Sequence record: MW882907
Direction: 5' to 3' (one strand)
Length of the DNA: 64,000 nt
From: Escherichia phage vB_EcoM_SQ17
In this document: positions 1-64,000 of the stretch, piece after piece
Layout of the letters: the number at the start of each line of letters is the position of its first letter
Position numbering within the stretch: the stretch's first letter is position 1
The notes under the pieces: generated by a model
Databases searched by the model: none
Seen by the model: the letters and a program-made list of their open reading frames with translations, nothing else
Told to the model about the DNA's origin: nothing
Program-made: the position numbers and the translations under genes

Positions 1-402
<402 letters not shown>

Positions 403-403
<1 letters not shown>

Positions 404-633
404 TGGACGATTTAATTCAAGCTATTAAATCAAACGACCTCGTTGCTACTCGAAAGTTTTTTGAAAGTGCAATGGCAGAAAAAACGGTTCGTTTGATTGA
501 AGCACGCAAAGCAGAAATCGCTTCTCAATTTTTGATTGAAGGCGAAGAACCCGAAGAAGGAGAGAAAGCTTCGGAAGACGACGCTGATGAAGGCGATGAC
601 GACGAAGACGAAGATGATGAGGACGATGAATAA
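403..633 (+). CDS. 67: Prohead core protein gp67
   Basis: 76 aa with strongly acidic C-terminal tail ([18 protein letters not shown]); position between 20 and 68. Confidence 0.8.
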
Positions 634-1058
634 TGTATCTTATCCCTGAATCTTATGAATTGGTACTCGAAAATGTCGAAGCACTTATTCCTGAAGCACA
701 GGGCCGAATCGATGCATTGTCTTCTGCTCTCGATATTGACGATATAAATACTATTATCGAGAACATGCTTGAAACTGAAACGGATTTAGCTGTTGCAATG
801 GCTTCCATTATTAATGAAGAACAGTTAAATGAGTTTATCGTTAAACATGTTTCTTCTCGTGGTGAAGTCACTCGCACTAAAGACCGTAAAACTCGTGAAC
901 GTAACGCGTTCCAAACAACTGGTCTTTCTAAAGCAAAACGTAGACAAATCGCTCGTAAGGTCGTTAAAGCTAAAAAAGCTAACCCTTCAGGCCAAGTTAA
1001 AGGCTTGCGTAAGCGTAAAAAAGCTCTTAAACGTCGTAAAGCATTAGGATTAAGCTAA
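633..1058 (+). CDS. 68: Prohead core protein gp68
   Basis: 141 aa with basic K/R-rich C-terminus; start overlaps gp67 stop; T4 synteny. Confidence 0.8.
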
Positions 1059-1699
1059 TGAATAAACCCGAGTTACTTATTGAAACTTGGGGTCAACCCG
1101 GTGAGATTATTGATGGCGTTCCAATGTTGGAATCTCATGATGGAAAAGATTCTGGCTTAAAACCAGGGCTTTATATAGAAGGTATTTTTCTTCAGGCAGA
1201 GGTTGTTAACCGAAATAAACGTTTATATCCTAAACGCGTTTTGGAAAAAGCAGTAAGTGACTATATTAAAGAACAAGTCGAAACCAAACAAGCCCTTGGA
1301 GAATTAAACCATCCGCCTCGTGCAAATGTTGACCCCATGCAAGCCGCTATCATTATTGAAGATATGTGGTGGAAAGGAAACGATGTATATGGACGTGCTA
1401 GAATTATTGAAGGCGACCATGGTCCCGGCGATAAATTAGCTGCTAATATACGAGCTGGTTGGATTCCAGGTGTTTCCTCTCGTGGTCTTGGTTCTTTAAC
1501 CGACACCAATAAAGGATACCGTATCGTGAACGAAGGATTTAAATTAACCGTCGGCGTAGATGCTGTATGGGGACCTTCTGCTCCAGATGCTTGGGTTACT
1601 CCTAAACAAATATCAGAATCAGAAAATTCGGTGGAAATCACCAAAAACAGTGCTGACGAAGCATTTAAAGCTCTCGCAGAGAGTTTAAAAGCATTATAA
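1058..1699 (+). CDS. 21: Prohead core scaffold protein and protease gp21
   Basis: 213 aa, T4 gp21-like length and sequence; follows gp68 with overlapping start. Confidence 0.9.
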   Translation: MNKPELLIETWGQPGEIIDGVPMLESHDGKDSGLKPGLYIEGIFLQAEVVNRNKRLYPKRVLEKAVSDYIKEQVETKQALGELNHPPRANVDPMQAAIIIEDMWWKGNDVYGRARIIEGDHGPGDKLAANIRAGWIPGVSSRGLGSLTDTNKGYRIVNEGFKLTVGVDAVWGPSAPDAWVTPKQISESENSVEITKNSADEAFKALAESLKAL

Positions 1700-1702
1700 A
1701 TA
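1695..1702 (+). promoter_or_regulatory. T4 late promoter motif TATAAATA upstream of gene 22
   Basis: Exact TATAAATA about 30 nt upstream of the gene 22 ATG. Confidence 0.6.
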
Positions 1703-1732
1703 ATAATGTAATCTAAACCACAGGACACTAAA

Positions 1733-2545
1733 ATGATCAAAGAACAACTTTTGAAAGAAGCTCAGAACATCGAGACTTCAGTTGCTCTTAATAGTGTTTT
1801 CGAATCAGTAGAACTGTCTCCGGACGTTAAAGCTAATTTCAGCACTGTATTCGAAGCCACCGTTAAGCAGGAAGCAGTCAAACTGGCTGAATCTCATATC
1901 AAAGCCATCGCCGAAAAGGCCGAAGAAGAAGTTGAAAAGGCTAAAGAAGATGCTGAAGAGAAAGCTGATAAAAAATTGGCCGAACAAGCTTCTAAATTCC
2001 TAGACCATCTTGCAAAAGAATGGCTCGCAGAAAACCAAATCGCAGTTGATAAAGGCATTAAAGCTGATTTGTTCGAATCCATGCTTGGTGGTCTTAAAGA
2101 ACTGTTTGTTGAACATAACGTTGTTGTTCCAGAAGAATCTGTAGATGTTGTAGCAGAAATGGAAGAAGAGCTGGCCGAACATAAAGAAGAAACCGCTCGT
2201 TTGTTCGAAGAAGTTACCAAACGTGATGCATATATCAATTACGTTCAGCGTGAAACCGCTATTATTGAAAGCGTAAAAGACCTGACTGAATCTCAGAAAG
2301 AAAAAGTTATTGGCCTGGTTGAAGGTATGGATTATTCTGACGCATTTGGTACTAAGTTAACTGCTATTGTAGAAATGGTTAAAGGTTCTACTAAAGAAGA
2401 AACCGCTATTACCGAAAGTATAAATACAGTTGACAATGACGCTGCCGGTCTTAATTTTGTTGCCGAAGCAGTTGACACTACCACAACTCAGGTAGAACAG
2501 AATTCTAATGTAAGTTTATATGCGAAAGTCGCATCTCGTTTCTAA
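1733..2545 (+). CDS. 22: Prohead core scaffold protein gp22
   Basis: 270 aa acidic, helix-rich protein (T4 gp22 is about 269 aa); synteny. Confidence 0.9.
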   Translation: MIKEQLLKEAQNIETSVALNSVFESVELSPDVKANFSTVFEATVKQEAVKLAESHIKAIAEKAEEEVEKAKEDAEEKADKKLAEQASKFLDHLAKEWLAENQIAVDKGIKADLFESMLGGLKELFVEHNVVVPEESVDVVAEMEEELAEHKEETARLFEEVTKRDAYINYVQRETAIIESVKDLTESQKEKVIGLVEGMDYSDAFGTKLTAIVEMVKGSTKEETAITESINTVDNDAAGLNFVAEAVDTTTTQVEQNSNVSLYAKVASRF

Positions 2546-2562
2546 TTTAAAGGTTAACACAA

Positions 2563-4131
2563 ATGACTACTATCAAAACTAAAGCTCAGCTCGTAGACAA
2601 ATGGAAAGAACTGCTGGAAGGTGAAGGCCTGCCGGAAATCGCTAATAGCAAGCAGGCTATTATCGCTAAAATCTTCGAAAACCAGGAAAAAGATTTCGAA
2701 GTATCCCCTGAATATAAAGACGAGAAAATCGCTCAGGCATTTGGTTCTTTCTTGACCGAAGCTGAAATTGGTGGTGACCACGGTTATAATGCTCAGAACA
2801 TCGCAGCAGGTCAAACCTCTGGTGCAGTAACCCAGATTGGGCCGGCAGTTATGGGTATGGTTCGTCGTGCTATTCCTAATCTGATCGCTTTCGATATTTG
2901 TGGTGTTCAGCCTATGAACAGCCCTACCGGTCAGGTATTTGCTCTCCGTGCAGTATATGGTAAAGACCCTATCGCTGCTGACGCTAAAGAAGCTTTCCAT
3001 CCGATGTATGCTCCAGACGCGATGTTCTCTGGTCAGGGTGCTGCTAAGAAATTCCCAGCTCTGGCTGCTAGCACACAAACCGTTGTAGGTGATATCTATA
3101 CTCACTTCTTCCAGGACACTGGTACTGTGTATCTACAAGCTTCCGCTGTAGTAACAATTGATGCTGGCGCTACCGATGCAACTAAATTAGATGCTGAAAT
3201 TAAGAAACAAATGGAAGCTGGTGCACTGGTAGAAATCGCTGAAGGTATGGCTACTTCTATCGCTGAACTTCAGGAAGGCTTCAATGGTTCTACCGACAAC
3301 CCGTGGAACGAAATGGGCTTCCGTATCGACAAACAAGTTATTGAAGCTAAATCTCGTCAGCTGAAAGCAGCTTACTCCATCGAATTGGCACAAGACCTCC
3401 GTGCAGTACACGGTATGGATGCTGATGCTGAACTGAGCGGTATTCTTGCTACTGAAATTATGCTGGAAATCAACCGTGAAGTTGTTGACTGGATTAACTA
3501 CTCCGCTCAGGTTGGTAAATCTGGTATGACTAATATCGTTGGTTCTAAAGCTGGTGTATTTGACTTCCAGGACCCGATTGATATCCGTGGTGCTCGTTGG
3601 GCCGGTGAAAGCTTTAAAGCTCTGTTGTTCCAGATTGATAAAGAAGCAGTTGAAATTGCTCGTCAAACCGGCCGTGGTGAAGGTAACTTCATTATCGCTT
3701 CCCGTAACGTAGTTAACGTACTGGCTTCAGTTGATACTGGTATTTCTTACGCTGCACAGGGTCTGGCTTCTGGTTTTAATACCGACACTACTAAATCTGT
3801 ATTTGCCGGTGTACTTGGTGGTAAATACCGCGTATACATCGACCAGTATGCTAAACAGGATTACTTCACCGTTGGTTACAAAGGTGCTAACGAAATGGAT
3901 GCAGGTATTTACTATGCTCCTTACGTTGCACTTACCCCACTGCGTGGTTCCGATCCTAAGAACTTCCAGCCGGTAATGGGCTTTAAAACTCGTTACGGTA
4001 TCGGTGTTAACCCGTTTGCTGAAAGTTCCCTGCAGGCTCCAGGTGCTCGCATCCAGTCCGGTATGCCGTCTATCCTGAACAGCCTTGGTAAGAACGCTTA
4101 CTTTAGACGCGTCTACGTTAAAGGAATTTAA
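2563..4131 (+). CDS. 23: Major capsid protein gp23
   Basis: 522 aa; N-terminal MTTIKTKAQLVDKWKELLEGEGLPEIANSKQAIIAKIFENQEKDF matches my recollection of T4 gp23. Confidence 0.97.
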   Translation: MTTIKTKAQLVDKWKELLEGEGLPEIANSKQAIIAKIFENQEKDFEVSPEYKDEKIAQAFGSFLTEAEIGGDHGYNAQNIAAGQTSGAVTQIGPAVMGMVRRAIPNLIAFDICGVQPMNSPTGQVFALRAVYGKDPIAADAKEAFHPMYAPDAMFSGQGAAKKFPALAASTQTVVGDIYTHFFQDTGTVYLQASAVVTIDAGATDATKLDAEIKKQMEAGALVEIAEGMATSIAELQEGFNGSTDNPWNEMGFRIDKQVIEAKSRQLKAAYSIELAQDLRAVHGMDADAELSGILATEIMLEINREVVDWINYSAQVGKSGMTNIVGSKAGVFDFQDPIDIRGARWAGESFKALLFQIDKEAVEIARQTGRGEGNFIIASRNVVNVLASVDTGISYAAQGLASGFNTDTTKSVFAGVLGGKYRVYIDQYAKQDYFTVGYKGANEMDAGIYYAPYVALTPLRGSDPKNFQPVMGFKTRYGIGVNPFAESSLQAPGARIQSGMPSILNSLGKNAYFRRVYVKGI

Positions 4132-4160
4132 TGCTTTAACGTTAAAATACATAACCTTAT

Positions 4161-4178
4161 GGGAGACTTCGGTCTCCC
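4161..4178. terminator. GC hairpin with UUCG loop downstream of gene 23 (gggagac-ttcg-gtctccc)
   Basis: Perfect 7-bp stem with tetraloop, followed by a T-rich run; sits between convergent genes. Confidence 0.7.
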
Positions 4179-4193
4179 ATTCTTGTTTCTATA

Positions 4194-4460
4194 CTATGCA
4201 ATCTTAACTCGGCGGTTGATGATATCACGGAAGTCAATACGATTTTCTTGGATTTTCAGCCAGTTACCAGATTTGTCTTTGGTATGGGTAGAATATTCAC
4301 CGTTCCACCAGAAGTCAGTTTCATAAGCCAGGGCTTCGTATTTCTTAACCAATGCATTAACTGCATTACCGTTAGGATTGGTACCAAATTTTTCTACCAG
4401 AGCTTTGATGTCTTTGTCAAGGTTAGAAAGTGTGGTACGGATAAAGTTTAATTTGTTCAT
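4194..4460 (-). CDS. Hypothetical 88-aa protein, antisense between genes 23 and 24
   Basis: ORF-track ORF trimmed to an internal ATG that has a GAGGAGA ribosome-binding site; early-promoter motif upstream. Confidence 0.5.
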   Translation of the reverse strand: MNKLNFIRTTLSNLDKDIKALVEKFGTNPNGNAVNALVKKYEALAYETDFWWNGEYSTHTKDKSGNWLKIQENRIDFRDIINRRVKIA

Positions 4461-4489
4461 TTTTAATCTCCTCATGTTTTGATAGGTCT

Positions 4490-4519
4490 ATAGTAACACA
4501 ACACTTTTTGTGTGTAAAC
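4490..4519 (-). promoter_or_regulatory. T4 early-type promoter (GTTTAC, about 18 nt, TACTAT) for the 88-aa ORF
   Basis: Minus strand reads GTTTACACACAAAAAGTGTTGTGTTACTATAG. Confidence 0.4.
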
Positions 4520-4525
4520 CACTTT

Positions 4526-4533
4526 TATAAATA
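4526..4533 (+). promoter_or_regulatory. T4 late promoter motif TATAAATA upstream of gene 24
   Basis: Exact TATAAATA about 30 nt upstream of the ATG; AAGGAAA ribosome-binding site follows. Confidence 0.6.
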
Positions 4534-4563
4534 AAATTATATTCTCAATAAGGAAAAAATGCA

Positions 4564-5847
4564 ATGAGTAAAATCCAAAAATTATTGCGTGAATCTACAA
4601 CGTCTATTAGCAACTCAATTGGTCGCCCAAATCTCGTTGCTTTGACTCGCGCTACGACTAAATTAATATATTCTGACATTGTAGCAACACAAAGAACTAA
4701 TCAACCTGTTGCTGCTTTTTATGGTATCAAATATCTTAACCCAGGCAATGAATTTACATTTAAAACTGGTGCTACTTATGCTGGCGAAGTTGGATATGTA
4801 GACCGAGAAAAAATTACTGAACTCACAGAAGAATCAAAAGTCACACTAAATAAAGGCGATTTTTTCAAATATAATAATATCGTCTATAAAGTGTTAGAAG
4901 ATACACCGTTTGCAGATATTCAAGAAAGTGATCTAGAATTAGCTCTTCAGATTGCGGTCGTTCATTTAAAGGTACGGTTATTTTCAGATGCAGCGGTAAC
5001 AAGCAAATTTGAAAGCTCTGATAGCGAAATTTCTGATGCAAGATTCCAGATTAATAAATGGCAAACTTCAGTCAAATCTCGTAAACTTAAAACCGGCCTC
5101 ACGGTTGAATTAGCGCAAGATTTGGAAGCGAATGGATTTGATGCCCCTAACTTCTTAGAAGATTTGCTTGCTACTGAAATGGCTGATGAAATTAATAAAG
5201 ATATTCTTCAGTCTTTAATTACTGTATCGAAACGTTATAAAGTTACTGGAATTACTGACACCGGATTTATTGACTTGAGCTATGCATCTGCTCCAGAAGC
5301 AGGTCGTTCATTATATCGAATGGTGTGTGAAATGGTATCACACATTCAAAAAGAGACAACTTATACTGCAACGTTTTGTGTAGCCTCAGCTCGTGCAGCT
5401 GCTATTCTTGCTGCTTCCGGTTGGTTAAAACATAAGCCAGAAGATGACAAGTATCTTTCACAAAATGCTTATGGATTCTTGGCAAATGGATTACCTCTTT
5501 ACTGCGATACCAACAGTCCGTTAGATTATGTTATTGTGGGTGTTGTAGAAAATATCGGCGAAAAAGAAATTGTAGGGTCCATCTTTTACGCTCCATACAC
5601 TGAAGGAGTAGATTTAGATGACCCGGAACATGTTGGTGCATTTAAAGTTGTAGTTGATCCAGAAAGCTTGCAACCGTCTATCGGATTATTGGTTAGATAT
5701 GCTTTATCAGCAAATCCTTACACAGTAGCAAAAGATGAAAAAGAAGCGAGAATAATTGATGGCGGGGACATGGATAAAATGGCAGGACGTTCAGACTTGT
5801 CTGTTTTACTCGGTGTTAAATTGCCAAAAATCATCGTTGATGAATAA
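4564..5847 (+). CDS. 24: Capsid vertex protein gp24
   Basis: 427 aa; close match to my recollection of T4 gp24 (paralogue of gp23). Confidence 0.95.
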   Translation: MSKIQKLLRESTTSISNSIGRPNLVALTRATTKLIYSDIVATQRTNQPVAAFYGIKYLNPGNEFTFKTGATYAGEVGYVDREKITELTEESKVTLNKGDFFKYNNIVYKVLEDTPFADIQESDLELALQIAVVHLKVRLFSDAAVTSKFESSDSEISDARFQINKWQTSVKSRKLKTGLTVELAQDLEANGFDAPNFLEDLLATEMADEINKDILQSLITVSKRYKVTGITDTGFIDLSYASAPEAGRSLYRMVCEMVSHIQKETTYTATFCVASARAAAILAASGWLKHKPEDDKYLSQNAYGFLANGLPLYCDTNSPLDYVIVGVVENIGEKEIVGSIFYAPYTEGVDLDDPEHVGAFKVVVDPESLQPSIGLLVRYALSANPYTVAKDEKEARIIDGGDMDKMAGRSDLSVLLGVKLPKIIVDE

Positions 5848-5851
5848 AAAA

Positions 5852-5875
5852 AGGGACCTTACGGTCCCTTTTTTC
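5852..5875. terminator. Bidirectional hairpin terminator between gene 24 and rnlB
   Basis: agggacc-ttac-ggtccct followed by TTTTTT. Confidence 0.7.
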
Positions 5876-5876
5876 G

Positions 5877-6875
5877 TTATGATACTAATTCAATCCATGC
5901 AGGACGCAGAACATCTTGCACCATTCGGACTAATTCTTTCTTAACAAGATTCGGATTATCAGATGATGTTAATACAATACCTTCGCGAGAAGTTTCTTCC
6001 AGAATATCTTGAACAGTTAATCCCATCACTTTGCCAAAATCTTTTGGTGTTACAGTCCCAATCTTAGAAATCACATTATTAACACGATTTAATGTAACAT
6101 AACAAGCTAGAACATCAAGCAAGTTTTTGTCAATTTCGGTTAATGGAACCTGAGTTTTAATAGGCTTATCAGACTTTTTCTTTTCACTGAATTTAGAGTT
6201 CTTGCACTTAATAGCTACACGAGTACCGTTTGGCAGCCATTTAGGGAAACAAGGCTTCAGAACATAACCTTCTGCTGTATTATCGCCAATAACATTAGCA
6301 TCAAATACACAATTATTTGCTTCTACAAGGTCTTCTGACGCAGTAGCATTATAAGCGGCTAAGACCGAATCAAGGTCATTTGGAATCATGATAAGAGAAT
6401 CAAATGTTCCACGACCAAGCATTGGCGCCATTTTAAAACCGAATTCATTACAGAAATCTTGCATTTCGTAATCGGTCAAATACGTATTATCACCACTTTC
6501 TGTATTGATAAGGATATCGAACACATAAAAATCTTTTTCACCGTAGTCAACACCTTTCTGGATTCCACCACCAGCGAATTCACCAAATACTTGATATGAT
6601 ACTGCTCTAGCTTCGTGCATTAATTCCTGAACGGCTTTAATAGCTTTATCATACTTCTTGAGTACGATTTCATAGCCGTAAAAATCTTCTGCTGGAAGAA
6701 TAGGGCCTGTGCGCTTGGCGCATGTGACGTTGTCACGTTCAATTATTAACGAGAAGTTGGTCCCGTGGATTTTCTCACGTGCTACCCAAACACCAGTAGT
6801 CAAACCATTAGTGTAGAGGTTTTCAATAAACTTAGAGTTGTAGTGGTTTTCAAGACTGCTGTATTTCTTAAACAT
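5877..6875 (-). CDS. rnlB: RNA ligase 2 (Rnl2)
   Basis: 332 aa; nucleotidyltransferase motif I KIHGTN with Lys35; position after gene 24 as in T4. Confidence 0.9.
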
Positions 6876-6912
6876 AAATCACCATTATAAATAATAATAT
6901 CAAAATAATTAG

Positions 6913-6929
6913 CAGAGACTCTGTCTCTG
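6913..6929 (-). terminator. Perfect hairpin cagagac-tct-gtctctg downstream of ORF 24.2
   Basis: 7-bp palindrome followed by a T-rich tract on the minus strand. Confidence 0.45.
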
Positions 6930-6994
6930 ACCGGATGTTTAATTTGAATGGATAGAACCTAGATTCATTATACCATCAAAAAATGTAAAGCATA

Positions 6995-7246
6995 CTAGAA
7001 CTTGATTTCTATCCAGTGCCCATCACGCTGGTCGTGATTAATTTTGTACTGAAAGCCGTTATCACGGAACCACTGGCCGATTTGCTCGGTGATAGTTAAA
7101 TCATTCTTTGACGGATAGTATGTAAATTGTGTCTGGCCTTTGTCAGCGGCTTTCTCTGCCATCACAGAGAAGTTAGTAATAAAATCTTTCAACAAATTGG
7201 CTTTAGTGGCCAGGGCCCTTTCTCTTAATTCCTGTGCAAAACTCAT
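6995..7246 (-). CDS. Hypothetical protein (T4 24.2-like position)
   Basis: 83-aa ORF; start overlaps the upstream ORF stop. Confidence 0.5.
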   Translation of the reverse strand: MSFAQELRERALATKANLLKDFITNFSVMAEKAADKGQTQFTYYPSKNDLTITEQIGQWFRDNGFQYKINHDQRDGHWIEIKF

Positions 7247-7443
7247 TTCTTCACCTTTTTGTTAATCAAACGTTTACGGTATACAACTTTTTCTTTTGCT
7301 TTAAACTTTGACCGAGCTGTCTCGGCTTTAGTCCATAGTAATCCAACTTCTTTAGGTTGTAAACCGATTTTTTGAGCAATTTCTACGAATGAAAATCCCG
7401 CCTCATGTAATGTATAAACTTCAACTTCAGCTCTCATAATCAA
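7243..7443 (-). CDS. Hypothetical small basic protein, possible HTH (T4 24.3-like position)
   Basis: 66-aa ORF with K/R-rich C-terminus. Confidence 0.45.
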   Translation of the reverse strand: MIMRAEVEVYTLHEAGFSFVEIAQKIGLQPKEVGLLWTKAETARSKFKAKEKVVYRKRLINKKVKK

Positions 7444-7514
7444 TCCCGTATTATTTGGTTTGTGCCATTATACATCAATCTCAAGATGTGTTTGTATGCT
7501 TTAAAAACGAAGAA

Positions 7515-7530
7515 AGGGGCCGAAGCCCCT
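7515..7530 (-). terminator. Hairpin aggggc-cgaa-gcccct downstream of hoc
   Basis: GC stem with CGAA/UUCG loop. Confidence 0.5.
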
Positions 7531-7535
7531 TACGA

Positions 7536-8666
7536 TTATGGATAGGTATAGATGATACCAGTTTCCAAAGCAGTTTTATGGATGATGTATCCATTACGTG
7601 ATTCTTGAACATCAACTTCCGGATAATCTTGCATCATCTTCTGAAGAGTGTAACGATGCAGGTAATATTTACTATCCGGGTCGTCAGTTTTCCAATCTTT
7701 ACCTTCTTCGGCCATTTTTTGGATTTCATCCATAACCCACCAACCGCACCAGATATAAGCTGAAGTACGATGTGGAAGAGGATGAACATAAGGTAGTTCA
7801 CCTTCTGGTTCTGGAGCAACTTTATCAGTCACTTGAACTTGACCTTCTGCTGTAATAGTTTTGCTATCGTAATCAGTTGCAGTAATAGTTGCAGTCACTT
7901 CAATAGTTTGACTTCCAATAGATGATGTATCAACGGTGTATACGTTAGTTGACCCTTCTACAGGAGAAGAATCTTTCTTCCATGAATATTCGATTTGCGC
8001 TTCTTCAGGAGCATCAGTTACATTAGCAGTAAATGTAGCCGAAGCATCTTGCTGAACGTTAATAGAAGGAGGAGTCAATGTAACCTGTGGATTCATTGTC
8101 TTCTTATTAACCGTTAATGATACTTCATTCGAAGTAACTTCCTTTGCATCATAATCTGTTGCGGTTACTTGGGCTACACATTTAATTCTTTTTACACCAC
8201 TTGTAGTTGGAGTATAGCTAAATGTAGAGTTAGTTTCTCCACCAACCTGTGAATCATCTACATACCACTGATACGTAGCAGACGCTCCAGCTGGTTGAGA
8301 AGCTAAGGCAGCAGTAAATTGAACTGGGGTTCCAATTACTCCAGCTGAAGGACTATTAGGAGTTACTGCCAACGTAGTTGTCTGAGTTTTATTTTTAACC
8401 GTGATAGTCGTAGTAATTTCTGCTGTTTCAGCGTCAGTATCAGGAATAGTATTTGTTGCAACGACTTTAATTGTTTTTGTTCCAGCAGGTCCTTTTAACA
8501 CATAATCAAAAGTTTCTGCCGATCCTACTTGAGGAGCACCGTCTACACTCCATGCATAGGTAATAGTTCCACCTCCAGTTTCACCACTGGGAGTAGCAGT
8601 AAACTGCTTAGTCTCATCTATAACTCCAGTAGGTGTTTTAGGAGTTATATCAACTGTAAAAGCCAT
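7536..8666 (-). CDS. hoc: Hoc outer capsid decoration protein (Ig-like repeats)
   Basis: 376 aa, Thr/Ser-rich with repeated Ig-like segments (TATITATDYD repeated); same length and position as T4 Hoc. Confidence 0.85.
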   Translation of the reverse strand: MAFTVDITPKTPTGVIDETKQFTATPSGETGGGTITYAWSVDGAPQVGSAETFDYVLKGPAGTKTIKVVATNTIPDTDAETAEITTTITVKNKTQTTTLAVTPNSPSAGVIGTPVQFTAALASQPAGASATYQWYVDDSQVGGETNSTFSYTPTTSGVKRIKCVAQVTATDYDAKEVTSNEVSLTVNKKTMNPQVTLTPPSINVQQDASATFTANVTDAPEEAQIEYSWKKDSSPVEGSTNVYTVDTSSIGSQTIEVTATITATDYDSKTITAEGQVQVTDKVAPEPEGELPYVHPLPHRTSAYIWCGWWVMDEIQKMAEEGKDWKTDDPDSKYYLHRYTLQKMMQDYPEVDVQESRNGYIIHKTALETGIIYTYP

Positions 8667-8675
8667 AAGTTATCC

Positions 8676-9344
8676 TTATTTTAATGTTACGAAAGAAGAA
8701 TTACGAGATTCACGAATTAGAACTGATCCATCGCGATTAATATAATAAATTAAGCTAAATAATGTTTGGTGAGCAGAAGCATGCACAAAACTAGTTGGGC
8801 GAGATTTCCAATCAGGCGTTTCGGCTATCCATTGATAAATCCACCAAGGAACAGTAACATATCCTGGGGCTTTGCCTAATTTAATGAGTGTAGGACTAAA
8901 ATTTTCAGGCAGAACAAAGTTTACTTCTTTATTTACATCTGCCTCAGGCTCTTTTTCGGATTCAACAATCTGAGTAATTGCTTCTTCGAATTTATCATGG
9001 TCGAATTCTTTTTCTTGTTCGACAACTTCTAATACTTCAACTTGTTCTGTTGGAGAATCAAACAACAGAATAGCTTCTTCTTTAACTTCTTCGTTGGTGA
9101 AATTAACACCGTCTACATCATCTGCGGCAGTAATTAAATCGGTGATAGATAATCCATCAGTTTCAGGTAATGGTTCATCAGCCAGTGCGTTAAGAGCTTC
9201 TTCGATATCAATAACAATATTATCGAATGATTTTGTTTTCTTAACACTAATGCCAAATTGTTCCGCATATTCAAACAGTTTAGCTTTGGCTTCCTTTTTA
9301 TCAGAAAGAGCACGTAACTCTTCAATATAGTCTTTATCGATCAT
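8676..9344 (-). CDS. inh: Inh, putative inhibitor of prohead protease
   Basis: 222-aa acidic protein between hoc and uvsW as in T4. Confidence 0.6.
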   Translation of the reverse strand: MIDKDYIEELRALSDKKEAKAKLFEYAEQFGISVKKTKSFDNIVIDIEEALNALADEPLPETDGLSITDLITAADDVDGVNFTNEEVKEEAILLFDSPTEQVEVLEVVEQEKEFDHDKFEEAITQIVESEKEPEADVNKEVNFVLPENFSPTLIKLGKAPGYVTVPWWIYQWIAETPDWKSRPTSFVHASAHQTLFSLIYYINRDGSVLIRESRNSSFVTLK

Positions 9345-9357
9345 GGTATTTCCTCAT

Positions 9358-9365
9358 TATAAATA
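9358..9365 (+). promoter_or_regulatory. T4 late promoter motif TATAAATA upstream of uvsW
   Basis: Exact TATAAATA 30 nt upstream of the uvsW ATG. Confidence 0.6.
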
Positions 9366-9394
9366 TAACTATATTTATTACATGGTAATTTGAC

Positions 9395-10909
9395 ATGACT
9401 GACATTAAAGTACATTTTTATGATTTTAGTCACGTGCGCATTGAATGCGACGAAAGTACGTTTTACGAACTTCGTGACTTTTTTAGTTTTGAAGCTGACG
9501 GGTATAAATTTAACCCAAAATATCGCTATGGGCAATGGGATGGTAGAATTCGACTTTTAGATTATAACCGTTTGTTACCATATGGACTTGTAGGACAAAT
9601 AAAAAAGTTCTGTAACAATATGAGTTATTCTGTATGGATTGACCCTAAAATCTTTGAGACAGAAGACCTTACCAGGGAAGATTTTGACGCGTGGCTTTCT
9701 AAACAAGAAATTTATTCGGGCAATTCCAAAATCGAACCACATTGGTATCAAAAAGATGCAGTATACGAAGGACTAGTTAATCGTCGTCGAATTTTAAACC
9801 TTCCGACATCAGCAGGTAAATCACTAATCCAAGCACTTTTAGCTCGATATTATCTAGAGAACTATGAAGGTAAAATTCTCATTATCGTCCCTACAACAGC
9901 ATTGACAACCCAGATGGCTAATGATTTTGTTGATTATCGCTTGTTTAGTCATTCGATGATTAAGAAAATTGGCGGTGGTGCTGATAAAGCAGACAGAGCT
10001 AAAAACGACGCTCCAATTATTGTTGGCACATGGCAAACGGTAGTTAAGCAGCCTAAAGAATGGTTCTCTCAGTTCGGTATGATGATGAATGATGAATGCC
10101 ACTTAGCAACAGGCAAAAGTATTTCTTCAATCATCTCAGGATTAAATAATTGCATGTTTAAATTCGGTTTATCTGGCTCATTAAGAGATGGAAAAGCCAA
10201 TGTAATGCAGTACGTAGGTATGTTCGGCGAAATCTTCCGTCCTGTTAGCACGTCTAAATTAATGGAAGACGGACAGGTAACTGAGCTTAAGATTAATAGT
10301 ATTTTCCTTCGTTATCCAGACGAATTCACTGTTAAATTAAAAGGTAAAACATACCAAGAAGAAGTTAAAATTATTACCGGACTAAAACGACGTACAAAGT
10401 GGATTGCTCAACTTTCAGTCAAATTGGCTAAGAAAGACGAGAACGCCTTTGTAATGTTTAAACACGTTACACACGGTAAAGAAATATTTGAAGCTATTAA
10501 AGAGCTTGGATACGAAAAAGTTTATTACGTATCAGGTGAAGTTGATACTGAAACACGTAACGCGCTTAAAGTCATGGCAGAAAATGGTAAAGGCATTATT
10601 ATTGTCGCATCATATGGAGTATTCTCTACTGGTATTTCAGTCAAGAATCTTCATCATGTTATTTTTGCCCATGGTGTTAAATCAAAAATTATAGTACTTC
10701 AAACCGTAGGTCGCGTGCTTCGTAAGCATGGTTCTAAAGCTGTTGCTACAGTTTGGGATCTCATCGATGACGCAGGTGTAAAACCTAAATCATTAAATAC
10801 TAAAAAGAAGTATACTCATCTTAATTACTTGTTAAAACACGGTATTGATCGTATCCAACGTTACGCTGATGAGAAATTTAACTATGTAATGAAAACAATT
10901 AATTTATAA
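9395..10909 (+). CDS. uvsW: UvsW recombination/repair helicase (SF2)
   Basis: 504 aa with helicase motifs (LPTSAGKS Walker A, DECH box, QTVGRVLR motif VI). Confidence 0.9.
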   Translation: MTDIKVHFYDFSHVRIECDESTFYELRDFFSFEADGYKFNPKYRYGQWDGRIRLLDYNRLLPYGLVGQIKKFCNNMSYSVWIDPKIFETEDLTREDFDAWLSKQEIYSGNSKIEPHWYQKDAVYEGLVNRRRILNLPTSAGKSLIQALLARYYLENYEGKILIIVPTTALTTQMANDFVDYRLFSHSMIKKIGGGADKADRAKNDAPIIVGTWQTVVKQPKEWFSQFGMMMNDECHLATGKSISSIISGLNNCMFKFGLSGSLRDGKANVMQYVGMFGEIFRPVSTSKLMEDGQVTELKINSIFLRYPDEFTVKLKGKTYQEEVKIITGLKRRTKWIAQLSVKLAKKDENAFVMFKHVTHGKEIFEAIKELGYEKVYYVSGEVDTETRNALKVMAENGKGIIIVASYGVFSTGISVKNLHHVIFAHGVKSKIIVLQTVGRVLRKHGSKAVATVWDLIDDAGVKPKSLNTKKKYTHLNYLLKHGIDRIQRYADEKFNYVMKTINL

Positions 10910-10934
10910 GGGCTTCGGCCCTTAGGAGATAAAA

Positions 10935-11168
10935 ATGGTACTTGAATTTAAACAATTTTTATACGAAGCATCTATTGACGAATTCATGGGTAAAATTGCT
11001 AGTTGTCATACCTTAGAAGGGCTTGAAGAATTGGAAGCTTATTATAAGAAACGTATAAAAGAAACGGAATTAAAAGATACAGATGATATTTCTGTCAGGG
11101 ATGCCTTAGCAGGTAAGCGTGCCGAACTTGAAGGCGACGATGATGAGGATGAGGAAGAAGACTTCTAA
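10935..11168 (+). CDS. UvsW.1 small acidic protein
   Basis: 77 aa with acidic tail ([12 protein letters not shown]); AGGAG ribosome-binding site; directly after uvsW. Confidence 0.65.
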   Translation: MVLEFKQFLYEASIDEFMGKIASCHTLEGLEELEAYYKKRIKETELKDTDDISVRDALAGKRAELEGDDDEDEEEDF

Positions 11169-11177
11169 TTAAAAAAA

Positions 11178-11201
11178 GGCCCGACCTTTTTGGAAGGGCC
11201 A
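11178..11201 (-). terminator. Hairpin terminator at the end of the uvsY operon
   Basis: ggccc...gggcc stem followed on the minus strand by a T7 run. Confidence 0.5.
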
Positions 11202-11225
11202 AAACCATAGGCAAAAAAGGTAACA

Positions 11226-11393
11226 CTATAGTAAAAGTTGGGTTTCGTTCAATTGCTCTTCTGAACTTTCTGAAACCGGCATTTGTTGGACATAGTTATA
11301 ACAAGGGCCAGGATGTGCTGGTCCTTTGTCTGTTTCAACAACCAATGCAGAATCGATTGGAGTTTTACAGACAACACAAATCTTATCTGACAT
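11226..11393 (-). CDS. Small Cys-containing protein, about 55 aa (T4 uvsY.-2-like position)
   Basis: Hand-translated MSDKICVVCKTPIDSALVVETDKGPAHPGPCYNYVQQMPV...; below the ORF-track length cut-off. Confidence 0.35.
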   Translation of the reverse strand: MSDKICVVCKTPIDSALVVETDKGPAHPGPCYNYVQQMPVSESSEEQLNETQLLL

Positions 11394-11425
11394 GATTGCC
11401 TCCTAAGTTGAAATTACATATCTAT

Positions 11426-11650
11426 TTATACAACTCGCATGCACATATCGATACCCATATCTTTTGTATAAAAATACTCGTCGATGTACCCAGCAAACTT
11501 CCCTTTAATATAAAGGACGTCTTCGCCACAAGGGTGGTCTGCCAGGATACGAATATCCTGACGACGTAGACGATACTTTTCCATTAAGAATTTAATTTCA
11601 GTTTCAAATTCTTCATCATTATTAAAGGCATCTTCAATCGAATAACGCAT
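11426..11650 (-). CDS. Hypothetical protein (T4 uvsY.-1-like position)
   Basis: 74-aa ORF immediately downstream of uvsY; stop/start overlap. Confidence 0.55.
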   Translation of the reverse strand: MRYSIEDAFNNDEEFETEIKFLMEKYRLRRQDIRILADHPCGEDVLYIKGKFAGYIDEYFYTKDMGIDMCMRVV

Positions 11651-12063
11651 TATTGCCCCGCTTCAAATTCTCGCATATCCTGGATATGTTTAAGTGCAAA
11701 ACTACGAGACTTAACTGCGTCAAGTGCACCACTACAGAACTCAAGTAAAATTCCCCAGTATTGTAAAGTAGTCTCTATTTTAAGCACATCTTTATCTGCA
11801 GCCAGGACAGTTTTCATTTCAGATTTCTCGTATCGGTCCATACTGAATTCATCACCGTCACCTCGTCCCGAGTAGTAGTCTAATCTTGCTTTTAGAGCAG
11901 TTTTCTTCTGAGTCTCTATACGCAACATTTCTTTACGAATAAATGAGTGCTTACGTAGCCATTTGCTGTATAACTTAACATTATTCGCCGTCTCATATTG
12001 CAACTTTGTCATATCAATAGCTAAGTCTGCGTCTAACTCTTCCTGTAAATCTTCCAGCTTCAT
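11650..12063 (-). CDS. uvsY: UvsY recombination mediator protein
   Basis: ORF-track ORF trimmed to the internal ATG (MKLEDLQEEL...) giving 137 aa; matches my recollection of T4 UvsY. Confidence 0.85.
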   Translation of the reverse strand: MKLEDLQEELDADLAIDMTKLQYETANNVKLYSKWLRKHSFIRKEMLRIETQKKTALKARLDYYSGRGDGDEFSMDRYEKSEMKTVLAADKDVLKIETTLQYWGILLEFCSGALDAVKSRSFALKHIQDMREFEAGQ

Positions 12064-12143
12064 AATGTTCTCTCTTTTAACTAATAATCTCCCGGCTGTA
12101 TCGGAAGGACCTAAAACCATTATACATAGGTTGCCTTGAAGCA

Positions 12144-12542
12144 TTACACTCTATTGCTTGACGCTAACTGAAGTTTAATTTGTTCAATATCGTCAGGGTT
12201 GTCTACGACCGAAAATCTAATCTCTACTATAACCGTATAGTCATCATATACTGGCGTTACACTTACAGAAAGTTTGTCGATGCGTGGCTCATAGTTACGA
12301 ACAGCTGCCTGGATATTACGCTCAATCGTATCGGCTGTAAGTGGTGTCATGTTCTCGAAAAGTTCGTCGACCAAATCGCATCCAAATTCAGGGTCGAAGG
12401 GGCGTGAGCCTTTTCTAGTTGTCACTATGCCAAGAAGACTATTTTTAATAGAACGAAGTCCTACAGAACGAGCAACGTCCTTGTTCCAATCCATACGCAT
12501 TTCTGGGTCGATATCTGAATAAAGTTTATTGATATTAGACAT
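12144..12542 (-). CDS. 25: Baseplate wedge protein gp25
   Basis: 132 aa; MSNINKLYSDIDPEM... matches my recollection of T4 gp25. Confidence 0.9.
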   Translation of the reverse strand: MSNINKLYSDIDPEMRMDWNKDVARSVGLRSIKNSLLGIVTTRKGSRPFDPEFGCDLVDELFENMTPLTADTIERNIQAAVRNYEPRIDKLSVSVTPVYDDYTVIVEIRFSVVDNPDDIEQIKLQLASSNRV

Positions 12543-13168
12543 TATAGTAACTCAAAGAATTCTTTGAGGCCTCGTATTGTGTGAACGTGTGACGCCCCAC
12601 ATTTGGGACATTTAATAGGGGTTGCCAGATAAATTGATGGCGATACTAAAAGATTTTTAATATTGATCATGTCATCTTCTGTTATAAGGCCGTAAAGGTC
12701 GTTTATTTCTGCTTCAGTTAAATCTTCAACAGGGATGGACTCTCCATTGACAAAAACGGCCTCAATACATGAAGCAATCATTAATGCGATATTTTTATCG
12801 TCAAATAATTTAGGTTGACGGAACTTAATTTTAATACCGCTGAACGAATACCAGGGATCGGCCTGTTCATCTAATTGAGTGTGCAATAAATTCATATAGA
12901 CTTGAAATGAATGCCCACAGGAACAATTCCAGGTGTGTTCTTGATTCACTTCACCTAATGAATGTGCCCACAGATTTACCAACAATAACTCGGCTTCTTG
13001 TTTAGTCAAGTTTTTAGCGTTAGAGCAATTAGTGATAATGTTGTTCACTGCTGATTCAATAGTACCGGTAGCCCGCGCACCAATGAGTCCTAAATATTCT
13101 TTTAAAGTAAAGGCTCTACAATTCACTTCTTTATCGCCTAAACGTACGGTAAACGTATATTTGTACAT
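12542..13168 (-). CDS. 26: Baseplate hub subunit gp26
   Basis: 208 aa, same length and position as T4 gp26; overlaps the gp25 start. Confidence 0.85.
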   Translation of the reverse strand: MYKYTFTVRLGDKEVNCRAFTLKEYLGLIGARATGTIESAVNNIITNCSNAKNLTKQEAELLLVNLWAHSLGEVNQEHTWNCSCGHSFQVYMNLLHTQLDEQADPWYSFSGIKIKFRQPKLFDDKNIALMIASCIEAVFVNGESIPVEDLTEAEINDLYGLITEDDMINIKNLLVSPSIYLATPIKCPKCGASHVHTIRGLKEFFELL

Positions 13169-13186
13169 GTTAACTCCTTTATTGTG

Positions 13187-13198
13187 TATTTATAAATA
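13187..13198. promoter_or_regulatory. Overlapping divergent late promoter motifs (TATAAATA on both strands) between genes 26 and 51
   Basis: Sequence tatttataaata reads TATAAATA on the minus strand (13187..13194) and on the plus strand (13191..13198). Confidence 0.5.
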
Positions 13199-13215
13199 AT
13201 AGAAAAGGAGTAATT

Positions 13216-13968
13216 ATGGCTAATATAATTCGTTGTAAATTACCGGATGGTGTTCATCGTTTTAAGCCGTTCACTGTGGCGGATTATAGAGACTTTTTAC
13301 TAGTTAGAAATGATATCGAACATCGTTCGCCACAAGAACAAAAAGAAATAATTGCCGATCTGATTGATGATTATTTTGGCGAGTACCCTAAAACATGGCA
13401 ACCATTTATATTCCTGCAAGTTTTTGCAGGCTCTATAGGCAAAACAAAAGTTCCTGTTATTTTCACTTGCCCTAAATGCTCTAAAGAAAAAACTGCACCA
13501 TTTGAGATATATCAAAAAGAACTAGTCGAACCTGAACTTGATGTTGCTGGTATAAAAATACGTTTTTCTTTCCCTGAAAAGTTTTATGACAATAAAGCAT
13601 TAATGATAAGTGAAAACATAAAAGAAATATATTATAATGATGAATGGTACCCATGGAATGATTTGACTGAAGAGAACCAAATCCAAGTAATAGAAGCAAT
13701 AGACATTGACTCACTCGAAAAGGTTATTGCTTCTATGAACCCTATTAATTTGACCCTTAGATTAGGTTGTTGTGAACGTCATGTTAAAACATATACTGAT
13801 ATATTAGAGGTTTTTAAATTGTTAGTTAACCCTGATGAGATTTTTACATTCTATCAGATAAACCATTCACTAGTAAAGAGTCAATACACATTGGATTCTA
13901 TTATGCAAATGATTCCTGTTGAACGTGGTATTGCTTTAACATTAGTAGAAAAGGACCATAAAAAATGA
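13216..13968 (+). CDS. 51: Baseplate hub assembly protein gp51
   Basis: 250 aa; AAGGAG ribosome-binding site; T4 synteny (divergent from 26). Confidence 0.85.
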
Positions 13969-15137
13969 CAGTATTCCAACGTCCAGGATATCCTAACTTA
14001 AGCGTTAAATTATATCAAGATTATTCGGCTTGGCAAGAAAATAGATATGTTGAACTCGCAGCAACAATAACAACTTTAACCATGCGAGATTCGCTATATG
14101 GAAGAAATGAAGGGATTCTTCAATTTTATGACACTAAAAACATCCACACTAAAATGGATGGTAGACAGATAGTCCAAATCTCTGTTTCAAATTCAAACAC
14201 ACCTCTCCAAGTTAGAACTCGAATTTATGGATGCAGACATTATTCTGTGTCTGTGGACTCAAAAGGTGACAATATTATTGCAATTGAGCTTGGAACAATA
14301 CATTCTATAGAGAACCTTAAATTTGGGCGACCATTCTTCTCAGACGCAGGAGAATCTATACGTGAAATGTTAGGTGTCATATATAAAGACCGTACGTTAA
14401 TTACTCCGCCAATAAACACTATTAATGCTTATGTTCCTGATATTCCTTGGACAAGCACATTTGATGATTATTTGGCATATGTCAGAGAATTAGGACTTGC
14501 TACAGCGAGTGATAAGTTCGTATTCGTATGGCAAGATATTTTAGGCGTAAACATGATTGACTATGATACTCTTATTGGTCAGGAAGGCATTAAGATGATT
14601 GTAGGCGAGCCAAATACTGTAGGTCAGTATATTCAAGAGCTTGAGTATCCATTAGTATGGGATTTCACCTGGATGACTAAAGCTAACCAATTTACAAGAG
14701 ACCCTATTAAAAACGCCACGGTATTCGCTCATTCATTTTTAGATACATCTATTCCGGTTATTGTTACAGGTGATGGTGATAATGCTATTCTTGTGTCAAG
14801 ATCAGGTGGATATTCTGAAATGACCTATCGTAATGGATTTGAAGAAGCAAGTCGTCTTCAGACAATGGCTCAATATGACGGATATGCTAAATGCACTACT
14901 ACAGGTAATTTTAACATAACGCCTGCCACTAAAATTATATTTGTTGACCAAAAGAACCAATTCAAATCCGAATTTTACGTGGATGAAGTTATTCATGAGT
15001 TATCAAATAACAACTCACAAACTCATCTGTACATGTTTACCAACTCAATGGTGTTAGAACCTGTTAACCCAGTTAAGGTTAAAAATGAACTTAAATCTGA
15101 TTCTACCTCTAAAGAAAATAATTCTACCACAGTCTAA
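13965..15137 (+). CDS. 27: Baseplate hub subunit gp27
   Basis: 390 aa; synteny and T4-like sequence. Confidence 0.9.
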
Positions 15138-15618
15138 TAAAAAGGTAATGATTCCTAAATTAGGGCTCAAACATTATAATCTTTTAAAGGACGTTAAAGG
15201 TCCTGACGAAAACATGAAAATCTTAGCTGATTCTATTTGTAAAAATATGAGTCCCGCAGATTTTGATTTTGCATGTCTACACATATTGGAATTTAATAAC
15301 AAACTTAAGTCTGAAGTTGAAAAAGATGGATTCACTTATAAACTAGATGACGTCTATGTATGCCAACGAACAGAATTCCAATTTCAAGGTAATACTTTTT
15401 ATTTTAGACCCCCAGGCAAATTTGAACAATTCGCTACAATCAGTGAAATGCTATCAAATTGCTTAATAAAAGTTAATGACGAAGAGAAAGAAATTTCTTT
15501 CCTTGAGATGCCTGCTTTTGTAATCAAATGGGCAGAAGACCTTTCGACAACTATTGCTATTCCAGGCCCTAATGGCCCTATTAAGGGTATAGCAGAAATT
15601 ATTGGATTGCTTGAATGA
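15085..15618 (+). CDS. 28: Baseplate hub distal subunit gp28
   Basis: 177 aa; overlaps the 3' end of gene 27 as in T4. Confidence 0.8.
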
Positions 15619-17387
15619 AACCTGAAGAAATGAAATCCATGCGTAGAAATAAGGTCATTGCCGATAATAAACCACAAAAAGTAGCTGCAACAGCAGCTAC
15701 TGATTCATTAGAAGCATTGAATGATATTTCATCAAAACTAGACGATGTCCAAGCCGCGTCTGAACTCACATCACAAAGTGTAGAAGATAAAGGCAATGGA
15801 ATTATTGAATCAATTGGAGACTTAAAGAATTCGACAGATAATACTGCTGAAGGCACAGAGCTTATCGCAGAAGTTATTGAAAAACAAACTGAAGTCACTA
15901 AAAGTATAAACGAAGTTTCTAGTGCAATAAGCTCCAAGTTAGACCGATTAGCTACATTATTAGAGCAAAAATTACAAACATCTACCGCTATTCAAAATAC
16001 AGGAGGCACCTCTCTTGAAGTAATTGAGAACGCAATACCTGTTAAAGTGGTTGAGAATGAAACTTATGATGAGCTGTTTAAAGCATTACCTACACCTGAA
16101 AAGATTGATAATAAGCCAGACGAAGATTTCTTCCCAGCCCCGGTTCAAGAAAGTGCTAATTCTACTTCTGATTCTAAAGGCGGGATTAGCTTTAAATTGA
16201 GCGATAAAATTGCAATGCTCACCAAAACAGTTCAAGCCGGGTTTAATAAATCAATATCAATTTCTGACAGAATTGCTGGAATGCTTTTCAAATACACTAT
16301 AACGGCTGCTATTGAAGCAGCAAAAATGGCCGCACTTATTCTTGGTATTGTTATCGGTATTGATTTATTGATAGTCCATTTCAAATATTGGACAGACAAG
16401 TTCACTTCTGCCTGGGATTTATTTGATGAAAACTTTACTAAATTCTCCGATGAAGCTAAAGAGTGGGGTAAATTCTTAAGTGATATATTCACTTCTATTG
16501 ACTCTATAAAACAATTGTGGGAAGCTGGAGACTGGGGTGGTTTAACCGTTGCTATTGTCAAAGGTGTAGGAACAGCATTAATGAACTTAGGTGAACTAAT
16601 TCAATTAGGAATGGCTAAACTCTCCGCGTCTATATTGCGTGCTATAGGTTTTGGTGATACCGCAGATGAAATAGAAGGACGTGCTTTAGAAGGATTCCAA
16701 GAAACTACTGGGAACAAATTAAAGAAAGAAGACCAAGAGAAAGTCGCTAAATATCAAATGAAGCGTGACGATGGGGAATTAGGAACCGTTTCTAAAGGTC
16801 TTGATATGTTACAACGCGGCAAAACATTCGTTACTAACTGGGTTCGTGGTAATGACAATAAAGAAGAGTTTAGTACAAGCGATGAGCGTGCTGCGGAATC
16901 AGCAAAATTAAAAGAGTTACCTGAAGAGGAGCGTAAAGAGGCATATATAAAAGCTAATGAAACTCGTGCGGCACTAGTTAGATTTGAGGATTATATCGAT
17001 AAAATCGATATGACTAATCCGGAAAATGCTAAAAACGTCGAGAAGTCTTATGCCGATTTAAGTAAACTTATTAAAGACCCTGAACTTAATAAAACTCCTG
17101 TTGTTAAAAAGGAATTAGATGCTAGATTTGAAAAGCTAAATAATAAAATGGCTGAAGCCAAAAAAGCTCAGACGACAGTTAAGCCTGAATCTTCGACTAA
17201 ATCTCCGGAAGCAAAACAAGTTCAGTCAATAGAGAAAGGACGTGCTTCTGAATCTAAACAACAACAACCGGTAGCGGCGATTAGTAACACAAATAATGTC
17301 GTCAAAAAGAATACCGTAGTCCAGAATATGACCCCTGTAACAAGTACAACGGCTCCTGGAATTTTCCATGCCACCGGTGTTAATTAA
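15615..17387 (+). CDS. 29: Baseplate hub / tail length determinator gp29
   Basis: 590 aa, same length as T4 gp29; coiled-coil-rich. Confidence 0.9.
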   Translation: MKPEEMKSMRRNKVIADNKPQKVAATAATDSLEALNDISSKLDDVQAASELTSQSVEDKGNGIIESIGDLKNSTDNTAEGTELIAEVIEKQTEVTKSINEVSSAISSKLDRLATLLEQKLQTSTAIQNTGGTSLEVIENAIPVKVVENETYDELFKALPTPEKIDNKPDEDFFPAPVQESANSTSDSKGGISFKLSDKIAMLTKTVQAGFNKSISISDRIAGMLFKYTITAAIEAAKMAALILGIVIGIDLLIVHFKYWTDKFTSAWDLFDENFTKFSDEAKEWGKFLSDIFTSIDSIKQLWEAGDWGGLTVAIVKGVGTALMNLGELIQLGMAKLSASILRAIGFGDTADEIEGRALEGFQETTGNKLKKEDQEKVAKYQMKRDDGELGTVSKGLDMLQRGKTFVTNWVRGNDNKEEFSTSDERAAESAKLKELPEEERKEAYIKANETRAALVRFEDYIDKIDMTNPENAKNVEKSYADLSKLIKDPELNKTPVVKKELDARFEKLNNKMAEAKKAQTTVKPESSTKSPEAKQVQSIEKGRASESKQQQPVAAISNTNNVVKKNTVVQNMTPVTSTTAPGIFHATGVN

Positions 17388-17395
17388 GGATTATT

Positions 17396-18505
17396 ATGAT
17401 TAGTGTAAAAGAAATAGTAGTAGATGCAAAGGATTTAAATAAAGCAATCCCAGTCTCAGAAAGTGCTGGGCAAAGCACTAAAACCGAAACAACTACTAAA
17501 ACTTATGTTGCTCAATTTCCTACAGGAAGAGCAGCCGGAAATGACTCCGCAGGAGACTTCCAGGTAACAGACCTTTATAAGAATGGATTATTATTTACCG
17601 CGTACAATATGTCTGCACGCGATTCAGGATCCCTCAGGAATTTACGTCCGGCATACGCCGGCACTTCATCTAATGGTATCATATCAGATTTAACTGATAA
17701 TGTGAAAGATGCAGTGACTAAATTCTCTAATGGGTTGCTTCCTGCCGGAGCTAATAAACCTACTATAAATAAAACTCCCGTTGCTAATATACTTTTGCCA
17801 CGTTCCAAATCTGACGTTGATACAACTTCACATCGTTTTAATGATATTGGTGATAGCCTTATTACTAAAGGTGGAGGTACTGCTACGGGTGTTTTAAGTA
17901 ACATTGCTTCTACTGCAGTTTTTGGTGCATTAGATTCTATTACTCAAGGGCTTATGGCTGATAATAACGAACAGATTTATACGACTTCTCGTAGTATGTA
18001 TGGCGGTGCTGAGAACCGTACTAAAGTCTTTACATGGGATTTAACTCCACGTTCAACTGAAGACCTTATGGCTATTATAAACATTTACCAGTATTTTAAC
18101 TATTTCTCCTATGGTGAGACCGGTAAATCACAGTACGCCCAAGAGATTAAAAGTTATTTAGACGAATGGTACCGTTCAACGTTTATTGAGCCTATGACAC
18201 CTGATGATGCAGTAAAAAATAAGACATTGTTTGAAAAGATTACTGCGTCATTAACAAACGTATTAGTTGTAAGCAACCCTACAATTTGGATGGTTAAAAA
18301 CTTTGGTTATACGTCTAAATTTGATGGATTAACTGACGTATTTGGCCCATGCCAAATTCAAAGCGTACGTTTTGATAAAACTCCAAATGGACAATTTAAT
18401 GGTCTTGCTATTGCTCCTAACTTACCGTCAACATTTACGTTAGAGATAACAATGCGAGAAATTATTACATTAAACCGTTCTTCACTTTATGCGGGGACTT
18501 TCTAA
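17396..18505 (+). CDS. 48: Baseplate-tail tube junction protein gp48
   Basis: 369 aa; synteny. Confidence 0.85.
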   Translation: MISVKEIVVDAKDLNKAIPVSESAGQSTKTETTTKTYVAQFPTGRAAGNDSAGDFQVTDLYKNGLLFTAYNMSARDSGSLRNLRPAYAGTSSNGIISDLTDNVKDAVTKFSNGLLPAGANKPTINKTPVANILLPRSKSDVDTTSHRFNDIGDSLITKGGGTATGVLSNIASTAVFGALDSITQGLMADNNEQIYTTSRSMYGGAENRTKVFTWDLTPRSTEDLMAIINIYQYFNYFSYGETGKSQYAQEIKSYLDEWYRSTFIEPMTPDDAVKNKTLFEKITASLTNVLVVSNPTIWMVKNFGYTSKFDGLTDVFGPCQIQSVRFDKTPNGQFNGLAIAPNLPSTFTLEITMREIITLNRSSLYAGTF

Positions 18506-19467
18506 TGTACTCTTTAGAAGAATTTAATAACCAAGCTATAAATGCAGATTTCCAACGAAACAATATGTTTAGTTGTGTATTTGCTACTACACCGTCGACC
18601 AAATCGTCTTCACTAATTTCGTCAATTGGTAGTTTTGCTTATAATAACTTAGGGTTGGATTCCGATTGGCTAGGATTGACTCAAGGTGATATCAATCAGG
18701 GCGTAACAACCCTGATTACAGCAGGAACACAGAAATTAATTCGAAAATCAGGTGTAAGTAAATATCTGATTGGAGCAATGAGTCAACGTACGGTACAAAG
18801 CTTGTTAGGCGAGTTCACAGTAGGATCTTATCTGATAGACTTCTTCAATATGGCATATAATAATACAGGTTTAATGATTTATTCTGTAAAAATGCCTGAG
18901 AACCGATTATCTTATGAAACGGATTTCAACTATAACTCCCCGAACATCCGAATTACCGGCCGTGAAATGGACCCGTTAGTAATAAGCTTTAGAATGGATT
19001 CCGAAGCATCTAACTTTAGAGCAATGCAAGACTGGGTAAACTCAGTCCAAGACCCTGTAACAGGTCTTCGTGCTTTACCACAAGACGTCGAAGCAGATAT
19101 TCAGGTTAATTTACATGCACGAAATGGTTTACCACATACCGCTGTCATGTTCACCGGATGTATTCCTGTTAGTGTCTCTTCTCCTGAGTTAACGTATGAT
19201 GGTGATAATCAGATAACAGTTTTTGATGTAACATTTGCTTATCGCGTTATGCAATCAGGTGCCGTAAATAGACAGGCTGCTTTAGAATGGCTGGAATCAG
19301 GACTTATTAGTAGTGTTTCAGGAATGTTTGGAAATAATCAGAATGATTCTGGACTAGGAAGTGCAGTATCAAGACTTTCTAGATTAGGTGGGACTGCTGG
19401 TGGTGTGTCTAATATAAACACATTGACAGGTGTGGTGAATTCTACGTCAAGAGTTTTAGGACTATAA
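18505..19467 (+). CDS. 54: Baseplate-tail tube initiator gp54
   Basis: 320 aa; start overlaps the gp48 stop. Confidence 0.85.
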   Translation: MYSLEEFNNQAINADFQRNNMFSCVFATTPSTKSSSLISSIGSFAYNNLGLDSDWLGLTQGDINQGVTTLITAGTQKLIRKSGVSKYLIGAMSQRTVQSLLGEFTVGSYLIDFFNMAYNNTGLMIYSVKMPENRLSYETDFNYNSPNIRITGREMDPLVISFRMDSEASNFRAMQDWVNSVQDPVTGLRALPQDVEADIQVNLHARNGLPHTAVMFTGCIPVSVSSPELTYDGDNQITVFDVTFAYRVMQSGAVNRQAALEWLESGLISSVSGMFGNNQNDSGLGSAVSRLSRLGGTAGGVSNINTLTGVVNSTSRVLGL

Positions 19468-19478
19468 GAAAAAAAAAA

Positions 19479-19495
19479 GGGAGACAACGTCTCCC
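19479..19495. terminator. Bidirectional hairpin terminator gggagac-aac-gtctccc between gene 54 and the alt operon
   Basis: A-run, hairpin, then T-run. Confidence 0.7.
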
Positions 19496-19504
19496 TTTAG
19501 GGGT

Positions 19505-19798
19505 TTATTTACGGAATGAAAGGAATGCTGGTGCTCGGAATGGAGTATCATCTTTAGAGTATTTAACTAATACGACCATTGGTACCTCTGTTTCTAAATG
19601 ACCTGTCACTACACCAACAAAAATTTGATCAGTGTGCTCAGGGTCGCGAAAGTTTTTAAGAGGTTCCATAGCAATATGGAATGCACCTGGGAATACTCGA
19701 TTCAATTCGTCAATCACAGCTTCGTTAAAAGCATCATCCGCCGGGATAACATCTTCAACTACTAGTTCTTGACCATTAAAGCGAAGCATAGATTTCAT
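19505..19798 (-). CDS. Hypothetical protein downstream of alt (T4 alt.-1-like position)
   Basis: ORF-track ORF starts at a TTG; trimmed to the ATG that has a GAGGA ribosome-binding site (97 aa). Confidence 0.5.
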   Translation of the reverse strand: MKSMLRFNGQELVVEDVIPADDAFNEAVIDELNRVFPGAFHIAMEPLKNFRDPEHTDQIFVGVVTGHLETEVPMVVLVKYSKDDTPFRAPAFLSFRK

Positions 19799-19856
19799 AA
19801 CGTTTTCCTCATGTTGTTGATGGGATGATAGTATCACACATCCATGTGTTTGTAAA

Positions 19857-21944
19857 CTATCCTTGGACAAATTTAAACGGAACTGATTCTAAATCCATTA
19901 AAGATGCTAACAATTTCAATCCTTTAGGAGCACTAGTTTTTTCTACAAATGAGGAGAACGATACCGGCCCATCTGATTCGATTTCACCCGTCATAGCAAC
20001 CACATCGCCTGTTTCCATGAGAACATCACCATCGTAAATGACAGCTTCGTCCAACTGGTCCGAGGACATAACTTCGGCTTGAATAAATTTAAGGTTGGAT
20101 TCTAAACCTGCACCAGTGTCAGATGACGCATCTGTAATTTTATTTATCTGCAAGAGAATGCCTCTAGGCAAAATAATTTCTTGCTCATTAGGGTGATTAC
20201 TCAACTGTCCAGGATAAATCACGTTAACTTTATGAGCGCCATCAATAGCCCATCCAACGTTAACACGGATTTGTTCTGGTGCATGCATAGCTGTTCTTAC
20301 TTGACTAGGAGAAATAGTAACACCTTCGTCATTATTATCAATGTTAAGCTCTTTGCGAACTTCTTCAGGAGCAAGTCCAAGGGCAACGTTCTCTTTAAAC
20401 CCACCGAAAATAATAGGAGCTAGTGAAGTGGAAACATAGTTTCTGAAGTAGAATACCTTATTTTTAACCATTGCTTCGTAAATAGGCATTCTGATAGACT
20501 GAGCTCTATATAACGTTAGTCCTTCAGGTAAACGATCTCCATTTAAAAACGCCGAATCAAGACCATCAATAGCGCGTTTAACTTCATCTTCATCTGCAAC
20601 ATCGTAAAAATCTGGTTTATAACGACCTAACAGCATATTATTGATATCGGTATACGCAGAAGAGGCATATTCACGAATAGCTCGTTTTTCAGCAACAGAG
20701 TATTGATTAGGGACCCGATTCATTGTTATATTAAAGGTGCCTCTAGCCGATTCTCGTGCATAAGTATACATCACATTAGACAAGAACGCTGATTTACGTT
20801 GTTTCCAAGTTTTTTCAGATACTTCAGCTAAAACGTCGTCAGCCAGTTGGAAATTATCACGTCTAAAATCTTCAAACCATTCGTCTTTAATAGAGTCTGC
20901 AATTTCATTTGCAGCTTCAACAAAAGCAGCTAATGCTTTAACAGATGTTGTTTTTTCAGTTTTAATTTTCTTAGCAAACTTTTCTAAAGTTGGCTTAATA
21001 ACATCACCATAAGAAACTTCATCGGCAAATCTAAAGGATTCATCAATACGATTATAAATCTTATTTTCGATATCAGCAACTAAAGTGCCTTTTGCTGTGG
21101 ACGATGCTTGGGCTAGTACGATTTCATATGCTTCAGGAAGTAATTCGGCTGTAGCTGGGCCACTAACTTCTTTAGCAGAATTTTCGTATTTCTGGAATAA
21201 CTCACCTTCTTGTCGGTCAGCTTCTAAAGATTGACTTGCTGCAATAGCACGACGAGAAATTTTAGTACGAGCAATAACAGGCTTATCTTTACGTTTTTCT
21301 TCTACAGCAGCAATAGAACCAGCGATAGCCGTTTCTTTGGTGACCGTTTCGCCAGTCTTTTTACTCACATAAACTTCGCCAACATCAGAATCTACTTTCG
21401 TGTACAACTCTGTGTTAATGTTAGGGATGCCTTTAATATCTTCAATGTTAGCATTTTTACGAACCATCATCACATAGGTGTGTTTACCTGTGAATTGATA
21501 CATTGCTGACAATACTTTAAAACGGCCACCGGTTTTAGTAGAAACTAAACGAGCAAGAAGAGTTTGAAGTTGTTGTCCACGTCCTTTCAATTTCTTGGTA
21601 GGGAATCGGAACAGAACTGCATCCATACGAAGAGCTTTAACCTGTTCATATACTGTATTGAAAATGGTGTTGATTGCATCAATAGGAGCAGGACCAAGGC
21701 CATTTTTCAATTCAGCGAGATTACCCTTTTCAGACAGACTCATAATAACAACATGAGCGTATTTGTCGCCAAGTTTAACTTGTTTTACAGCATCGCCTTC
21801 AGAAAGGTAAGAGAATAAGCGAACTACGATGTTTGTATCAACATCACCAATTTTCCAGACTTGTGGAACTTTAGCTTTAGGGTTCAAATTGACGACAGGA
21901 AGACTGCCTTCAGATTCAAACACTTCATTCAATTGTTCAGACAT
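19857..21944 (-). CDS. alt: Alt ADP-ribosyltransferase (packaged head protein)
   Basis: 695 aa; position between 54 and 30; AAGGAAA ribosome-binding site; TATAAAT-like motif upstream. Confidence 0.8.
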   Translation of the reverse strand: MSEQLNEVFESEGSLPVVNLNPKAKVPQVWKIGDVDTNIVVRLFSYLSEGDAVKQVKLGDKYAHVVIMSLSEKGNLAELKNGLGPAPIDAINTIFNTVYEQVKALRMDAVLFRFPTKKLKGRGQQLQTLLARLVSTKTGGRFKVLSAMYQFTGKHTYVMMVRKNANIEDIKGIPNINTELYTKVDSDVGEVYVSKKTGETVTKETAIAGSIAAVEEKRKDKPVIARTKISRRAIAASQSLEADRQEGELFQKYENSAKEVSGPATAELLPEAYEIVLAQASSTAKGTLVADIENKIYNRIDESFRFADEVSYGDVIKPTLEKFAKKIKTEKTTSVKALAAFVEAANEIADSIKDEWFEDFRRDNFQLADDVLAEVSEKTWKQRKSAFLSNVMYTYARESARGTFNITMNRVPNQYSVAEKRAIREYASSAYTDINNMLLGRYKPDFYDVADEDEVKRAIDGLDSAFLNGDRLPEGLTLYRAQSIRMPIYEAMVKNKVFYFRNYVSTSLAPIIFGGFKENVALGLAPEEVRKELNIDNNDEGVTISPSQVRTAMHAPEQIRVNVGWAIDGAHKVNVIYPGQLSNHPNEQEIILPRGILLQINKITDASSDTGAGLESNLKFIQAEVMSSDQLDEAVIYDGDVLMETGDVVAMTGEIESDGPVSFSSFVEKTSAPKGLKLLASLMDLESVPFKFVQG

Positions 21945-21984
21945 AGCGTTTTCCTTTTAGTAATAATTTATATTTATGCCAAAA

Positions 21985-22000
21985 AGAGCCCGAAGGCTCT
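21985..22000 (-). terminator. Hairpin agagcc-cgaa-ggctct between the ligase operon and alt
   Basis: GC stem with CGAA loop, followed on the minus strand by TTTTT. Confidence 0.6.
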
Positions 22001-22188
22001 TAATCCACAATCGGGAGTAAAGTACGATAAACTTCAAAATTAGGGCCTTTTTCGTACTTATCAAAATTGTCCATAAAAATATGATAGGAATCGTTATTAG
22101 GAAAATCTAATACAATTTGTGAACAAGAGGTGGAAACATCACTACCGTCTTTATTAGTGACAACTACTGTTTCTAAATAAGCTTTCAT
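22000..22188 (-). CDS. Hypothetical 62-aa protein between ligase and alt
   Basis: Start trimmed to the ATG overlapping the ligase stop (TAATG). Confidence 0.4.
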   Translation of the reverse strand: MKAYLETVVVTNKDGSDVSTSCSQIVLDFPNNDSYHIFMDNFDKYEKGPNFEVYRTLLPIVD

Positions 22189-23681
22189 TATAAACCTGTC
22201 TGGGACCACGATCCAAATACGTCTTCAAATGAATCCGCTTCTGTTTTATCAAAACGGAACCCTTTAATAATTGGAAGGAAAATACCTACAGTACCTTCAC
22301 GGCCTTTAGAATGAACCCAACCATTACATTCACAATCAGCGATACGTCCAATTAATTTACCTTCACGAGCTTCGGTCATTAATCGTTCACGGTCTAAATC
22401 ATGACGCTCGTCTAAAGGAATAAGAACCTTTACACCGTCAACTGTTTTATGAGTTGTATCTTTAAACCCTGAACCACAATCGGTTGTAATACGACGACAA
22501 CGTGATACGAGTTCGACACCACCTAATTTGTTAGGGTCTTTAGAGTGTTCATAGTATCCTACAACTTCTAAAGCGATATCAATAACTTCTTTAAATTTAA
22601 TTAGGTTCTTAGAGCGTTTGTTTTCCCAATATGAATCACGGTTTTTAAGGATAATACCTTCAAGACCTTGGTCAACATATTTTTTATAAACCACTTTAGC
22701 TTCGTCAAGATTACGAACTAACTGATTTTCAATTGGCTCAATTCGCTTAAAGCCTTCAGCCATATTTTCAAGAGCAGCAAAACGAACATCGTATTTCTGA
22801 CCTTTAATTTTGCCATCAGAATAGACTTCATCTAAAGGAACATAGTCCCAGGCTTGAAGAATCATACCTTCCGCTTCTTTAGGAGAAATAGTCCCCTGAA
22901 GAGATTTATTTGCTAAACCATTTGAAGTGCTACGGTCTGCAACTTGTACTTCTTCGGATTCTTCATTGTCACCAAATAAGAACGACAGGTCGTTTCCTGA
23001 GCTCACAGCCTTTTTAATATCGAATGAATGATAAACTAATTCACCATCGATTAAAACCCCATTAGGGTGTCTTTCACGAGCTTCTTTAGTCATTTCCATT
23101 AGTTCATCAGCTAATAGAGTAAGTCCATGGTATTCGTTACCGGCACGAGAAAAGAATTGAACACCATCATCGCGAACTTCGGCGAAACAACGAGCACCAT
23201 CTGCTTTTAATTGGGCAAATGCAGGCCATTTAATATTTTTAGTAATCAATTTCTCATCATATGCAGATGCTAACATCTGTGGTTGCAATTGAATAAGTCC
23301 AGGCCACACCTTATTAGCAATAGACACTGAAGCACCTACTTCAAGGTCGCGCATCATTACACGACGAAGGACTTCTACATCATCGGGTTTACCATCAGCG
23401 ATATAACCCATGAGCTCTTTAATTGCAGCGTTACCAGTGAGTTTACGAGTGGCTAATGTGAACTCAATAAAATCCAACATGTCATCTAATTCAAGAAGTC
23501 CATACGCTTGAGACCTTTCACCCGGCCCTGGCCATTTCTTAATATAATACTGGATACCACGTGCATATGTTAAACGATACACACGTTCAAGTAATTTGTT
23601 GTCCTTATTTTTCTTAAGGATTTCTTGTTTTGTTTTAGTAGAACCGATCGCAGCTATTTGGTTTAAAATATCTAAAATCAT
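22188..23681 (-). CDS. 30: ATP-dependent DNA ligase gp30
   Basis: 497 aa; adenylation motif KADGAR; N-terminus MILDILNQIAAIGSTKTKQ resembles T4 ligase. Confidence 0.95.
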   Translation of the reverse strand: MILDILNQIAAIGSTKTKQEILKKNKDNKLLERVYRLTYARGIQYYIKKWPGPGERSQAYGLLELDDMLDFIEFTLATRKLTGNAAIKELMGYIADGKPDDVEVLRRVMMRDLEVGASVSIANKVWPGLIQLQPQMLASAYDEKLITKNIKWPAFAQLKADGARCFAEVRDDGVQFFSRAGNEYHGLTLLADELMEMTKEARERHPNGVLIDGELVYHSFDIKKAVSSGNDLSFLFGDNEESEEVQVADRSTSNGLANKSLQGTISPKEAEGMILQAWDYVPLDEVYSDGKIKGQKYDVRFAALENMAEGFKRIEPIENQLVRNLDEAKVVYKKYVDQGLEGIILKNRDSYWENKRSKNLIKFKEVIDIALEVVGYYEHSKDPNKLGGVELVSRCRRITTDCGSGFKDTTHKTVDGVKVLIPLDERHDLDRERLMTEAREGKLIGRIADCECNGWVHSKGREGTVGIFLPIIKGFRFDKTEADSFEDVFGSWSQTGL

Positions 23682-23947
23682 TTGATGTCCTCGATTTTGG
23701 TTACGGTTCTATTATAAGCCACTTCATCTAGAAGCGATTTCAGCGTTTTCTGATAAGTGGTAATCCATTTACCGAGACCTTCAACATAATATTCTGAAAT
23801 GTAGATGAACCCTTGTTCAACACACTCTTTAAATATTTCTGCGTCTTTTACTAAACGAAACATTGGCCAGTCTCGAAAGAACATGTTAACGTGACCGTAG
23901 TCACGCGTTGTGTTTTTGCCATCTGTAATATCATGAACTACAAACAT
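23678..23947 (-). CDS. Hypothetical protein (T4 30.1-like position)
   Basis: 89-aa ORF; ATGA overlap with the ligase start. Confidence 0.5.
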   Translation of the reverse strand: MFVVHDITDGKNTTRDYGHVNMFFRDWPMFRLVKDAEIFKECVEQGFIYISEYYVEGLGKWITTYQKTLKSLLDEVAYNRTVTKIEDIK

Positions 23948-23956
23948 AATTAACCC

Positions 23957-24772
23957 TTAACAATTTGTAGACCAAGTCCATTTGGACGAATCTAAAGGAA
24001 AGTTTTGAATCGTCCACCACGGCTGCATATCGGTTGGTCCTGGGGTTCGCCAGGTATATGGATTCGACGGACCGCCAATTTGATTAGGCCCTGCGCCTGG
24101 ACTTGTTGTACCAGATTCTTTAAGCAAATCCGCCAATCGTTTTAAAAGGTCTTCACGATCTGAATCTGAATTATGCTCGGGTGGAACCAAACGAGATTCA
24201 ATATCATCCCACGTGTGTACACGTTGTGCAGTACGAGGAATGGCATCACGTTCACCACGAGCCAACCAATAAATTGGTACATTAAGAATTTCTGCCGCAT
24301 GGTCACAGTGATGAGCTAAATCGTCAACGTAACAAATCACGTTATATTTTGTTTTAGCTAGTTCGAATAATTGTTCCTTTGAAGAATCATGACCACACAT
24401 CATTACTTCAGAGAAAGCGCCTGGGAACAAAGCATTCAAATTAAATTGTCTATTCAATCGAGCATCAATTGAATCACCTAGCGCCGTCACGGCTACAAAA
24501 TTATAGTCTTCTTTTAGTTTATTGATAACTCGAAGAGCATCAGAATAAGGCGCTAAGTAACGAATAAAATCAGAGCGATTATATTTTTCTATTAATTGTT
24601 TACCGAGGTTATCGTCGGTATTGAATAGTTTACCAGGAGAAATAAATTTTTCGTCCTGAATCATTTTTAAAATATGTTCTAATGGAAGATTATATTTTTG
24701 GGCAAAATAAGGAAGTCCAGATTGCCAGCTTAAACATACACCATCAATATCAGTCAAAATAGTAGGTTTCAT
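23957..24772 (-). CDS. HAD-superfamily hydrolase-like protein (T4 30.2-like position)
   Basis: 271 aa; N-terminal ILTDIDGV (HAD motif I DxDG) and later YVDDLAHH. Confidence 0.55.
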   Translation of the reverse strand: MKPTILTDIDGVCLSWQSGLPYFAQKYNLPLEHILKMIQDEKFISPGKLFNTDDNLGKQLIEKYNRSDFIRYLAPYSDALRVINKLKEDYNFVAVTALGDSIDARLNRQFNLNALFPGAFSEVMMCGHDSSKEQLFELAKTKYNVICYVDDLAHHCDHAAEILNVPIYWLARGERDAIPRTAQRVHTWDDIESRLVPPEHNSDSDREDLLKRLADLLKESGTTSPGAGPNQIGGPSNPYTWRTPGPTDMQPWWTIQNFPLDSSKWTWSTNC

Positions 24773-25236
24773 AAAGAGTCTCTTAATAGGTTTAACACAT
24801 CAATAAATTCAGCTTCGGTTAGTATTGTATCATCTTTTGTTAGACCGCTAGCCATGCTGTGCTTCAAAATTTTTCCTTTAGAGGCTTGTAAGGCATCACG
24901 AAACCCCTTGTTTTGGATCGCGGCTTCAAAATATGCATTTGTGTATAATTCTTTCCACGCTTCAGAGTATCTTGAAAATGGAACTCCTAACCAGAAGAGA
25001 GTCCCACGGTCCTGAGCTCTTGCATAAGACCTTCCGGCTTGCTGTGCAGCCAATCCAGACAACCTAAATATACGTTTTTGTTGTTCAACATTTTTCACCT
25101 TACATCCTTGGAGAAATCCTTCAAGTCCTCCGAATTGAATACCATCCATAACAAAAGGCCATTGAGCAAAGTTACTTAATGCACATGACGGCCATGGAAA
25201 ATTGCTTCTTATTTCTAATTCAGACATCTTTAACAC
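24769..25236 (-). CDS. YbiA/NADAR (DUF1768)-like protein (T4 30.3-like position)
   Basis: 155 aa; SNFAQWPFVMDGIQF...EGFLQGCK resembles the YbiA/NADAR signature SNF..WP..DG...E..fQ..K. Confidence 0.45.
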   Translation of the reverse strand: MLKMSELEIRSNFPWPSCALSNFAQWPFVMDGIQFGGLEGFLQGCKVKNVEQQKRIFRLSGLAAQQAGRSYARAQDRGTLFWLGVPFSRYSEAWKELYTNAYFEAAIQNKGFRDALQASKGKILKHSMASGLTKDDTILTEAEFIDVLNLLRDSL

Positions 25237-25438
25237 TTATAATTTCAATATCAGCCCAATGGCCGTATCCAGGTATACGGTCTTCGATAGATAAATTTCC
25301 GCCATTTTTAGGTATTTTAATTGACGTAACGTATGGTTCTAAACGGTTTTCTGAATAATATGGAAAAACGTCTGTTACACGATAAGTAACTTCGATCATT
25401 TCCGTACCAAACAATTTCCGGATTAATTTATTCAACAT
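25220..25438 (-). CDS. Hypothetical small protein
   Basis: 72-aa ORF in the compact 30.x-like array. Confidence 0.4.
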   Translation of the reverse strand: MLNKLIRKLFGTEMIEVTYRVTDVFPYYSENRLEPYVTSIKIPKNGGNLSIEDRIPGYGHWADIEIISVKDV

Positions 25439-25625
25439 GTTTCAACCCTTTAATAGGAGATAACTCTTTACCCATACGTATGTCAGAAGTCCCATCAACC
25501 CATTGAACAGCATACGCTTCATTGATAATTCCAGCAGTGGTTTTAAATTCACGGAGAACTTTAAAAATCATCCCAGGAATTCCAACACCTTTTAATTGAA
25601 CTGTTTGTGCTATTAAAAATTTCAT
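25428..25625 (-). CDS. Hypothetical small protein
   Basis: 65-aa ORF in the compact 30.x-like array. Confidence 0.4.
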   Translation of the reverse strand: MKFLIAQTVQLKGVGIPGMIFKVLREFKTTAGIINEAYAVQWVDGTSDIRMGKELSPIKGLKHVE

Positions 25626-25679
25626 ATTTTTCCACTTACTAAAGAAATCATTATACTCTAATCCGTCCTTGGATATAAA

Positions 25680-25964
25680 CTACTTAACGAAATTAATTTC
25701 TACCGGATGAACAACAGGTTGAGCAGTGATATATTGAGTAATTGCTTTCAAGACTAGAGCTTCAGACCCAGGATTTTTCTCAACGAATTCACGTGCTTGG
25801 TTATGAGCTTCAAGTTCACTTAGTAAACCACTTCGTTGGCATCCACGGTCTTGAGTACCCTGTTCAGATAAAAAGACGACGATGTATTTTTCTTCATCGT
25901 CATACGGTTTAGACGGTTGAGCAAATGTTCCTTTACTTCCAAAAGGAGAGTTATGACGCCGCAC
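25680..25964 (-). CDS. Hypothetical ORF with no ATG start, overlapping the previous ORF by about 145 nt
   Basis: 94-aa protein-like ORF; ORF-track start is GTG with no ribosome-binding site; possible frameshifted continuation. Confidence 0.3.
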   Translation of the reverse strand: MRRHNSPFGSKGTFAQPSKPYDDEEKYIVVFLSEQGTQDRGCQRSGLLSELEAHNQAREFVEKNPGSEALVLKAITQYITAQPVVHPVEINFVK

Positions 25965-26296
25965 ACGCCGTGAGGAGTTTCAACCTTCGTATATTCGTGT
26001 GGACCATTTTTCTTAGTTTCTTGATGTGGAACTTCGTAGACCTTAGGGTTAGGACATTCAATAAAATGCTCATCTAAATCGGTCGAGAATATTAAAGTAA
26101 AACAATTACTAAATTTACCAACACCTGCCTGATAAATTTTACCTTCAGAAGTTCTAATTTCACAAACCGAGCCGGCATCAGTAACTTCTAAAACTTCAAA
26201 AGGCTCGATAAGGTCATATGAGAACATGTTTTTAAGGCGTGGAGTAATATCCCCATTTTTAAAATTCATTTTATAAAAAGTATTAACTTTAAACAT
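25820..26296 (-). CDS. Hypothetical protein; 3' part overlaps the next ORF in another frame
   Basis: 158-aa ORF; good upstream context (hairpin, then GAGGAAATT ATG). Confidence 0.45.
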   Translation of the reverse strand: MFKVNTFYKMNFKNGDITPRLKNMFSYDLIEPFEVLEVTDAGSVCEIRTSEGKIYQAGVGKFSNCFTLIFSTDLDEHFIECPNPKVYEVPHQETKKNGPHEYTKVETPHGVCGVITLLLEVKEHLLNRLNRMTMKKNTSSSFYLNRVLKTVDANEVVY

Positions 26297-26331
26297 AATT
26301 TCCTCAGTGGGAGCCGAAGCTCCCAGTTAAA

Positions 26332-26697
26332 TTAGATATCGAATTCGTTAAGAACTACATCAAAGATTGCTTCCAGGTGTTCAGGTTTAGCTCGGTTGCT
26401 CAGGATATGACGAATCCAAGTTTTAACCAGAAGTTTACGATTAACACCATTCCAGAAAGGATGAGTACCTAAATCACGTTGACGGAAATCATCATCTAAT
26501 GCAATTTTGAAGTTGGAACCTTCCATCGTGATTGAAACCGTGATGCCATTTTCAAATCGCATATAAACGTAATTAGGAGTCATATACTGCTCAATTTCGC
26601 ATACTGAGCCGTTATTATGCTTCCATAAGCAAATTGTATCGATAGAACCAGCAATACCGTTAGAAACATATTTACGTTCGAAGTTGATGTAGTTCAT
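26332..26697 (-). CDS. Hypothetical protein (T4 30.8-like position)
   Basis: 121-aa ORF preceded by an early-promoter motif. Confidence 0.5.
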   Translation of the reverse strand: MNYINFERKYVSNGIAGSIDTICLWKHNNGSVCEIEQYMTPNYVYMRFENGITVSITMEGSNFKIALDDDFRQRDLGTHPFWNGVNRKLLVKTWIRHILSNRAKPEHLEAIFDVVLNEFDI

Positions 26698-26804
26698 TTT
26701 ATTCTCCAGATGTTTAAGTTGTTTGTTGGTACAAGTCTATAGTAACACATCCTACAGGAGAGTAAACATCTTTTTTAAACTTTTTCTGCCCTAAACGCAC
26801 AAAA

Positions 26805-26822
26805 GGGAGACCGAAGTCTCCC
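26805..26822 (-). terminator. Hairpin terminator gggagac-cgaa-gtctccc
   Basis: Perfect 7-bp stem with tetraloop; T-rich tract follows on the minus strand. Confidence 0.65.
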
Positions 26823-26827
26823 TAAAA

Positions 26828-27007
26828 TTATGCAACAACCTTTCCAAAACGAGAAGCATCATCTCGAAGAACTGCACGTGCTCTGCGCATGATCTTCTCA
26901 ACTGTTTGATTAATACGAGAGTTCGACCCACGCTTGTATCCAGCGCGTTTAGAGGTACCATCAACTTTCTTTTCTACTGCTTTCTTTGCTTTAGCTTGTT
27001 TTGCCAT
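26828..27007 (-). CDS. Small basic protein, 59 aa (T4 30.9-like position)
   Basis: Hand-translated MAKQAKAKKAVEKKVDGTSKRAGYKRGSNSRINQTVEKIMRRARAVLRDDASRFGKVVA; reading checked against the overlapping plus-strand ORF. Confidence 0.4.
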   Translation of the reverse strand: MAKQAKAKKAVEKKVDGTSKRAGYKRGSNSRINQTVEKIMRRARAVLRDDASRFGKVVA

Positions 27008-27275
27008 TATAAATTCTCTTTAAATGAAAATGCAGGACTTATTGACATTGCCTGCTCAAGCCCTCAAGGGGAACATAGGTTTTGGATATTTAACGACAGG
27101 ATAACCATAAACCCGTCATCATACCGACCACGACTTAGACAGATAACCTTTTTCTGACGCGTGATAGTACAAAATACATTCAAGAGGTACACCGTAAAAT
27201 TGTCGGGGCGGTACTTCTAAAACATATCGATTCGCAAATCGATAATCAGACAATTCGACGGCTCCTCGATTTAAC

Positions 27276-27524
27276 TTACTTCAGGGTAATAACAAAATGA
27301 CGAACTGCTTTACGTGCTGCAGAAGCCAGAGGCTTAGCATATTTCAATTCATCTTTCTGGACCAGGATATCGCGAAGATCGGCTTGTGCTGGATTCAGAT
27401 GTTTGAAATACTGTAAGATTTCAAGAGCTTCGGCTTCAACATCAATAGATGCGCCGTAATTGTCATGGCCATTATTCCATGCATGGCGTTGCAGTTCAAG
27501 AGCGTGTTGTAATTGTTTAATCAT
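27276..27524 (-). CDS. rIII: rIII lysis-inhibition accessory protein
   Basis: 82 aa, same length as T4 rIII and immediately downstream of gene 31. Confidence 0.65.
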   Translation of the reverse strand: MIKQLQHALELQRHAWNNGHDNYGASIDVEAEALEILQYFKHLNPAQADLRDILVQKDELKYAKPLASAARKAVRHFVITLK

Positions 27525-27648
27525 TTTAAATTCTCAATTCGAGATAATATTTAGTAGCCACGTTCTTCTGAATTTCACTTTCTTTCGACAAGTCTCTCAG
27601 TTGTAGGCTACCGCTTAGAAGAGTGTTCTCTTCATATAGTTATTTATA

Positions 27649-27981
27649 TCACTTATAAAGACATGGAATAGCTTTATAGTGGCATGTTACGAATTTCTGT
27701 TTAATTTCTTTAGGTTGTTTAAGACCTAAAGCCACAAATGGATGTGGAACATTTCGAATTTGTCCAACTGGTAGTGGAGTCAAATCACCGACTTCAACAA
27801 AACCTTCAGGAACATCAGGACCTACAGAATGAACTACACATAGTTCAGGAACTTCACCTTGAACACGTTTACCAATCACAAGTCCTGATTCTGTAACTTC
27901 TTCATCACCTGCTTGAGCGGGTTCAGAAACCAGAATGACATATTCACCAACAGCACGAATTGGGAGTTGTACTTCAGACAT
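27649..27981 (-). CDS. 31: Co-chaperonin gp31 (GroES analogue)
   Basis: 110 aa; [28 protein letters not shown]... matches my recollection of T4 gp31. Confidence 0.9.
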
Positions 27982-28038
27982 CTTATTTCCTTGTTGTTTG
28001 ACGATAGATTAATAATATCATACTATTCGTAAAGCATA

Positions 28039-28347
28039 TTACATAAGAAGCAAACTTTCCACCGGAGTACCATCAACCGAAATTACTTTATCAAGGCGGA
28101 AAGAACGCCACTGACCTAACTTGGTGTCGAATGCTCGAACTGATTCACGAGGTTCATAACGAACTTCTGTTGCTGGATTGTTATTTTCATATTTGACTTC
28201 AAGTTCATCGCGCGAAGCAAACATAGTGCGTACCTCGCCGTTAGCCTTTTCAAATACAACACAATGAACGCCTACAGACAGAATAGTTTTAATACGTTCA
28301 CGAAGAACCATAGTTTCTTGTTCAGTTAAAATCATATTATTCACCAC
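28039..28347 (-). CDS. Hypothetical protein (T4 31.1-like position)
   Basis: 102-aa ORF between gene 31 and cd. Confidence 0.5.
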   Translation of the reverse strand: MVNNMILTEQETMVLRERIKTILSVGVHCVVFEKANGEVRTMFASRDELEVKYENNNPATEVRYEPRESVRAFDTKLGQWRSFRLDKVISVDGTPVESLLLM

Positions 28348-28918
28348 AAAAGTTTCGGATTTGTTCCCAATTCAGAGAACGAAGATTATTACGAGAGTAC
28401 TGAATTACTTCAATACCGGCTTGTTTTAGAATGTCTGCCCAATTTTCAGGAGATCGATCGTATAATTCTGCGTATACAACCTTTTTAATACCTGACTGAG
28501 TAATAGCTTTAGTGCAATCAGGACATGGAGAAAGCGTCGTATATAACGTAGCACCTTCAATAGAATTACCTTTACGAGCTGCAAACAAAATTGCATTCAA
28601 TTCTGCATGGATTTCATTATTAGCAGACCATGCACTATGAGCGGCCCGATGTTCTTTAGCCAAAACAAAATTATCTGCCCGTCCAAATGCTGTAGTGCCT
28701 TCTTTATGTCCAGCAACGATGACCGGGCTTGGTTTATTCTTCAACCAACCATTTTCGGATGCATGTTCACAACAGTTAACGCCACCTGCTGGTGAGCCAT
28801 TATATCCAGTAGAGATAATGCGTCCATCTTTTTCAATGACGGCACCAACTTTCCATGAACAACATTTTGATTCTTGAGAAATCAGATATGCAATCTGAAG
28901 GTATGTGCTAGCTTTCAT
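28337..28918 (-). CDS. cd: dCMP deaminase
   Basis: 193 aa; zinc-binding HAELNAI and PCxxC motifs. Confidence 0.9.
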   Translation of the reverse strand: MKASTYLQIAYLISQESKCCSWKVGAVIEKDGRIISTGYNGSPAGGVNCCEHASENGWLKNKPSPVIVAGHKEGTTAFGRADNFVLAKEHRAAHSAWSANNEIHAELNAILFAARKGNSIEGATLYTTLSPCPDCTKAITQSGIKKVVYAELYDRSPENWADILKQAGIEVIQYSRNNLRSLNWEQIRNFCGE

Positions 28919-29910
28919 TATTGAACCTTATTAATATAAGTTAACAGCTCTTTAGTTTGTTCCCAACTGATGCACGCATCGGTAACGGAAACGCCATAGG
29001 ACATATTATCAGAAATTTTTTGATTTCCTTCATGTAGGAATGATTCTATCATAATTCCTTTGACCAAATCATTAGCTGCTAAATTTTTACCAATACCAAT
29101 TTGATTGCTATAATACCCATCAGCGTTTGCATGGCTACAGTCAACCATTACATAATGATTCAGACCTACTGCCCTTGCTTTGTTAGAAGCTTCTTGAATA
29201 TCAGAAGAATGATAGTTCGGGCCGTTAGTCCCGCCACGCAATACGATATGCGTATTCTGATTACCTTCAGCTTCAACAATGCCTACAGTACCATCGACGT
29301 CCATACCCATATACCGATGAGGCCAGGCGGCACTATACATCGCGTCTGTAGCTACTTTAATAGAACCATTGGTTGCGTTCTTGAAGCCTACGCACATCGG
29401 TAGACCTGAAGCAATTTCACGATGTGTCTGACTTTCAGTCGTACGGGCGCCAATAGCAACCCATGAGAAAATACCAGAAAGATACTTAATCGTGAATGGG
29501 TCTAATACTTCAGTTGCTAATGGAAGTCCCATACGTAGAAGTTTACGACACAATGTTCGTGCAACTATAAGACCGTGGTTCATATCAAAACTTCCGTCAA
29601 GATATGGATCATTTACAAGACCTTTCCAACCTACGGTAGTTCGAGGCTTTTCAAAATAAACGCGCATCACTAACAGAACATTAGGAAGATGAGTTTGAAG
29701 TTCAGCCAGACGTTTGCCGTATTCAACAGCAGCAATAGGGTCATGAATTGAACAAGGACCTACAACAATAAGTTTGCGTGGGTCTTCACCATTCATAATC
29801 GAATTAACTTGTTCGCGATGAGAAGCCACTTGTGATGCGTAAGCTTCCGACAAAGGAATAATCTCAGCCAGTTCTTTTGGAGAAATAAGTTTTCTGATGA
29901 CAGGTAACAT
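28918..29910 (-). CDS. 3-deoxy-D-arabino-heptulosonate 7-phosphate (DAHP) synthase, class I AroG/AroF/AroH type
   Basis: 330 aa; LIVVGPCSIHD, VYFEKPRTTVGWKGL, AIGARTTESQ(T)HRE, SHAN, ESFLHEGNQ and SVTDACI motifs are all present. Confidence 0.85.
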   Translation of the reverse strand: MLPVIRKLISPKELAEIIPLSEAYASQVASHREQVNSIMNGEDPRKLIVVGPCSIHDPIAAVEYGKRLAELQTHLPNVLLVMRVYFEKPRTTVGWKGLVNDPYLDGSFDMNHGLIVARTLCRKLLRMGLPLATEVLDPFTIKYLSGIFSWVAIGARTTESQTHREIASGLPMCVGFKNATNGSIKVATDAMYSAAWPHRYMGMDVDGTVGIVEAEGNQNTHIVLRGGTNGPNYHSSDIQEASNKARAVGLNHYVMVDCSHANADGYYSNQIGIGKNLAANDLVKGIMIESFLHEGNQKISDNMSYGVSVTDACISWEQTKELLTYINKVQ

Positions 29911-30030
29911 AACAATCCTTAGGAGATATAAACAGATTCTGATTCAACAATACCTTTAACCGGATTAGACAGGCTAAGTTGGTAGTGCTCAGATTTATGA
30001 CCATTCTCGATAGTAATGAGATAGCTCTCA

Positions 30031-30267
30031 TTATAGTGTTCCATATACTCGAGTTGCTTCAACAAGACCATCACTGCCTAATTTAAGATTAGTAATTTGG
30101 TCACCATCTTTAGGATTAACGATTATGAGAAAAGAACGTGGAGATTCTTGAATAACTCGTAATGTTGCATCTTGGAAACGTTCAGACACTTTATTGATGA
30201 GTGCTTGAGCAAATTCTTTTACTTTAATCTGAAATTCGTGTACTGTAATTGGGTTTTCACTTAGCAT
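30031..30267 (-). CDS. Hypothetical small protein (cd.x-like)
   Basis: 78-aa ORF preceded by an early-promoter motif. Confidence 0.4.
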   Translation of the reverse strand: MLSENPITVHEFQIKVKEFAQALINKVSERFQDATLRVIQESPRSFLIIVNPKDGDQITNLKLGSDGLVEATRVYGTL

Positions 30268-30327
30268 TTCTATTTCCTCATTTGTTGGTAGAGTTATAGT
30301 ATCACAACTCCACCATGTTGTAAACCA

Positions 30328-30603
30328 TTAAATTGCTTTGCATTCAATTTTTTGTGTACCGAAATTGATATCACATTGGATAACTAAATCACCGTCAAGA
30401 TCAAATACCACTATGACGTGTGCAGACCCAGGGAGAAGAGTAATAGCAATAGAATCTACTTGGTCTGGGAGCAAAGCATTGAGTACATGAGTTAGTTGAG
30501 CATGAACTCTGAGTTCGGCTGCATTATCAAGCACTTCAAACATATTATTAGCAATAATCTGACTGAAGACTACCTTTACAATTTCAGAATAAGTTGGGAA
30601 CAT
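30328..30603 (-). CDS. Hypothetical small protein (cd.x-like)
   Basis: 91-aa ORF. Confidence 0.4.
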   Translation of the reverse strand: MFPTYSEIVKVVFSQIIANNMFEVLDNAAELRVHAQLTHVLNALLPDQVDSIAITLLPGSAHVIVVFDLDGDLVIQCDINFGTQKIECKAI

Positions 30604-30610
30604 AATTACC

Positions 30611-30835
30611 TCAGTGTACAGTATTTACTTTAACTCGAACAACAAATCGCTCGGTCGGTTCACCTACAGGAACAAACTCTACATGATATTCGCCTTTGTA
30701 ACGAGTATTCAGGTCGTTACGAATTTCGGTAAGCTTGTTGATTAATGTAGAACTCATATTAAGTCCCACTAGTTTACGAAGCATTTTGTATGCTTCATCT
30801 TCGATTTCATGATGTTTATCGTACATAGTTTTCAT
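30611..30835 (-). CDS. Hypothetical small protein (cd.x-like)
   Basis: 74-aa ORF. Confidence 0.4.
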   Translation of the reverse strand: MKTMYDKHHEIEDEAYKMLRKLVGLNMSSTLINKLTEIRNDLNTRYKGEYHVEFVPVGEPTERFVVRVKVNTVH

Positions 30836-31006
30836 TTAACCATTCAATTGCCTGGTCGACGTTATCAAATATACAGCCGTCCAAACGTTCTTCATGCTCA
30901 TAGTCCAGCACATCAATACCGAACTGTCCATTTACTAAAGGCCAGGCTACAAACAAATATTCTTTATGCTGTTCGATGGCCTCAATCACTTCATATAATC
31001 GTTTCA

Positions 31007-31007
<1 letters not shown>
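30816..31007 (-). CDS. Hypothetical small protein (cd.x-like)
   Basis: 63-aa ORF. Confidence 0.4.
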
Positions 31008-32093
<1,086 letters not shown>

Positions 32094-32094
<1 letters not shown>

Positions 32095-32393
32095 TATTTT
32101 ATTCCTAAGAAAGTTTCAAGAATACGAATGTTATGCTCGCGCCGGTCTTTATTAATTTCAGCAACGTTTTTATTAATTGACGTACTTCTAACGTTTGAAG
32201 AAATAAATTTAATCATATGACTTTTGAGTTGTTGCAAATCCAACCCTTTTTCTTTAGCAGCTTTACGAAGAGCTTTACCTGCTTCATCTAGTGCCTTTGC
32301 TGTGTCTTTGTCATAATTGACAAGTGACATTCCACGGCAGATATCAATATACTCATCAGACCGTTTGATGTAATTCTCTAGTAATGTTTTCAT
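32094..32393 (-). CDS. Hypothetical protein
   Basis: 99-aa ORF with a consensus early promoter upstream. Confidence 0.45.
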
Positions 32394-32421
32394 TTAGATT
32401 TCCTCAATTATCCATAGGAGC

Positions 32422-32451
32422 ATTATACTCTGCTCCCGAGAGTTTGTAAAC
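32422..32451 (-). promoter_or_regulatory. T4 early-type promoter (GTTTACA, about 17 nt, TATAAT)
   Basis: Minus strand reads GTTTACAAACTCTCGGGAGCAGAGTATAAT. Confidence 0.5.
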
Positions 32452-32675
32452 TATTTTACTAAAGATTCAATATACTCATGAAGAGCTTTAGTCGCTACTG
32501 CCCACTTATTCTGATATTCATTTTTCAGATTAGCACGAGACTGAACTAACAAGCGGTCATTAGTCGGAGGCAAAGATTCTAATCGTTGAATCTGTCGCCC
32601 GTAAATCATGGCCGCCATTTCAGATTCATAGATAAGCCCTTTAATGTATTCATGCTGTTCTTTAGTCATTGGCAT
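32451..32675 (-). CDS. Hypothetical small protein
   Basis: 74-aa ORF. Confidence 0.4.
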   Translation of the reverse strand: MPMTKEQHEYIKGLIYESEMAAMIYGRQIQRLESLPPTNDRLLVQSRANLKNEYQNKWAVATKALHEYIESLVK

Positions 32676-32956
32676 TTTTCCTCTTTTAAACCACTACGAT
32701 AATAACATAACATAGTCTTCTGGTCATGTACATATCTTTTTACGTCGTTTAACCAGATACGAAATTCTTGAGAGTCTTCAAATGGCATTCCAACCCACGG
32801 GTTACCATCAATAACCTTTACTTGCCATTTCTGGTTATATTCAACAATAGATTCTGGCCACGGCGGATGTAAAGTTTCTTTAGGGCTTAAGGGCACATCC
32901 TGGGCACATCCGGCTAAAATGCCAATAGATAATACAACTGCGGTTAATTTAATCAT
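32666..32956 (-). CDS. Putative o-spanin (outer-membrane lipoprotein)
   Basis: 96 aa; signal peptide with lipobox ILAGC (Cys17) and further Cys residues; directly downstream of the i-spanin candidate. Confidence 0.6.
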   Translation of the reverse strand: MIKLTAVVLSIGILAGCAQDVPLSPKETLHPPWPESIVEYNQKWQVKVIDGNPWVGMPFEDSQEFRIWLNDVKRYVHDQKTMLCYYRSGLKEEKCQ

Positions 32957-33309
32957 TCTGAGAGCTTCCTGAGGTCTTCTGCAAAGGAATCGAAGGACCT
33001 GTTGATTTGTTTTTCGACCAATCCTGGTTTACTTGCCACCACGTTCTTCTTCTTCGAATCCTTACGGAGCTTTTCATTTTCGGCCTTAAGTTGGTCAACT
33101 AAAACACGGTTCTTATAAGTCATTTCTTCGATTGACTGATATTGAACCTTGAAGTCGTCTAATACTTTAGCATTGTTTTTAGCAGTCTCTTTGACAGAAG
33201 CTAATTCAGTATTCAACGAATCAACTTTGTTGTTTAAGACAACTATTGTTATAGTAGAAACTAGAGCAAAAGCTGCTACTATAGCATAAATCGGATTTAC
33301 TTTAAGCAT
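32953..33309 (-). CDS. Putative i-spanin (N-terminal transmembrane helix plus coiled coil)
   Basis: 118 aa; hydrophobic helix (PIYAIVAAFALVSTITIVVL) followed by a charged helical region. Confidence 0.6.
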   Translation of the reverse strand: MLKVNPIYAIVAAFALVSTITIVVLNNKVDSLNTELASVKETAKNNAKVLDDFKVQYQSIEEMTYKNRVLVDQLKAENEKLRKDSKKKNVVASKPGLVEKQINRSFDSFAEDLRKLSE

Positions 33310-33797
33310 GTTTTAATAATCTCAATGATTTCATCTCGGGATAATCCATTGATAAGAACGGTTTTCGGACCATCGCACTGGATTTTGTACGATTCAAACA
33401 ATACACACAACTCTTCTGCTGTATGATACGGACTTGAGATTCCGAGACGGTTGAATTTGTCGGTAAGAGGGTCGCAAATAATGTAGAATTTTATACCTGC
33501 GATATGTACATTTGGTTGACTAATATTAATGAACACGTTAGCGTCGTATTTAGACAAATTGTTTTGAAGAAATTCTACCATAGCATTAACTGCTTCCGGC
33601 ATCGCTTCGCGTTTCTCTTCAGCGTATCGGGTGGAATACTCTTTTTGTTTTACTTTCTTTTTAAGATTTTTTGCCAGTGTAACACGTAAGTCAGTAAGAT
33701 AACCAACTGGACGTCCTTTCTTAAAGACTCGGATTCCATCTGTGGAATCACCAAATGCTGCCACAACCATATCGTTAGTAATCAATTGCATATTCAT
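33297..33797 (-). CDS. alc: Alc-like protein (inhibitor of host transcription on cytosine DNA)
   Basis: ORF-track ORF trimmed to the ATG with a GAGGAGAAA ribosome-binding site, giving 166 aa; position next to rnlA as in T4. Confidence 0.6.
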   Translation of the reverse strand: MNMQLITNDMVVAAFGDSTDGIRVFKKGRPVGYLTDLRVTLAKNLKKKVKQKEYSTRYAEEKREAMPEAVNAMVEFLQNNLSKYDANVFINISQPNVHIAGIKFYIICDPLTDKFNRLGISSPYHTAEELCVLFESYKIQCDGPKTVLINGLSRDEIIEIIKTCLK

Positions 33798-33859
33798 AAT
33801 TTTCTCCTCGTGATGTTGATAAAAGCCATAGTAACACCTTCCTTGGTGTTTGTAAACCA

Positions 33860-34993
<1,134 letters not shown>

Positions 34994-35039
34994 TCAGTTA
35001 GTTTTTTTAAATTGTACCACAATCCTTGTGGTATGTAAA

Positions 35040-35450
35040 CTACTTTTTCTTATGTTGGATATTCCAAGGCGGGTTGAACTTTTTGATAAAAAGTGGTTCT
35101 TCAAGGTCCATTGTTGCGATGGTCATTGAACCAAGTTCGTTGGTGACTGAAAGGTCAAAACATTGGCGGGCCCAGAATTCAACCTTTTTGCCTTGCATTA
35201 AGGCATCCAAAATCATAAGTGATTTTCTTGAATCTGAAGTCTGGTCTTTTCGATTTATGGCTGTTCGATAATAGTTAATGCGTTTCTTTAAATTCTTGGT
35301 TTTACCAATATACACAAGTTCGTCATCTATAGCAATAGCATATATAACATTTTTCTTATTAGGGGCATCAATGGTTTTAATTGTTGCATCTTCTAATAGC
35401 TCCAATTCTATATATTTAATAAAGGAATATTCGGCGGCAATATCTTTCAT
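35040..35450 (-). CDS. denA: Endonuclease II (GIY-YIG family)
   Basis: 136 aa (same as T4 DenA); GIY-YIG-like IYAIAID...VYIGKT motif. Confidence 0.8.
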   Translation of the reverse strand: MKDIAAEYSFIKYIELELLEDATIKTIDAPNKKNVIYAIAIDDELVYIGKTKNLKKRINYYRTAINRKDQTSDSRKSLMILDALMQGKKVEFWARQCFDLSVTNELGSMTIATMDLEEPLFIKKFNPPWNIQHKKK

Positions 35451-35476
35451 AATAAAGTGGGACCGAAGTCCCGTCC

Positions 35477-36652
35477 TTAGAAATATTTTTTGTATGAATT
35501 GATTACATTTTGGTCTACATCATTATCAATTTGTGCAACAAGATAAGAACTGATTTCAACTTCCTGAGGAGCTGCTTGAACTAAATCAGAGTTCAGATAT
35601 TCACGAATCCAAGGATACGGATGCTTGGTCGGAGCATCAGTGATTGGGCATGGCAAACCACACTGTTTCATACGAGACACAGTCAAGTAATCAACAAAAG
35701 CACACATACTCTGCGTATTGATACCTGGGCATGTACCGTCTTTAAAGAGATGTGCAGCCCATTCCTTCTCTTGTCTATTTACTTCCATAAAAATGTCAAC
35801 TGCTTCTTGTTCGCATTCTTTAGCAATTTGAACCCACTCATCGCCATCAGTACCAGATTGAAGTTGACGGATAATGTACTGAGTACCCTTGAGATGGAGT
35901 TGTTCGTCACGAGCAATGAACTTCATAATCTTTGCATTGCCTTCCATAATTTCCATATTTTTATGGAAGTTGAAAGTACATGCAAATGATACGTAAAAAC
36001 GGATAGCTTCTAAGGCGTTGATAACATGCAAACAGAGATAAAGAGACTTCATTAAATCACGCTTGGCGTTAAACATTATTTCTTCGTACATCTCAATATC
36101 ATTCTGCTGGCATGAGCCTATTGAACACTCATAATCTTCCTTAGCATTTTCCCAATTACGAGTCTTGACTAGAACATCATCGTAATATTTACCTATTGAT
36201 TCAGCTCGTTTCATGATTGCTTCGTCTAATACAATTTCATCAAATACCTTAGATGGGTCTGTATAAAGATTTCGCATAATATGAGTATACGAACGAGAGT
36301 GAATAGTTTCACTGAATGTCCATGTTGCAACCCACGTATCTAATGAAGGGTCAGAAATCAGTGCCATAAGTACCGCAGATGGGGCCCTGCCTTGGATAGA
36401 ATCTAATAATGATTGATACTTAAGATTGTTTGTAAAGATGTCCTGTTGGAACTGAGGAAGCTTATTGAACTGTGCAGAGTCCAACATCAAGTTTACCTCT
36501 TCGGGGCGCCAGAAAAATGATAATTGCTTTTCGGTTAAATCTTCAAAAACTTTATGGCGTTGAATATCATAACGCGCAATACCAAGACCTGAACCGAAGA
36601 ACATTGGTTCATTCAAAACATCGACTTGTTGTGTGTTAAAAACTGTACTCAT
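35477..36652 (-). CDS. nrdB: Ribonucleotide reductase small subunit, uninterrupted (no intron)
   Basis: 391-aa continuous ORF with ferritin-like R2 features. Confidence 0.9.
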   Translation of the reverse strand: MSTVFNTQQVDVLNEPMFFGSGLGIARYDIQRHKVFEDLTEKQLSFFWRPEEVNLMLDSAQFNKLPQFQQDIFTNNLKYQSLLDSIQGRAPSAVLMALISDPSLDTWVATWTFSETIHSRSYTHIMRNLYTDPSKVFDEIVLDEAIMKRAESIGKYYDDVLVKTRNWENAKEDYECSIGSCQQNDIEMYEEIMFNAKRDLMKSLYLCLHVINALEAIRFYVSFACTFNFHKNMEIMEGNAKIMKFIARDEQLHLKGTQYIIRQLQSGTDGDEWVQIAKECEQEAVDIFMEVNRQEKEWAAHLFKDGTCPGINTQSMCAFVDYLTVSRMKQCGLPCPITDAPTKHPYPWIREYLNSDLVQAAPQEVEISSYLVAQIDNDVDQNVINSYKKYF

Positions 36653-36705
36653 TATATTTTCTCACTTAGTTTAACTCATCCATGAGTAAATTATAATCAA
36701 AAGTC

Positions 36706-38961
36706 TTAAAGCTTACAAGAAGAACAATCGTCGGCTTTAGGTGTTTCTAATTCATAGTCATCTGTACCCGACCCATCACGAGTGTTATGATAGTAGAGGT
36801 TTTTTCCGCCAAAGTACCAGAAGTAAAGCAGATCGTCAAGCATTACCGACATTGGCACTTTACCTTTCTCAAATACCGCAGGGTCATAATAAGTATTAGC
36901 AGAAGCAGATTGGCACACCCATTTCAACATGATAGCAACTTGGGTCAAATAAGGTTTATTACCTTTCTTAGCAAGTTTCCACGCGTAGTCGTAAAGACTC
37001 ATGTTATGTTCGATATTAGGAACAACCTGACGGAAGTTGCCTTCTTTAGATTCTTTAATACTTACTGGACCGCGTGGGGGCTCAATCCCGTTTGTAGAGT
37101 TTGATACTTGACTGCTTGACTCACAAGGCATGAGTGCAGACAACGTCGAGTTACGAATTCCATGTTCTTTGAGTTCAGCTCGAAGTTCTTCCCAGTCACA
37201 GACGTAGTTCGGGGCTGCGATTTGGTCAATCTTTTTATTGTACCAGTCGATAGGTAATTCGCCTCTAGACCATTTAGTATCTGAATAATACTCGCAAGGT
37301 CCTTTTTCTTTGGCGAGTTTGATTGAAGCTTTAATAAGGCCATATTGCAATCTCTCGAACAATTCATGAGTCAAATCGTTAGCGTCTTCATATGAAGCAA
37401 AGTTAGAAGCTAACCATGCAGCATAGTTCGTCACACCGACACCGAGATTTCGACGCTTTTTAGCTTTTAAAGCTTCTGGAACCGGATAATCTTGATAGTC
37501 TAACAGGTTATCAAGTGCACGTACTTGTACTTCAGCAAGTTCATTAATTTTATCTTGGTCTTGCCAATCAAATTTATCTAATACAAAAGCAGATAATGTG
37601 CATAAACCAATTTCAGCATCAGGACCATTCACATCATTAGTTGGAATAGCGATTTCACAACATAAGTTACTCTGACGAATTGGAGCTTTTTCACGAATAA
37701 ACGGAGTGTAGTTATTCGTGTTATCAACAAACTGTGGATAAATTCGAGCAGTGCCAGAACGTTCAGTCATGAACAATTCAAAGAGTTCTAGTGCTTTGAT
37801 TCTTTTCTTTCTGATTGTTGGGTCTTTTTCAGCTTTCTCATAAAGCTCACGGAATTTATCTTGATCTTCAAAGAACGAGTAGTATAGTTCGCCTGACATT
37901 TCGTGAGGGCTAAATAAAGTAATATAATCATTTTTACCAAGGCGTTCCATCATGAGGTCATTAATCTGAATTCCGTAGTCCATATGTCGAATACGGTTTT
38001 CATCCACGCCTTTGTTATTTTTCAGAACTAATAGGTTCTCTACTTCTAAGTGCCACATCGGATAATACGCTGTAGCAGCACCACCACGAATACCACCTTG
38101 AGAACAAGATTTTACTGCAGTTTGGAAATGTTTCCAGAATGGAATAACACCGGTATGTCGAACTTCACCCATACCGATCTTAGAACCTTCTGCACGAAGC
38201 ATACCAACGTTGATACCGATACCAGCTCGTTTAGAAATATATTCAATAATTGATGCTGAAGTTTTGTTAATAGATTTTAACGAATCACCTGCTTCAATAA
38301 CTACACAACTAGAGAACTGACGGGTTGGAGTACGAGCACCTGCCATAATTGGGGTTGGCAATGAAACTTGATGAGTAGAAACGGCATCATAAAAACGAAT
38401 AATATGTTTCAAACGGTCGTGAGTTTCGTCTTGATGTAAGGCCATACCAATAGCCATGATAGCAAACTGTGGAGTTTCATAAATCTTCCCAGTTGTTTTA
38501 TCTTTAACCAGGTATTTTTCTTTAAGCTGCATAGCACCAGCATAAGTCAGATCAAAATCTCGCTCATGTTTAATCCGAGAATCAAGATAAATGATTTCTT
38601 CTGCAGAATATCTAGACAACAACTCAGGATCATATTTGCCTTCATTAACACAGTAAGAAATATGGTCGATAAAAGCAGGCGGTTCAAACTGCCCATATAC
38701 ATCTTTACGAAGTGCAAACATTAGCCCTTTGGCGGCGACATACTGATAATCAGGTTCTTCGACAGAAATCGAGTTAGCTGCAACTTTAATACAAATCTTC
38801 TGGATATCTTTAGTGCTCATCCCATCTACAAGATGGGTCTTAATTTCTTCGTACAATTCATATGGGTCAATTTGTGTTCCTTCACATTGCCAAGTTAAAA
38901 CTTGAATAATTTTCTGTGCATCAAAATTTTGGGATACACCACTGCTCTTAGTTACTTGCAT
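36706..38961 (-). CDS. nrdA: Ribonucleotide reductase large subunit
   Basis: 751 aa; class Ia RNR with C-terminal Cys pair; T4 synteny. Confidence 0.9.
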   Translation of the reverse strand: MQVTKSSGVSQNFDAQKIIQVLTWQCEGTQIDPYELYEEIKTHLVDGMSTKDIQKICIKVAANSISVEEPDYQYVAAKGLMFALRKDVYGQFEPPAFIDHISYCVNEGKYDPELLSRYSAEEIIYLDSRIKHERDFDLTYAGAMQLKEKYLVKDKTTGKIYETPQFAIMAIGMALHQDETHDRLKHIIRFYDAVSTHQVSLPTPIMAGARTPTRQFSSCVVIEAGDSLKSINKTSASIIEYISKRAGIGINVGMLRAEGSKIGMGEVRHTGVIPFWKHFQTAVKSCSQGGIRGGAATAYYPMWHLEVENLLVLKNNKGVDENRIRHMDYGIQINDLMMERLGKNDYITLFSPHEMSGELYYSFFEDQDKFRELYEKAEKDPTIRKKRIKALELFELFMTERSGTARIYPQFVDNTNNYTPFIREKAPIRQSNLCCEIAIPTNDVNGPDAEIGLCTLSAFVLDKFDWQDQDKINELAEVQVRALDNLLDYQDYPVPEALKAKKRRNLGVGVTNYAAWLASNFASYEDANDLTHELFERLQYGLIKASIKLAKEKGPCEYYSDTKWSRGELPIDWYNKKIDQIAAPNYVCDWEELRAELKEHGIRNSTLSALMPCESSSQVSNSTNGIEPPRGPVSIKESKEGNFRQVVPNIEHNMSLYDYAWKLAKKGNKPYLTQVAIMLKWVCQSASANTYYDPAVFEKGKVPMSVMLDDLLYFWYFGGKNLYYHNTRDGSGTDDYELETPKADDCSSCKL

Positions 38962-39048
38962 ATAGTCCTCAGTATAGGTTGATAGACATTACTCCAAACG
39001 GGATAGTATTTATCCCGTTAATTTATTATAAACTTTTAAACTGAAGCG

Positions 39049-39303
39049 TTAATTATCATCAGCAATAATTTCTTCGTATTCTTTAGGTGTCAAGACTGTG
39101 ATATCGAAATAAACCAACGGTTCTTTTTCTATACCGTAACCACCACAAAATTCACGATATTCATAAATTCGTTCGTGTGAATAACAAATAAACCGTTCAC
39201 CTTTAACTGTGATTTCACTATTCGGTGAAGGGATATCCAGTTCACTTGGATTTTTCATTTCAAAAATTGTGGTGCCATATGAATTAATAAAACGTAAAAT
39301 CAT
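39049..39303 (-). CDS. Hypothetical protein (T4 nrdA.1-like position)
   Basis: 84-aa ORF between nrdA and td. Confidence 0.45.
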   Translation of the reverse strand: MILRFINSYGTTIFEMKNPSELDIPSPNSEITVKGERFICYSHERIYEYREFCGGYGIEKEPLVYFDITVLTPKEYEEIIADDN

Positions 39304-39304
39304 T

Positions 39305-39616
39305 TTATACCGCCATTTTAGCTTTGATAGCTGGATGTGATTCGTAATTTTTAAGAATAAAGTCTTTAGGACGAAGTTTTAATACATATTCGATTTGTTC
39401 TTCGGTTGATAGATGTCTAAATTTGTATGGTAATCCGTTAATAACTAATTCACACAGTTCTTTAGGCTCACGACGAAGAACTTCTTTGCATTGTTCTACA
39501 TGATTGCTGTAGATATGCGTGTTGCCGCCTGAGAACACTAAATCACCTGGGATAAGGTTACACATCTTCGCTACAATATGCGTCAAGGCAGCGTACGAGG
39601 CAATGTTGAACGGCAG
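39305..39616 (-). CDS. td: Thymidylate synthase, exon 2 (C-terminal 103 aa)
   Basis: Translation LPFNIASYAALTHIVAKM...GGNTHIYSNH is the thymidylate synthase C-terminus; joins to exon 1 ending ...VDVFLG. Confidence 0.85.
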   Translation of the reverse strand: MPFNIASYAALTHIVAKMCNLIPGDLVFSGGNTHIYSNHVEQCKEVLRREPKELCELVINGLPYKFRHLSTEEQIEYVLKLRPKDFILKNYESHPAIKAKMAV

Positions 39617-40632
39617 CATTATGTTCAGATAAGGTCGTTAATCTTATCCCGGAATTATATCCAGCTGCATGTCACCATGCAGAGCAGACTATATCTCCAA
39701 CTTGTTAAAGCAAGTTGTCTATCGTTTCGAGTCACTTGACCCTACTCCCTAAAGGGATAGTCGTTAGGCATTTATGTAGAACCAATTCCACTTATCAGAT
39801 TTTACACGGTAAGTAACTAATCCTGATGAAATTTCAAAATGTCTAGCCGCATCGGCTGCACATTCAAAAATAATCCCATCGCATGAAATCTTTTTGATGT
39901 TAGCTGGCTTTTTGCCTTTCATCTTTTCAGATAGTTTAGTTTTAGTTTTTTCTGAATGTTTGTGATTAAAGAACGGGTTATTTTCACCTGAACGTTTTCG
40001 GCACTTTCCACAAGTATCGGCCGAAGATGGTATGCGAACACCGCATTTACAAAACTTGTGGTTTTCTGGATTCCATCGGCCATTTTTACTTCCGTGTTTA
40101 CCATAAAGAGCTTTCCGACCATCAGGACCAAGCTTAAGCATCTTAGCTTTAACAGTTTCAGCTCGTTTCTTAGCAATTTCTTCTTTTAATGGATGATTTG
40201 AAAGCACATCGCCAAAAGACGCATCAGCAATATTATATCCATTAATTTTAGAATTTAGCTCTTTAATCCAAAAATTTTCTCGTTCAATAATCAAATCTTT
40301 CTCATATGGAATTTCTTCCAGTACAGAGCATTCAAAAACATTACCATGTTTATTAAAAGACCTTTGAAATTTTATAGAAGAGTGAACACCGTTTTCAAGG
40401 TCTTTAAAATGTCTCTTCCATCTTTTCTCAAAATCTTTAGCACTTCCAACATACACTTTACCGTTTAAAGTGTTTTTAATCTGATAAATTCCGCTTTTCA
40501 TAAACACCTCTTTTTATATAGAAGTATTTATTAAAGGGTAGTCCTACAATTTAGCACGGGATTGTCTACTAGAGAGGTCCCCCGTTTAGATAGATTACAA
40601 GTATAAGTCACCTTATACTTAGGCCTAAATTA
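39617..40632 (-). mobile_element. Group I self-splicing intron in td (1016 nt) carrying the I-TevI gene
   Basis: Interrupts td between ...VDVFLG and LPFNIAS...; intron starts TAATT and ends ...ATG; 1016 nt, the T4 td intron length as I recall it. Confidence 0.85.
39764..40501 (-). CDS. I-TevI GIY-YIG homing endonuclease (intron-encoded)
   Basis: 245 aa from the ATG (ORF-track start is an upstream GTG); MKSGIYQIKNTLNGKVYVGSAKDFEKRWKRH GIY-YIG motif. Confidence 0.9.
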   Translation of the reverse strand: MKSGIYQIKNTLNGKVYVGSAKDFEKRWKRHFKDLENGVHSSIKFQRSFNKHGNVFECSVLEEIPYEKDLIIERENFWIKELNSKINGYNIADASFGDVLSNHPLKEEIAKKRAETVKAKMLKLGPDGRKALYGKHGSKNGRWNPENHKFCKCGVRIPSSADTCGKCRKRSGENNPFFNHKHSEKTKTKLSEKMKGKKPANIKKISCDGIIFECAADAARHFEISSGLVTYRVKSDKWNWFYINA

Positions 40633-42031
<1,399 letters not shown>

Positions 42032-42077
42032 TTTTATTTGATAGGACTACTATAACATAGCCCTATCTTGTTATAAA

Positions 42078-42470
42078 CTACTTTTTAAAAGTTTTTTGCA
42101 AAAGTTTGATGATTTCGTCGACGTTAGTTTCATCTACGATACAATGTATTTTTGTTACATCTAAAGCTATACCTTTGTTGGTAGATTGAGGCTTTACTAA
42201 ATCTACCTCAGTAAAGTATTTGAACTCGTCAGGATAAATCTCAAAATAAGTTTCAATTTCACCACCGGCAGAACATACAGTACCGTCTTCCATAGTTACA
42301 CTTACTACGTTTGGCGTATCGTCATCATAATCAGGTTCCATTCCGTTTACAACAAAACTAGGCCCATGGAGTTCAATCAATTTTAACATCTTAGCGTTAT
42401 TATGTGGTGCTTCTTGAACAAAGTCGTCTTTAAATAAAGGGTTAATGATATAAGATTTTCCGATTTCCAT
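42078..42470 (-). CDS. Hypothetical protein (T4 frd.2-like position)
   Basis: 130-aa ORF preceded by a consensus early promoter. Confidence 0.45.
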   Translation of the reverse strand: MEIGKSYIINPLFKDDFVQEAPHNNAKMLKLIELHGPSFVVNGMEPDYDDDTPNVVSVTMEDGTVCSAGGEIETYFEIYPDEFKYFTEVDLVKPQSTNKGIALDVTKIHCIVDETNVDEIIKLLQKTFKK

Positions 42471-42558
42471 TTTGATTTCCTCATGTTGTTGATAGAACTA
42501 TAATATCACATCTAGGGAAGAAGTAAACATCTTTTTTGGCAATTTACAGATACTCAAA

Positions 42559-42576
42559 AGGGAGACCGAAGTCTCC
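42559..42576 (-). terminator. Hairpin terminator gggagac-cgaa-gtctccc downstream of gene 32
   Basis: Perfect stem-loop followed on the minus strand by TTTTG. Confidence 0.65.
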
Positions 42577-42583
42577 CAATTTA

Positions 42584-43486
42584 TTATAGACCAGCTAACA
42601 GGTCATCGAGGTCGCCATCATCAGAGGATGAGGTAGAGCTCATGAAGTCATCTTCAGTTTTTGCAGAACTAAAGGCTTCCATGTCTTTATCAAAATCGTC
42701 GAGGTCAGAAGCAACTTTATCTGCAACAGAAGCTGCGGCAGCTGCTGCACCACCCAGAGCGGCAGTACCAAGAACTTGTTTAAATTTAGTATTCAATTCT
42801 TCAAACGATTTGAACTTATCTTTAGAAGTCATTTCAGAAAGGTCAACCATTTGTTCGAACAATTCTTTCTGGAAAGATTCATCATCAATGTTTGGAATCG
42901 CAGATTGATTCAGGAATTTAGATTCGTCGTAGTTACTGAAACCAGAAACCTGTTTAACTTTCAGCACAAAGTTAGCACCTTCCCATGGGCAAGTTACATC
43001 AACAGGAGTTTCACCCATTTCAGTATCGACTGCAATCATTGCATTGATTTTGTCCCAAATCTTTTTACCAAAACGGTATTTGAATACTTTACCTTCATTA
43101 TCTGGAGCTTGTGGGTCTTTAACAACCAGGATATTAGCCCAATAAGAAGTTTTACGTTTCAGTTGAGAATATTCTGTTTTGTTTGTATTGTACAGATCAT
43201 TTTTACTAATGTACTGACATACTGGACAAGAGTCATAATCGCCGTGTGTAGATGAACAGGTTTCAATATACCATTTGCCGTTTTTCTTGAACCCGTGGTT
43301 AACAAGAATTGCAAACGGAAGTGCGTCATCTGTTTTTGCCGGCAGGAAACGAATTACCGCTTGACCATTACCGGATGCATCGAGTTTCAGCTTCCATTCA
43401 CCTTTATCTTCTGAAGAGAAACCTTTGTTACCATTCAGTTTAGCCATCTGAGCTGCGAGGTCTGCGGTACTTTTACGTTTAAACAT
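42584..43486 (-). CDS. 32: Single-stranded DNA-binding protein gp32
   Basis: 300 aa; zinc-binding Cys/His region and acidic C-terminal tail; matches my recollection of T4 gp32. Confidence 0.95.
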
Positions 43487-43600
43487 TTTATTTGCCTTTA
43501 TTTAGATTAATTAAATTTTACAGTTGGTTGCTACGACACTTATACCTCGTAGCTGGTATGATTTATTTATAAAGTAATTTTAACACACAAGAAATAAAGC

Positions 43601-44254
43601 TTAATACTTACATGATTTGATTGTTTCTATGAACAATTTCTTAGCAGCATTTCCATCGATTTGAAGTATTTTTCGATATGCCTTTAATTTGGTAGAATAA
43701 TTTTGCCAGACTAAGTTATCGGTGAGTTCGTCGTGCTTATCTATAATATTCAAAAATGAGTCCAACAATAAGAAAGTCTCAAATGAAATTATATTGCTTT
43801 GTAGCAGTTTGAATATGTAGCTCGACTGAACGTTGTTATTATAATCAAATATCTCTTGAAGCGCACTAACTTCAACTTTCTTACTGAAATAGTAGATGTT
43901 ACGTACATCTTCAGCAAACGTCTCCTTGGCTTGTTTGAGACGTCCAATATATTCCCTATAGAAAACTAATGCATCAGCGTCTGATATCTCACCAATCCAT
44001 GCGTCTTGGTTAGCAACTAAGTTGCTTATGAATATCAAGGTGAGTTCCTTCAATTTATATTTCTCTGCTAGTTTTTCAAAGAAATATTTATCTCGGCGTT
44101 TTTGATACGCATTATCCGAAACACGCATGCACCAGTTATATTTGATTACGTCATACCGACCATTAAAATGTTGTTTGCACATCAAGTATAGTTTGTATAC
44201 CGATTTTCCGTTAATATAACGTTCTCCATCAGGAGGCATGCGTATTTTAATCAT
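43601..44254 (-). CDS. 59: Helicase loader gp59
   Basis: 217 aa, same length and position as T4 gp59. Confidence 0.85.
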   Translation of the reverse strand: MIKIRMPPDGERYINGKSVYKLYLMCKQHFNGRYDVIKYNWCMRVSDNAYQKRRDKYFFEKLAEKYKLKELTLIFISNLVANQDAWIGEISDADALVFYREYIGRLKQAKETFAEDVRNIYYFSKKVEVSALQEIFDYNNNVQSSYIFKLLQSNIISFETFLLLDSFLNIIDKHDELTDNLVWQNYSTKLKAYRKILQIDGNAAKKLFIETIKSCKY

Positions 44255-44589
44255 AATAAGAAATCTAACGTATTAGTTTTTTCACCACGAGCAACTGATG
44301 GGCGAAGCATGTTTTCGTCAATTGCTTCGCTTGTAATTTTTTCAACAATTCCTGTAGGAATAAATTTAGCAAATTGTGTTTCTGGAATAGAATTTTCTTC
44401 CAAGAAAGCAGTTGTTGCTTCTAAATAAGACATACCAAATTGTTCAACCATGGATTCGATAATGAATCCGTTTTCTTGTCGGTCAAGCAATTTAGCGATA
44501 TCATCTTTATCGTGTTTTACTGCTAATTCTTGTTCAGATAAACCGGCCTCATCAACCGGCTTAATATCACTTAGTGAAAACTGTGTCAT
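44251..44589 (-). CDS. 33: Late-transcription co-activator gp33
   Basis: 112 aa, same length as T4 gp33. Confidence 0.8.
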   Translation of the reverse strand: MTQFSLSDIKPVDEAGLSEQELAVKHDKDDIAKLLDRQENGFIIESMVEQFGMSYLEATTAFLEENSIPETQFAKFIPTGIVEKITSEAIDENMLRPSVARGEKTNTLDFLL

Positions 44590-44836
44590 AAAGCTCGACT
44601 ACCTCTTCGTTTTCAGCTTCAAATTGGTCACGAGCGTCTTTATGATAAAGAGCTAACAAACGATTAAACATTTTTCCATCAACACCAAGCTCTTCTTTAG
44701 CACGAGTACGAATGTCTTTAATCAGTTCATTATAACCAGAAATTTTAAGTTTGTTATCGGAAGCTTCCTTGACTAGTTTAGCCAGTTCTTCACCATGCAC
44801 ATCTTGATTAAATTCAACTGCTTCTTTCTTAGCCAT
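44567..44836 (-). CDS. dsbA: DsbA double-stranded DNA-binding protein
   Basis: ORF-track ORF trimmed to the ATG with a GAGG ribosome-binding site, giving 89 aa (MAKKEAVEF...). Confidence 0.7.
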   Translation of the reverse strand: MAKKEAVEFNQDVHGEELAKLVKEASDNKLKISGYNELIKDIRTRAKEELGVDGKMFNRLLALYHKDARDQFEAENEEVVELYDTVFTK

Positions 44837-44843
44837 GTTTACC

Positions 44844-45761
44844 TCAGAATTCATTAATTACACTTGTTAATTTAGAAAGACCAGATTTTACAAAGTACGA
44901 ATAAATCTTGCCTTTAGGTTGTGGTTTATATGAGTTATAATACTCTATAATGGTTGAAGCAATATTATCAGGGATATAATCAAAATCAATGAGAACCAAA
45001 TTTTCTTGATACCGTTTATATTCTTCTGCACTTAATAATACTTCAGCTTGAGAACGGTCATTGGCAATTGCTTCAATAATCGTTGTTTTCATGCTCGGAG
45101 TTCGTTCACCATCAACTCTGGTAAACCAGAAGTCGCCACGAACTCGAACAGATGCAACGCCGTCTTTACGGTCACCTTTAAGAATTTTAGTCATGCAATC
45201 AATTTCAGCAGAACCGTTCTTAATTTTAACCCATTTTTTCTGTGGTGGTGACCACTGTTTAACGTTAGGATATTTGTGTAATTGTGTAAAGTCACCATCT
45301 GATGCAACAATACATACCTTATGTCCAGCTAATGACAAATATTTAGTTAATACACCGATATGGTCATCCGCTTCATACTTGTCAATATCCATTACAACGT
45401 ATGGCATGTATTTCTTAATCTCATCAACAACTTGACGGAGCGCAGTAAAATATCCTTCCCAATCCCACTTTGAAGCTTCACGATCGGTTTTACGATTTTT
45501 CTTGTAGTAGTAAGCAAAGTCACGACGCCAATAACCTGAAGTAGCATTATCCATACACAATACAAATTTTGTATAGCCTTGCTTACGGAACATCACTACG
45601 TTTTTACGAATTGAATTCAAGATTACATGGCGAACCATCGGAACAGTAATTTTATCGCCGTCTTCAAAGTTGTTTAATGCGGCTGCTAATGCAATGTTAC
45701 TAAAGTCGGCAAGTGCAATACCTTCTTTGTAATCTTCATCCAACATCATTTCTAAATCCAT
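44844..45761 (-). CDS. rnh: RNase H (5'-3' exonuclease / flap endonuclease)
   Basis: 305 aa; MDLEMMLDEDYKEGIALADFSNIAL... matches my recollection of T4 RNase H. Confidence 0.9.
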   Translation of the reverse strand: MDLEMMLDEDYKEGIALADFSNIALAAALNNFEDGDKITVPMVRHVILNSIRKNVVMFRKQGYTKFVLCMDNATSGYWRRDFAYYYKKNRKTDREASKWDWEGYFTALRQVVDEIKKYMPYVVMDIDKYEADDHIGVLTKYLSLAGHKVCIVASDGDFTQLHKYPNVKQWSPPQKKWVKIKNGSAEIDCMTKILKGDRKDGVASVRVRGDFWFTRVDGERTPSMKTTIIEAIANDRSQAEVLLSAEEYKRYQENLVLIDFDYIPDNIASTIIEYYNSYKPQPKGKIYSYFVKSGLSKLTSVINEF

Positions 45762-45826
45762 ATGAACCTCTTGTTCAGTTAGTCAACTTGACTATAGTAA
45801 CATACTCATTTGAAAGCGTAAACTGG

Positions 45827-45834
45827 TATAAATA
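45827..45834 (+). promoter_or_regulatory. T4 late promoter motif TATAAATA upstream of gene 34
   Basis: Exact TATAAATA about 30 nt upstream of the ATG; AAGGAAA ribosome-binding site. Confidence 0.6.
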
Positions 45835-45864
45835 AGTATTATTGAAACAATAAAGGAAAAACGA

Positions 45865-48800
45865 ATGGCCGACATCAAACGTAAGTTCAGAGCCGAAGAC
45901 GGTCTGGACGCCGGTGGCGACAAGATTGTTAACGTAGCATTAGCCGACCGTACAGTAGGTACTGATGGCGTAAACGTTGACTTCCTGGTACAAGAAAACA
46001 CCGTTCAAGTATATGATTCTACGCGTGGATATAACAAAGGATTTGTTGTTCTTTATGACAACCGTTTATATCAAGCAATAAATGATATCGTGTCTCCTTC
46101 CGGGGCATTTAACCTTTTACAATGGCGTGCAGTTCGTACCGATGCACAATGGATAACTGTTGCTTCTGGGACTTATCAACTTTCTTCAGGTGAATCGATT
46201 TCGGTTAACACTGGTGCCGGCAATGATATGGTTTTCACATTGCCAAATACGCCGGTTGACGGTGATACTGTTGTTTTGGCTGATATTGGTGGAAGAACCG
46301 GGACAGTTAAAGTACAGATTAACGCGTCTGTGCAGAGTATTTTAAACTTTAGAGGTGAACAAGTTCGTACAGTTTTAATGACGCGCCCACGTTCACAACT
46401 ATTGTTTGTGTTTAGTAATCGTTTGTGGCAGATGTATATCATTGATTACGGTAAAGAATCAATCACTGTTACACCTGCGGCACCATATCAAGCACAAGCA
46501 AATGATTTTATCGTTCGTCGTTTTACTAGTGCAGCACCAATCAACATTACACTTCCACGTAATGCTAACAATGGTGATATAATCAGCCTAGTCGATTTAG
46601 ATAAATTAAACCCACTGTATCATACAATTGTTAAAACATTTGATGATACAACGTCTATTGGTGAAGTCGGGACTCATATTGCCGAAGGCAGAAATGACTC
46701 TGACACGTTTTTTGTTTTTGATGCTGCAAATAGTTTATGGCGTATATGGGAAGGCGACCAGAAATCGCGTCTTCGTATTATCCGTGCGGATTCAAATATT
46801 CGTCCAAATGAAGAAGTTCTTATTTTTGGCACAAATAACGCTACAGCCGGAACTATTAATCTTACGCTGCCTTCCGGAATTTTGAGTGGTGACACTGTTA
46901 AAATTTCAATGAACTACATGCGTAAAGGCCAAACAGTAAAAATTAAAGCTGCCGAAGGTGATACAATTGCTTCTTCTGTCGCATTACTTCAGTTCCCTAA
47001 ACGTTCCGAATATCCACCTGACGCTCAATGGGTCTCTGTTACTGAACTAGAATTCAATGGCACTACTTCATATGTTCCTGTATTAGAATTAGCGTATATC
47101 GAAGACACCGTTGCTGGTACACGTTATTGGGTTGTTAAACAAAACGTCCCTACGGTAGAACGTGTTGATGCTGGAACTGATGCTACACGAGCTCGTTTAG
47201 GTGTTATTGCTCTTGCTACTCAAGCGCAAGCAAATGTTGATTTAGAGAATACTCCGGCTAAAGAAGTTGCTATTACTCCTGAAACGTTGGCAAATCGTAC
47301 AGCAACTGAAGCTCGACGTGGTATCGCTAAAATTGCTACAACAGCACAAGTTAACCAGAATACCGATTTTGCATTCCAAGACGACTTGATTATTTCTCCT
47401 AAGAAATTGAACGAACGTACAGCAACTGAAACCCGTAGAGGTGTTGCTGAAGTTGCAACACAGGCTGAAACTAATGCTGGAACAGATGACACCACTATTA
47501 TTACTCCTAAGAAATTGGATGCCCGTCAAGGTTCTGAAGTTTTATCCGGTATTGTAAAATACACATCTACGACTGGTACTACAGCTGCTACTATTCGCGG
47601 TAATGCCGGGACTAACGTTTATAACAAAGCCGTAGATAATTTAACTATTTCTCCAAAGGCTCTTGACCAGTATAAAGCTACCCCTACTCAGCAGGGTGCA
47701 GTAATTCTTGCTATTGAAAGTGAAGTTATCGCTGGCGAATCACAAGCCGGTTGGGCTAATGCTGTAGTGACCCCTGAAACTCTGCATAAGAAAACTTCTA
47801 CTGATGGACGTATTGGTTTAATTGAAATTGCTACGCAAGCAGAAACTAACACTGGAACTGATTATACTAGAGCAGTAACGCCTAAGACGTTAAATGATAG
47901 GAAAGCTACGGAAGGATTATCTGGCATAGCCGAAATTGCTACGCAAGTTGAATTTGATACTGGAACTGACGATACTCGTATCTCGACTCCACTGAAAATT
48001 AAAACTCATTTTGATTCTTCTGACCGTACCAGTGTTAATTCTGATTCCGGACTTATTGAAGAAGGAACCTTGTGGAACCATTATACTCTTGATATTTCTA
48101 AAGCAAATGAAACACAACGTGGTACACTTCGCGTAGCGACCCAGGCAGAATCTAATGCAGGAACTTTAGATGATGTTCTTATTACTCCTAAAAAGCTTTT
48201 AGGGACTAAGTCCACTGAAACGTCTGAAGGCGTAATTAAGGTTGCTACTCAGGCTGAAACTGTAACAGGAACTTCTGCTAATACTGCTGTATCACCTAAG
48301 AATTTAAAATGGATTGTTCAATCAGAACCATCATGGACTGCTACTACGGCGATTCGTGGATTCGTTAAAACTTCATCCGGTTCTATTACATTCGTTGGTA
48401 ATGATACGGTTGGTTCAACACAATCTTTAGAATCATATGAGAAAAATAGCTATGCGGTATCACCATATGAATTAAACCGTGTACTTGCTAACTACTTACC
48501 GTTGAAAGCTAAAGCAGCTGATAGTAATTTGTTAGATGGTCTAGATTCTCTTCAGTTCATCCGTAGAGACATCGACCAGACGGTTAATGGTTCTTTAAGT
48601 CTTACTAAACAGACCAACCTGAGTGCTCCTTTAGTATCTACAAGCACTGCTTCTTTTGGTTCCGAAGCATCTGTTACTCGTAGATTAACTCTTAACGATT
48701 CTAGCGGTTCCGAAATAGTTTTCACTAAAGGAACCCAATCTCTTAGTAATAAAGAGAATTTCGTTGTTAGAGCATGGGGTAATAGCGCTACAGATGGTGC

Positions 48801-49698
48801 CCGCGATACAGTATTTGAAGCGGGTGACGAAACAGGATACCATTTCTATTCTCAGCGCGCTGCTGATAATAGAGTATCATTTAATATTAATGGAACACTT
48901 TATTCAACAGGTATTGTTTCTACAAATGGATTAAATGTTACAGGTGTTTCTACCTTTACCGGGCCTATTAGTGCTACAGGCGAAATTGTTTCTAGTTCTC
49001 CTATTGCATTCAGAGCTATTAACGGTAACTATGGTGTTATGCTTTATAATGCTGGTAACAGTTCTTATATTGCATTAACTAACTCAGGTGACCAGACCGG
49101 GACGTTTAATAACTTACGCCCTATCACGATTAACAACGCCACAGGCTTAGTTCGTCTTGACAATGGTGTTCAAATCACGAGTGGTGCAACAATAACTACT
49201 GGTGGGTTAACTGTAAATAACAGAATTATTTCTAACGGCGTTAAAACTGCTACTGTTTATACCGATAAACCAACAGCTTCTACTGTAGGTTTTTGGTCTA
49301 TTGACATTAACGATTCTGCTGTATATAGCCAATTCCCTGGATACTGGACGCGTGATAACAAAGGTAACCGTGACCAAGAAATTAAATATCCTGGTACTTT
49401 GACTCAATTCGGCAATAGCTTAGATTCGCTTTATCAGGATTGGATTTGTTATCCTACAGGTGCAAATGGCGGTAGCATTCGATATACTCGTACCTGGCAG
49501 AAAAATAAAGATGCTTGGACTTCATTTGCAATGGTATTTGATAGTGGCAACCCACCTTCACCTAGCGATGTCGGTGCTATCCCATCTGATAATGCTGTTA
49601 TTGGAAACCTTACTATTCGAGACTTCTTACAATTAGGAAATGTGAGAATTGTTCCAGACCCGGTTAACAAAACAGTTAAATTTATATGGGTTGAATAA
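45865..49698 (+). CDS. 34: Long tail fibre proximal subunit gp34
   Basis: 1277 aa; N-terminus MADIKRKFRAEDGLDAGGDKIVNVALADRTVGTDGVNVDF; internal tandem motif repeats. Confidence 0.9.
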   Translation: MADIKRKFRAEDGLDAGGDKIVNVALADRTVGTDGVNVDFLVQENTVQVYDSTRGYNKGFVVLYDNRLYQAINDIVSPSGAFNLLQWRAVRTDAQWITVASGTYQLSSGESISVNTGAGNDMVFTLPNTPVDGDTVVLADIGGRTGTVKVQINASVQSILNFRGEQVRTVLMTRPRSQLLFVFSNRLWQMYIIDYGKESITVTPAAPYQAQANDFIVRRFTSAAPINITLPRNANNGDIISLVDLDKLNPLYHTIVKTFDDTTSIGEVGTHIAEGRNDSDTFFVFDAANSLWRIWEGDQKSRLRIIRADSNIRPNEEVLIFGTNNATAGTINLTLPSGILSGDTVKISMNYMRKGQTVKIKAAEGDTIASSVALLQFPKRSEYPPDAQWVSVTELEFNGTTSYVPVLELAYIEDTVAGTRYWVVKQNVPTVERVDAGTDATRARLGVIALATQAQANVDLENTPAKEVAITPETLANRTATEARRGIAKIATTAQVNQNTDFAFQDDLIISPKKLNERTATETRRGVAEVATQAETNAGTDDTTIITPKKLDARQGSEVLSGIVKYTSTTGTTAATIRGNAGTNVYNKAVDNLTISPKALDQYKATPTQQGAVILAIESEVIAGESQAGWANAVVTPETLHKKTSTDGRIGLIEIATQAETNTGTDYTRAVTPKTLNDRKATEGLSGIAEIATQVEFDTGTDDTRISTPLKIKTHFDSSDRTSVNSDSGLIEEGTLWNHYTLDISKANETQRGTLRVATQAESNAGTLDDVLITPKKLLGTKSTETSEGVIKVATQAETVTGTSANTAVSPKNLKWIVQSEPSWTATTAIRGFVKTSSGSITFVGNDTVGSTQSLESYEKNSYAVSPYELNRVLANYLPLKAKAADSNLLDGLDSLQFIRRDIDQTVNGSLSLTKQTNLSAPLVSTSTASFGSEASVTRRLTLNDSSGSEIVFTKGTQSLSNKENFVVRAWGNSATDGARDTVFEAGDETGYHFYSQRAADNRVSFNINGTLYSTGIVSTNGLNVTGVSTFTGPISATGEIVSSSPIAFRAINGNYGVMLYNAGNSSYIALTNSGDQTGTFNNLRPITINNATGLVRLDNGVQITSGATITTGGLTVNNRIISNGVKTATVYTDKPTASTVGFWSIDINDSAVYSQFPGYWTRDNKGNRDQEIKYPGTLTQFGNSLDSLYQDWICYPTGANGGSIRYTRTWQKNKDAWTSFAMVFDSGNPPSPSDVGAIPSDNAVIGNLTIRDFLQLGNVRIVPDPVNKTVKFIWVE

Positions 49699-49706
49699 GA
49701 GGTTAT

Positions 49707-50831
49707 ATGGAAAAATTTATGGCAAGGTTTGGACAGGGATACGTCCAAACGCCGTTTTTATCGGAAAGCAATTCAGTTAGATTTAAGCTAAGTATAGCGG
49801 GTTCATGCCCGCTTTCAACAACTAATCCATATATTTTGTTCCAAAACGAGCCTTTAGGGTTGCAGTCTTTTGGTATTGGACTAAATGTTAGGGTGATAAA
49901 TCCGGAAAATGGAACTATAGTTGATAGTAAATTATACAATTTTGCGCCTACAAATAATGCAACTTCAGCTGCATTTATTTCGTTTGTTAATACATACGCA
50001 GATAATTTCATTTTCGCATTTATTTCTAATAACAAATTTAATTTGCCACCAGAAATAATTGAATGGTTTAAAGCTGCTGGGAGTTCAGTTATACCGTCAA
50101 TTGAAGTTGCTAGTCTTGTTGATATTTCATATTCAGCGTTTTATGTTTCAGGTAAAAATACTATTGCATTAGAACACATAAAATACAGTAATAAGAAAAC
50201 AATTTCTGATTACGCAACTCCATTAGATATTGTATATGACTCTATTGCTGATATAGGTGCTACCGGCTATCCTAGACGTACATATGAAGCTCTAGAAACG
50301 TTTTTATCTCCTGTTGGAGGAACTAACAATGAAATAAAAAGGATGCCTACATCATCCCTTGTTACTCCTATCGCAAACTATGGATTAAAGCCTACAGATT
50401 TTCTTTATTTGAAATTTCAATTAATGGCTGATGAAGAATTATTAGAGGAAGGAACCACAAGACTTTCAATTCGTTTCTTTAAGTCTCCATCTAGCTCTCC
50501 TATATCATCTAAAGATATAAACTTTGATGGAACTGCCGGGGAGTGGAAGCTATATGAAGAATACGTTGAAATACCAGCTGAAGCTGATGGCTTTACAGTA
50601 TATTGTTACCGTACGGCCTCAGTCGGTCAAGGTGGACTAAGAAATGTTATTTTCACTGAAGTATCATGTAACGGAAGTATAGCAAAACCCGCCGAGTTTG
50701 GTATAAACGGTATTCGTGCTAATTACATTGATGAATCATTAACCGGTAATGATATAATGGACTTGCCTACTCAGTTATCTAACGACACAGGTAAGGTATT
50801 TGGGCAGGAATTTAAAGAGTACACAGAATAA
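49707..50831 (+). CDS. 35: Long tail fibre hinge connector gp35
   Basis: 374 aa; T4 synteny. Confidence 0.8.
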   Translation: MEKFMARFGQGYVQTPFLSESNSVRFKLSIAGSCPLSTTNPYILFQNEPLGLQSFGIGLNVRVINPENGTIVDSKLYNFAPTNNATSAAFISFVNTYADNFIFAFISNNKFNLPPEIIEWFKAAGSSVIPSIEVASLVDISYSAFYVSGKNTIALEHIKYSNKKTISDYATPLDIVYDSIADIGATGYPRRTYEALETFLSPVGGTNNEIKRMPTSSLVTPIANYGLKPTDFLYLKFQLMADEELLEEGTTRLSIRFFKSPSSSPISSKDINFDGTAGEWKLYEEYVEIPAEADGFTVYCYRTASVGQGGLRNVIFTEVSCNGSIAKPAEFGINGIRANYIDESLTGNDIMDLPTQLSNDTGKVFGQEFKEYTE

Positions 50832-50853
50832 AGGAGACTTCGGTCTCCTTTTC
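50832..50853 (+). terminator. Hairpin terminator aggagac-ttcg-gtctcct followed by TTTTCG
   Basis: Immediately after the gene 35 stop. Confidence 0.65.
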
Positions 50854-50856
50854 GCG

Positions 50857-50864
50857 TATAAATA
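50857..50864 (+). promoter_or_regulatory. T4 late promoter motif TATAAATA upstream of gene 36
   Basis: Exact TATAAATA 27 nt upstream of the ATG; AAGGAGA ribosome-binding site. Confidence 0.6.
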
Positions 50865-50890
50865 CTTTAATATTAATAAGGAGACACGAA

Positions 50891-51547
50891 ATGGCCGATT
50901 TAAAAGCCGGAAGTACAGTTGGTGGTTCCGTCATATGGCATCAAGGCAATTTTCCTTTAATGCCAGCTGGCGATGACATCCTATATAAAACATTTAAATT
51001 ATACACCGAATATAACAAGCCAAAAGCGGCTGATAACGATTTCGTATCTAAAGCAAATGGTGGGACATATCTCAAAAAGGTAATCTTTAACGAAGGTGTT
51101 GCAGTCAAAACAGCAGATGACCAAACGAATGGTATTTTTTCTGGCGGTGGTGACGCCGCGACATTCGACCAAACAAACATGGATATTGTTTCGTGGTATG
51201 GTGTTGGGTTTAAATCATCTCAAGGTACAGGTGAAAGAACTGTTGTAATTGATACTCGCACTGGTAATATAAGTTCTAAAGGCGTTATTGAAGCATCTCA
51301 ATTCAGAGCCACAACGTTAGCACCTTTAAATAATTACGACCTTACTCGCAAAGATTATGTTGATAGTCAAATAAATACAGTTAATGCTAATGCAAACAGT
51401 CGTGTACTCCGTTCAGGAGATACGATGACTGGCGCGCTAACCGCCCCAAATTTTTTCTCACAGAATCCTGCATCTCAACCATCGCATGTTCCACGATTTG
51501 ACCAAATTGTTATTAAGGATTCTGTTCAAGATTTCGGCTATTATTAA
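50891..51547 (+). CDS. 36: Long tail fibre distal connector gp36
   Basis: 218 aa; T4 synteny. Confidence 0.8.
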   Translation: MADLKAGSTVGGSVIWHQGNFPLMPAGDDILYKTFKLYTEYNKPKAADNDFVSKANGGTYLKKVIFNEGVAVKTADDQTNGIFSGGGDAATFDQTNMDIVSWYGVGFKSSQGTGERTVVIDTRTGNISSKGVIEASQFRATTLAPLNNYDLTRKDYVDSQINTVNANANSRVLRSGDTMTGALTAPNFFSQNPASQPSHVPRFDQIVIKDSVQDFGYY

Positions 51548-51555
51548 GAGGACTT

Positions 51556-54500
51556 ATGGCTACTTTAAAACAAATACAATTTAAAAGAAGCAAAACTGCA
51601 GGAGCACGTCCTGCTGCTTCAGTATTAGCCGAAGGTGAATTGGCTATAAACTTAAAAGACCGTGTACTTTTTACTAAAGATGACCAAGGAAATATTATTG
51701 ATCTGGGTTTTGCTAAGGGTGGTAGTATTGACGGGAATGTTATTCATACTGGCAATTATAACCAAACTGGCGATTATACTTTAAATGGCACCTTCACTCA
51801 GACAGGTAATTTTAATTTAACTGGTATTGCTCGAGTAACTCGCGATATTATTGCCGCCGGGCAGATTATGACCGAAGGCGGAGAAATTATTACAAAAAGT
51901 TCAGGTACATCACATGTTCGTTTTTTCGATGGCAATAACCGCGAACGCGGAATCATTTATGCCCCGGCTAATGATGGATTAACTACACAAGTACTTAATA
52001 TCAGGGTTAAAGACTACGCCGCTGGTAGAGAAAGCACTTATGCATTTTCAGGCAGTGGCCTATTTACTTCACCCGAAGTATCAGCACGGAAATCTATTTC
52101 GTCTCCGCAAATTCTGACCGATAAAGTTATTACAAATGGGAAGAAGACGGGCGATTATGATATATCTTCATTAGCAAATAATAATTCTGACACAGATAAA
52201 AACTATTTGCGCGTTGTACGTACCGACCCAGCGGCCGCAATGCTCCATGAAATTTGCGAAAATAACGGCATCAGTTGGTATTCTGGTTCAACCCCTACTG
52301 ATTACATGCTGTCTTTTGCTTATTCAGGTGGTTTTCAAGCTGGGCATTCGATTGCAGTAGGTATGGAATCAGGGCCTATAACATATTCAGCCTTAGGTAA
52401 AGGTTCTATTGCTATTGGTGATAATGACACCGGGTTAAAATGGCACCAGGACGGATATTTCTATACAGTAAACAACGGGACAAAAACTTTCATCTATGGT
52501 CCAGGAGAAACGCAAAGCCTTAGAAAAATGGTTATGGCTTATTCTCCAGATGGGCTTCTTATGACAACGCCACCGACAGAAAACTATGCATTAGCCACTG
52601 TTGTTACTTACCATGATAATAACGCGTATGGTGACGGTCAAACTCTTTTAGGTTATTATCAGGGCGGTAATTATCATCACTATTTCCGCGGTAAGGGTAC
52701 CACAAACATTAATACTCATGGCGGTTTGTTAGTTACTCCTGGTAATATTGATGTTATTGGCGGTTCTGTTAATATAGATGGTAGAAATAATTCTTCTACA
52801 CTAATGTTTAGAGGCAACACAACAGGATACAGCTCGGTTGATAATATGGATATTAAAGTTTGGGGTAATACGTTTGTTGATCCAAGCGGAGGTATCCGTA
52901 AAAACATTATGGAAATTTCTGATGCAACTAGCTGGATGAGCTATATTCAAAGACTTACTACTGGCGAAGTAGAAATGAACGTTAATGGTTCATTTGAATC
53001 ATCTGGTGTTACTGCTGGAGATAGAGGAGTTCACACAACAGGTGAAATTTCATCTGGAGCAGTGAATGCTCTTCGTATTTGGAACGCAGATTATGGAGCC
53101 ATTTTTAGACGTTCAGAAGGAAGTCTTCATATTATTCCAACTGCTTATGGCGAAGGCAAAGATGGCGATATCGGTCCACTTCGCCCGTTTAGTATGGCTT
53201 TAGACACCGGTAAAGTTACTATTCCAGATTTACAATCAAGTTATAATACGTTTGCTGCTAACGGTTATATTAAATTTACTGGTCATGGCGCAGGCGCTGG
53301 TGGTTATGACATTCAATATGCTCAAGCGGCTCCTATTTTCCAGGAAATTGATGATGATGCTATAAGCAAATATTATCCTATTGTTAAACAGAAGTTTTTA
53401 AATGGTAAAGCCGTTTGGTCTTTAGGTACTGAGATTAGTTCAGGTACATTCGTTATTCATCATCTGAAAGAAGATGGTTCACAAGGCCATACGTCTCGTT
53501 TTAATCAAGACGGTACTGTTAACTTCCCGGATAATGTTCTGGTCGACGGTGATATTAACATGAAAGGCGTGATGACTTTTGACGCCGGACGTTTAGGATC
53601 ACGAGATTATTTTAAATTTAACCATTGGGGTGATAGTAATAATGCTCGTGATAACATCATCCAGTTAGAAGATAGTCAAGGCGCTCATTTTTCCACTGAA
53701 CGTACTTTAGCGACAGGTGCAATTAAAACTCGTTTCTTTGGCGAAACATTTACTGATGGTACATTATACCTAAATCAGATGAATAATAGCTCTGAACGAT
53801 TCCATATCAATAATTTGGGAAATTCAGAAGCTGGTCGCGCGGCAGTGATGGAAGTCGGTGATTCCAAAGGTTATCACTTCTATACAGAACGCAGGACAGA
53901 TAACAGTTTGACGTTTGATGTTGCTGGCACTTTTACCGTGCATGGATCTAGCGGGATCACTATCAAAAACTCTGCTGGTGCTCGCCACATCTGGTTTAAA
54001 GATGATAGCGAATCGGAAAAGGCTGTTATCTGGGCTACAGATGAGGGTATTTTACATATACGAAATAATTATGGGGGTTCATTTAGTCATCACTTCCAGG
54101 GTGCAATGATTCTAGCGGGAGAGCGTGTTCCGTATAATAGTGAATACGCTCTTATCCGTGGTAATATTTCCGGTGGTGCATGGGTAGACTGGCGAGATCG
54201 TCCGGCTGGATTGTTGGTAGACTGTCAGGACTCACGAACTCAAGCATATAACATTTGGAAAGCTACTCATTGGGGCGAACAGCACCTTGCGGCGATGGGT
54301 GTTCATGCTGGCGGTGGTAATCCTCATGTTGTATTGCATGTGGGTGGGAATGATTATGCATTTGCATCTAACGGTGATTTTACTGCTGGTGCTGCTGTAT
54401 ATTGTAACGACGTTTATATTCGTTCTGACCGTCGTCTGAAAATTAATGTTGAAGACTACGAAGAGAATGCGGTGGATAAGGTAAATAAACTCAAAGTTAA

Positions 54501-54777
54501 AACCTATGATAAAGTTAAATCTCTTTCTGACCGCGAAGTTATCGGCCATGAGATTGGTATTATCGCACAGGATTTGCAAGAAGTATTACCGGAAGCTGTT
54601 AGCACTTCTAGTGTCGGATCTCAGGATAACCCAGAAGAAATTTTAACAATTTCAAACTCTGCTGTGAACGCGCTTTTAATTAAGGCCATTCAGGAAATGA
54701 GCGAAGAAATTAAAGAATTGAAAACGCCTCTCTTTACTAAAATTGCTCGCAAAATTAGTAAATATTTTAAATTCTAA
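51556..54777 (+). CDS. 37: Long tail fibre distal subunit gp37 with C-terminal intramolecular-chaperone module
   Basis: 1073 aa; conserved N-terminus; C-terminal ...YIRSDRRLKINVEDYEENAVDKVNKL... resembles auto-cleaving chaperone domains. Confidence 0.9.
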   Translation: MATLKQIQFKRSKTAGARPAASVLAEGELAINLKDRVLFTKDDQGNIIDLGFAKGGSIDGNVIHTGNYNQTGDYTLNGTFTQTGNFNLTGIARVTRDIIAAGQIMTEGGEIITKSSGTSHVRFFDGNNRERGIIYAPANDGLTTQVLNIRVKDYAAGRESTYAFSGSGLFTSPEVSARKSISSPQILTDKVITNGKKTGDYDISSLANNNSDTDKNYLRVVRTDPAAAMLHEICENNGISWYSGSTPTDYMLSFAYSGGFQAGHSIAVGMESGPITYSALGKGSIAIGDNDTGLKWHQDGYFYTVNNGTKTFIYGPGETQSLRKMVMAYSPDGLLMTTPPTENYALATVVTYHDNNAYGDGQTLLGYYQGGNYHHYFRGKGTTNINTHGGLLVTPGNIDVIGGSVNIDGRNNSSTLMFRGNTTGYSSVDNMDIKVWGNTFVDPSGGIRKNIMEISDATSWMSYIQRLTTGEVEMNVNGSFESSGVTAGDRGVHTTGEISSGAVNALRIWNADYGAIFRRSEGSLHIIPTAYGEGKDGDIGPLRPFSMALDTGKVTIPDLQSSYNTFAANGYIKFTGHGAGAGGYDIQYAQAAPIFQEIDDDAISKYYPIVKQKFLNGKAVWSLGTEISSGTFVIHHLKEDGSQGHTSRFNQDGTVNFPDNVLVDGDINMKGVMTFDAGRLGSRDYFKFNHWGDSNNARDNIIQLEDSQGAHFSTERTLATGAIKTRFFGETFTDGTLYLNQMNNSSERFHINNLGNSEAGRAAVMEVGDSKGYHFYTERRTDNSLTFDVAGTFTVHGSSGITIKNSAGARHIWFKDDSESEKAVIWATDEGILHIRNNYGGSFSHHFQGAMILAGERVPYNSEYALIRGNISGGAWVDWRDRPAGLLVDCQDSRTQAYNIWKATHWGEQHLAAMGVHAGGGNPHVVLHVGGNDYAFASNGDFTAGAAVYCNDVYIRSDRRLKINVEDYEENAVDKVNKLKVKTYDKVKSLSDREVIGHEIGIIAQDLQEVLPEAVSTSSVGSQDNPEEILTISNSAVNALLIKAIQEMSEEIKELKTPLFTKIARKISKYFKF

Positions 54778-54782
54778 CAACA

Positions 54783-54800
54783 AGGGGGAAATGCCCCCTT
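54783..54800 (+). terminator. Hairpin aagggggaaatgccccctt between genes 37 and 38 (attenuator or stability element)
   Basis: GC stem-loop; gene 38 ribosome-binding site (GGAG) follows. Confidence 0.45.
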
Positions 54801-54813
54801 TGGAGTATAAATT

Positions 54814-55599
54814 ATGGCAGTAGTTGGAGTTCCTGGCTGGATTGGAAGTTCAGCCGTAAATGAAACGGGTCAGCGCTGGATGAGTCAAGCAGCTGGTCAA
54901 TTAAGATTGGGTGTTCCTTGCTGGATGAGTCAATTTGCAGGTCGCTCAAGAGAAATTATTCATACACTTGGAGCAGACCATAACTTCAATGGTCAATGGT
55001 TCCGAGATAGATGTTTTGAGGCAGGTAGTGCACCTATAGTGTTTAATATCACCGGAAATTTAGTATCATATAGTAAAGATGTTCCTTTATTCTTTATGTA
55101 CGGCGATACGCCAAATGAATATGTTACTTTGAATATTCATGGTGGAGTTCATATGTGGGGACGAGGTGGTAACGGTACTGTAAACGGAAACCCAGGCACA
55201 AATGGCGGCGATGTAATCCAAAATGATATCGGCGGAAGACTTCGTATTTGGAACTATGGCGTTATTGCATCAGGTGGCGGCGGTGGTGGTGCAGTGTCAT
55301 TACGGAATAGCTGGGCGCCAAATGCTACAGCAGGTGGCGGTGGTGGTAGACCATTTGGCATCGGCGGTGGCGGCGTTAATTGGCCTGGTGGTAATGCTAG
55401 TTATGACTCCCCTGGCGGTGCCGGTTACACTTCCCAATTCGGCGGTGGCAATGGCGGTGATGCTGGAGGTCGTGGCGGAGATGGATGGGGTAATCACTTA
55501 TCTAGATCTAGATCTGGTGGTGGTGCTCCTGGCAGAGCAGTATTCGGAAGTTCACCGTCATGGGGTGCTACAGGCACAATCTACGGCTCCTGGATTTAA
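54814..55599 (+). CDS. 38: Receptor-recognising adhesin gp38 (T2-type, glycine-rich motifs)
   Basis: 261 aa; conserved N-terminal part then several poly-Gly runs ([44 protein letters not shown]) separated by short variable segments. Confidence 0.8.
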
Positions 55600-55617
55600 A
55601 CGATAATACCTCTCAAT

Positions 55618-55625
55618 TATAAATA
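55618..55625 (+). promoter_or_regulatory. T4 late promoter motif TATAAATA upstream of holin t
   Basis: Exact TATAAATA about 20 nt upstream of the t start; GGGAGG ribosome-binding site. Confidence 0.6.
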
Positions 55626-55644
55626 TTGATAAATGGGAGGTAAT

Positions 55645-56304
55645 ATGGCAGCACCAAAAGTATCATTTTCGCCTAGTGATATTTTATTTGGGTTGCTAGA
55701 CCGCATTTTCAAAGATAACGCCTCTGGAAATATTCTTATTTCAAGAGTTGCTGTTGTAGTTCTTTTGTTCCTAATGGCACTAATATGGTACAAAGGGAAT
55801 ATTTTTATGGATTATTACGTGAGGTCGAAATATGATACTTACACAGAAGTAATTCAAAAAGAAAGAAATACACGATTTGAATCTGCGGCTTTAGAGCAAC
55901 TACAAATAGTCCACGTCACATCAAGGGCGGATTTTAGTTCGGTGTATTCTTTCAGACCTAAAAATCTAAATTATTTCGTCGACCTTATTGCGTATGAAGG
56001 TAAGTTACCTAGCACAGTAACTGAAAAATCTATGGGAGGATTTCCTGTTGATAAAACGACAGCAGAATATTCGGTCCATTTAAGTGGACTTCACTTTACT
56101 TCTAAAACAGATTTTGCTTTCTTACCTACCAAATCAAAAACTCCGGAACTGGCGTATATGTATAGTTGTCCTTACTTCAATTTGGATAACATATATGCGG
56201 GAACTGTTTCTATGTATTGGTATAAGGGGTCGGATGTGTTAAATGAAGAACGCTTGGCTGCAATATGCAACCAAGCAGCAAGGATATTAGGGCGGGCTAA
56301 ATAA
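55645..56304 (+). CDS. t: Holin T
   Basis: 219 aa from MAAPKVSFSPSDILFGLLDRIFKDN... (ORF-track start trimmed to the ATG after GGAGG); single N-terminal transmembrane segment. Confidence 0.85.
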   Translation: MAAPKVSFSPSDILFGLLDRIFKDNASGNILISRVAVVVLLFLMALIWYKGNIFMDYYVRSKYDTYTEVIQKERNTRFESAALEQLQIVHVTSRADFSSVYSFRPKNLNYFVDLIAYEGKLPSTVTEKSMGGFPVDKTTAEYSVHLSGLHFTSKTDFAFLPTKSKTPELAYMYSCPYFNLDNIYAGTVSMYWYKGSDVLNEERLAAICNQAARILGRAK

Positions 56305-56577
56305 TTAGTTGTTAGAATACATCGTCAAATGGCGATAAATATTTTCAAAACCTTCATTGAATTCACTAATCAGTGTTTTCTTTTCTTCGGCAGTTAAATT
56401 TGTAATTAGTTTTCTGAACGAATTCTGATTTAGCTGCCGACCATCTTTTTTAATTCCAATCTCATTCAAGAATCCGATGAAATTTGCTCGGTCTTCAACA
56501 ATATCTTCCCTCGAGAATTTAATCAAAATAGAAGCAACCGTAATAATTTCACGTACAATTTCAATATCTTTATTCAT
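56305..56577 (-). CDS. asiA: Anti-sigma-70 factor AsiA
   Basis: 90 aa; MNKDIEIVREIITVASILIKFSREDIVEDRANFIGFLNEIG matches my recollection of T4 AsiA. Confidence 0.85.
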   Translation of the reverse strand: MNKDIEIVREIITVASILIKFSREDIVEDRANFIGFLNEIGIKKDGRQLNQNSFRKLITNLTAEEKKTLISEFNEGFENIYRHLTMYSNN

Positions 56578-56623
56578 AACGTTTTATTCATTCCATTTGG
56601 TTGATATGAGTATAGTACCATTA

Positions 56624-56785
56624 TCAGTGTTGATTGTAAACAGCTTTTTCTACACTTTTAACGTAATCAGTGTAGTCTTCCTGTTCATACGAGTGTAAGG
56701 CCAAGAACGTGGCTAATAGTTCATTATAGACTAAAGCCTCACGCTCACGTTCGGCCTCTACTACGTTCTGAAGATTATGGCTCAT
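56624..56785 (-). CDS. Hypothetical small protein, about 53 aa
   Basis: ORF-track ORF trimmed to an internal ATG; overlaps the upstream ORF's end. Confidence 0.3.
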   Translation of the reverse strand: MSHNLQNVVEAEREREALVYNELLATFLALHSYEQEDYTDYVKSVEKAVYNQH

Positions 56786-57074
56786 ATCGTTCCTTATAAC
56801 TATCAATGTAGTCCTGTATGTCAAAGAATGACAATTCATATTCTAGGACATTAAGAGCCCGTTCTTCAGTATAGTCAGAACCAAATACGATAGTGATTTC
56901 ACCAGGCTTCATATGATTGAAATCGACACTAAAAGGAATACGAGAACATACTTCGTCTGCCATATCTGCAACAACACTACGATACACTTCTCGGTTAACC
57001 TGATAAAGCTCTGCGAGTTCTTCACATTGAATAACAAGTTCAGTGGCAGGATTTTCTTTGATTTTAGTAAGCAT
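56775..57074 (-). CDS. Acidic protein, possibly Arn-like anti-restriction DNA mimic
   Basis: 99-aa strongly acidic ORF at the position where T4 has arn; assignment is by position and composition only. Confidence 0.4.
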   Translation of the reverse strand: MLTKIKENPATELVIQCEELAELYQVNREVYRSVVADMADEVCSRIPFSVDFNHMKPGEITIVFGSDYTEERALNVLEYELSFFDIQDYIDSYKERYEP

Positions 57075-57148
57075 AGTCTTTACCCTTATGTTTTTGTTTG
57101 CGTTTAGATTGAAGTTCTGATTTCTTCTTGTCCTTATGGACAGAAGCC

Positions 57149-57376
57149 TTATTGAAATCGTGTTTTGCTACAAGATTGTTCATAATGATTTATAACCTCA
57201 TTTAAACATTTATCGGTAAAAGAAAACTTTTTAGCCACAGAACATTCGATGATGTGTTCTTTCAAATCTTTAGAGTCAGTATAACCCATCTCAGTAATAA
57301 AGTGGCGAATTAAAGCTTTATTCTTATCATTAACAGAATTAAAATAATCTACTTTAGAATCAATTATTCTCATCAT
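57149..57376 (-). CDS. Hypothetical small protein
   Basis: 75-aa ORF. Confidence 0.4.
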   Translation of the reverse strand: MMRIIDSKVDYFNSVNDKNKALIRHFITEMGYTDSKDLKEHIIECSVAKKFSFTDKCLNEVINHYEQSCSKTRFQ

Positions 57377-57641
57377 CTAATTTCCTTAATTGATATTGCA
57401 ACGAGCTAATAATTTCTTCGTTCATTTTAATATACATGTCACGCAAGAAAGGTTTTAACCCATCACGAATAATTGCTAATGTATCACCTTTACATAGATT
57501 GACCAAATAAGGATGATCTAAAGCATCCCAACCCGGCTGATTAGCATACATACCGTAGTTTTCTTCCATCATATGATTAAGACGTTTGATATCTTGGATA
57601 CGTGATTCAATAGCATCTTTCTGGAGTTGTTTAATATTCAT
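57360..57641 (-). CDS. Hypothetical small protein
   Basis: 93-aa ORF. Confidence 0.4.
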   Translation of the reverse strand: MNIKQLQKDAIESRIQDIKRLNHMMEENYGMYANQPGWDALDHPYLVNLCKGDTLAIIRDGLKPFLRDMYIKMNEEIISSLQYQLRKLDDENN

Positions 57642-58102
57642 TAATAAAGGTCCTCTGAATAAAGTTCTTTCTCACTTCCGCCACGTTCAATACGTACCTG
57701 TCCAGCATACGTTGCAATAATCATTGCTTCTTCACGAGTCCAGTAATTAGAGTATTGGTCGATAAAGCCTTGATCGTCACCACAAACTTGTTGGGAGACT
57801 AATTGAGGACCAACTATATCAAGTACTTCAGCCATATCTTTAGAGTAATGACGAACTCCAGGAATAACCAGAGTTCCACCACTCTTCAATTTAAACCTAT
57901 TAGCTGCACATACTATAACACGTTGAACTTTTTGGTCATTATTCCAATAGCATGTTTGCCAACAGATTTCAGGAACTTCATTCATTACATCATCAGCAGA
58001 ATAATTATAACCGTAGGACTGGAATTTTTCTGCTAGACTTTCAGGAGTCTCACGAGACAAGGCCAAATCTAATAGCTCTAAACGTTCTTTAAATGATTTC
58101 AT
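57641..58102 (-). CDS. Hypothetical protein
   Basis: 153-aa ORF with overlapping start and stop codons. Confidence 0.45.
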
Positions 58103-58428
58103 TTAAACCATTCCTTAATACGTTGCCAAATAGATTTTTGTGCTTGTTTATTTACACCAATCGAACGAATAACCGGTTGTGACTGCTGATATTCTTTATA
58201 ATCTTCTTTATAGATTTCGTAAGCTGCATCAACAAATGAACTTATCGCTGCCATGTAGTTTTTACGAAGGCCAAATGGTGCGTCATTATTTTCACGAATA
58301 ACCATATATTGGCCTGCTTTAATCTTTACAATTGTCCCTAAATAAGCCCCGTGGTACCAAATATCCCATCCTTCCTGAGTAGGTTCTGCACATTTACGAA
58401 GTTCGTTAATAATATTCAGCTTATTCAT
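58099..58428 (-). CDS. Hypothetical protein (T4 motA.1-like position)
   Basis: 109-aa ORF directly downstream of motA. Confidence 0.45.
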
Positions 58429-58438
58429 TATGTATTCC

Positions 58439-59071
58439 TCACAGTACGTTAGTTACAAGGGTAATGATTTCTTTGGACACATTAGGGAAGTCAATGTAAG
58501 TATATTTACCACCGATCTTAATCTTAACATCATTTTCAAGAGAAGTAAACAGCTTTGATTCAGTTTCTGACATGTTGTATGCAAATATTCTAAGACAACC
58601 ATCTCGACGAATTTCGATCTGACGAATACCTAGAACTCGTTTTGCAAATCGAACTTCCAAGTTACTACGGTTTTCACCGATTTCTTTAACTTCAACTTTA
58701 TCTTTAATATTTTCAAAAACAAAGTTTGCTAATTCATGCATTTCAGGAGTAACTCCACGTGCTTTTCTGGTGTTACGTTTCTGAAGAAGTTCTGGAGCAT
58801 TTTCTTGGGCAAAGAGGTCTGCAGCTTTTTGGATAATATCCATTGCTTCGCCTGTTGCTATAAGTCCATCACCGGATTTTTCGACTAAACCTTTCTTAAT
58901 CAATACACCAATGTTAGAGTTAACAACCGATGCATTGTATTCCGCTTCCAGAGCTTCACGGACATTGGCAGCAGTGGTGAAGTTGTTCTTAATGATATAA
59001 ACCATTATTGCAGCGGTTTTTTCATTCAGAGCGTTTTCAGAAGCTTTGATGATGTAAGTAACTTTAGACAT
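58439..59071 (-). CDS. motA: MotA middle-transcription activator
   Basis: 210 aa; N-terminus MSKVTYIIKAS...VVNSNIGVLIKKGLVEKSGDGLI matches my recollection of T4 MotA. Confidence 0.8.
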   Translation of the reverse strand: MSKVTYIIKASENALNEKTAAIMVYIIKNNFTTAANVREALEAEYNASVVNSNIGVLIKKGLVEKSGDGLIATGEAMDIIQKAADLFAQENAPELLQKRNTRKARGVTPEMHELANFVFENIKDKVEVKEIGENRSNLEVRFAKRVLGIRQIEIRRDGCLRIFAYNMSETESKLFTSLENDVKIKIGGKYTYIDFPNVSKEIITLVTNVL

Positions 59072-59110
59072 TTTATTTCTCCAATTTGGTTGTTTTGTTT
59101 TGATAGGTCT

Positions 59111-59139
59111 ATAATATCATGTTTGAAGCACATGTAAAC
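59111..59139 (-). promoter_or_regulatory. T4 early-type promoter upstream of motA
   Basis: Minus strand reads GTTTACATGTGCTTCAAACATGATATTAT. Confidence 0.5.
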
Positions 59140-59164
59140 TGTTTTGTGAGAAAAATGCACAAAA

Positions 59165-59180
59165 GGGAGCCGAAGCTCCC
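59165..59180 (-). terminator. Hairpin terminator gggagc-cgaa-gctccc downstream of gene 52
   Basis: GC stem with tetraloop followed on the minus strand by TTTTG. Confidence 0.6.
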
Positions 59181-59256
59181 TAATCATGTTTGTCCAACCA
59201 ATACAGCCAAACCACTAGTGCAGCTATTGCACCGAGAAATCCTAAGGCTAGGGCAC

Positions 59257-60582
59257 TCAAAGTGCCTCCAAGTCTTTAGTGTACTCTGTCACAACATCAG
59301 TAGACTTCCAATACTCATTTTCTTCTTTCTTAGCTTTAGCTTCTTCTGCCAGTTTACGTGCTTCGTCGGAAGTGATATGGAAGATGTTAAGACCTACCAG
59401 TTTATCGACATATTCTTTGTACATTTCGATTTGTGTTAGCTCTTCAGTCAAAGCTTTACGGGTCTTGCCTTGAATCACAATTTCACCGTTGATAACTTTT
59501 TTGATGAAGTGTGCCTTAGCAAAAGCAAGTTTAAATGCTTTTTCAGATTCAAGGATTTTGTTGTCAATACGTTTCTGAACGTAAGTCTTACGGACTTCAA
59601 CAAAATCTTTGATTAAGTCTACTACGTTATCATAGACCGCTAATTTACCCTTTTCATTAATCACTGTGATGTTTTGCGAACGACGTTCGATGAGACTAAA
59701 ATCTTTCATGATTTTTTCATGACGTAGCTCTTCATCATCAGGAAGAGAGTACTCTTTACGGAACTTCACTTTAAACCCAAAGCCGTGTTCACCGCAATCA
59801 TCTTCCCATGAGATTAGACCTTTGTCTTCCAATGGGTCAAGAACCTTACTCACATACGTTTCACGGTCGAATTTATACGGGATTTCAGTTATCTGCATTT
59901 GAGTGCGAGATGTGAACTTATATGTTCCGTGAATCTCATAACGCCCATCAACTTCATGTACTTCACCACGGAATTCCGGGAATTCAACTTTTGGCTTAGT
60001 GACATTTTTACCTTGAAGAGCTTGTAATACAGCCTTTTTGACTGATTTAAAACTATGAGGCAGAATATTTGTTGCGTAACCGGTTGCAATACCAGAGACA
60101 CCATTCAAAAGAACTGTCGGAATAATAGGAAGATAGAATTTTGGTGGAATGTGTTCTTTATCTTCATGAGCTGGAGCATATTCAGTATCTTTATATACGT
60201 TATAGAAATTTTTACTTACACGAGCAAAAATATAACGAGATGCTGCAGCTTTTTGGACTGTTCGAGAACCAAAGTTGCCTTGGCCATCTAACAGTGGATA
60301 GTTGTTGTTCCATGTGTTAGCCATCAATGCACCTGCATCTTGTGCAGAAGATTCACCGTGGTGATAACCTAAATCTGCAACACCGCCTGCAATTGACGCA
60401 AGTTTATGAAATTTTTCTTTATTACCACGAGCCAAATCTAACGCACGATGAACCACAAAACGTTGAACCGGCTTAAATCCATCAATCATGTTTGGGATTG
60501 CACGGTTTTCAACGGTGTACATCGCATATGCTAAGGCTTCGTTATCAATAATACTTTTTAGATTACGAGAATTCAATTGCAT
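59257..60582 (-). CDS. 52: DNA topoisomerase II medium subunit gp52
   Basis: 441 aa; GyrA-like N-terminus with catalytic-Tyr motif (AAASRY). Confidence 0.9.
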   Translation of the reverse strand: MQLNSRNLKSIIDNEALAYAMYTVENRAIPNMIDGFKPVQRFVVHRALDLARGNKEKFHKLASIAGGVADLGYHHGESSAQDAGALMANTWNNNYPLLDGQGNFGSRTVQKAAASRYIFARVSKNFYNVYKDTEYAPAHEDKEHIPPKFYLPIIPTVLLNGVSGIATGYATNILPHSFKSVKKAVLQALQGKNVTKPKVEFPEFRGEVHEVDGRYEIHGTYKFTSRTQMQITEIPYKFDRETYVSKVLDPLEDKGLISWEDDCGEHGFGFKVKFRKEYSLPDDEELRHEKIMKDFSLIERRSQNITVINEKGKLAVYDNVVDLIKDFVEVRKTYVQKRIDNKILESEKAFKLAFAKAHFIKKVINGEIVIQGKTRKALTEELTQIEMYKEYVDKLVGLNIFHITSDEARKLAEEAKAKKEENEYWKSTDVVTEYTKDLEAL

Positions 60583-60586
60583 ATTT

Positions 60587-60727
60587 TCACCATATTAATG
60601 AACGAATAGCCATTATAACATCTGAAATGAAAAGCACTACTTGGATTAGTCCAAACATCACACCATAGTACAGAACCGTAAGCAACAACAAGAGCCCGAA
60701 GGCTCCTGCTAAGATTTTCTTAATCAT
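60587..60727 (-). CDS. Possible small hydrophobic protein, about 46 aa, with embedded GC hairpin
   Basis: Hand-translated MIKKILAGAFGLLLLLTVLYYGVMFGLIQVVLFISDVIMAIRSLIW; contains gagcc-ttcg-ggctc so may instead be a terminator. Confidence 0.3.
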   Translation of the reverse strand: MIKKILAGAFGLLLLLTVLYYGVMFGLIQVVLFISDVIMAIRSLIW

Positions 60728-60873
60728 TGCTCGCCTTTTAATACGTTAAGAAGAGCTAATACCGCTAAGGTGCCTTGTGATACCGCCTGTTGAAATACTG
60801 TTGTTTCGCCTGTAACTAAAGTGTTAACGAATAAAAACGACCAACACAGCAATGCAATAATCCATGCTACCAT
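60724..60873 (-). CDS. Possible small membrane protein, about 49 aa
   Basis: Hand-translated MVAWIIALLCWSFLFVNTLVTGETTVFQQAVSQGTLAVLALLNVLKGEQ; GAGGT ribosome-binding site; ATGA overlap with the next ORF. Confidence 0.35.
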   Translation of the reverse strand: MVAWIIALLCWSFLFVNTLVTGETTVFQQAVSQGTLAVLALLNVLKGEQ

Positions 60874-60925
60874 TTTAATTACCTCAAAAATAAATTAAAG
60901 GCCTATTAAGCTAGGCCTATATAAA

Positions 60926-61372
60926 TTAGTAACTCTGCAGAATGAATTTGAAATTATCTGCCAGAAGACGGTTCATTTCAGTGAGTGTTTGATATTCTGA
61001 TGTATGGTTGCGAGTGAATGCCAGAGCCAATTGTCCTTTACCATAACCAGTGGTCAGTGGTTTCATGTTCTTAGCTGCAACAAAGATTACATCATATTCG
61101 ATATTGTTAGTGCCCATGGTACGGGCTAGTTGCGAACGGCCTTGACGAATGTGAGAAAGAATTGCATCCAACCCTTGTTTAGAACGTTGACGTCCTACAA
61201 AGAATCGTGCTGCTACTTGTCGCCAATCAGATGAACCTTTAACAAAGAAGTAAAAACCTTCACGAGAACGAAACTCTTTAGAAACTTCAGAACCGTATTC
61301 GCCATTACGAACTACTGCAACAACTTCACCGCCAACTGCCAGAAGGTCTTTACGAGTTAAATATTTGGACAT
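60926..61372 (-). CDS. Possible Ndd (nucleoid disruption) protein
   Basis: 148-aa ORF at the position where T4 has ndd (about 151 aa); consensus early promoter upstream; assignment by position and length. Confidence 0.4.
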
Positions 61373-61448
61373 GCTAATTTCCTCAATTGATTAATGTTTT
61401 TGTAATCCATGAGAGCATTATACTCTGCTCTCAAGAGTTTGTACAATT

Positions 61449-61649
61449 TTATTCGGCTATATCAGAACGTTCAAAAAGCTCTTCAACAGTTAAACATTCA
61501 GTGTCATCTTCAATAAAGAATCGAGTCCAACACGTTGGGGCGATACAGTTATGAGTTTGTCCGGCGATAGAAGCTACACGAATAAGCTGCTGACCATTAT
61601 TCAGAACAAATTTTTCACCAATTTCAACATCTTTAAAAAGCTTAGCCAT
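61449..61649 (-). CDS. Hypothetical small protein
   Basis: 66-aa ORF with a consensus early promoter upstream. Confidence 0.4.
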   Translation of the reverse strand: MAKLFKDVEIGEKFVLNNGQQLIRVASIAGQTHNCIAPTCWTRFFIEDDTECLTVEELFERSDIAE

Positions 61650-61899
61650 TTTGTGTTCCTCATGTTTCAGTAGGACTACTATACCATAATCCTACCTTGA
61701 TGTAAACAATTAAATTACATTAAAATATGTTAAAGCCAACCATGTTCCAGTGAACGAACATGCGATGTAAAAACCAGTATCACAAATTGTTCTTAGTACA
61801 ATAAGAAGTGCATTTTTCATAAGTACCTCAACACAATTGAAAATATTATACAAATCATTGGGATACTAAGCAACCATATTCCGATCCACATTTTAGAGC

Positions 61900-62163
61900 T
61901 CATATCTCAACTTCCGCGAGTTCCATATATCCTTTGTTGATAACCTCTTTAAGGTCTTTAGAAAGAATAACACCAAAATGGTCGTTCATATGTCCATTAA
62001 CCAGACGAGTTATTTCGGCTTCAGATGACATATAAGGCACGTCTGAGTCCCAATGAGATAGACCCAAATGAGTATAAATCATCCCTTCGTCATCCGCAGT
62101 GTTGTACATTGAAACAAATTCGCCTGTTACTTTATGTTTTGCGTAGAAAAATTTAAATTTCAT
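61900..62163 (-). CDS. Hypothetical small protein
   Basis: 87-aa ORF with a consensus early promoter upstream. Confidence 0.4.
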   Translation of the reverse strand: MKFKFFYAKHKVTGEFVSMYNTADDEGMIYTHLGLSHWDSDVPYMSSEAEITRLVNGHMNDHFGVILSKDLKEVINKGYMELAEVEI

Positions 62164-62231
62164 GATGTTATCCTCTTTTAGATAGGACTACTATATCATA
62201 GTCCTACTTAGTTGTAAACACTTTTATGAAA

Positions 62232-62789
62232 TTAAAGATGAAGATACCACCCGTTGTAGTTGCTCTTGCGGACGATTTTCTTTAGGTCTTCATGGTCTCC
62301 CACGAACTTTATAGAATAAGAGAAGACGTCAGGTGAGGTTTCTTTGACATCTAATATAATAATGCAATCTGCGACTCGATGGTTCAAGAAGGGCCCTATA
62401 TTGATTCCATTACCACCCGGATAATCACCACTGTATCCTGTGGTAACCGAAATCCATTTAGAATCTATCTGGTGTGTCTTGACTTCTACACGAATTCCAC
62501 AATACTTGGGATGGGCTAACACGTCCCATGCATACGTGTACGGGTCTTCTACGTCTTCAATACCTTTATTAACATATCCGTCTAGCCAATTTGCTACTAC
62601 ATACTCTGCAAAGACCGCAACCTTACAACGTCGAACTACGTCTTCTTTTATTTGACCTGGATCTTGTTTCAACGAGTACCGAGCAGTGTCAGCAATCTTC
62701 ACCTTCATTTCACTAGTCAAAAACTCATTCGACAGGATAAATGTCGGAAGATTCTTCAGTCTCAACAGTCCCAAGTTCGTCTTTACCAT
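62232..62789 (-). CDS. Hypothetical 185-aa protein, possibly endonuclease IV (DenB)-like by position and size
   Basis: ORF-track ORF trimmed to the ATG with a GAGGT ribosome-binding site; 185 aa matches the T4 DenB length. Confidence 0.4.
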   Translation of the reverse strand: MVKTNLGLLRLKNLPTFILSNEFLTSEMKVKIADTARYSLKQDPGQIKEDVVRRCKVAVFAEYVVANWLDGYVNKGIEDVEDPYTYAWDVLAHPKYCGIRVEVKTHQIDSKWISVTTGYSGDYPGGNGINIGPFLNHRVADCIIILDVKETSPDVFSYSIKFVGDHEDLKKIVRKSNYNGWYLHL

Positions 62790-63012
62790 AGATACCTCTG
62801 ATGTGTAGTTCGCCAAAATAAATGCGGTCACCTTCTTCAAGATATTCTGCATCTACAGGTGGAATTTCAATAACAACTTCGTCACATTCTAACCATCCGT
62901 AGTGTGCATCGCCCGGATGTTTTACCAATTTAGCACAATAAACTGATTTACACTTATGATGACCACGAAGATTAGCAATTTTGGATTCTGATACGTCAAA
63001 TGGATGAATCAT
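62725..63012 (-). CDS. Hypothetical protein, about 95 aa, downstream of rIIB
   Basis: ORF trimmed to an internal ATG located after the rIIB terminator. Confidence 0.4.
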   Translation of the reverse strand: MIHPFDVSESKIANLRGHHKCKSVYCAKLVKHPGDAHYGWLECDEVVIEIPPVDAEYLEEGDRIYFGELHIRGIYGKDELGTVETEESSDIYPVE

Positions 63013-63032
63013 AATTACCCCTAAAGAAAAAA

Positions 63033-63048
63033 AAGGGGACCGAAGTCC
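63033..63048 (-). terminator. Hairpin terminator ggggac-cgaa-gtcccc downstream of rIIB
   Basis: GC stem with tetraloop followed on the minus strand by a T8 run. Confidence 0.7.
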
Positions 63049-63055
63049 CCAATTA

Positions 63056-63991
63056 TTATTCTGCAAATAATTCAGTAACGTCTGAAATTACTTCATAACG
63101 ACAAGTACGCATCTTAGCATCACCATAGTCAACTGGGATAGATACAACATCACGTGGATGAACTTTAACCTTAACAACTTTATCTGAGCTAGAACCAAAG
63201 TAACGAATATATGATTTAGCACAAACATGTAGACCACGGGAACAAGTTTGTGTATCATCATCGTTAACACGAGTACGAGGCATTGAAACAACTTTACCAG
63301 GCGAGTTATCAAATGTGCCACTATAACAGTCTAAATAGTCCTTACGAACTACTTTCCACGCATAGAAATGTCCGTCTTCAGTGATTTCAATATCGTTTGC
63401 AACCAAGAAGTCGAATAAACGTTGTACAGCTTTTTCGCTTGGGTTTTCTAACAGGTTTTCAAGGAACGGCAGATAGAATTTAAAGTCTTCGCCTTTTTCC
63501 ATGGAATCAATAATACGATTAACAAGCCCTGAACGAATCTCTATACCTTGATAAAATAAACTACCACCTTCAATAGTAACATTACCATCAACAAACTTAG
63601 TAATAGCTTTCTTGATGTTAATAAGTTCAACAGCTTTACTAAGGTTTCCTGCGACCAAATTAGCTTTAATTTCTTCAAAATTTGCATGACTTGATGGGGT
63701 CGCATTGTATGCTACGCGTCCTTCAATGATTGAAATAAATTTAGATGACGCGTTCCATACGATTTCTGGACGATGACCTGTAATAATAGGTTCATTATTT
63801 TCTGGGACCTGTTCTTCGTCTTCAAATTCAGCTGCTTTCTCTTCAGCTTTAAAATTCTTAACAATCTTACGAAGAGTATCTGTTGAAATGTCGAAGTAAT
63901 CGGCAATTTCTTTACGAGTCCATTTGCCTGATTTGACCAGGTCGTAAGCTTCTAACTGTTCTTCTTGGGACAAGCATTTGATATTGTACAT
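63056..63991 (-). CDS. rIIB: rIIB membrane-associated protein
   Basis: 311 aa; N-terminus MYNIKCLSQEEQ and C-terminal RLFDFLVANDIEITEDG...SRGLHVC match my recollection of T4 rIIB. Confidence 0.9.
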   Translation of the reverse strand: MYNIKCLSQEEQLEAYDLVKSGKWTRKEIADYFDISTDTLRKIVKNFKAEEKAAEFEDEEQVPENNEPIITGHRPEIVWNASSKFISIIEGRVAYNATPSSHANFEEIKANLVAGNLSKAVELINIKKAITKFVDGNVTIEGGSLFYQGIEIRSGLVNRIIDSMEKGEDFKFYLPFLENLLENPSEKAVQRLFDFLVANDIEITEDGHFYAWKVVRKDYLDCYSGTFDNSPGKVVSMPRTRVNDDDTQTCSRGLHVCAKSYIRYFGSSSDKVVKVKVHPRDVVSIPVDYGDAKMRTCRYEVISDVTELFAE

Positions 63992-64000
63992 AATGTTTCC

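What the first reader, a model, noticed from the sequence alone, without database searches (positions are those of the whole stretch)
23957..25236. HAD-like hydrolase and NADAR/YbiA-like protein encoded next to DNA ligase, upstream of the Alt ADP-ribosyltransferase
The 271-aa ORF begins with a HAD motif I (ILTDIDGV) and has a later DD motif, suggesting a phosphatase or nucleotidase. The adjacent 155-aa ORF has the SNFxxWP...DG...E..fQ..K signature of the YbiA/NADAR (DUF1768) family, whose members hydrolyse N-glycosidic and ADP-ribose linkages. Their co-location with ligase and Alt suggests a role in nucleotide salvage or in reversing ADP-ribosylation, which could matter for counter-defence.
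Basis: inference. Interest (0 to 1): 0.55.

Follow-up and report, generated by a model that had tools for sequence, protein, structure and literature searches.

The report
Known anti-DarT NADAR plus uncharacterised phosphatase
These are the T4-like phage genes 30.3 and 30.2: the first is AdfN, a known enzyme that strips ADP-ribose off phage DNA to defeat the bacterial DarTG1 defence, and the second is a conserved, apparently active, nucleotidase-like phosphatase whose role is still unknown and which published T4 data show is not needed for that counter-defence.

Summary
Both ORFs and both motif sets sit at the stated coordinates on the minus strand of a Mosigvirus (T4-like) genome.

**The 155-aa ORF.** It really starts at the ATG at 25227, giving 152 aa. 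It is the orthologue of T4 gp30.3, also called AdfN, at 96% identity. It is full length and keeps E36, K43 and H123. It matches Pfam PF08010 at 1e-68, and its model matches only YbiA and NADAR structures. AdfN is a published DNA ADP-ribosylglycohydrolase that counters DarTG1.

**The 271-aa ORF.** It is T4 gp30.2.
- It has a confident capped HAD fold over residues 1-200 and a disordered, variable tail.
- All four HAD catalytic motifs are invariant in 40 homologues.
- It belongs to a large phage family that grades into the NT5C 5'(3')-deoxyribonucleotidases.
- The most likely activity is a Mg-dependent (deoxy)nucleotide monophosphatase.

**Linkage.**
- Its conserved neighbour is DNA ligase (70 of 75 loci), not the NADAR (37 of 76).
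- Published T4 Tn-seq shows that gene 30.2 is non-essential and irrelevant to DarTG1 resistance.

A joint ADP-ribose-reversal role with ligase or Alt is not supported. The finding is ordinary and mostly already explained. The substrate and role of gp30.2 remain open.

The parts
24769..25227 (-). Gene 30.3 (adfN): a 152-aa NADAR-superfamily DNA ADP-ribosylglycohydrolase, full length, with E36, K43 and H123
   Evidence: 96% identical to T4 gp30.3. Pfam PF08010 at E 1.2e-68. AlphaFold2 pLDDT 95.7. The Foldseek hits are YbiA 2b3w and the NADARs 8bau and 8bat only. The function of the T4 orthologue is published.
25228..25236 (-).
   Evidence: T4 and phage mogra annotate the ATG start, giving 459 nt. 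The alignment starts at MSELEIR.
24188..24772 (-). Gene 30.2, residues 1-195: a capped (C1) HAD phosphatase domain. Motif I is D8/D10, motif II is T96, motif III is K132, and motif IV is D150/D151. The helical cap spans roughly residues 16-86, with W16, S18, F43, F50, Y64, N65 and S67 invariant.
23957..24187 (-). Gene 30.2, residues 196-271: one helix (203-220) followed by a Pro/Trp/Gly-rich tail predicted to be disordered. The tail is variable or absent in other genera.
   Evidence: pLDDT is about 50 over residues 221-271. The alignment shows that many homologues end near residue 200.
24769..24772 (-). ATGA overlap of the 30.3 stop codon with the 30.2 start codon (translational coupling)
   Evidence: Read directly from the sequence. 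T4 has the same overlap.
25220..25227 (-). 8-nt overlap (ATGTCTGA) of the end of 30.4 with the start of 30.3
   Evidence: Sequence. T4 has the same overlap. In T4 Tn-seq, insertions in 30.4 are mildly depleted on DarTG1, which fits a polar effect on 30.3.
23678..23947 (-). Context: gene 30.1 (DUF3045), lying between 30.2 and ligase
   Evidence: Pfam PF11243 at E 2e-26.
22188..23681 (-). Context: gene 30, the ATP-dependent DNA ligase, which is the conserved downstream neighbour of 30.2
   Evidence: Pfam PF01068. Ligase lies on the same strand within 2 kb downstream of 30.2 in 70 of 75 loci.
19857..21944 (-). Context: alt, the ADP-ribosyltransferase
   Evidence: Pfam PF03496 at E 4e-28.

Best explanation
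The region holds two adjacent, translationally coupled genes in the early-region gene 30 cluster of a Mosigvirus. They are the orthologues of T4 genes 30.3 and 30.2. They do different jobs.

**(1) gp30.3 is AdfN.** It is a NADAR-fold ADP-ribosylglycohydrolase. During infection of a DarTG1 host, the DarT1 toxin ADP-ribosylates guanine bases in phage DNA and blocks replication. AdfN hydrolyses the N-glycosidic bond between ribose and guanine, releases ADP-ribose and restores replication. These steps were shown for T4 AdfN. They are inferred here from 96% identity, intact E36, K43 and H123, and an intact C-terminus. RB69, in the same genus, has a frameshift that removes the last 15 residues and is sensitive to DarTG1.

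**(2) gp30.2 is a capped HAD phosphatase.** It belongs to a phage family related to the NT5C 5'(3')-deoxyribonucleotidases. The inferred mechanism has these steps:
- D8 attacks the phosphate of a phosphomonoester and forms an aspartyl-phosphate.
- D10 acts as general acid and base.
- T96, K132 and probably R108 hold the phosphate.
- D150 and D151 bind Mg2+.
- The helical cap, including W16 at the position of the base-stacking Phe of cdN and mdN, closes over a small substrate, most likely a (deoxy)nucleoside monophosphate.

gp30.2 is not part of the anti-DarTG1 mechanism.

**My probabilities.**
- gp30.3 is an active AdfN: 0.95.
- gp30.2 is a catalytically active HAD phosphatase: 0.85.
- Its substrate is a nucleotide: 0.55.
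For: **gp30.3**
- Pfam PF08010 at 229.7 bits against a cutoff of 36.
- 96% identity to T4 gp30.3 over all 152 residues.
- Family invariants S18, N19, F20, E36, G37, F38, Q40, K43 and H123.
- The family profile hits YbiA 2b3w at E 6e-4.
- The AlphaFold2 model has pLDDT 95.7, and Foldseek returns only YbiA, 8bau (a NADAR with ADP-ribose bound) and 8bat.
- Published genetics and biochemistry for T4 AdfN. Deletion of adfN sensitises T4 and T2 by four logs. The E36A and K43A mutants are inactive. The purified protein removes ADP-ribose from DNA. The RB69 truncation is inactive.
- In vitro hydrolysis of guanosine-ADP-ribose, with His named as the catalytic residue specific to phage NADARs.
- Tn-seq log2FC of -7.25 on DarTG1.

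**gp30.2**
- Confident HAD model.
- Foldseek top hits are cdN, mdN and 3bwv, at E of about 1e-8.
- All four HAD motifs are invariant in 40 homologues at 38-74% identity.
- dN/dS is 0.10 against T4.
- The family has 1068 clusters at 50% identity.
- 37 of 105 distant members hit Pfam NT5C, with a best E of 4e-10.
- The broad profile hits the deoxyribonucleotidase-like 3bwv over its full length at E 1.9e-5. After that come Sdt1, XMP phosphatase, mdN and cdN.
- A profile-profile comparison of the T4-like group with the marine-phage group gives probability 100% and E 1.7e-53.
- The motif I region aligns as DGVCLSWQSGL against DGVLADFESGL of cdN.
- Distant members sit in replication and nucleotide-metabolism modules with RNR, PolB, RNase H, PhoH and the clamp loader.
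- A phage NT5C enzyme (PBS1 Dtm) is a proven dTMP phosphatase.

**Independence from AdfN**
- T4 Tn-seq shows 30.2 at -0.12 (p 0.61) on DarTG1.
- gp30.3 lies within 2 kb upstream of gp30.2 in only 37 of 76 loci.
- In Aeromonas phage AS-gz the two genes are 100 kb apart.
Against: - The window protein itself does not reach any Pfam HAD or NT5C gathering score. HAD_2 scores 15.5 bits against a cutoff of 23.8, and NT5C is not reported. The nucleotidase assignment therefore rests on transitive homology and fold, not on a direct family match.
- No substrate or phenotype is known. T4 gene 30.2 tolerates insertions at all 72 TA sites and shows no effect in M9 medium or on DarTG1.
- The NADAR gene is followed by a HAD or NT5C gene, with overlapping stop and start codons, in T-even and KVP40-like phages. 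The two genes are adjacent in Acinetobacter phages. This could still reflect some shared biology.
- AdfN activity was not measured for this particular protein, which has six substitutions relative to T4.
Confidence: 0.8

Rival explanations
1. gp30.2 works with DNA ligase on nucleic-acid ends. It would act as a 3'-phosphatase that cleans nicks before sealing, like the HAD phosphatase domain of T4 Pnkp or of mammalian PNKP.
For: - Ligase is the conserved downstream neighbour, on the same strand within 2 kb, in 70 of 75 loci across many genera.
- An unrelated viral contig pairs a 25%-identical homologue with a small ATP-dependent ligase 600 nt downstream.
- One metagenomic protein fuses a domain that PHROGs annotates as 'DNA polymerase' (phrog_24943) to this HAD domain.
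Against: - gp30.2 has a roughly 70-residue helical C1 cap between motifs I and II. From general knowledge of the HAD superfamily, HAD enzymes that act on macromolecules, such as Pnkp, lack a cap.
- Pnkp ranks well below the small-molecule HADs.
- Most distant homologues have no ligase nearby.
- Gene order in T4-like phages is conserved in general, so adjacency is weak evidence.
- In T4, gene 30 is essential but 30.2 is fully dispensable.
Confidence: 0.1
2. gp30.2 is a partner of AdfN. It would process ADP-ribose-derived products, or make AdfN effective in vivo. That would explain why AdfN alone cannot detoxify DarT1 in uninfected cells.
For: - The stop and start codons of 30.3 and 30.2 overlap by 4 nt here and in T4.
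- The same order, NADAR then HAD or NT5C, recurs in Acinetobacter phages and in KVP40-like Vibrio phages where ligase is elsewhere.
- AdfN alone does not rescue cells from DarT1 and barely rescues T5 or Bas25.
Against: - T4 Tn-seq on DarTG1 gives 30.2 a log2FC of -0.12 (p 0.61) against -7.25 for 30.3.
- Purified AdfN alone removes ADP-ribose from DNA.
- The two genes are unlinked in about half of the loci.
- From general knowledge, HAD chemistry does not fit cleavage of the pyrophosphate in ADP-ribose.
Confidence: 0.04
3. gp30.2 is a HAD phosphatase for a substrate that is not a nucleic-acid precursor. Candidates are a sugar phosphate, or a cofactor-related nucleotide such as NMN, NaMN or FMN (NAD or flavin metabolism).
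For: - A 30%-identical paralogue in KVP40-like phages lies close to, and divergently transcribed from, nadV (nicotinamide phosphoribosyltransferase).
- The yeast nucleotidase Sdt1/SSM1 appears among the profile hits.
- JGI labels family members 'FMN phosphatase YigB'.
Against: - The only full-length sequence-profile hit in the PDB is a deoxyribonucleotidase-like protein. The commonest Pfam hit in the family is NT5C.
- The motif I flank matches cdN.
- The gene is near-universal in Straboviridae, whether or not the phage carries nadV or glycosylates its DNA.
Confidence: 0.2

Closest known systems
T4 AdfN (gp30.3), anti-DarT factor NADAR
   Same: Orthologue with 96% identity and the same 152-aa length. 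It has the same catalytic E36 and K43, the phage-type His123, the same genomic position and the same overlap with 30.4 and 30.2.
   Different: It has six substitutions (for example R11P, R51K, G55R and P89E). It sits in a Mosigvirus whose DNA is probably arabinosyl-hmC rather than glucosyl-hmC; this rests on the RB69 statement. Its activity has not been measured.
DarG1-type NADAR antitoxins and E. coli YbiA (NADAR superfamily, PF08719)
   Same: Same fold, since Foldseek returns only 2b3w, 8bau and 8bat. Same SNF...E..Q..K active-site signature.
   Different: It is a stand-alone phage gene with no DarT partner. It has His where DarT-linked NADARs have Asp and YbiA has Glu. Sequence similarity to YbiA is marginal (E 0.25 for the single sequence). 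Phage AdfN does not work as an antitoxin in uninfected cells.
NT5C family 5'(3')-deoxyribonucleotidases: human cdN and mdN, S. epidermidis 3bwv, and the phage PBS1 dTMP phosphatase Dtm
   Same: Same capped HAD fold, and these are the best Foldseek hits. Same DxDGV motif, with an aromatic residue six positions after the second Asp and a following SGL. Same size of about 195 residues. There is a profile-level link. There is precedent for a phage enzyme of this family acting on a dNMP.
   Different: - Identity is only 14-19%.
- The window protein does not reach the PF06941 threshold.
- R108 and N111 replace the K..W residues of the NT5C helix.
- It has an extra helix and a disordered C-terminal tail of about 50 residues.
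- The substrate is unknown.
T4 Pnkp 3'-phosphatase domain (HAD, capless)
   Different: Pnkp has no cap and acts on polynucleotide ends (from general knowledge of the enzyme). gp30.2 has a large helical cap and scores better against small-molecule HADs.

Membership tests
Phage gp30.3 / AdfN clade of the NADAR superfamily | Match to Pfam PF08010 (Phage_30_3) above the gathering score | tested here: met
   229.7 bits against a cutoff of 36, E 1.2e-68, covering profile positions 2-138 of 138.
Phage gp30.3 / AdfN clade of the NADAR superfamily | YbiA/NADAR fold | tested here: met
   The AlphaFold2 model has pLDDT 95.7. The only meaningful Foldseek PDB hits are YbiA 2b3w (E 3.5e-5), NADAR 8bau and NADAR 8bat.
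Phage gp30.3 / AdfN clade of the NADAR superfamily | Catalytic Glu and Lys (E36 and K43 in T4 AdfN) and the phage-specific His in the last strand | tested here: met
   E36, K43 and H123 are present and invariant in 41 homologues. Their roles come from the papers.
Phage gp30.3 / AdfN clade of the NADAR superfamily | Intact C-terminus (the RB69 frameshift that removes 15 residues inactivates the protein) | tested here: met
   The protein is 152 aa, and its last 13 residues (residues 140-152) are identical to T4's.
Phage gp30.3 / AdfN clade of the NADAR superfamily | Hydrolysis of guanine-linked ADP-ribose on DNA, and rescue from DarTG1 | not testable with these tools
   Shown only for the T4 and T2 orthologues.
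HAD superfamily phosphatases | Rossmann-like HAD core fold | tested here: met
HAD superfamily phosphatases | The four catalytic motifs: DxD, S/T, K and (D/E)D | tested here: met
   D8/D10, K132 and D150/D151 are invariant, and T96 is nearly invariant, in 40 homologues. In the wider family of 105 sequences, K132 is invariant and D8, D10 and D151 are conserved in at least 90%.
HAD superfamily phosphatases | Pfam HAD model above the gathering score | tested here: not met
   HAD_2 scores 15.5 bits against a cutoff of 23.8, E 0.019. The sequence is too divergent for the generic models.
NT5C 5'(3')-deoxyribonucleotidase family (PF06941) | Match to PF06941 above the gathering score | tested here: not met
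   - The window protein has no NT5C hit at E <= 1.
- 9 of 40 close homologues hit weakly, with a best E of 0.002.
- 37 of 105 distant family members hit, with a best E of 4e-10.
- The link is transitive, through hhalign at E 1.7e-53.
NT5C 5'(3')-deoxyribonucleotidase family (PF06941) | Closest structural neighbours are NT5C enzymes | tested here: inconclusive
NT5C 5'(3')-deoxyribonucleotidase family (PF06941) | Aromatic residue after motif I that stacks on the base (Phe in cdN and mdN; this role is recalled from the literature, not tested) | tested here: met
   W16 aligns with the Phe of DGVLADFESGL in cdN. It is invariant in the T4-like group and conserved in at least 90% of the wider family.
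NT5C 5'(3')-deoxyribonucleotidase family (PF06941) | Phosphatase activity on 5' or 3' deoxyribonucleotides | not testable with these tools
   I found no biochemical data for any gp30.2 homologue. A search for 'gp30.2' returned 0 papers.

The most novel reading that the evidence does not exclude
gp30.2 could be a conditionally important nucleotidase. It might remove a specific nucleotide that matters only in hosts or conditions not yet tested, such as a defence-made toxic or signalling nucleotide, a chain-terminator monophosphate, or dead-end 3'-dNMPs from host DNA breakdown. That would explain three facts together:
- A catalytically intact enzyme is kept in about 1,440 T4-like phage genomes.
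- It sits next to a proven anti-defence gene.
- It has no phenotype in E. coli K-12.

Nothing here excludes this reading. Nothing here supports it specifically either.
Probability: 0.15. Interest if true: 0.6.

Novelty: already known. Interest (0 to 1): 0.2.

Why it matters
**Practical value.** This Mosigvirus carries an intact adfN, unlike its relative RB69. It should therefore resist DarTG1, which is relevant to host-range prediction for therapeutic T4-like phages.

**Open point.** gp30.2 is found in about 82% of phage records that carry a T4-type ligase. All its catalytic residues are conserved, yet it has no known substrate or phenotype. Defining its substrate would fill a gap in the otherwise well-mapped nucleotide metabolism of T4.

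**Caution.** The analysis also shows that sitting next to an anti-defence gene does not by itself imply a shared function.

Tried and rejected
1. **Single-sequence searches of gp30.2.** Searches against Pfam, NCBIfam and PDB sequences gave only sub-threshold hits. A profile of close homologues was no better. A broader 105-sequence profile was needed.
2. **A joint AdfN and gp30.2 mechanism.** I considered this because of the ATGA overlap, the recurring NADAR-then-HAD gene order, and the reported failure of AdfN in uninfected cells. I rejected it on the T4 Tn-seq data and on the unlinked arrangement in about half of the loci.
3. **General HAD-ligase linkage outside T4-like phages.** I found one independent case (contigs L084 and L085, which are identical in this region). 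Six other contexts showed replication or nucleotide modules without a ligase. The linkage is therefore not general.
4. **A link to Alt.** I rejected this because AdfN acts on DNA guanine-ADP-ribose, alt lies on the opposite strand in Acinetobacter phages, and alt shows no DarTG1 phenotype.
5. **Promoter and terminator scan of 21900-27700.** The counts did not exceed shuffled controls, so I make no regulatory claim.
6. **Fusion partners of distant homologues.** Only one was informative, a domain that PHROGs annotates as 'DNA polymerase' (phrog_24943).
7. **Literature searches.** Searches for gp30.2, for HAD with T4, and for the 30.1/30.2/30.3 genes together found nothing on gp30.2 function.
9. 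**Active-site geometry.** Model coordinates are not exposed to scripts, so I could not measure the geometry of the active site.
Full report
**What the window is.** The region 23600-25700 is 96-98% identical at the DNA level to many Escherichia and Shigella phages such as S143_2, SSE1, phi25-307 and mogra. Mogra is classified as Straboviridae, Tevenvirinae, Mosigvirus. Gene order on the minus strand matches T4:
- alt (19857-21944)
- an alt.1-like ORF
- ligase, gene 30 (22188-23681)
- 30.1, DUF3045 (23678-23947)
- the 271-aa ORF (23957-24772)
- the 155-aa ORF (24769-25236)
- 30.4, 30.5, then 30.7, gene 31 and cd

The finding therefore covers the orthologues of T4 genes 30.2 and 30.3.

**Checking the observation.** Both ORFs and both motif sets are present as described. 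Two details need correction.
- The 155-aa ORF begins at a GTG. T4 and mogra use the ATG three codons downstream, giving 152 aa at 24769-25227.
- Gene 30.1 lies between the HAD gene and ligase.

The genes are tightly packed. The end of 30.4 overlaps the start of 30.3 by 8 nt. The stop of 30.3 overlaps the start of 30.2 as ATGA. A promoter and terminator scan gave no more hits than shuffled sequence.

**The 152-aa protein is AdfN.**
- It matches Pfam PF08010 (Phage_30_3) at E 1.2e-68.
- It is 96% identical to T4 gp30.3 over the whole length.
- In an alignment of 41 homologues down to 35% identity, S18, N19, F20, E36, G37, F38, Q40, K43 and H123 are invariant.
- The family profile hits E. coli YbiA at E 6e-4.
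- The AlphaFold2 model has pLDDT 95.7. Its only meaningful matches in the PDB are YbiA and two NADAR crystal structures, one with ADP-ribose bound.

The literature settles the function.
- Johannesman, Carlson and LeRoux (bioRxiv 10.1101/2024.07.11.602962) renamed 30.3 as adfN.
- They showed that deleting it sensitises T4 and T2 to DarTG1 by four logs.
- E36A and K43A abolish function.
- The purified protein removes ADP-ribose from DarT1-modified DNA.
- RB69 is DarTG1-sensitive because a frameshift removes the last 15 residues.
- A Toxins 2024 paper (PMC11125620) showed hydrolysis of guanosine-linked, but not thymidine-linked, ADP-ribose. It also notes that phage NADARs carry His at the distinguishing catalytic position.
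- A T4 transposon-sequencing study (bioRxiv 10.1101/2025.11.20.689424) found that 30.3 insertions are lost on DarTG1, with log2FC -7.25.

The window's copy is full length with all these residues. It is therefore predicted to be active, unlike the copy in RB69, which belongs to the same genus. This part of the finding is correct and already known.

**The 271-aa protein is gp30.2, a capped HAD phosphatase.** Direct sequence searches are weak. HAD_2 scores 15.5 bits, below its cutoff. The best PDB sequence hit is a marginal match to mouse cdN. The protein does match the function-unknown PHROG 420 at E 5e-77.

Homologues occur throughout the T4-like phages at 40-96% identity. They share a conserved core of about 200 residues. 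The C-terminal tail varies and is absent from many.
- D8, D10 and G11 (motif I), K132 (motif III) and D150/D151 (motif IV) are invariant. T96 (motif II) is nearly invariant.
- A striking set of cap residues is also invariant: W16, S18, L20, F43, F50, Y64, N65 and S67, along with R108 and N111.

The AlphaFold2 model is confident for residues 1-200. It shows a helical cap between motifs I and II, one further helix at 203-220, and a disordered tail.
- Foldseek puts the 5'(3')-deoxyribonucleotidases cdN and mdN and the deoxyribonucleotidase-like 3bwv at or near the top, with the lowest rmsd.

**Link to NT5C.**
- An exhaustive profile search finds 1068 clusters at 50% identity at E <= 1e-3. Most are stand-alone proteins of about 195 aa.
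- Of 105 distant members, 37 hit Pfam NT5C individually, with a best E of 4e-10.
- A profile of them hits 3bwv over its full length at E 1.9e-5. The next hits are other nucleotide phosphatases.
- A profile-profile comparison of the T4-like group with the marine-phage group gives probability 100% and E 1.7e-53.
- Around motif I, gp30.2 reads DGVCLSWQSGL against DGVLADFESGL in cdN. From my memory of the cdN and mdN structures, that Phe stacks on the substrate base. W16 occupies its position.
- A phage NT5C-family enzyme (PBS1 Dtm) has been shown to be a dTMP phosphatase.

I therefore conclude that gp30.2 most probably works by standard HAD aspartyl-phosphate chemistry on a small, probably nucleotide, phosphomonoester. 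The window protein itself fails the PF06941 threshold, so I do not file it as an NT5C member.

**What gp30.2 is linked to.** I examined 78 IMG/VR loci.
- Ligase follows on the same strand within 2 kb in 70 of 75 loci with enough flanking sequence.
- gp30.3 lies within 2 kb upstream in only 37 of 76.

Specific cases:
- In Aeromonas phage AS-gz, 30.2 abuts ligase while 30.3 sits 100 kb away, next to nrdAB.
- In phiR1-RT, 30.3 sits near the dNMP kinase gene and the tRNA genes.
- In KVP40-like Vibrio phages, 30.3 is followed, with a 4-nt overlap, by a 168-aa genuine NT5C protein (PF06941, E 6.5e-11). Ligase is elsewhere.
- Those phages also carry a 190-aa paralogue close to, and divergently transcribed from, nadV.
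- More distant homologues lie in replication or nucleotide modules with PolB, RNR, RNase H, PD-(D/E)XK nuclease, PhoH and the clamp loader.
- One contig pairs the homologue with a small ATP-dependent ligase.

In the INPHARED collection, T4-type ligase occurs in 1761 records, gp30.2 in 1441 and gp30.3 in 1510. Both are thus near-core genes of Straboviridae, and much of the adjacency is inherited gene order.

The T4 Tn-seq tables give these results for gene 30.2:
- Insertions were recovered at 72 of 72 TA sites, so it is non-essential.
- On DarTG1 its log2FC is -0.12 (p 0.61).
- In LB against M9 its log2FC is -0.10 (p 0.61).
- It is not mentioned among hits in the main text.

In the same DarTG1 sheet, alt is unchanged at -0.01. 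gp30.2 is therefore not needed to reverse DarT1 ADP-ribosylation, and the neighbourhood with ligase and Alt says nothing about ADP-ribose biology. The mild depletion of 30.4 insertions on DarTG1 (-1.79, q 0.014) fits a polar effect on the overlapping 30.3.

**Rivals.**
- *DNA-end 3'-phosphatase serving ligase.* The ligase adjacency and one fusion with a domain annotated as DNA polymerase favour this. The large cap and the lack of ligase near most distant homologues count against it.
- *AdfN helper.* This is essentially refuted.

**Novelty and verdict.** Both genes are known T4 genes. The NADAR's mechanism and counter-defence role were published in 2024-2025. The HAD gene has already been labelled HAD-like or '5' nucleotidase' in some phage records. 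What remains unknown is the substrate and biological role of gp30.2. I score the finding low. It is correct in its observations and right about the NADAR. It is not new, and its proposed joint function is not supported.

Noticed in passing
window 24769-25227 compared with its neighbours 22188-28918: Synonymous divergence from T4 is mosaic. For adfN dS is 0.51, for 30.7 it is 0.67 and for gene 31 it is 0.58. For ligase, 30.1, 30.2, 30.4 and cd it is about 1.5 to above 2, which is saturated. adfN is an island of low divergence between saturated genes. This suggests fairly recent exchange of this counter-defence gene between Tequatrovirus and Mosigvirus. The estimates are noisy for such short genes.
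   Followed up: partly
window about 24864-25091, minus strand (equivalent of T4 ORF 30.3'): T4 annotates an internal out-of-frame ORF, 30.3', inside gene 30.3. In the window the same frame carries an in-frame stop (...LSSG*EFHF...). The ORF is therefore not conserved and is probably not a real gene.
   Followed up: yes
window 25680-26296, minus strand: A single-base deletion relative to phage mogra splits a 204-aa gene (mogra_65) into overlapping 158-aa and 94-aa ORFs. This is either a pseudogene or a sequencing error.
   Followed up: partly
window 28918-29910, minus strand: A class I DAHP synthase (PF00793, E 8e-75) lies next to the dCMP deaminase gene, where T4 has cd.1 to cd.5. It is found in 212 phage records, is common in Mosigvirus and is already annotated there.
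   Followed up: partly
L007 4001-4959 (Vibrio phage D481); L004 and L005 around 4000-4580: KVP40-like phages keep a NADAR gene followed, with a 4-nt overlap, by a compact 168-aa NT5C-family nucleotidase next to gene 47. They also have a separate 190-aa gp30.2-like HAD that is divergently transcribed from nadV and lies near radical-SAM genes.
   Followed up: partly
proteins P0154 and P0143 (metagenomic homologues of gp30.2): P0154 fuses an N-terminal domain that PHROGs annotates as 'DNA polymerase' (phrog_24943) to the HAD domain. By eye it looks like a nucleotidyltransferase. P0143 carries a C-terminal extension containing a GRHR motif that, by eye, resembles ParB-like domains. No profile hit supports that.
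   Followed up: partly
window 23957-24187 (gp30.2 tail) and alignment A3, columns about 400-450: Many genera share a short C-terminal motif, roughly G-I-E-Y-L-x-x-Q/R-P-T, in the otherwise variable disordered tail. The window has a different Trp-rich ending (QPWWTIQNFPLDSSKWTWSTNC). It could be a docking motif.
   Followed up: no
literature: PMC11125620, Methods section: The paper lists its 'E. coli T4 phage NADAR (gp30.3)' construct as residues 1-208, whereas T4 gp30.3 is 152 aa. The PHROG 652 profile is 296 positions long, and the window protein matches only positions 126-272. Some family members may therefore carry an N-terminal extension.
   Followed up: no
T4 gene 30.4 (window equivalent 25220-25438): In the published T4 Tn-seq, insertions in 30.4 are depleted on DarTG1 (log2FC -1.79, q 0.014). 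This is probably a polar effect on the overlapping adfN rather than a function of 30.4 itself.
   Followed up: no

Follow-up and report, generated by a model that had tools for sequence, protein, structure and literature searches.

The window analysed here, i.e. a stretch of 64,000 nucleotides from Escherichia phage vB_EcoM_SQ17 (MW882907), contains on its minus strand two open reading frames that overlap each other in different frames, and the question is whether they represent two genes, one gene decoded in two frames, or the remnant of a single gene broken by a frameshift. ORF1 (26296..25820, minus strand) covers 158 aa and starts with ATG; ORF2 (25964..25680, minus strand) covers 94 aa and starts with GTG. 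They share 145 nt (25820..25964), ORF2 being placed by the three-frame translation in the −1 (= +2) frame with respect to ORF1, and the span from the start of ORF1 to the stop of ORF2 (26296..25680) is 617 nt, which is not a multiple of three. The start context of ORF1 (26302..26324, minus strand), as read from the sequence, consists of a stem-loop GGGAGC-TTCG-GCTCCC at 26324..26309 and a Shine-Dalgarno sequence GAGG at 26305..26302, the latter followed by 5 nt to the ATG at 26296; the TuIa phage record (AJ621579) has the same two features, entered there as stem_loop and ribosome_binding_site. Concerning ORF2, there is no ATG anywhere in 25680..25964, and no Shine-Dalgarno-like motif was found in CTCCTCACGGC, the segment upstream of its GTG. 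The original prediction—two ORFs overlapping by about 145 nt, the 158-aa one with a good start context and the 94-aa one with neither an ATG nor a ribosome-binding site—thus describes the locus correctly, with both ORFs on the minus strand.

The two ORFs correspond to consecutive halves of one protein family, phrog_17531 of PHROGs, which has 204 positions. Residues 1-112 of ORF1 match its positions 1-112 (E 2.2e-77) and residues 1-94 of ORF2 match its positions 112-204 (E 8.5e-58), so that the family is covered end to end; judged by these scores, the matches of both ORFs to one and the same family are far beyond chance. A megablast search with the region retrieved about 110 Mosigvirus genomes with 94-98% identity. 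In the phages S143_2, ZQ3 and phi25-307 the position between the homologues of 30.7 and 30.5 is occupied by one annotated CDS of 615-618 nt (204-205 aa), and in TuIa (AJ621579, CAF21717.1) the gene is named 30.6A. The whole remnant in the window (25680..26296, minus strand, 617 nt), delimited by alignment to S143_2, ZQ3, phi25-307 and TuIa as well as to phrog_17531, is flanked on the same strand by 30.7 (26332..26697) and 30.5 (25428..25625), and the order 30.7 / 30.6A / 30.5 matches that in all four phages. The TuIa gp30.6A and its Mosigvirus orthologues share 96-98% identity with the window in both halves; their gene is uninterrupted, however, whereas the window copy is one base short and lies in two frames. 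Homology over the whole profile and synteny are thus both present, while a single frame of 204-205 codons is not, and the window copy of 30.6A is a disrupted member of phrog_17531. The idea that a frameshift has divided a single ancestral gene of about 200 aa is borne out by the single CDS of 204-205 aa found at the same position in the relatives; homologues with two independent overlapping genes, which would have spoken against it, were not seen, the homologues showing one gene.

It should be pointed out here that alignment to the T4 30.x proteins, suggested originally for locating the frame switch, would not have done so. T4 gene 30.6 (NP_049820.1, 95 aa) likewise lies between 30.7 and 30.5, but as a candidate orthologue it was rejected, its similarity being undetectable (BLASTP E 1.6); the true orthologue is the 30.6A of TuIa and Mosigvirus, and the difference between T4 30.6 and 30.6A reflects a non-homologous gene replacement in a variable region. 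TuIa itself is classed as Tequatrovirus, yet its 30.7 / 30.6A / 30.5 segment shares ~96% of its nucleotides with the Mosigvirus alleles. This resemblance, together with the non-homologous T4 30.6 in the same slot, suggests a recent horizontal exchange of the 30.7 / 30.6A / 30.5 cassette between the genera. A literature search for "30.6A" yielded only unrelated numeric matches, and the 30.7 protein of the window had no match in the assembly index.

The switch between the two frames, expected near 25950-25985, could be pinpointed by alignment to the relatives at 25964|25963. At this site the window has CACGGCGTG.TGCGGCGTC where the relatives have CACGGCGTGATGTGGCGTC; in codons, as given by the nucleotide alignments, CAC GGC GTG ATG TGG CGT CAT of the relatives has become CAC GGC GTG.TG CGG CGT CAT. 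The lesion (25961..25964, minus strand), established by pairwise alignments and by an alignment of 13 sequences, consists of a missing A—the first base of the codon for Met112, between 25964 and 25963—and of a T>C change at 25961, by which the conserved Trp113 would become Arg; neither change occurs in any other of the 13 aligned alleles. When one A is put back, a frame of 205 codons is restored, the product of which is 96-98.5% identical to the relatives and shares 96% identity with the protein P0001 over 100% of its length. Upstream of the lesion lies the authentic N-terminal coding part, recognized by its identity to homologues (codons 1-111, MFKVNTFY...ETPHGV, 25964..26296, minus strand), residues 1-111 being 100% identical to the protein of phage vB_EcoM_G2469 and 98% identical to that of phi25-307. 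It is followed in translation by the out-of-frame tail of ORF1 (25820..25963, minus strand), i.e. 47 codons (CGVITLLLEV...EVVY) with a premature TAA at 25822..25820, and this 47-residue tail has no counterpart in any homologue. ORF2 (25680..25964, minus strand) is the relic of codons 112-205, ending at the native stop TAG (25682..25680), and is 95.7% identical in tblastn to residues 112-204 of phi25-307. Since the sequence downstream of the lesion shows few differences from the nearest relative, S143_2, and no further stops, the event is a recent one.

The disruption is rare among the relatives. A 101-nt query across the site aligned with 102 nt in all 40 matches listed of 108, and a 61-nt canonical query spanned 61 nt (60 nt where the alignment begins at query base 2) in 60 sampled records with the exception of G2469 (62 nt). 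A 40-aa junction peptide was read in one frame in 112 of the 113 phage records, the single record dropped at a stricter threshold fitting G2469. The exact pattern of the site was found neither in IMG/VR nor in metagenome contigs; protein-guided scans of the collections added two intact alleles only, and such a scan of the GTDB genomes none. The intact gene of the relatives has a pN/pS of 0.16 overall and 0.13 in its C-terminal part, M112 and W113 are invariant in the relatives, and W113 is conserved even in remote homologues; the intact 30.6A of the relatives is thus under purifying selection.

With the lesion confined to one genome, an error of sequencing or assembly has to be considered, in which case the phage would carry an intact gene of 618 nt and the missing A would be an artefact. 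No assembly error is commoner than a single-base indel, the lesion occurs only here among more than 110 relatives, and two changes within 3 nt could mean a locally poor consensus. The context GTG|TGC, however, contains no homopolymer, and the SQ17 genome was obtained by Illumina NovaSeq sequencing and assembled with SPAdes into a single contig at 546x coverage (PMC9389114). The protein QVW29355.1 of this phage equals ORF1 exactly, and over 3558 nt, lesion included, the window has 100% identity with a contig of the Logan k-mer assembly of the run SRR27732229. Run and GenBank assembly may share one DNA preparation or even one data set, and the contig accordingly excludes an assembly artefact, albeit not a mutation fixed in one laboratory stock. 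In addition, when all 70 CDS of phi25-307 from this region were compared with the window by tblastn, 67 had a counterpart and two were absent, 30.6A being the only one split between frames. Based on the sequencing depth, the Logan match, the lack of a homopolymer and the absence of any other frame-split CDS, an artefact is improbable, and the best-supported reading is that the sequenced phage population really carries the mutation.

The second way to retain the full-length protein would be programmed recoding, i.e. a −1 ribosomal shift or RNA polymerase slippage within the overlap, and the layout at the locus—frames overlapping by 145 nt with the second one devoid of its own start signals—is indeed that of a frameshift-fused product. 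Programmed −1 frameshifting is exemplified by the tail assembly chaperone genes of tailed phages and by dnaX. Both these systems and the window have two overlapping frames, the second without start signals of its own, but the overlap in the window, unlike theirs, lacks a slippery heptamer, a stimulatory structure and a conserved arrangement. A script scan of 26000..25825 found no zero-frame X_XXY_YYZ heptamer, and the predicted RNA fold of 25990..25850 (−30.6 kcal/mol) hardly departs from the mean of shuffled sequences (−29.6; z = −0.30). The longest A and T runs are AAAAA (25891) and TTTTT (25874), neither of them at the switch, where a run of about 8 or more A or T was taken as the criterion for transcriptional slippage. 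The frame of ORF2 is, moreover, closed upstream by a TGA (25980..25982, minus strand), evident from both the frame-2 translation and the sequence, so that a −1 shift rebuilding the ancestral protein would be confined to the stretch from there to 25964; only 15 nt separate this TGA from the lesion, and they contain no shift-prone sequence. Nor is the two-frame layout conserved, 112 of the 113 relatives reading the site in one frame in otherwise near-identical sequence. Among the three options raised originally, it is thus the real mutation that is best supported, the sequencing indel being unlikely and programmed frameshifting—for which the proposed slippery heptamer and downstream structure were looked for and not found—being, from the sequence features examined, essentially excluded, with a barely appreciable likelihood that full-length protein would still be made.

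The possibility that the lesion has given rise to two proteins expressed on their own, that of ORF2 from the GTG at 25964, has to be seen in the light of the protein's architecture. As the exhaustive HMMER search shows, gp30.6A is modular. Its C-module, residues about 94-195, stands alone in short phage proteins of 124-152 aa: it is represented by CkP1_0226 of Citrobacter phage CkP1 (152 aa) and, in a shortened form, by the SP18 gp30.6A (ADO19562.1, 116 aa), both without the N-terminal module, the gene of SP18 being located between 30.9 and 30.8, i.e. outside the 30.6 slot. These two proteins share with residues about 125-190 of gp30.6A the common core Y-(I/V)-(L/V)-V-x-L-x-E-x-G-T-Q-D-R-G-C-Q-R-S-G-L ... 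N-P-G-x-E-A. Conversely, a protein of 146 aa (P0009) combines a counterpart of residues 1 to about 90 with another tail. Such modularity, together with a GTG present in the ORF2 frame exactly at the lesion, would fit a functional split. The lesion, however, does not occupy a linker position: it hits the motif G-x-W-(K/R)-H-N-S-P-(W/F)-G, conserved within the C-module that starts near residue 94, and its T>C would put Arg in place of the conserved Trp113. There is also no Shine-Dalgarno sequence ahead of the GTG, a start 145 nt inside ORF1 makes termination-reinitiation coupling impossible, and ORF2 has not been predicted by any gene caller, its exact sequence being missing from the protein collection. 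With ORF2 having no ribosome-binding site of its own and with single-gene homologues, the locus does not look like two independent genes, and two functional products are very unlikely.

Searches for the function of gp30.6A gave little. Pfam, NCBIfam and PADLOC contained no meaningful match, the sole match in a sequence profile search of the PDB was at chance level (E 0.043), and an exhaustive HMMER search of 1.84 billion representatives returned 7 matches only, all of them uncharacterised. The AlphaFold models are of low confidence (mean pLDDT 52 and 60), the confidently predicted part being only a beta-loop-helix-beta core at about residues 125-185; Foldseek retrieved nothing but family members from BFVD and nothing significant from the PDB.

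Based on the above results, it appears very probable that the Mosigvirus gene 30.6A has been broken in SQ17 by a real and recent frameshift mutation, an ordinary inactivation with no recoding signal. The sequences show directly that there was a single ancestral gene, where exactly it is broken, how rare the break is and that recoding signals are lacking; the course of events may be proposed as follows. The loss of the A and the adjacent T>C in codons 112-113 shift the frame, so that translation from the normal start would yield the authentic 111 residues followed by 47 out-of-frame residues and would stop 140 nt early. The other 93 codons would persist as the untranslated relic ORF2, too little time having passed for their decay, and since the lesion lies within the conserved C-terminal module, that module would be lost. 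The product of the SQ17 gene is thus likely to be a protein of 158 aa with an intact N-module and a 47-residue junk tail, in which the N-terminal module may still be able to fold and act. ORF2 is probably silent, given its lack of an ATG and of a Shine-Dalgarno sequence, the position of its GTG 145 nt inside ORF1 and the absence of a gene-caller record. The loss would presumably be tolerated because 30.6A is dispensable. Two points run counter to the inactivation reading: a deletion with a substitution 2 nt away is unusual for simple slippage, and a different frameshift in the same codon in phage G2469 hints at something non-random. The value of the case is mainly that of an annotation correction: the SQ17 entry QVW29355.1 ("hypothetical protein", 158 aa) needs a flag as frameshifted 30.6A, and ORF2 should not be called as a gene.

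Concerning the second truncated allele, in vB_EcoM_G2469 (MK327934, about 4330-4345) the Met112 codon has changed from ATG to AAAG, i.e. by a +1 insertion plus T>A, the gene reading GTG AAAG TGG CGA at the site; the CGT>CGA downstream is a natural polymorphism common to WFbE185. The resulting G2469_00213 (QBO62905.1) has 115 aa and stops after 4 junk codons, compared with 47 in the window. The same codon is thus broken after 111 identical residues, whereas the G2469 lesion is opposite in sign (+1) and on a different genetic background. The alleles of SQ17 and G2469 differ at 35 positions in the gene, and the two lesions are therefore independent.

These two alleles could be independent outcomes of a recurrent, non-random truncation, with codon 112 as a mutational or selective hot spot. 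In favour of this, the same codon is hit on a background differing at 35 positions, each lesion is complex, combining an indel with a neighbouring substitution, the two are the sole truncated forms among about 216 sequences, and the chance of two random lesions sharing one of 205 codons is ~0.5-1.5%, a post hoc estimate. Against it, no nearby template of at least 7 nt explains the new sequences, the stability of the hairpin goes up in SQ17 and down in G2469, no spacer-like match to the gene was found in E. coli genomes, and the sample size is two. The G2469 lesion may itself be an error, the study having used PacBio RSII or MiSeq with the platform per phage not stated (PMC6563267). A recurrent truncation is, all in all, unlikely, and it is quite doubtful that codon 112 is a true hot spot at which both lesions drop the C-module and keep the N-module. 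If it were, it would point to a sequence-specific insult, such as targeting by a nuclease or a defence system followed by escape, or, alternatively, to repeated counter-selection of the C-module, which might, for instance, set off a host abortive-infection system, and 30.6A could then merit testing for recurrent selected loss.

Two specific mechanisms were considered for these lesions and rejected. One is templated mutation, for which no direct or inverted copy of at least 7 nt was found within 1.5 kb, bar one chance 7-mer in G2469. The other is escape from CRISPR, with the ATG acting as a type I-E PAM by a mutated seed, under which G2469 would retain a functional AAG. A megablast search (28-nt word) of 5,426 complete E. 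coli genomes gave no match to 30.6A.

The case of 30.6A adds to the evidence that dispensable, modular and fast-turnover genes are found in the variable 30-rIII region of T4-type phages. In the same neighbourhood, gene 30.8, present with 372 nt in S143_2, ZQ3, phi25-307 and G2469, is absent from the window. The deletion site (26681..26784, minus strand) lies between 30.9 (26828..27007) and 30.7 (26332..26697), and here about 104 nt of the window are covered by both of the two blastn alignments to S143_2, which indicates that the relatives repeat an intergenic element of ~100 nt upstream of both 30.8 and 30.7. The repeated element consists of the stem-loop GGGAGACTTCGGTCTCCC and a promoter-like sequence, and one copy of it is left in the window; it is reminiscent of the promoter/stem-loop cassettes of T4-type phages. 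From this arrangement, 30.8 seems to have been deleted when the repeats recombined.

The comparison with phi25-307 also revealed some differences farther away. An 82-aa hypothetical ORF by the dihydrofolate reductase gene (phi25-307 41543-41791) is absent at about 41765..41771 of the window, and a free-standing homing endonuclease gene (phi25-307 44270-44953), which in phi25-307 sits between the helicase loader and the late-promoter regulator, is absent at about 44254. The thymidylate synthase gene (td), on the other hand, is split in the window (39305..41181, minus strand) into two exon-like parts, 41181..40633 and 39616..39308, with about 1016 nt between them. Rfam at the gathering threshold gave no group I intron in this region. 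The insert contains a 247-aa ORF (39764..40507) whose GIY-YIG, I-TevI zinc-finger and I-TevI DNA-binding domains (Pfam E 1.9e-31) mark the insert as a td intron carrying a homing endonuclease, like that of T4, whereas the td of the close relative phi25-307 is uninterrupted.

Follow-up and report, generated by a model that had tools for sequence, protein, structure and literature searches.

The DNA examined here is a window of 64,000 nucleotides from Escherichia phage vB_EcoM_SQ17 (MW882907), which is 96–98% identical to Mosigvirus (RB69-like) genomes. An earlier note on this sequence assigned a DAHP synthase to an ORF between cd and the pseT cluster, and this ORF, of 330 aa and with an ATG start, was recovered exactly where it had been placed (Table 1). 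Its site between cd and pseT is borne out, as is the remark that phage T4 has only small ORFs, cd.1–cd.5, in this slot. DAHP synthase converts PEP and erythrose-4-phosphate (E4P) into DAHP and Pi, the entry step of the shikimate/aromatic amino-acid pathway.

Table 1. Features of the pseT–cd interval and its surroundings; positions are those of the window.
Feature	Position	Strand	Basis
DAHP synthase CDS, class I-alpha, EC 2.5.1.54	28918..29910	-	profile, PDB, alignment, and predicted-structure matches
cd, dCMP deaminase, directly downstream, 1-base overlap	28337..28918	-	Pfam dCMP_cyt_deam_1, E=1.5e-26
pseT, polynucleotide kinase/phosphatase, upstream limit of the interval	31007..31906	-	Pfam HAD_PNKP, E=3e-58; AAA_33
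cd.2 homolog (DUF7320/phrog_1504), directly upstream of the cassette	30031..30267	-	profile matches
41-aa ORF MEHYNESYLITIENGHKSEHYQLSLSNPVKGIVESESVYIS, homologous to the C-terminal half of cd.2	29919..30044	-	phrog_15876, E=2e-32; phrog_1504 positions 44-76
1113-bp cassette (cd.2 fragment and DAHP synthase)	28919..30031	-	absent from RB69 and mar005P1
Left imperfect direct repeat ATAATGAgAGCTA at the cassette edge, resembling the cd.2-stop/cd-start junction	30022..30034	-	sequence comparison
Right repeat copy ATAATGAAAGCTA, including the TAATG overlap	28909..28921	-	sequence comparison
Good Shine-Dalgarno sequence, AAGGA, spaced 5 nt from the DAHP synthase ATG	29916..29920	-	read from sequence
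Candidate promoter (nearest upstream promoter-like site, T4 early type; gTTTACA-17-TACTAT with TG)	30296..30324	-	consensus match only

The 330-aa ORF encodes a full-length class I-alpha (AroF/G/H-type) DAHP synthase. Its translation contains all of the motifs quoted before, i.e., LIVVGPCSIHD, YFEKPRTTVGWKGL, GARTTESQTHRE, SHAN, EGNQ (twice), and TDACI. The proposed membership of the class I DAHP synthases held up in profile searches with Pfam DAHP_synth_1 (PF00793; E=7.7e-75, 251.7 bits against a cutoff of 25.5, covering positions 8–269 of the 270 of the profile) and NCBIfam TIGR00034 (aroFGH; 426.5 bits against a curated cutoff of 173.2), and NF009395 was matched with 454.4 bits (cutoff 343). 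The best match among solved structures is E. coli AroF (6AGM, E=8e-105). Scores with the AroG-specific model NF006723 (363.2 bits; cutoff 568) and the AroH-specific model NF009396 (385.2 bits; cutoff 463) fall below the cutoffs, and no AroF-specific NCBIfam model occurs among the matches of the ORF. Identity as a KDO8P synthase was ruled out: the significant NCBIfam and PDB matches are all DAHP synthases, and KPRTT is present, where a KDO8P synthase would have a substrate motif of its own type in place of KPRT. The ORF also matches phrog_5045 over residues 1–330 (E=4.4e-182), a family categorized as “moron, auxiliary metabolic gene and host takeover.” In databases and the literature, Mosigvirus and related genera are already credited with the gene as a candidate auxiliary metabolic gene, and that label, also given in the earlier note, is a reasonable one.

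The catalytic residues, which had been supposed to be intact, proved to be so. On alignment the metal ligands C53, H260, E289, and D311 correspond to C61, H268, E302, and D326 of AroG, and these four (Cys, His, Glu, Asp) are invariant in all 52 of the aligned phage and bacterial sequences. The lysine of the KPRT motif (residues 88–91) is present as K88, and 10 PEP/E4P residues are likewise invariant across the phage and bacterial sequences. R83, K88-P89-R90-T91, G154-A155-R156, K177, and R225 (AroG R92, K97, G163-R165, K186, and R234) are all conserved. The AlphaFold2 model (pLDDT 92.5, pTM 0.92) recovers the DAHP synthase fold, a (beta/alpha)8 barrel with an N-terminal helical extension and a beta6a/6b insertion, and Foldseek aligned it to the N. 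meningitidis and E. coli DAHP synthases 4HSO, 1GG1, and 1KFL with a TM of 0.96 and an rmsd of 1.4 A. Judged by these features, the phage DAHP synthase would be catalytically competent.

The gene shares its strand with pseT and cd, which belong to the early/middle genes. Its stop codon (28920–28918) shares one base with the start of cd (28918–28916) in the sequence TAATG, an overlap that suggests translational coupling of the DAHP synthase and cd. At the other end of the gene, the AAGGA motif begins with the two A's of the TAA that terminates the 41-aa ORF (29921–29919), base 29921 directly preceding the motif. The promoter-like site listed in Table 1 is a candidate promoter for a transcript comprising cd.2, the 41-aa ORF, the DAHP synthase gene, and cd; because the sigma-70 and terminator scans gave counts not above those for shuffled sequence, assignment to the early promoters is to be taken as a lead. 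Late expression was rejected since the late-promoter motif TATAAATA is missing from the coding strand between 27649 and 43563, an interval that includes 13 kb upstream of the gene.

Intact copies of the gene occur in 212 phage records, mostly annotated as DAHP synthase, and 139 of these show an identity of at least 95%. The pseT–cd interval is its site in at least seven T4-like lineages. The phage copies are monophyletic with a support of 100/100 (distance-based bootstrap) and their clade branches outside the enterobacterial AroF group. A blastn search of 5,426 E. coli genomes gave no match beyond 120 bp (74% identity, to aroG), and GC3 of the phage gene is 0.29, which is phage-like, versus 0.50–0.57 for E. 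coli aroFGH; on the basis of the blastn search, GC3, and the phylogeny, recent capture from E. coli or contamination was rejected. That RB69 does without the gene, and that its dN/dS within Mosigvirus is relatively high (0.39, a value derived from few substitutions, vs. 0.02 for cd and 0.17 for pseT), might be taken to indicate a neutral or decaying passenger, if not a contaminant from the host or the assembly. This is extremely improbable in view of the many intact and often nearly identical copies, the constant locus, the phage-like base composition, the short and weak match in E. coli, and the conservation of every catalytic residue between genera, which effectively refutes it. The invariance of these residues in a clade reaching down to 56% identity, the phage-like GC3, and a dN/dS below 1 instead indicate a maintained function. 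Since RB69 and mar005P1 lack the gene, these phages can evidently be grown without it, at least in the laboratory.

The history of the locus within Mosigvirus can be read from its edges. In RB69 and mar005P1 the stop of cd.2 overlaps the start of cd at the slot that is filled here by the cassette. The 41-aa ORF, a hypothetical protein in the annotations of JS09 and KMB38 and given a longer start (153 nt) in LF82-35, shows 51% identity with the tail of cd.2 from L015 versus 26% with the window's own cd.2, and is likely a cd.2-fragment scar at the left end of an imported cassette. Synonymous divergence of the cassette within Mosigvirus is very low, and the cassette is likely young or imported, from a Karamvirus/Kanagawavirus-like phage. 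This origin is likely but not proven, because the block of low divergence takes in cd.2 too and the locus is a mosaic; for these same reasons we did not adopt a recent sweep as the reading. The SQ17 copy carries two private substitutions, H74 and Y266, at positions occupied by R and H/C in the five other Mosigviruses of the comparison.

The phage enzyme departs from its bacterial relatives at the N-terminus and in the inhibitor site. The protein had been described as about 8 residues shorter than AroG at the N-terminus and about 10 at the C-terminus; the former is correct (8 residues shorter than AroG, 9 than AroF, and 7 than AroH), whereas the deficit of the C-terminal tail is just 5 residues, and internal deletions of 1, 5, and 2 residues together with one 1-residue insertion make up the balance of the 20-residue difference (alignment A1). 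There is no in-frame start codon further upstream of the ATG and the short N-terminus is, therefore, real. All phage copies have 46–50 residues ahead of GPCS versus 56–93 in bacterial homologs, and all are devoid of equivalents of D6, D7, and I10 of AroG and of N8 and I11 of AroF, which, by the AroG-Phe structure, would cap the inhibitor site. The AroF mutants N8K and delta-I11 reportedly support a role of the N-terminus in inhibition.

Eight of the nine fixed differences that are specific for the phage clade map to the inhibitor site. The changes there are, in AroG numbering, P150->I, Q151->K, D155->G, L156->I, L175->I, S180->P, F209->Y, and T223->A (remodelled allosteric positions in phage numbering: I141, K142, G146, I147, I166, P171, and Y200), and the phage protein does not possess the conserved inhibitor-binding residues of the feedback-regulated AroF, AroG, and AroH. 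At the equivalents of P150, Q151, L175, S180, and F209, the residues I141, K142, I166, P171, and Y200 are found throughout the eight phage copies in alignment A1; of the 18 phage-clade sequences in alignment A3, 17 have them, the exception being P0023, which retains Pro at the P150 position. Bacterial and metagenomic homologs that are 50–54% identical keep P, Q, S/T, and F at the inhibitor positions. In AroG, Q151 and S180 contact the main chain of the inhibitor, D155 makes a stabilising salt bridge, and P150L, S180F, L175D, and F209A/S are feedback-resistant (PMC9529685). Yeast ARO4 Q166K is feedback-resistant as well, and engineering of the N-terminal domain has been cited as a way to resistance (PMC5879953); the Gln to Lys change of the phages at Q151 is the identical substitution, at a position matched by numbering offset. 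The short N-terminus and the replaced inhibitor contacts strengthen the suggestion of the earlier note that feedback inhibition could be altered. Resistance would be an extrapolation, as three of the four positions mutated in the laboratory carry other residues in the phages (P->I and not P->L, S->P and not S->F, F->Y and not F->A/S).

These replacements bear directly on the alternative that the enzyme is an ordinary feedback-regulated isozyme, a phage copy of the Tyr-sensitive AroF that only adds enzyme dosage. Many GenBank records do use the AroF label, AroF is the best solved-structure match at 51% identity, the beta6a/6b hairpin region is kept in the predicted model, and Gly202 lies at a site where Tyr-type enzymes have Gly (AroF G212) and Phe-type enzymes have Ser (AroG S211). 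However, with the contacts Q151 and S180 and the hot-spots P150, L175, and F209 replaced, the N-terminal cap missing, scores under the curated AroG and AroH cutoffs, and a phylogenetic position outside the enterobacterial AroF group, we consider such an isozyme unlikely.

Conservation of the remodelled pocket is higher in phages (entropy 0.06–0.25) than in bacteria (0.76–0.79) of similar overall diversity (within-group distances 0.53 vs. 0.60), and segment 131–150 is nearly invariant between phage genera that are otherwise just 56–77% identical. This is unlike a simple loss of regulation, and the pocket may, therefore, retain some function. It could have been re-purposed for a different effector, e.g., a phage-relevant metabolite, or for docking of a protein, which would make the enzyme re-regulated and not deregulated, and the new residues, a Lys and a Tyr hydroxyl among them, are indeed fixed and not drifting. 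However, the data indicate no ligand or partner, and the segment lies next to both the dimer interface and the catalytic GARTTESQTHRE loop, where constraint could be structural, e.g., through a locked active conformation; re-purposing of the pocket seems to us a rather poor prospect. We are just as sceptical of the wider scenario in which the T4-like phage DAHP synthases would form a distinct, ancient lineage with a pocket that was rebuilt and then frozen, answering to a new effector or partner and tying shikimate-pathway entry to the programme of the phage.

The reading that we favor, and regard as reasonably probable, is that of a catalytically competent class I-alpha DAHP synthase, probably pre-replicative together with cd and probably insensitive to Tyr, Phe, and Trp, which would feed the shikimate pathway. 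The enzyme would be made along with cd in the pre-replicative phase, would condense PEP and E4P to DAHP and, unlike the host's AroF, AroG, and AroH, would escape inhibition by the aromatic amino acids. In the infected cell, with host genes no longer transcribed and the host isozymes still under feedback control, carbon would be kept flowing into the shikimate pathway, toward aromatic amino acids and other chorismate products. We infer the activity, the loss of feedback inhibition, the time at which the gene is expressed, and the advantage that the phage would derive from it. A single enzyme may fail to increase the flux through the pathway where the bottleneck lies in downstream host enzymes.

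A different use of E4P has also to be weighed. Mosigviruses arabinosylate cytosines and encode an arabinose-5-P isomerase (PMC13326640), and the DAHP synthase might re-route sugar phosphates for this DNA modification, either as an irreversible E4P sink on the non-oxidative pentose-phosphate pathway or by accepting A5P as a substrate. The isomerase is also found in the DAHP synthase-positive phages EcS1, CHI14, vB_SdyM_006, and Proteus phiP4-3 and in DAHP synthase-positive Enterobacter phages, but in RB69 and mar005P1 arabinosylation or the isomerase occurs although a DAHP synthase is missing, ca. 55 Acinetobacter phages as well as the Yersinia phages have the isomerase only, and ca. 22 Klebsiella phages have the DAHP synthase only (25 with DAHP synthase, of which at most 3 with the isomerase). 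Furthermore, the two genes are ca. 100 kb apart in RB69-type genomes, the E4P-binding KPRT is intact and not of the KDO8P-synthase type, and the papers on arabinosylation (PMC6024577) and glycosylated 5-hydroxycytosine (PMC13326640) in RB69 DNA modification do not mention the gene. Occurrence of the DAHP synthase thus overlaps with that of the RB69 isomerase but is uncoupled from it in both directions; arabinosylation was rejected as the primary role, and the proposed re-routing is very unlikely.

The gene call by itself alters nothing; what could be of consequence is the prediction of a naturally feedback-insensitive DAHP synthase across a phage lineage, and our study contributes the monophyly of the phage clade, its remodelled inhibitor site, and the history of the cassette. 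If the prediction is true, the phage would override end-product control of its host at a committed biosynthetic step and not just supply extra copies of an enzyme, and the protein would be a ready-made deregulated enzyme for bioproduction of aromatic compounds, a field in which engineered feedback-resistant (fbr) alleles of aroG and aroF are standard tools. JS09-type phages with the gene and RB69 without it, members of the same genus, would then form a simple system for establishing when aromatic supply limits the yield of T4-like phages.

The known T4-like phage DAHP synthases of phrog_5045 comprise JS09_0232, those of HX01, Edwardsiella phages PEi20 and PEi26, Klebsiella phages Marfa and KLB31, Serratia phage CHI14, and Proteus phage PM2, and the “AroG” of Shf125875. 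These orthologs are 98–99% identical in Mosigvirus and 58–77% in other genera, with the genomic interval and the allosteric signature in common, and nothing but H74 and Y266 sets the SQ17 copy apart. The literature searched contains three passing mentions of the phage gene, and biochemical, genetic, or expression experiments on any phage DAHP synthase were not found in it. T4 has cd.1 in the same slot directly upstream of cd, but this is an unrelated 112-aa ORF of obscure function, and in RB69 the slot between cd.2 and cd is empty. With E. coli AroF (6AGM/6AGL), AroG (1KFL, 1GG1), and AroH, to which it is 51, 47, and 44% identical, respectively, the phage protein shares the class I-alpha family, the predicted fold, and identical metal ligands and PEP/E4P residues; it differs from AroF and AroG in its N-terminus (8–9 residues shorter), the missing cap, the replaced inhibitor-site residues, and short loop deletions. 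There is also a parallel with engineered or selected feedback-resistant enzymes (AroG P150L, S180F, L175D, and F209A/S, AroF P148L, ARO4 Q166K, and variants of the N-terminal domain), since the phage clade is changed at the same positions. Unlike these laboratory alleles, the changes in the phages are natural, multiple, and fixed, come with a truncated N-terminus, and mostly involve other residues, and the resistance that they would confer is predicted.

The 330-aa ORF opens with an ATG, and every DAHP synthase motif that the earlier note had quoted is present in its translation. Since each ORF in our listing of the window was opened at the first start codon past the preceding stop, no upstream extension of its short N-terminus is possible. 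The protein matches Pfam DAHP_synth_1 (E = 7.7e-75) and passes both the NCBIfam aroFGH equivalog TIGR00034 (426.5 bits, cutoff 173.2) and the subfamily model NF009395 (454.4 bits, cutoff 343), while scoring below the AroG- and AroH-specific cutoffs. The profile search proposed in the earlier note thus returned significant family matches, and the structure prediction proposed with it gave a confident model with the DAHP synthase fold: AlphaFold2, run on a 52-sequence alignment, reached a pLDDT of 92.5 and a pTM of 0.92, with the flexible KPRTTVGW loop as its sole weak segment, and the model superimposes on the Neisseria meningitidis and E. coli enzymes with a TM of 0.96 and 1.4 Å rmsd. The closest solved structure is E. 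coli AroF (6AGM; E = 8e-105; residues 8-327 against AroF 17-344), and identity to the E. coli K-12 enzymes is 51% for AroF, 47% for AroG and 44% for AroH. The metal ligands (C53, H260, E289, D311), the KPRT motif (88-91) and the PEP ligands (R83, G154-A155-R156, K177, R225) do not vary in any of the phage or bacterial sequences compared, and the metal-ligand and KPRT lysine positions, previously described as apparently intact, are so on alignment with AroG, AroF, AroH and the wider homologs. As profiles, alignment and model agree, the identification as DAHP synthase was correct; the finding is real and was correctly interpreted. Only the proposed truncation relative to AroG needs amending: the N-terminus is indeed 8 residues shorter, but the C-terminal tail is only 5 shorter instead of about 10, and there are internal indels of -1, +1, -5 and -2. 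At residues 74 and 266 the window's enzyme carries His and Tyr, in contrast to Arg and His/Cys in the five other Mosigviruses of the comparison; both lie outside the catalytic and allosteric-signature positions.

The neighbouring ORFs and their Pfam matches on the minus strand confirm the placement between pseT and cd, and the T4 interval holds, as the earlier note had it, small ORFs only (cd.1-cd.5). A Shine-Dalgarno sequence (AAGGA) lies 5 nt upstream of the ATG, and the stop codon overlaps the start of cd by one base. No T4 late-promoter motif was found on the minus strand from 27649 to 43563. Just ahead of cd.2 stands the nearest promoter-like element, an early-type GTTTACA-17-TACTAT, although such matches are no commoner than in shuffled sequence. 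The gene is likely expressed before replication, together with cd and pseT. Across the window there are 15 copies of the late-promoter motif TATAAATA where 6.9 would be expected; they lie mostly on the plus strand in the first 18 kb and thereby mark a late-gene block there.

Features of the pseT-cd region of the window, in transcription order
Feature	Position	Strand	Remarks
pseT	31007-31906	-	Pfam HAD_PNKP and AAA_33
cd.4, RB69 ORF227, cd.3 and cd.2 equivalents		-	four small ORFs between pseT and DAHP synthase
41-aa ORF	29919-30044	-	first 126 nt of insert, directly upstream of DAHP synthase; hypothetical in three records
55-aa ORF	29864-30031	-	ATG overlaps cd.2 stop; overlaps DAHP synthase start in another frame
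DAHP synthase	28918-29910	-	330 aa; after cd.2, before cd
cd (dCMP deaminase)	28337-28918	-	next after DAHP synthase
WYL_2 protein (gp31.1), gp31 (Cpn10), rIII		-	after cd, in this order

The phage is a Mosigvirus with 96-98% nucleotide identity to TH58, DCP548, JS09, HX01, F2 and others. By tblastn the gene occurs in 212 phage records, 139 of which, at 95% identity or more, are Mosigvirus; the others (58-77% identity) are phages of Enterobacter, Edwardsiella, Erwinia, Serratia, Klebsiella, Proteus and Providencia, and EcS1. These copies are usually annotated as phospho-2-dehydro-3-deoxyheptonate aldolase, DAHP synthase, AroF or AroG. The label of auxiliary metabolic gene (AMG) is upheld by published mentions and by the PHROGs match (phrog_5045, E = 4e-182; category “moron, auxiliary metabolic gene and host takeover”). 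Olsen et al. listed the Mosigvirus enzyme among suggested AMGs of unknown role, the phiC120 genome paper noted the domain, and a 2025 paper proposed an aromatic-amino-acid AMG role for the homolog of Kanagawavirus KLB31; no experimental work on it was found in the literature searched. Since the gene has already been annotated and discussed, its novelty as a finding is low, and the remaining interest lies in two features that we infer: feedback insensitivity throughout the phage lineage, and a recent arrival of the cassette in Mosigvirus.

A single clade (bootstrap 100/100) takes in the 18 closest homologs (56-100% identity, 319-343 aa). It stands apart from every sampled bacterial class I-alpha enzyme and is not nested in enterobacterial AroF; the closest homologs outside it share just 50-55% identity and are scattered over phyla. 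All members with visible context lie in T4-like genomes and, wherever both flanking genes are identifiable, between pseT (or a pseT-like kinase) and cd, as in Marfa, CHI14, PM2, two IMG/VR genomes and the contig of homolog P0020. Identity parallels that of the flanking genes across genera, being 66% in Marfa (cd 79, pseT 66, gp31 65), 67% in CHI14 (70, 58, 66) and 58% in PM2 (65, 46, 44), and GC3 is 0.29 against 0.50-0.57 for E. coli aroFGH. The fixed locus, the parallel identities and the GC3 therefore indicate long residence in T4-like phages. Conservation, base composition and synteny exclude both contamination and a passenger gene in decay. A function linked to arabinosyl-cytosine, the modified base of RB69-like phages, is not obligate: arabinose-5-phosphate isomerase, of the cytosine-arabinosylation cluster (RB69 locus L004, 9964-10599), accompanies DAHP synthase in several T4-like genera, but each also occurs alone, so co-occurrence gives no obligate link in either direction, and the overlap is probably explained by shared ancestry. 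Dozens of IMG/VR contigs labelled as giant-virus metagenome-assembled (L030-L087) carry homologs at 41-47% identity.

Within Mosigvirus, RB69 and mar005P1 are without the gene, and in these two genomes the stop of cd.2 and the start of cd overlap in a TAATG. Exactly at this junction the window has a 1113-bp insert, edged by an imperfect direct repeat (ATAATGAgAGCTA and ATAATGAAAGCTA) and present in about 139 of the ~150 Mosigvirus records. Its 41-aa ORF matches the cd.2 family (phrog_1504) over the C-terminal half, of which it is a diverged copy, with 51% identity to the cd.2 tail of the Enterobacter-phage-like locus L015 versus 26% to the window's own cd.2. As its closest relatives are cd.2 genes of Enterobacter/Edwardsiella T4-like phages, it appears to be a recombination scar marking the donor lineage. 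L015 and Edwardsiella phage PEi20 have a full cd.2 homolog directly ahead of a 77%-identical DAHP synthase, and then cd; this gene order and the affinity of the ORF point to an import from a Karamvirus/Kanagawavirus-like relative, with breakpoints that would lie within the donor cd.2 and at the conserved 5' end of cd. Among six Mosigviruses (loci including L011, L012 and L091-L093) the mean pairwise dS of DAHP synthase, 0.019, is the lowest of nine locus genes (others 0.05-1.09; cd 0.23, pseT 0.21), and divergence climbs sharply at the cd start (28900-30300 compared with its flanks), which suggests that the cassette is young or has swept recently. Such a sweep is plausible and not proven, because the low-divergence block takes in cd.2 and the region is mosaic.

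Two patches, 30300-30600 (cd.3, dS about 1.1) and 31000-31300 (3' part of pseT), are hypervariable: Mosigviruses that are ~97% identical elsewhere diverge there by 20-44% in nucleotide sequence, through allele replacements of the kind typical of T4-like mosaicism. The start of the 55-aa ORF mimics the first codons of cd (ATGAGAGCT versus ATGAAAGCT), and this ORF is probably a side effect of the duplicated junction and not a coding gene. The dCMP deaminase is annotated as 169 aa in RB69 (L005, 9743-10252) versus 193 aa in the window and, judged by CDS length, in T4, which is either an internal length difference or a difference in annotation.

The analysis of the allosteric site reaches past what was already annotated. 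Ahead of the GPCS motif, the phage copies all have 46-50 residues, versus 56-93 in bacterial homologs, and they have no equivalents of AroG D6, D7 and I10 (AroF N8, I11); the first ~10 residues presumably take part in capping the inhibitor, in keeping with the AroG-Phe structure and AroF mutants. A clade-specific fixed difference, for which one residue had to reach 90% or more among the phages and a different one 80% or more among the bacterial group, occurs at nine positions, eight of which surround the inhibitor site (AroG numbering: P150 to I, Q151 to K, D155 to G, L156 to I, L175 to I, S180 to P, F209 to Y, T223 to A). Over segment 131-150 the phage clade hardly varies (mean entropy 0.06-0.25), whereas the bacterial group does (0.76-0.79), although overall diversity is alike (0.53 versus 0.60). 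The pocket is rebuilt and kept constant rather than decaying, which fits an enzyme locked in the active state but would also allow a pocket re-purposed for a new ligand or partner. The changes in the pocket contradict the reading as an ordinary AroF copy regulated by Tyr. The deepest-branching member, P0023 (L094/L095; crustacean and other metagenomes), has a T4-like context with a weakly pseT-like kinase upstream and no cd identified on the contig. Its signature is intermediate, with Pro kept at 150 and Lys, Pro and Tyr at 151, 180 and 209, and may preserve a stage from which the order of the changes can be read.

Comparison with known enzymes suggests natural feedback insensitivity across the whole phage lineage. 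In AroG, feedback resistance results from P150L, S180F, L175D and F209A/S, the side chains of Q151 and S180 bind the inhibitor main chain, and D155 forms a stabilising salt bridge (PMC9529685). By numbering offsets (from the matches to solved structures and our alignment with AroG, AroF and AroH) rather than direct alignment, yeast Aro4 Q166 would correspond to AroG Q151 and phage K142, so that the phage enzyme would carry the same Gln-to-Lys substitution as ARO4 Q166K, which is listed as feedback-resistant (PMC5879953).

Follow-up and report, generated by a model that had tools for sequence, protein, structure and literature searches.

Our analysis of a 64-kb stretch of DNA (64,000 nucleotides of record MW882907, Escherichia phage vB_EcoM_SQ17), hereafter called the window, points to a classical mobile group I td intron with an intact I-TevI gene in its P6 loop, residing in the genome of a Mosigvirus phage, a reading to which we assign a probability of about 0.93 on the basis of the sequence comparisons presented below. 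Alignment to T4 placed the window as collinear with ~102.4-168.9 kb of the T4 genome, from gene 20 to rIIB, at nucleotide identities of 67-85% across the collinear alignment. The nearest relatives of the window, AV116, ATK47, LF82-4 and NRG-P0074, are 97-98% identical to it and lie in or adjoin the RB69-like genus Mosigvirus; no record identical to the window was present in the phage collection. By these similarities the host phage of the intron is classified as an RB69-like (Mosigvirus) coliphage, and T4 belongs to a different genus, its td exons being only 75-78% identical to those of the window.

The interrupted td gene and its group I intron

The thymidylate synthase gene td lies on the minus strand of the window and is composed of exon 1 (549 nt, 40633..41181), an intron of 1016 nt (39617..40632) and exon 2 (312 nt with its stop codon, 39305..39616). 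The exons were identified from the sequence and from comparison with intronless alleles, and the intron by its likeness to that of T4 and by its helices P1-P9.2. In minus-strand reading, ...TTCTTAGGT closes exon 1 at 40633, TAATTTAGGCC opens the intron at 40632, ...ACATAATG closes it at 39617, and exon 2 opens with CTGCCG at 39616; the last U of exon 1 (...AGGU) is the U of the U.G pair at the 5' splice site. Exon 1 shares 97% identity with the intronless td of Mosigvirus AV117 and 78% with T4. When the exons are joined at the predicted junctions, an 861-nt td open reading frame of 286 aa is restored, which covers the Pfam profile Thymidylat_synt over its whole length (1-266/266) and lines up gap-free with the intronless td genes of Mosigvirus. 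The original prediction that td is split by a 1016-nt insertion, with junctions where thymidylate synthase homology breaks, was thus exact in its coordinates, and the joined exons encode a full-length enzyme.

The insertion had also been proposed to be homologous to the I-TevI-bearing td intron of T4, and this was borne out by an overall identity of 90.2%. With BLAST E-values of 0, none of the features checked is a chance match. The ribozyme parts are the more conserved, with 94% identity in the 5' part and 98.6% in the 3' part downstream of the stop codon vs 88% in the open reading frame; out of 100 nucleotide differences between the two introns, 90 fall in the latter. The T4 intron (NC_000866, 143548-144563; 1017 nt by the boundaries used for the window) occupies the same insertion site of the same gene, has the same helices P1-P9.2 and likewise holds its reading frame in the P6 loop, with the 3' end of the frame forming the 3' strand of P6.

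The 5' ribozyme part of the window intron (40541..40632, minus strand) contains the internal guide sequence GCCUAA of P1, P2, the 5' strand of P3, P4, P5 and the 5' strand of P6, and the 3' ribozyme part (39617..39790, minus strand) contains the 3' strand of P6, P7, P7.1, P7.2, the 3' strand of P3, P8, P9, P9.1, P9.2 and the terminal G. All 74 pairs of the 13 helices P1-P9.2, including the P3/P7 pseudoknot, can form in the window intron. The pairs were followed through an ORF-trimmed core alignment of nine td introns (window, T4, VEc20, Melville, HP3, e11/2, EI, SEA1 and BYEP01), five of which (HP3, e11/2, EI, SEA1 and BYEP01) are naturally truncated or ORF-less. In this alignment 99.1% of the cells were paired vs 31-44% when the partners were slid by 1-3 columns, for a structure that was itself drawn from those same sequences; compensatory changes were seen in four pairs, located in P6, P8 and P9.2, and covariation support is thin, since most helix pairs are invariant among the nine introns. 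The U.G pair at the 5' splice site (columns 10-19) is present in 9/9 introns, and the window intron ends in ...AAUG with the terminal G. RNAalifold independently recovered the helices other than P7 (P7 crosses P3), with P1 found in part only.

A search of the whole window with Rfam at the gathering threshold returned no match. The Intron_gpI model (RF00028) matched only the 3' half, on 39665..39895, with 36.2 bits (E = 3e-7) against a gathering score of 50, because the model is disrupted by the 738-nt reading frame lodged in the P6 loop. For td introns that naturally lack the frame, whose closely similar cores have a mean column identity of 95%, RF00028 scores are 63.8-70.3 bits. On its homology and helices, the insertion is assigned to the group I introns, subgroup IA2, of the T4 td type. 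By analogy with T4, the window td transcript would self-splice as RNA, and td would stay functional.

P1 is formed by exon UUAGGU and intron GCCUAA and is Watson-Crick throughout except for the U.G pair at the splice site; the corresponding elements of T4 are exon UUGGGU and guide GCCUGA. At nt 14 of the window intron (40619), within the guide sequence, G has been replaced by A, a change private to the window that turns a U.G pair of P1 into U-A and is the sole intron difference from NRG-P0074 and VEc20. The exon base at -4 is A, in a synonymous TTA leucine codon, and fits the A at guide position 14.

Intron nt 6 (window 40627) and the third nucleotide of exon 2 (39614, in the first codon CTN for leucine) were observed to be pairable in 7/9 td introns, in the varying combinations U/G, U/A, A/U and G/U, the exceptions being T4 and e11/2. 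Such a pairing might, tentatively, lengthen a possible P10 formed by exon 2 CU and intron AG.

Further downstream, codons ~236-270 of exon 2 (window ~39330..39440) specify a C-terminal part of thymidylate synthase that exists as two very different cassettes. The form ELVINGLPYKFRHLSTEEQIEYVLKLRPKDF, which is T4-like, is found in the window, HX01 and ESh15, and the form SLEINWPSNFENWPTKIQMDWVTGTMTHSDF is found in NRG-P0074, AV110, G2285, AV117, SA79RD, PhAPEC2 and TuIa, with a related form in e11/2. The cassettes show no dependence on the presence of the intron, and each form is found in both genera. A T4-like C-terminal segment that had hitch-hiked with the intron was considered and rejected, both cassettes occurring with and without it.

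The I-TevI gene and its target site

The endonuclease I-TevI, which is used in genome-editing fusions, is specified in the window by a gene of 245 aa plus stop codon in the P6 loop (39764..40501, minus strand), recognised by Pfam and PDB matches. As had been predicted, the insertion encodes a GIY-YIG I-TevI homologue of 245 aa; the frame is intact and has the same length and four-domain layout as T4 I-TevI, comprising GIY-YIG (PF01541, 1.4e-16), I-TevI_ZnF (PF22635, 1.8e-17), NUMOD3 (PF07460) and I-TevI_DNA-bd (PF20987, 1.9e-31). The protein shares 89% identity with T4 I-TevI, differing by 27 amino-acid substitutions that lie mostly in the linker and the DNA-binding domain, and equals the VEc20 protein at 100% identity. 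Residues Y6, Y17, R27, E75 and N90 are kept between the two proteins, and the alignment with T4 also shows conservation of the zinc-finger cysteines C151, C153, C164 and C167. Among PDB entries, 1I3J matched over the DNA-binding residues 130-245 (5.3e-66) and 1MK0/1LN0 matched the catalytic domain (~3e-57). Comparison of the window and T4 genes gave a dN/dS of 0.125 for the gene and of 0.07 for its catalytic domain, values by which the gene is judged to be under purifying selection. Endonuclease activity and homing of the window I-TevI would be expected by analogy with its T4 counterpart.

Regulatory elements known from T4 are present as well. A 12-bp hairpin (40500..40531, minus strand; -16.2 kcal/mol, z = -4.2) is predicted to sequester the GAGG ribosome-binding site and start codon of I-TevI, with a fold equal to that of the T4 sequence, and a late-promoter-like box, AATAAATA, conserved with T4, overlaps the hairpin at 40525..40532 (minus strand). 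In T4 the hairpin delays I-TevI translation, and the roles of the hairpin and the late-promoter-like box have been described (PMC2988022).

Cleavage by I-TevI falls upstream of the insertion site, at 23 and 25 nt, and requires a CNNNG motif with the proper spacing (PMC2988022). Exon 1 of the window contains CAACGC at 40654..40659 (minus strand), of which CAACG, at -27 to -23 from the insertion site, fits CNNNG in both motif and spacing. T4 has CAACG at the same position, as have four intronless Mosigvirus td alleles. The intronless allele of AV117 has CAGAGA in place of CAACGC, which still conforms to CNNNG, alongside several synonymous changes close by and a GGT|TTG junction; the susceptibility of this variant to I-TevI might be altered. 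The comparison with AV117 had raised the option that the CAACGC patch is a T4-derived conversion tract, which was rejected, the patch being native in four other intronless Mosigviruses and AV117 being the odd one.

The course of events proposed here carries splicing, cleavage and homing over from T4 to an element whose homology, helices, intact gene under purifying selection, restored td frame and population signatures are seen in the sequences. The td RNA would self-splice, with guanosine attacking the U.G pair of P1, and td would remain functional. I-TevI would be made late, its ribosome-binding site being locked in the hairpin in early transcripts. In a mixed infection the enzyme would bind an intronless td across the insertion site and cut 23 and 25 nt upstream of it, at CAACG. 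Repair from the intron-bearing genome would then copy the intron, along with short flanking exon tracts, into the recipient.

Distribution of the intron and its proposed exchange between genera

The td intron was found in ~20 of ~141 Mosigvirus-like records (~14%). The ~20 Mosigvirus genomes in GenBank that carry the window's variant (e.g., NRG-P0074, AV110, G2469 and 348Ecol098PP) have its endonuclease annotated as a homing endonuclease or I-TevI. The td intron of TuIa (AY262157) is the same variant with two nucleotide differences, set in Mosigvirus-type exons. The window is unlike the TuIa, NRG-P0074 and AV110 copies in its private G-to-A change at nt 14 and in its alternative C-terminal cassette of exon 2. 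A review lists AY262157 among its references under Sandegren & Sjoberg 2004, J Biol Chem 279:22218. The finding of a td intron of this kind is hence already known, the variant having been deposited for TuIa in 2004 and annotated in many GenBank genomes. TuIa hairpin variants were already shown in a 2010 review, and as early as 1987-1989 introns were found to be inconsistently distributed among T-even phages (see the references of PMC2988022). For T4 relatives, an uneven occurrence of both introns and homing endonucleases has been on record since the late 1980s.

The population data bear directly on how the intron came to its present hosts. Over 1016 nt, the window intron differs from those of NRG-P0074, VEc20, AV110 and TuIa by 1-3 nt. 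VEc20 is a Tequatrovirus, and its intron differs from that of the window at 1 nt although the td exons of the two phages are only 77-78% identical; downstream of the intron, VEc20 has Mosigvirus-like sequence for ~47 nt, followed by T4-like sequence. The reciprocal arrangement was detected in Mosigvirus G2285, which carries a T4-type intron with three differences from T4 and T4-like exon tracts of ~49 nt upstream and ~47 nt downstream. The intron of Lv5cm is a mosaic, of the window type over nt 1-505 and again from ~nt 760 and of the T4 type between. Synonymous divergence (dS) between the window and T4 is 0.51 for I-TevI vs ~3.2 (saturated) for the td exons. Near-identical introns in diverged phages indicate, at the level of sequence comparison, recent homing across genera: the difference of a single nucleotide in the intron beside exons of 77-78% identity, the short tracts and the sparse distribution agree with homing, accompanied by short co-conversion, in co-infections by phages of different genera, and not with vertical descent.

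Inheritance of the intron from a T4-like/RB69-like ancestor, followed by its loss from most Mosigviruses, is in our view very unlikely. The window intron is 10% diverged from that of T4 and so is no very recent copy of the T4 allele, and the exons flanking it are Mosigvirus-like apart from TTAGGT vs TTGGGC at the junction, both of which would suit such descent. Against it, synonymous sites of I-TevI have diverged from T4 by 0.51 where those of the td exons are saturated at ~3.2, the VEc20 copy departs from that of the window by 1 nt despite exons of 77-78% identity, recombinant introns exist (Lv5cm), and the intron occurs in only ~14% of Mosigvirus-like records, RB69 being without any (PMC2993671); the incongruence between introns and host genomes likewise counts against it. 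An element that still splices but is no longer mobile, its endonuclease having become inactive like T4 I-TevIII, is less probable still. Degenerate td introns with truncated or deleted reading frames are common (e11/2, HP3, BYEP01, SEA1 and EI), and the 27 amino-acid substitutions relative to T4 I-TevI could be taken as decay; the window frame is, however, full length at 245 aa with all catalytic and zinc-binding residues present, its dN/dS is 0.125 (0.07 in the catalytic domain), and near-identical introns with flanking conversion tracts occur in diverged backgrounds.

The least credible of the explanations, with hardly any weight in our assessment, is that a Mosigvirus assembly took in T4-like reads. 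Phage lysates are sometimes mixed, but nothing specific speaks for such an artefact here. The identical arrangement is found in ~20 independent Mosigvirus genomes and in the TuIa td sequence of 2004, the window intron is not of the T4 type, the exons are Mosigvirus-like up to both junctions, and exon base -4 and the guide sequence match each other in P1. A mobile td intron with an intact I-TevI gene is our preferred reading of the insertion.

A more tentative proposal, which we hold at slightly below even odds, is that the TuIa-type td intron and its I-TevI have been exchanged between Mosigvirus and Tequatrovirus in both directions, across exons of ~77% identity and with tracts of <50 nt, and that the target preference of the variant I-TevI, with its 27 substitutions, might in addition have moved towards the Mosigvirus td sequence. 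The direction of the inter-genus transfers is not certain because the 'Mosigvirus-like' exon 2 tract is found in some Tequatroviruses (e11/2) as well. A 2010 review saw no convincing evidence of intron-endonuclease movement between T4-related phage types (PMC2993671). The exchange of introns between the RB69 type and the T-even type, for which the sequences described above provide clear evidence, is one small point beyond the reviews of that year. In the literature collection that was searched, no paper came up that treats the td intron of Mosigvirus or this exchange, which is weak evidence of novelty.

The phage collection holds 198 full-length td introns. In addition, td introns of 250-445 nt with a truncated or deleted endonuclease frame were observed in many T4-related phages of several genera (Tequatrovirus, Gelderlandvirus and Marfavirus); together they represent several stages in the life cycle of a homing endonuclease at a single site.

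Mobile nuclease elements of the window region

T4 has six mobile nuclease elements in the region that corresponds to the window, and the window, which makes up ~38% of a genome of this size and to whose region alone these counts apply, has 1/6, the td intron with I-TevI. The collinear alignment to T4 showed the absence of the nrdB intron with I-TevIII, nrdB.1/mobE, segD, segE and segG. Where segD, segE, I-TevIII, mobE and segG sit in T4, the window has short spacers or an unrelated small gene. When 12 T4 seg, mob and I-Tev proteins were compared by phmmer with the 947 six-frame open reading frames of the window, only the I-TevI frame was retrieved, the others having E > 0.01, and Pfam and PHROGs revealed no nuclease-like domains in those window frames that have no T4 counterpart.

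The uninterrupted nrdB gene (391 aa, 35477..36652, minus strand) carries the Ribonuc_red_sm domain and is, as anticipated, one continuous frame, the alignment jumping exactly over the nrdB intron of T4 (138458-139057); the empty site of this I-TevIII intron is at ~35980/35981 in the window. Between nrdB and nrdA, the T4 site of nrdB.1 and mobE is a 53-bp spacer (36653..36705) by T4 alignment and phmmer. Gene 23 ends at 4131 and gene 24 starts at 4564, leaving an interval of 432 bp (4132..4563) in which segD is absent and the only gene is a conserved 88-aa frame in antisense orientation (4194..4460, minus strand; PHROG 6003) with a strong GAGGAG ribosome-binding site. The T4 site of segE, between inh and uvsW, is a 50-bp spacer (9345..9394) by T4 alignment, and that of segG, between genes 32 and 59, is a 114-bp spacer (43487..43600) by T4 alignment and phmmer. 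The expected lack of segD, with only the 88-aa antisense frame in its place, and the 50-bp gap instead of segE were both found precisely so. The broader claim that the phage had sampled a different subset of mobile elements from that of T4 holds as far as the absences are concerned; it needs refinement in that the set in this region is a strict subset of that of T4, mobE and segG being missing too.

The 88-aa frame was examined as a possible remnant of SegD and rejected as such, since it is unrelated to SegD (BLASTP E = 0.49), belongs to the conserved PHROG 6003 family and coexists with a segD-like gene in JK45. In this phage, which is 97.5% identical, a segD-like gene of 219 aa with a weak GIY-YIG match is located at 4195..4854, between gene 23 and the 88-aa frame. 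The site is empty at ~4190 in the window and filled in JK45; the segD-like insertion is therefore polymorphic among close relatives.

Differences from T4 in the window extend to genes other than mobile nucleases. The largest extra gene compared with T4 encodes a DAHP synthase of 330 aa (28918..29910, minus strand; Pfam DAHP_synth_1, 7.7e-75), adjoins cd at the position of T4 cd.1 and is also present in LF82-4 and other close relatives, being annotated in related Mosigvirus records; it is an auxiliary metabolic gene and not a mobile nuclease. A gene of PHROG 17531 (25680..26296, minus strand), which encodes 204 aa in LF82-4, is represented in the window by overlapping frames of 158 aa and 94 aa. 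The split is due to a 1-nt deletion near 25960 and points to a pseudogene or else to a sequencing error.

T4 is an outlier with 15 endonuclease genes, most of its relatives having few (PMC2988022), and RB69 has been reported to be without homing endonuclease genes (PMC2993671). Given that the RB69-like lineage is reported as endonuclease-free, the absences in the window are the normal state of the lineage and the td intron an exceptional gain. The missing seg and mob genes and nrdB intron are thus the usual state of an endonuclease-poor lineage.

The presence of the td intron matters little beyond correct annotation, in which td should be entered as two exons separated by an intron that encodes I-TevI. 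A by-product of the analysis is a natural data set comprising two intron haplotypes, each occurring in two genera, along with recombinants and short conversion tracts, which is usable for the study of homing with limited exon homology and of natural I-TevI variation.

Follow-up and report, generated by a model that had tools for sequence, protein, structure and literature searches.

A predicted T2-type long-tail-fibre tip in Escherichia phage vB_EcoM_SQ17, with a putatively autocleaving gp37 and a gp38 adhesin that most likely uses OmpF

The window, a 64,000-nucleotide stretch of Escherichia phage vB_EcoM_SQ17, carries a long-tail-fibre locus with the operon order gp34-gp35-gp36-gp37-gp38-t. 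The predicted gp37 and gp38 are exact matches to QVW29393.1 and QVW29394.1, respectively, both from SQ17, a published RB69-like Mosigvirus (GenBank MW882907, as given in the SQ17 paper) for which the published fibre analysis was limited to the short tail fibre. The first-pass annotation of this DNA had proposed the gp37 and gp38 reading frames with a length of 261 aa for the latter, and the coordinates of both were confirmed. The principal features, all on the + strand, are as follows:

50857..50864, +, T4-type late promoter TATAAATA, 5' of gene 36 (pattern search)
51556..54777, +, gene 37, long-tail-fibre distal subunit precursor, 1073 aa, 116.7 kDa (ORF)
54409..54423, +, DVYIR, gp37 aa 952-956, predicted last strand of mature gp37 and gp38 docking tip
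54424..54774, +, Peptidase_S74/intramolecular chaperone domain, gp37 aa 957-1073, 117 aa, 13.2 kDa (Pfam PF13884)
54783..54800, +, stem-loop in the gene 37-gene 38 spacer, followed by the gene 38 Shine-Dalgarno GGAG (fold -18.6 kcal/mol, z=-2.3)
54814..55599, +, gene 38, T2-type fibre-tip adhesin, 261 aa, 26.6 kDa (ORF, Pfam, PDB homologues)
54814..54939, +, gp38 N-terminal attachment domain, aa 1-42 (PF21721), with Trp9, Trp22 and Trp37
55645..56304, +, holin t (Pfam Phage_holin_T, E=5.6e-89)

Base 54424 opens the codon of Ser957, from which the gp37 tail begins SDRRLKINVEDYEEN and continues for 117 aa to the extreme C-terminus of this distal fibre subunit. Peptidase_S74 (PF13884) matches aa 957-1015 over model positions 1-57 of 58 (E=1.3e-14; 54.6 bits versus a cut-off of 22); hence, the earlier suggestion of a chaperone module of about 117 aa from 54424 was borne out, with its start exactly at Ser957. 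A profile of the domain further recovered S16 gp37 (6f45_A; 3e-47), the ICA domain of MYRF (7dc3; 7e-10), a phage tail fibre (8jov; 3e-7), and the chaperone domain of the GA-1 neck appendage (3gud; 9e-4). The opening residues S957-D-R-R-L-K962 form the S-D-x-R-x-K motif, with Ser first in the domain and Lys five residues on; all six sequences of an alignment keep its S, D, R, and K, and the equivalent columns of the profile alignment read SDERHK in GA-1 (where 3gud starts at this Ser), SDERLK in 8jov, and ADLRAK in MYRF. On the strength of the Pfam match and of the profile, which aligns the Ser and Lys of this motif, the gp37 tail belongs, judged from its sequence, to the auto-cleaving intramolecular chaperones proper and is not a mere look-alike. 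Ser957 is presumably the nucleophile and Lys962 the general base, roles that we take from knowledge of the family. The endosialidase, GA-1, and MYRF domains match the gp37 tail in their S-D-x-R-x-K start and domain profile; however, they sit on unrelated passenger domains and are only distantly similar to it in sequence.

Cleavage is predicted after Arg956, i.e., directly after DVYIR. The pattern (D/N)VY(I/V)R is common to 9 of the 10 aligned T2-type gp37s, with DLNVS at the same place in S16. For fPS-2 and fPS-90, two Yersinia phages, the same site had been proposed by alignment to S16 DLNVS^SDRRIKK (PMC7917993), and the DVYIR^SD.RLK junction, common to SQ17, these two phages, and Escherichia phages FL33 and FL34 (the fPS and FL phages all use OmpF plus the LPS core), has already been interpreted as an autocleavage site. 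The account of S16 gp37 in PMC7917993 has its last 113 residues autocleaved, and PMC3157838, citing Drexler 1986, describes T2 and T6 gp37 as cleaved and then capped by gp38. By analogy, we infer that gp37 of SQ17 is cleaved as well, with predicted products of 103.5 kDa (mature gp37) and 13.2 kDa (computed masses). In the proposed sequence of events, gp37 would be made as a 1073-aa precursor, whose last 117 residues would assist the trimerisation and folding of the three chains; Ser957, activated by Lys962, would then cut the Arg956-Ser957 bond, and departure of the 13-kDa fragment would expose the flat tip ending in DVYIR.

In gp38, Gp38_N (PF21721) covers aa 1-42 (E=1.4e-20) and GP38 (PF05268) aa 47-261 over all 218 model positions (1-218; E=1.2e-81); as with the gp37 tail, these E-values exceed chance by far. 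The PDB homologues are the adhesins of PP01 (9V85; 1e-73) and S16 (6F45_D; 1.5e-47). Trp9, Trp22, and Trp37 are invariant in 12 aligned adhesins, including that of S16, for which a summary of the structure in PMC7917993 describes Trp prongs that dock on gp37. The poly-glycine runs noted by the first-pass annotation are indeed present: Gly makes up 65 of the 261 residues and 35% of aa 116-261, with runs such as GGGGGG (154-159), GGGGG (174-178), and GGGG (184-187), plus several GG/GGG. The Gly motifs at 116-121, 128-132, 154-159, 174-178, 182-185, 212-221, and 240 are invariant and, at the level of sequence, stay in register with those of the two adhesins solved by crystallography. A single-sequence AlphaFold2 model of gp38 was unusable (mean pLDDT 31.8, pTM 0.20), and we take the fold as settled because of the 64% identity to the PP01 crystal structure. 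In the predicted arrangement, one gp38 monomer would dock on the gp37 tip via its N-terminal domain (Trp9, Trp22, Trp37), and its C-terminal part would form a polyglycine-II sandwich of Gly-rich motifs from which loops A-E project toward the receptor. Gene 38 lies directly 3' of the chaperone-ended gene 37 and 5' of holin t, the same order as in Bas46, T2, S16, and PP01, and gp38 is presumably carried by SQ17 virions. Alternative-frame ORFs within gene 38 (e.g., 55223-55606) were rejected as genes, as they fall in a stop-poor, GGN-rich stretch, whose GC content is 0.55 versus 0.38 for the window.

We mapped the loops of gp38 from the PP01 structure 9V85:

55177..55194, +, loop A, aa 122-127, TVNGNP (from PP01 loop A, W119-I124); same in four OmpF-dependent relatives
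55300..55329, +, loop B, aa 163-172, with the phage-specific Q164R (CGG versus CAG)
55369..55383, +, loop C, aa 186-190, GGVNW; same in OmpF-dependent relatives
55426..55440, +, loop D, aa 205-209, YTSQF; same in OmpF-dependent relatives
55486..55512, +, loop E, aa 225-233, WGNHLSRSR (from PP01 loop E, N225-S231)
55501..55512, +, 6-nt tandem duplication TCTAGA-TCTAGA, a Ser-Arg insertion in loop E (SRSR versus SR in relatives)

These loops are the least conserved columns of the gp38 alignment across receptor classes; the segments between the Gly runs that had been singled out as variable from the sequence coincide with the PP01 receptor loops A-E, the variable part of the adhesin family.

The closest characterised system is the OmpF-dependent Mosigvirus Bas46 (ChristianSchoenbein, MZ501056), which is alike in gene order and lengths, with 95% amino acid identity in gp37, 100% in the chaperone domain (2 synonymous differences), and 99% in gp38. 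Gene 38 differs from that of Bas46 by 19 synonymous and 3 non-synonymous codon differences (Q164R, L183I, and A199S), besides the Ser-Arg insertion in loop E. gp38 is also 98% identical to that of fPS-2, 98% to FL33, and 94% to Bas47, and its 90% cluster takes in the RB51, FL31, and phiC120 proteins. The backbones of fPS-2, fPS-90, FL33, and FL34 are those of a Tequatrovirus, in contrast to the Mosigvirus SQ17, and the shaft and tip of fPS-2 gp37 upstream of DVYIR differ from those of SQ17; near-identical gp38 proteins on such backbones, with a different shaft in fPS-2, mean that the receptor-binding module is mosaic across genera. More remotely, gp37-gp38 of Salmonella phage S16 (6F45; OmpC) has the same architecture, with a chaperone cleaved post-trimerisation, Trp prongs, a beta-helix, and a polyglycine-II sandwich, which in SQ17 are predicted from sequence; gp38 identity is only 49% and that of the gp37 tail 30%, and the loops and receptor differ. 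The adhesin of PP01 (9V85; OmpC of O157) is the source of the loop definitions and aligns at 1e-73 with the 64% identity given above; however, none of its five loops has the SQ17 sequence, and its gp38 goes with another chaperone-domain subtype. T2 (FadL/OmpF) is the founding example of the module, with C-terminal processing of gp37 attributed to Drexler 1986; its loops B and E (SLKNSYPTNGS, GWGKNVYTS) still show a recognisable kinship to those of SQ17, whereas overall gp38 identity is 52%, the N-terminal attachment subtype differs, and the T2 chaperone is shorter (99 aa).

OmpF dependence of Bas46, Bas47, fPS-2, and FL33 is experimental (BASEL table S5 and complementation; PMC7917993; PMC12032242), and OmpF is also needed by RB51 and RB69 (PMC3157838). 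The alignment to adhesins of known specificity proposed with the first-pass annotation places gp38 with this OmpF-dependent class. Because its receptor-binding part is 94-99% identical to the adhesins of four OmpF-dependent phages, OmpF is most likely the primary receptor predicted for SQ17 gp38, probably with a contribution of the LPS core. SQ17 gp38 agrees residue for residue with the OmpF-dependent set in loops A, C, and D and departs from every characterised OmpF binder in the other two, through Q164R (B) and the Ser-Arg insertion (E); membership of the OmpF class is for this reason a strong prediction rather than a certainty, and we infer OmpF binding by SQ17's own gp38 allele from its relatives. 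Within this adhesin group OmpF dependence is neither always absolute nor exclusive: FL31 drops only 1 log on an ompF mutant, FL31, FL33, and FL34 respond to tolC too (PMC12032242), and RB69 and RB51 additionally require FhuA and the full LPS core (PMC3157838). In sum, we read the locus, with a probability of about 0.88, as the long-tail-fibre tip of a T2-type T-even phage, in which a gp37 predicted to be self-cleaving is joined to a gp38 adhesin for which OmpF would be the most likely receptor.

An alternative would have the C-terminal domain of gp37 stay uncleaved, serving the mature fibre in a structural role or in receptor binding. Some Peptidase_S74-related domains could in principle be inactive, and cleavage in SQ17 is itself deduced from homologues; however, neither the catalytic Ser and Lys nor the spacing of S-D-x-R-x-K is disrupted or variable, the domain has changed from that of Bas46 only synonymously at 100% identity, the homologous gp37s of T2 and S16 are processed, and docking of gp38 requires the exposed tip (PMC7917993), all of which makes this alternative very improbable. 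Smaller still is the chance that gp38 is solely an assembly chaperone outside the virion, as in T4, with gp37 itself binding the receptor, although the GenBank product name of QVW29394.1, 'long tail fiber assembly catalyst', which several related records share, says as much. The T4 genes occupy the corresponding position in the locus, and T4 gp37 is homologous in its N-terminus and shaft: the N-terminal 636 aa of SQ17 gp37 are alignable to it, and the alignment stops at aa 636, beyond which only isolated fragments match at low score. The T4 gp37, however, has its own receptor-binding tip without an S74 domain, and a PDB search with full-length SQ17 gp37 gave S16 gp37 and gp34 fragments only, with no T4 gp37 tip structure. 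Likewise, BLASTP of gp38 against the T4 gp38 chaperone found no similarity (best E=2.0), as against full-length homology to two adhesins with structures solved at the fibre tip, and a note in the T4 RefSeq record itself separates the 'gp38' of the T2 subfamily as an unrelated adhesin. The assignment to a T2-like rather than a T4 class made in the first pass thus holds, and the label 'assembly catalyst' for SQ17 gp38 is wrong.

The more substantial alternative retains the T2-type adhesin and supposes that Q164R and the Ser-Arg insertion confer another or an additional primary receptor (e.g., O157 OmpC, FadL, or an LPS sugar). Each of the two changes falls within a mapped receptor loop and recurs in none of the sequences compared; specificity in PP01 is governed by loop E, and its loop B may contact LPS (PMC12892980); changes of 1-2 residues in variable segments alter the receptor in SV76 versus T2 and PST versus T6 (Trojet 2011); and SQ17 is described as having a broad host range that includes O157:H7 and ETEC (SQ17 paper). 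Against this, loops A, C, and D and the entire scaffold are the same as in OmpF binders, the loop-E insertion is nothing but a second copy of an existing Ser-Arg (SR to SRSR), the counterpart of Arg164 in T2, also an OmpF user, is Lys, and O157:H7 is infected also by relatives such as phiC120 that lack these changes. We consider such a switch unlikely and retain OmpF as the predicted primary receptor.

Q164R in loop B and the TCTAGA duplication in loop E are the sole phage-specific features of the module. The former is unique against 17 aligned relatives. For the latter, the informative search was a 76-nt blastn against 50,697 phage records, in which none of the 73 matching records carried the duplication, each spanning 70 nt rather than 76; it is also absent from the 13 other members of the gp38 90% cluster. 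A 23-mer spanning the duplication gave no match in GTDB genomes, one in JGI metagenomes, on an unrelated contig without a gp38-like ORF, and none in IMG/VR, an uninformative count since the subgroup is almost absent there (an 18-mer control gave one match). That the two changes are adaptive host-range mutations, retuning an OmpF-class adhesin to the variants of OmpF or the LPS context that O157:H7 and ETEC strains present, is a tentative idea that we regard as rather doubtful. If adaptive, they might account in part for the broad host range described for SQ17, and SQ17 and Bas46 would constitute a natural minimal pair for mapping the loop length of polyglycine-II adhesins against porin-allele specificity; the private loop-E duplication is in any case a small, cleanly testable instance of adhesin-loop variation.

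Both parts of the module are already well described, and our reading of it adds nothing new to the field; no open question of phage biology hinges on the locus, and its worth is practical rather than conceptual. Beyond correcting the database label of gp38, it makes the receptor of a proposed food-biocontrol phage predictable from the fibre tip: an OmpF-class tip predicts that resistance would arise mainly through ompF being lost or down-regulated and through mutations of the LPS core, and it indicates which phages to keep out of a cocktail with SQ17.

As for expression, the late-promoter pattern occurs at 15 sites versus 6.9 expected, including sites before gene 34 (45827) and t (55618). The copy at 50857..50864 is the sole exact one upstream of g36-g37-g38, from which we conclude that these three genes are probably co-transcribed from it. 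Scans of the locus for sigma-70 promoters (18 versus 14.1 in shuffles) and terminators (6 versus 3.4) did not rise above shuffles. The spacer hairpin is kept in eight relatives with differing stem sequences. Holin t likely starts at ATG 55645, after GGGAGG; its counterpart in Bas46 has an annotated length of 660 nt.

The genes for gp37, the distal long-tail-fibre subunit precursor, and for gp38, a T2-type fibre-tip adhesin encoded downstream of it, belong to a T-even long-tail-fibre operon followed by the holin gene t:

45865–49698, + strand: gp34, ORF of the T-even long-tail-fibre operon
49707–50831, + strand: gp35 (hinge protein), ORF
50891–51547, + strand: gp36, ORF, Pfam-confirmed
51556–54777, + strand: gp37, ORF of 1073 aa, Pfam match
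54814–55599, + strand: gp38, ORF of 261 aa, Pfam match
55633 (likely start 55645)–56304, + strand: holin t, Pfam-confirmed

Within gp35, aa 58–131 score 30.2 bits (cut-off 27) with the Pfam ILEI/FAM3 domain; this region corresponds to the known 'GG domain', which eukaryotic FAM3/POMGnT1 proteins have in common with phage gp35. Gene 34, gene 36 and t are each preceded by an exact T4-type late promoter (TATAAATA; at 45827, 50857 and 55618, respectively); given these positions, genes 36, 37 and 38 are probably transcribed as a single late message. The mechanical start of the t ORF is 55633; translation probably begins at the ATG at 55645, since this has a strong GGGAGG ribosome-binding site in front of it and agrees with the 660-nt holin annotated in Bas46 (Escherichia phage ChristianSchoenbein, MZ501056), the closest characterised relative.

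Pfam searches with gp38 recovered Gp38_N (aa 1–42) and the full GP38 model (aa 47–261, E=1.2e-81), and over nearly its whole length the protein is homologous to two crystallised proteins, S16 gp38 (6F45_D; 1.5e-47) and 9V85 (1e-73), the receptor-binding domain from a GFP-gp38 fusion whose adhesin is that of phage PP01 (100% identity in tblastn; confirmed via its paper). Trp9, Trp22 and Trp37 and all Gly-rich motifs are invariant in an alignment of twelve adhesins covering five receptor classes. Since glycine makes up 35% of aa 116–261, local GC rises there to 0.55 (versus 0.38 for the window); the same GGN-rich, stop-poor composition accounts for two alternative-frame ORFs within the Gly-rich half of gene 38, at 55223–55606 (+; 127 aa) and 55300–55497 (–; 65 aa), both of which we rejected as genes. 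The alternative modelled on T4, with gp38 as a mere assembly chaperone and gp37 carrying its own receptor-binding tip, fails: gp38 has no sequence resemblance to the chaperone of the same name in T4 (best E=2), the alignment of gp37 with T4 gp37 stops at aa 636, and the T4 tip structure is absent among the PDB matches of full-length gp37. The first-pass annotation had called gp38 a glycine-rich T2-type adhesin and assigned the phage to the T2-like rather than the T4 class; the Pfam and structural matches bear out the former, and the T4 comparisons the latter. The GenBank product name of SQ17 gp38, 'long tail fiber assembly catalyst' (many related records have 'assembly chaperone'), is consequently wrong, being a propagated mis-annotation that names what the unrelated gp38 of T4 does.

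At the C-terminus of gp37, Pfam detects Peptidase_S74 ('chaperone of endosialidase') at aa 957–1015 (E=1.3e-14; model positions 1–57 of 58). From an alignment of ten T2-type gp37 tails, a six-sequence subset served as a profile against PDB and recovered S16 gp37 (6F45_A, 3e-47), the ICA domain of MYRF (7dc3, 7e-10), a phage tail fibre (8jov, 3e-7) and the GA-1 neck-appendage chaperone domain (3gud, 9e-4). All four have the S-D-x-R-x-K start motif in register, and the 3gud chain is a released product whose first residue is the motif Ser. In SQ17 the motif reads S957-D-R-R-L-K962, its Ser, Asp, Arg and Lys being invariant among the six sequences. The preceding strand, (D/N)VY(I/V)R, is common to nine of the ten aligned fibres, including those with unrelated upstream shafts; S16 differs in having DLNVS there. 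Autocleavage of the last 113 residues of S16 gp37 occurs at DLNVS^SDRRIKK, and DVYIR^SDGRLKI has been proposed as the equivalent site in fPS phages (PMC7917993); as summarised in PMC3157838, citing Drexler 1986, the C-terminus of T2 and T6 gp37 is removed by proteolysis before gp38 caps the fibre. In SQ17, cleavage is predicted to leave 956 aa of gp37 (103.5 kDa) as the mature protein and to release a fragment of 13.2 kDa. The first-pass annotation had likened this tail to auto-proteolytic chaperone domains, and both its observation and its interpretation were correct: the Ser957 codon begins at its start coordinate, 54424, giving a tail of exactly 117 aa, and its end, 55599, is the gp38 stop codon. 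Further upstream, gp37 aa 414–557 (52795–53226) are homologous to the gp34 C-terminal trimerisation domain (PF21446; 4uxe and 5nxf at about 1e-11 to 1e-12), which shows module sharing between both half-fibres.

By exact-sequence match, gp37 is QVW29393.1 and gp38 is QVW29394.1, both from Escherichia phage vB_EcoM_SQ17. This Mosigvirus, whose isolation host was O157:H7, has been described as a candidate for biocontrol (GenBank MW882907); its description limits fibre analysis to the short tail fibre and does not name the primary receptor (SQ17 paper). As the first-pass annotation had suggested, we compared gp38 by alignment with the adhesins of phages that have genetically established receptors, and found 94–99% identity to those of four OmpF-dependent phages.

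Identity of other adhesins to SQ17 gp38, and receptors.
Bas46 ChristianSchoenbein: 99%; OmpF
fPS-2: 98%; OmpF + LPS (PMC7917993)
FL33: 98%; OmpF (PMC12032242)
Bas47 AlbertHofmann: 94%; OmpF, complemented
T6: 69%, mostly in the N-terminal part; Tsx (PMC3157838)
Bas35: 68%, mostly in the N-terminal part; Tsx
PP01: 64%; OmpC
AR1: 64%
T2: 52%; FadL/OmpF (PMC3157838)
S16: 49%; OmpC (going by the title of Marti 2013, cited in PMC7917993)
Bas45: 49%; OmpA

RB51 gp38 falls in the same 90% cluster as that of SQ17, and RB51, like RB69, requires OmpF (PMC3157838). With receptor-loop boundaries taken from the PP01 structure, loops A (122–127), C (186–190) and D (205–209) are the same as in these four OmpF-dependent relatives. 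On these identities, cluster membership and shared loops, we predict OmpF to be the primary receptor; in this adhesin group OmpF dependence can be partial, or LPS core, FhuA or, apparently, TolC can also play a part (PMC12032242, PMC3157838).

Gene 38 differs from that of Bas46 by 19 synonymous and three non-synonymous codons (Q164R, L183I, A199S), a pattern indicative of purifying selection. SQ17 additionally has an in-frame 6-nt tandem duplication, TCTAGA-TCTAGA (55501–55512), that adds Ser-Arg to ...HLSRSGGG. It is missing from all 73 phage records matching a 76-nt site-spanning probe (each spans 70 nt) and from 13 other members of the 90% gp38 cluster, and contig-collection scans gave no relevant match. 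On the PP01 map Q164R falls within loop B, the Ser-Arg insertion within loop E; in PP01 gp38, loop E governs specificity and loop B may contact LPS (PMC12892980). It is possible that the two changes alter host range, as one-residue changes in gp38 variable segments can switch receptor use (PMC3157838); however, the insertion only repeats residues that loop E already has, and T2 carries Lys at the Arg164 position. The module as such is already known, being of a textbook type with two crystal structures and near-identical, experimentally characterised relatives; its cleavage site was previously predicted in the literature and the genome is public. The remaining value lies in the receptor prediction and annotation correction for a biocontrol phage, and in the small private loop-E duplication.

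In megablast searches, separate sub-segments of the module match separate relatives: in RB32, RB33 and others the match covers the chaperone domain and gp38 codons 1 to about 110–119, stopping at the first Gly-rich motif, in fPS-2, G2540 and EO1 it starts within the chaperone domain and extends to the 3′ end of gene 38, and in many other relatives it begins at the gene 38 start codon. There are similarity breakpoints within the chaperone domain, where gene 38 begins and at the first Gly-rich motif (gp38 aa 110–119), and three subtypes of the chaperone domain co-occur with three of the gp38 N-terminus (54424–55170; loci L001–L011). Therefore, the chaperone domain and gp38 N-terminus behave as one exchange unit, apart from the receptor-binding part. 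Gly-rich motifs have already been described as recombination joints (PMC12032242, PMC3157838), and this mosaic fits that view without adding anything new to it. The spacer between genes 37 and 38 contains a stem-loop, AAGGGGG-AAAT-GCCCCCTT (54783–54800), immediately 5′ of the gene 38 Shine-Dalgarno. Bas47, fPS-2, T2, T6, PP01 and S16 have a counterpart at the same position with differing stem sequences, often a UUCG-type loop, and compensatory change in three of six consensus pairs; it may serve to stabilise the mRNA or to tune translation, like elements long known between T4 cistrons.
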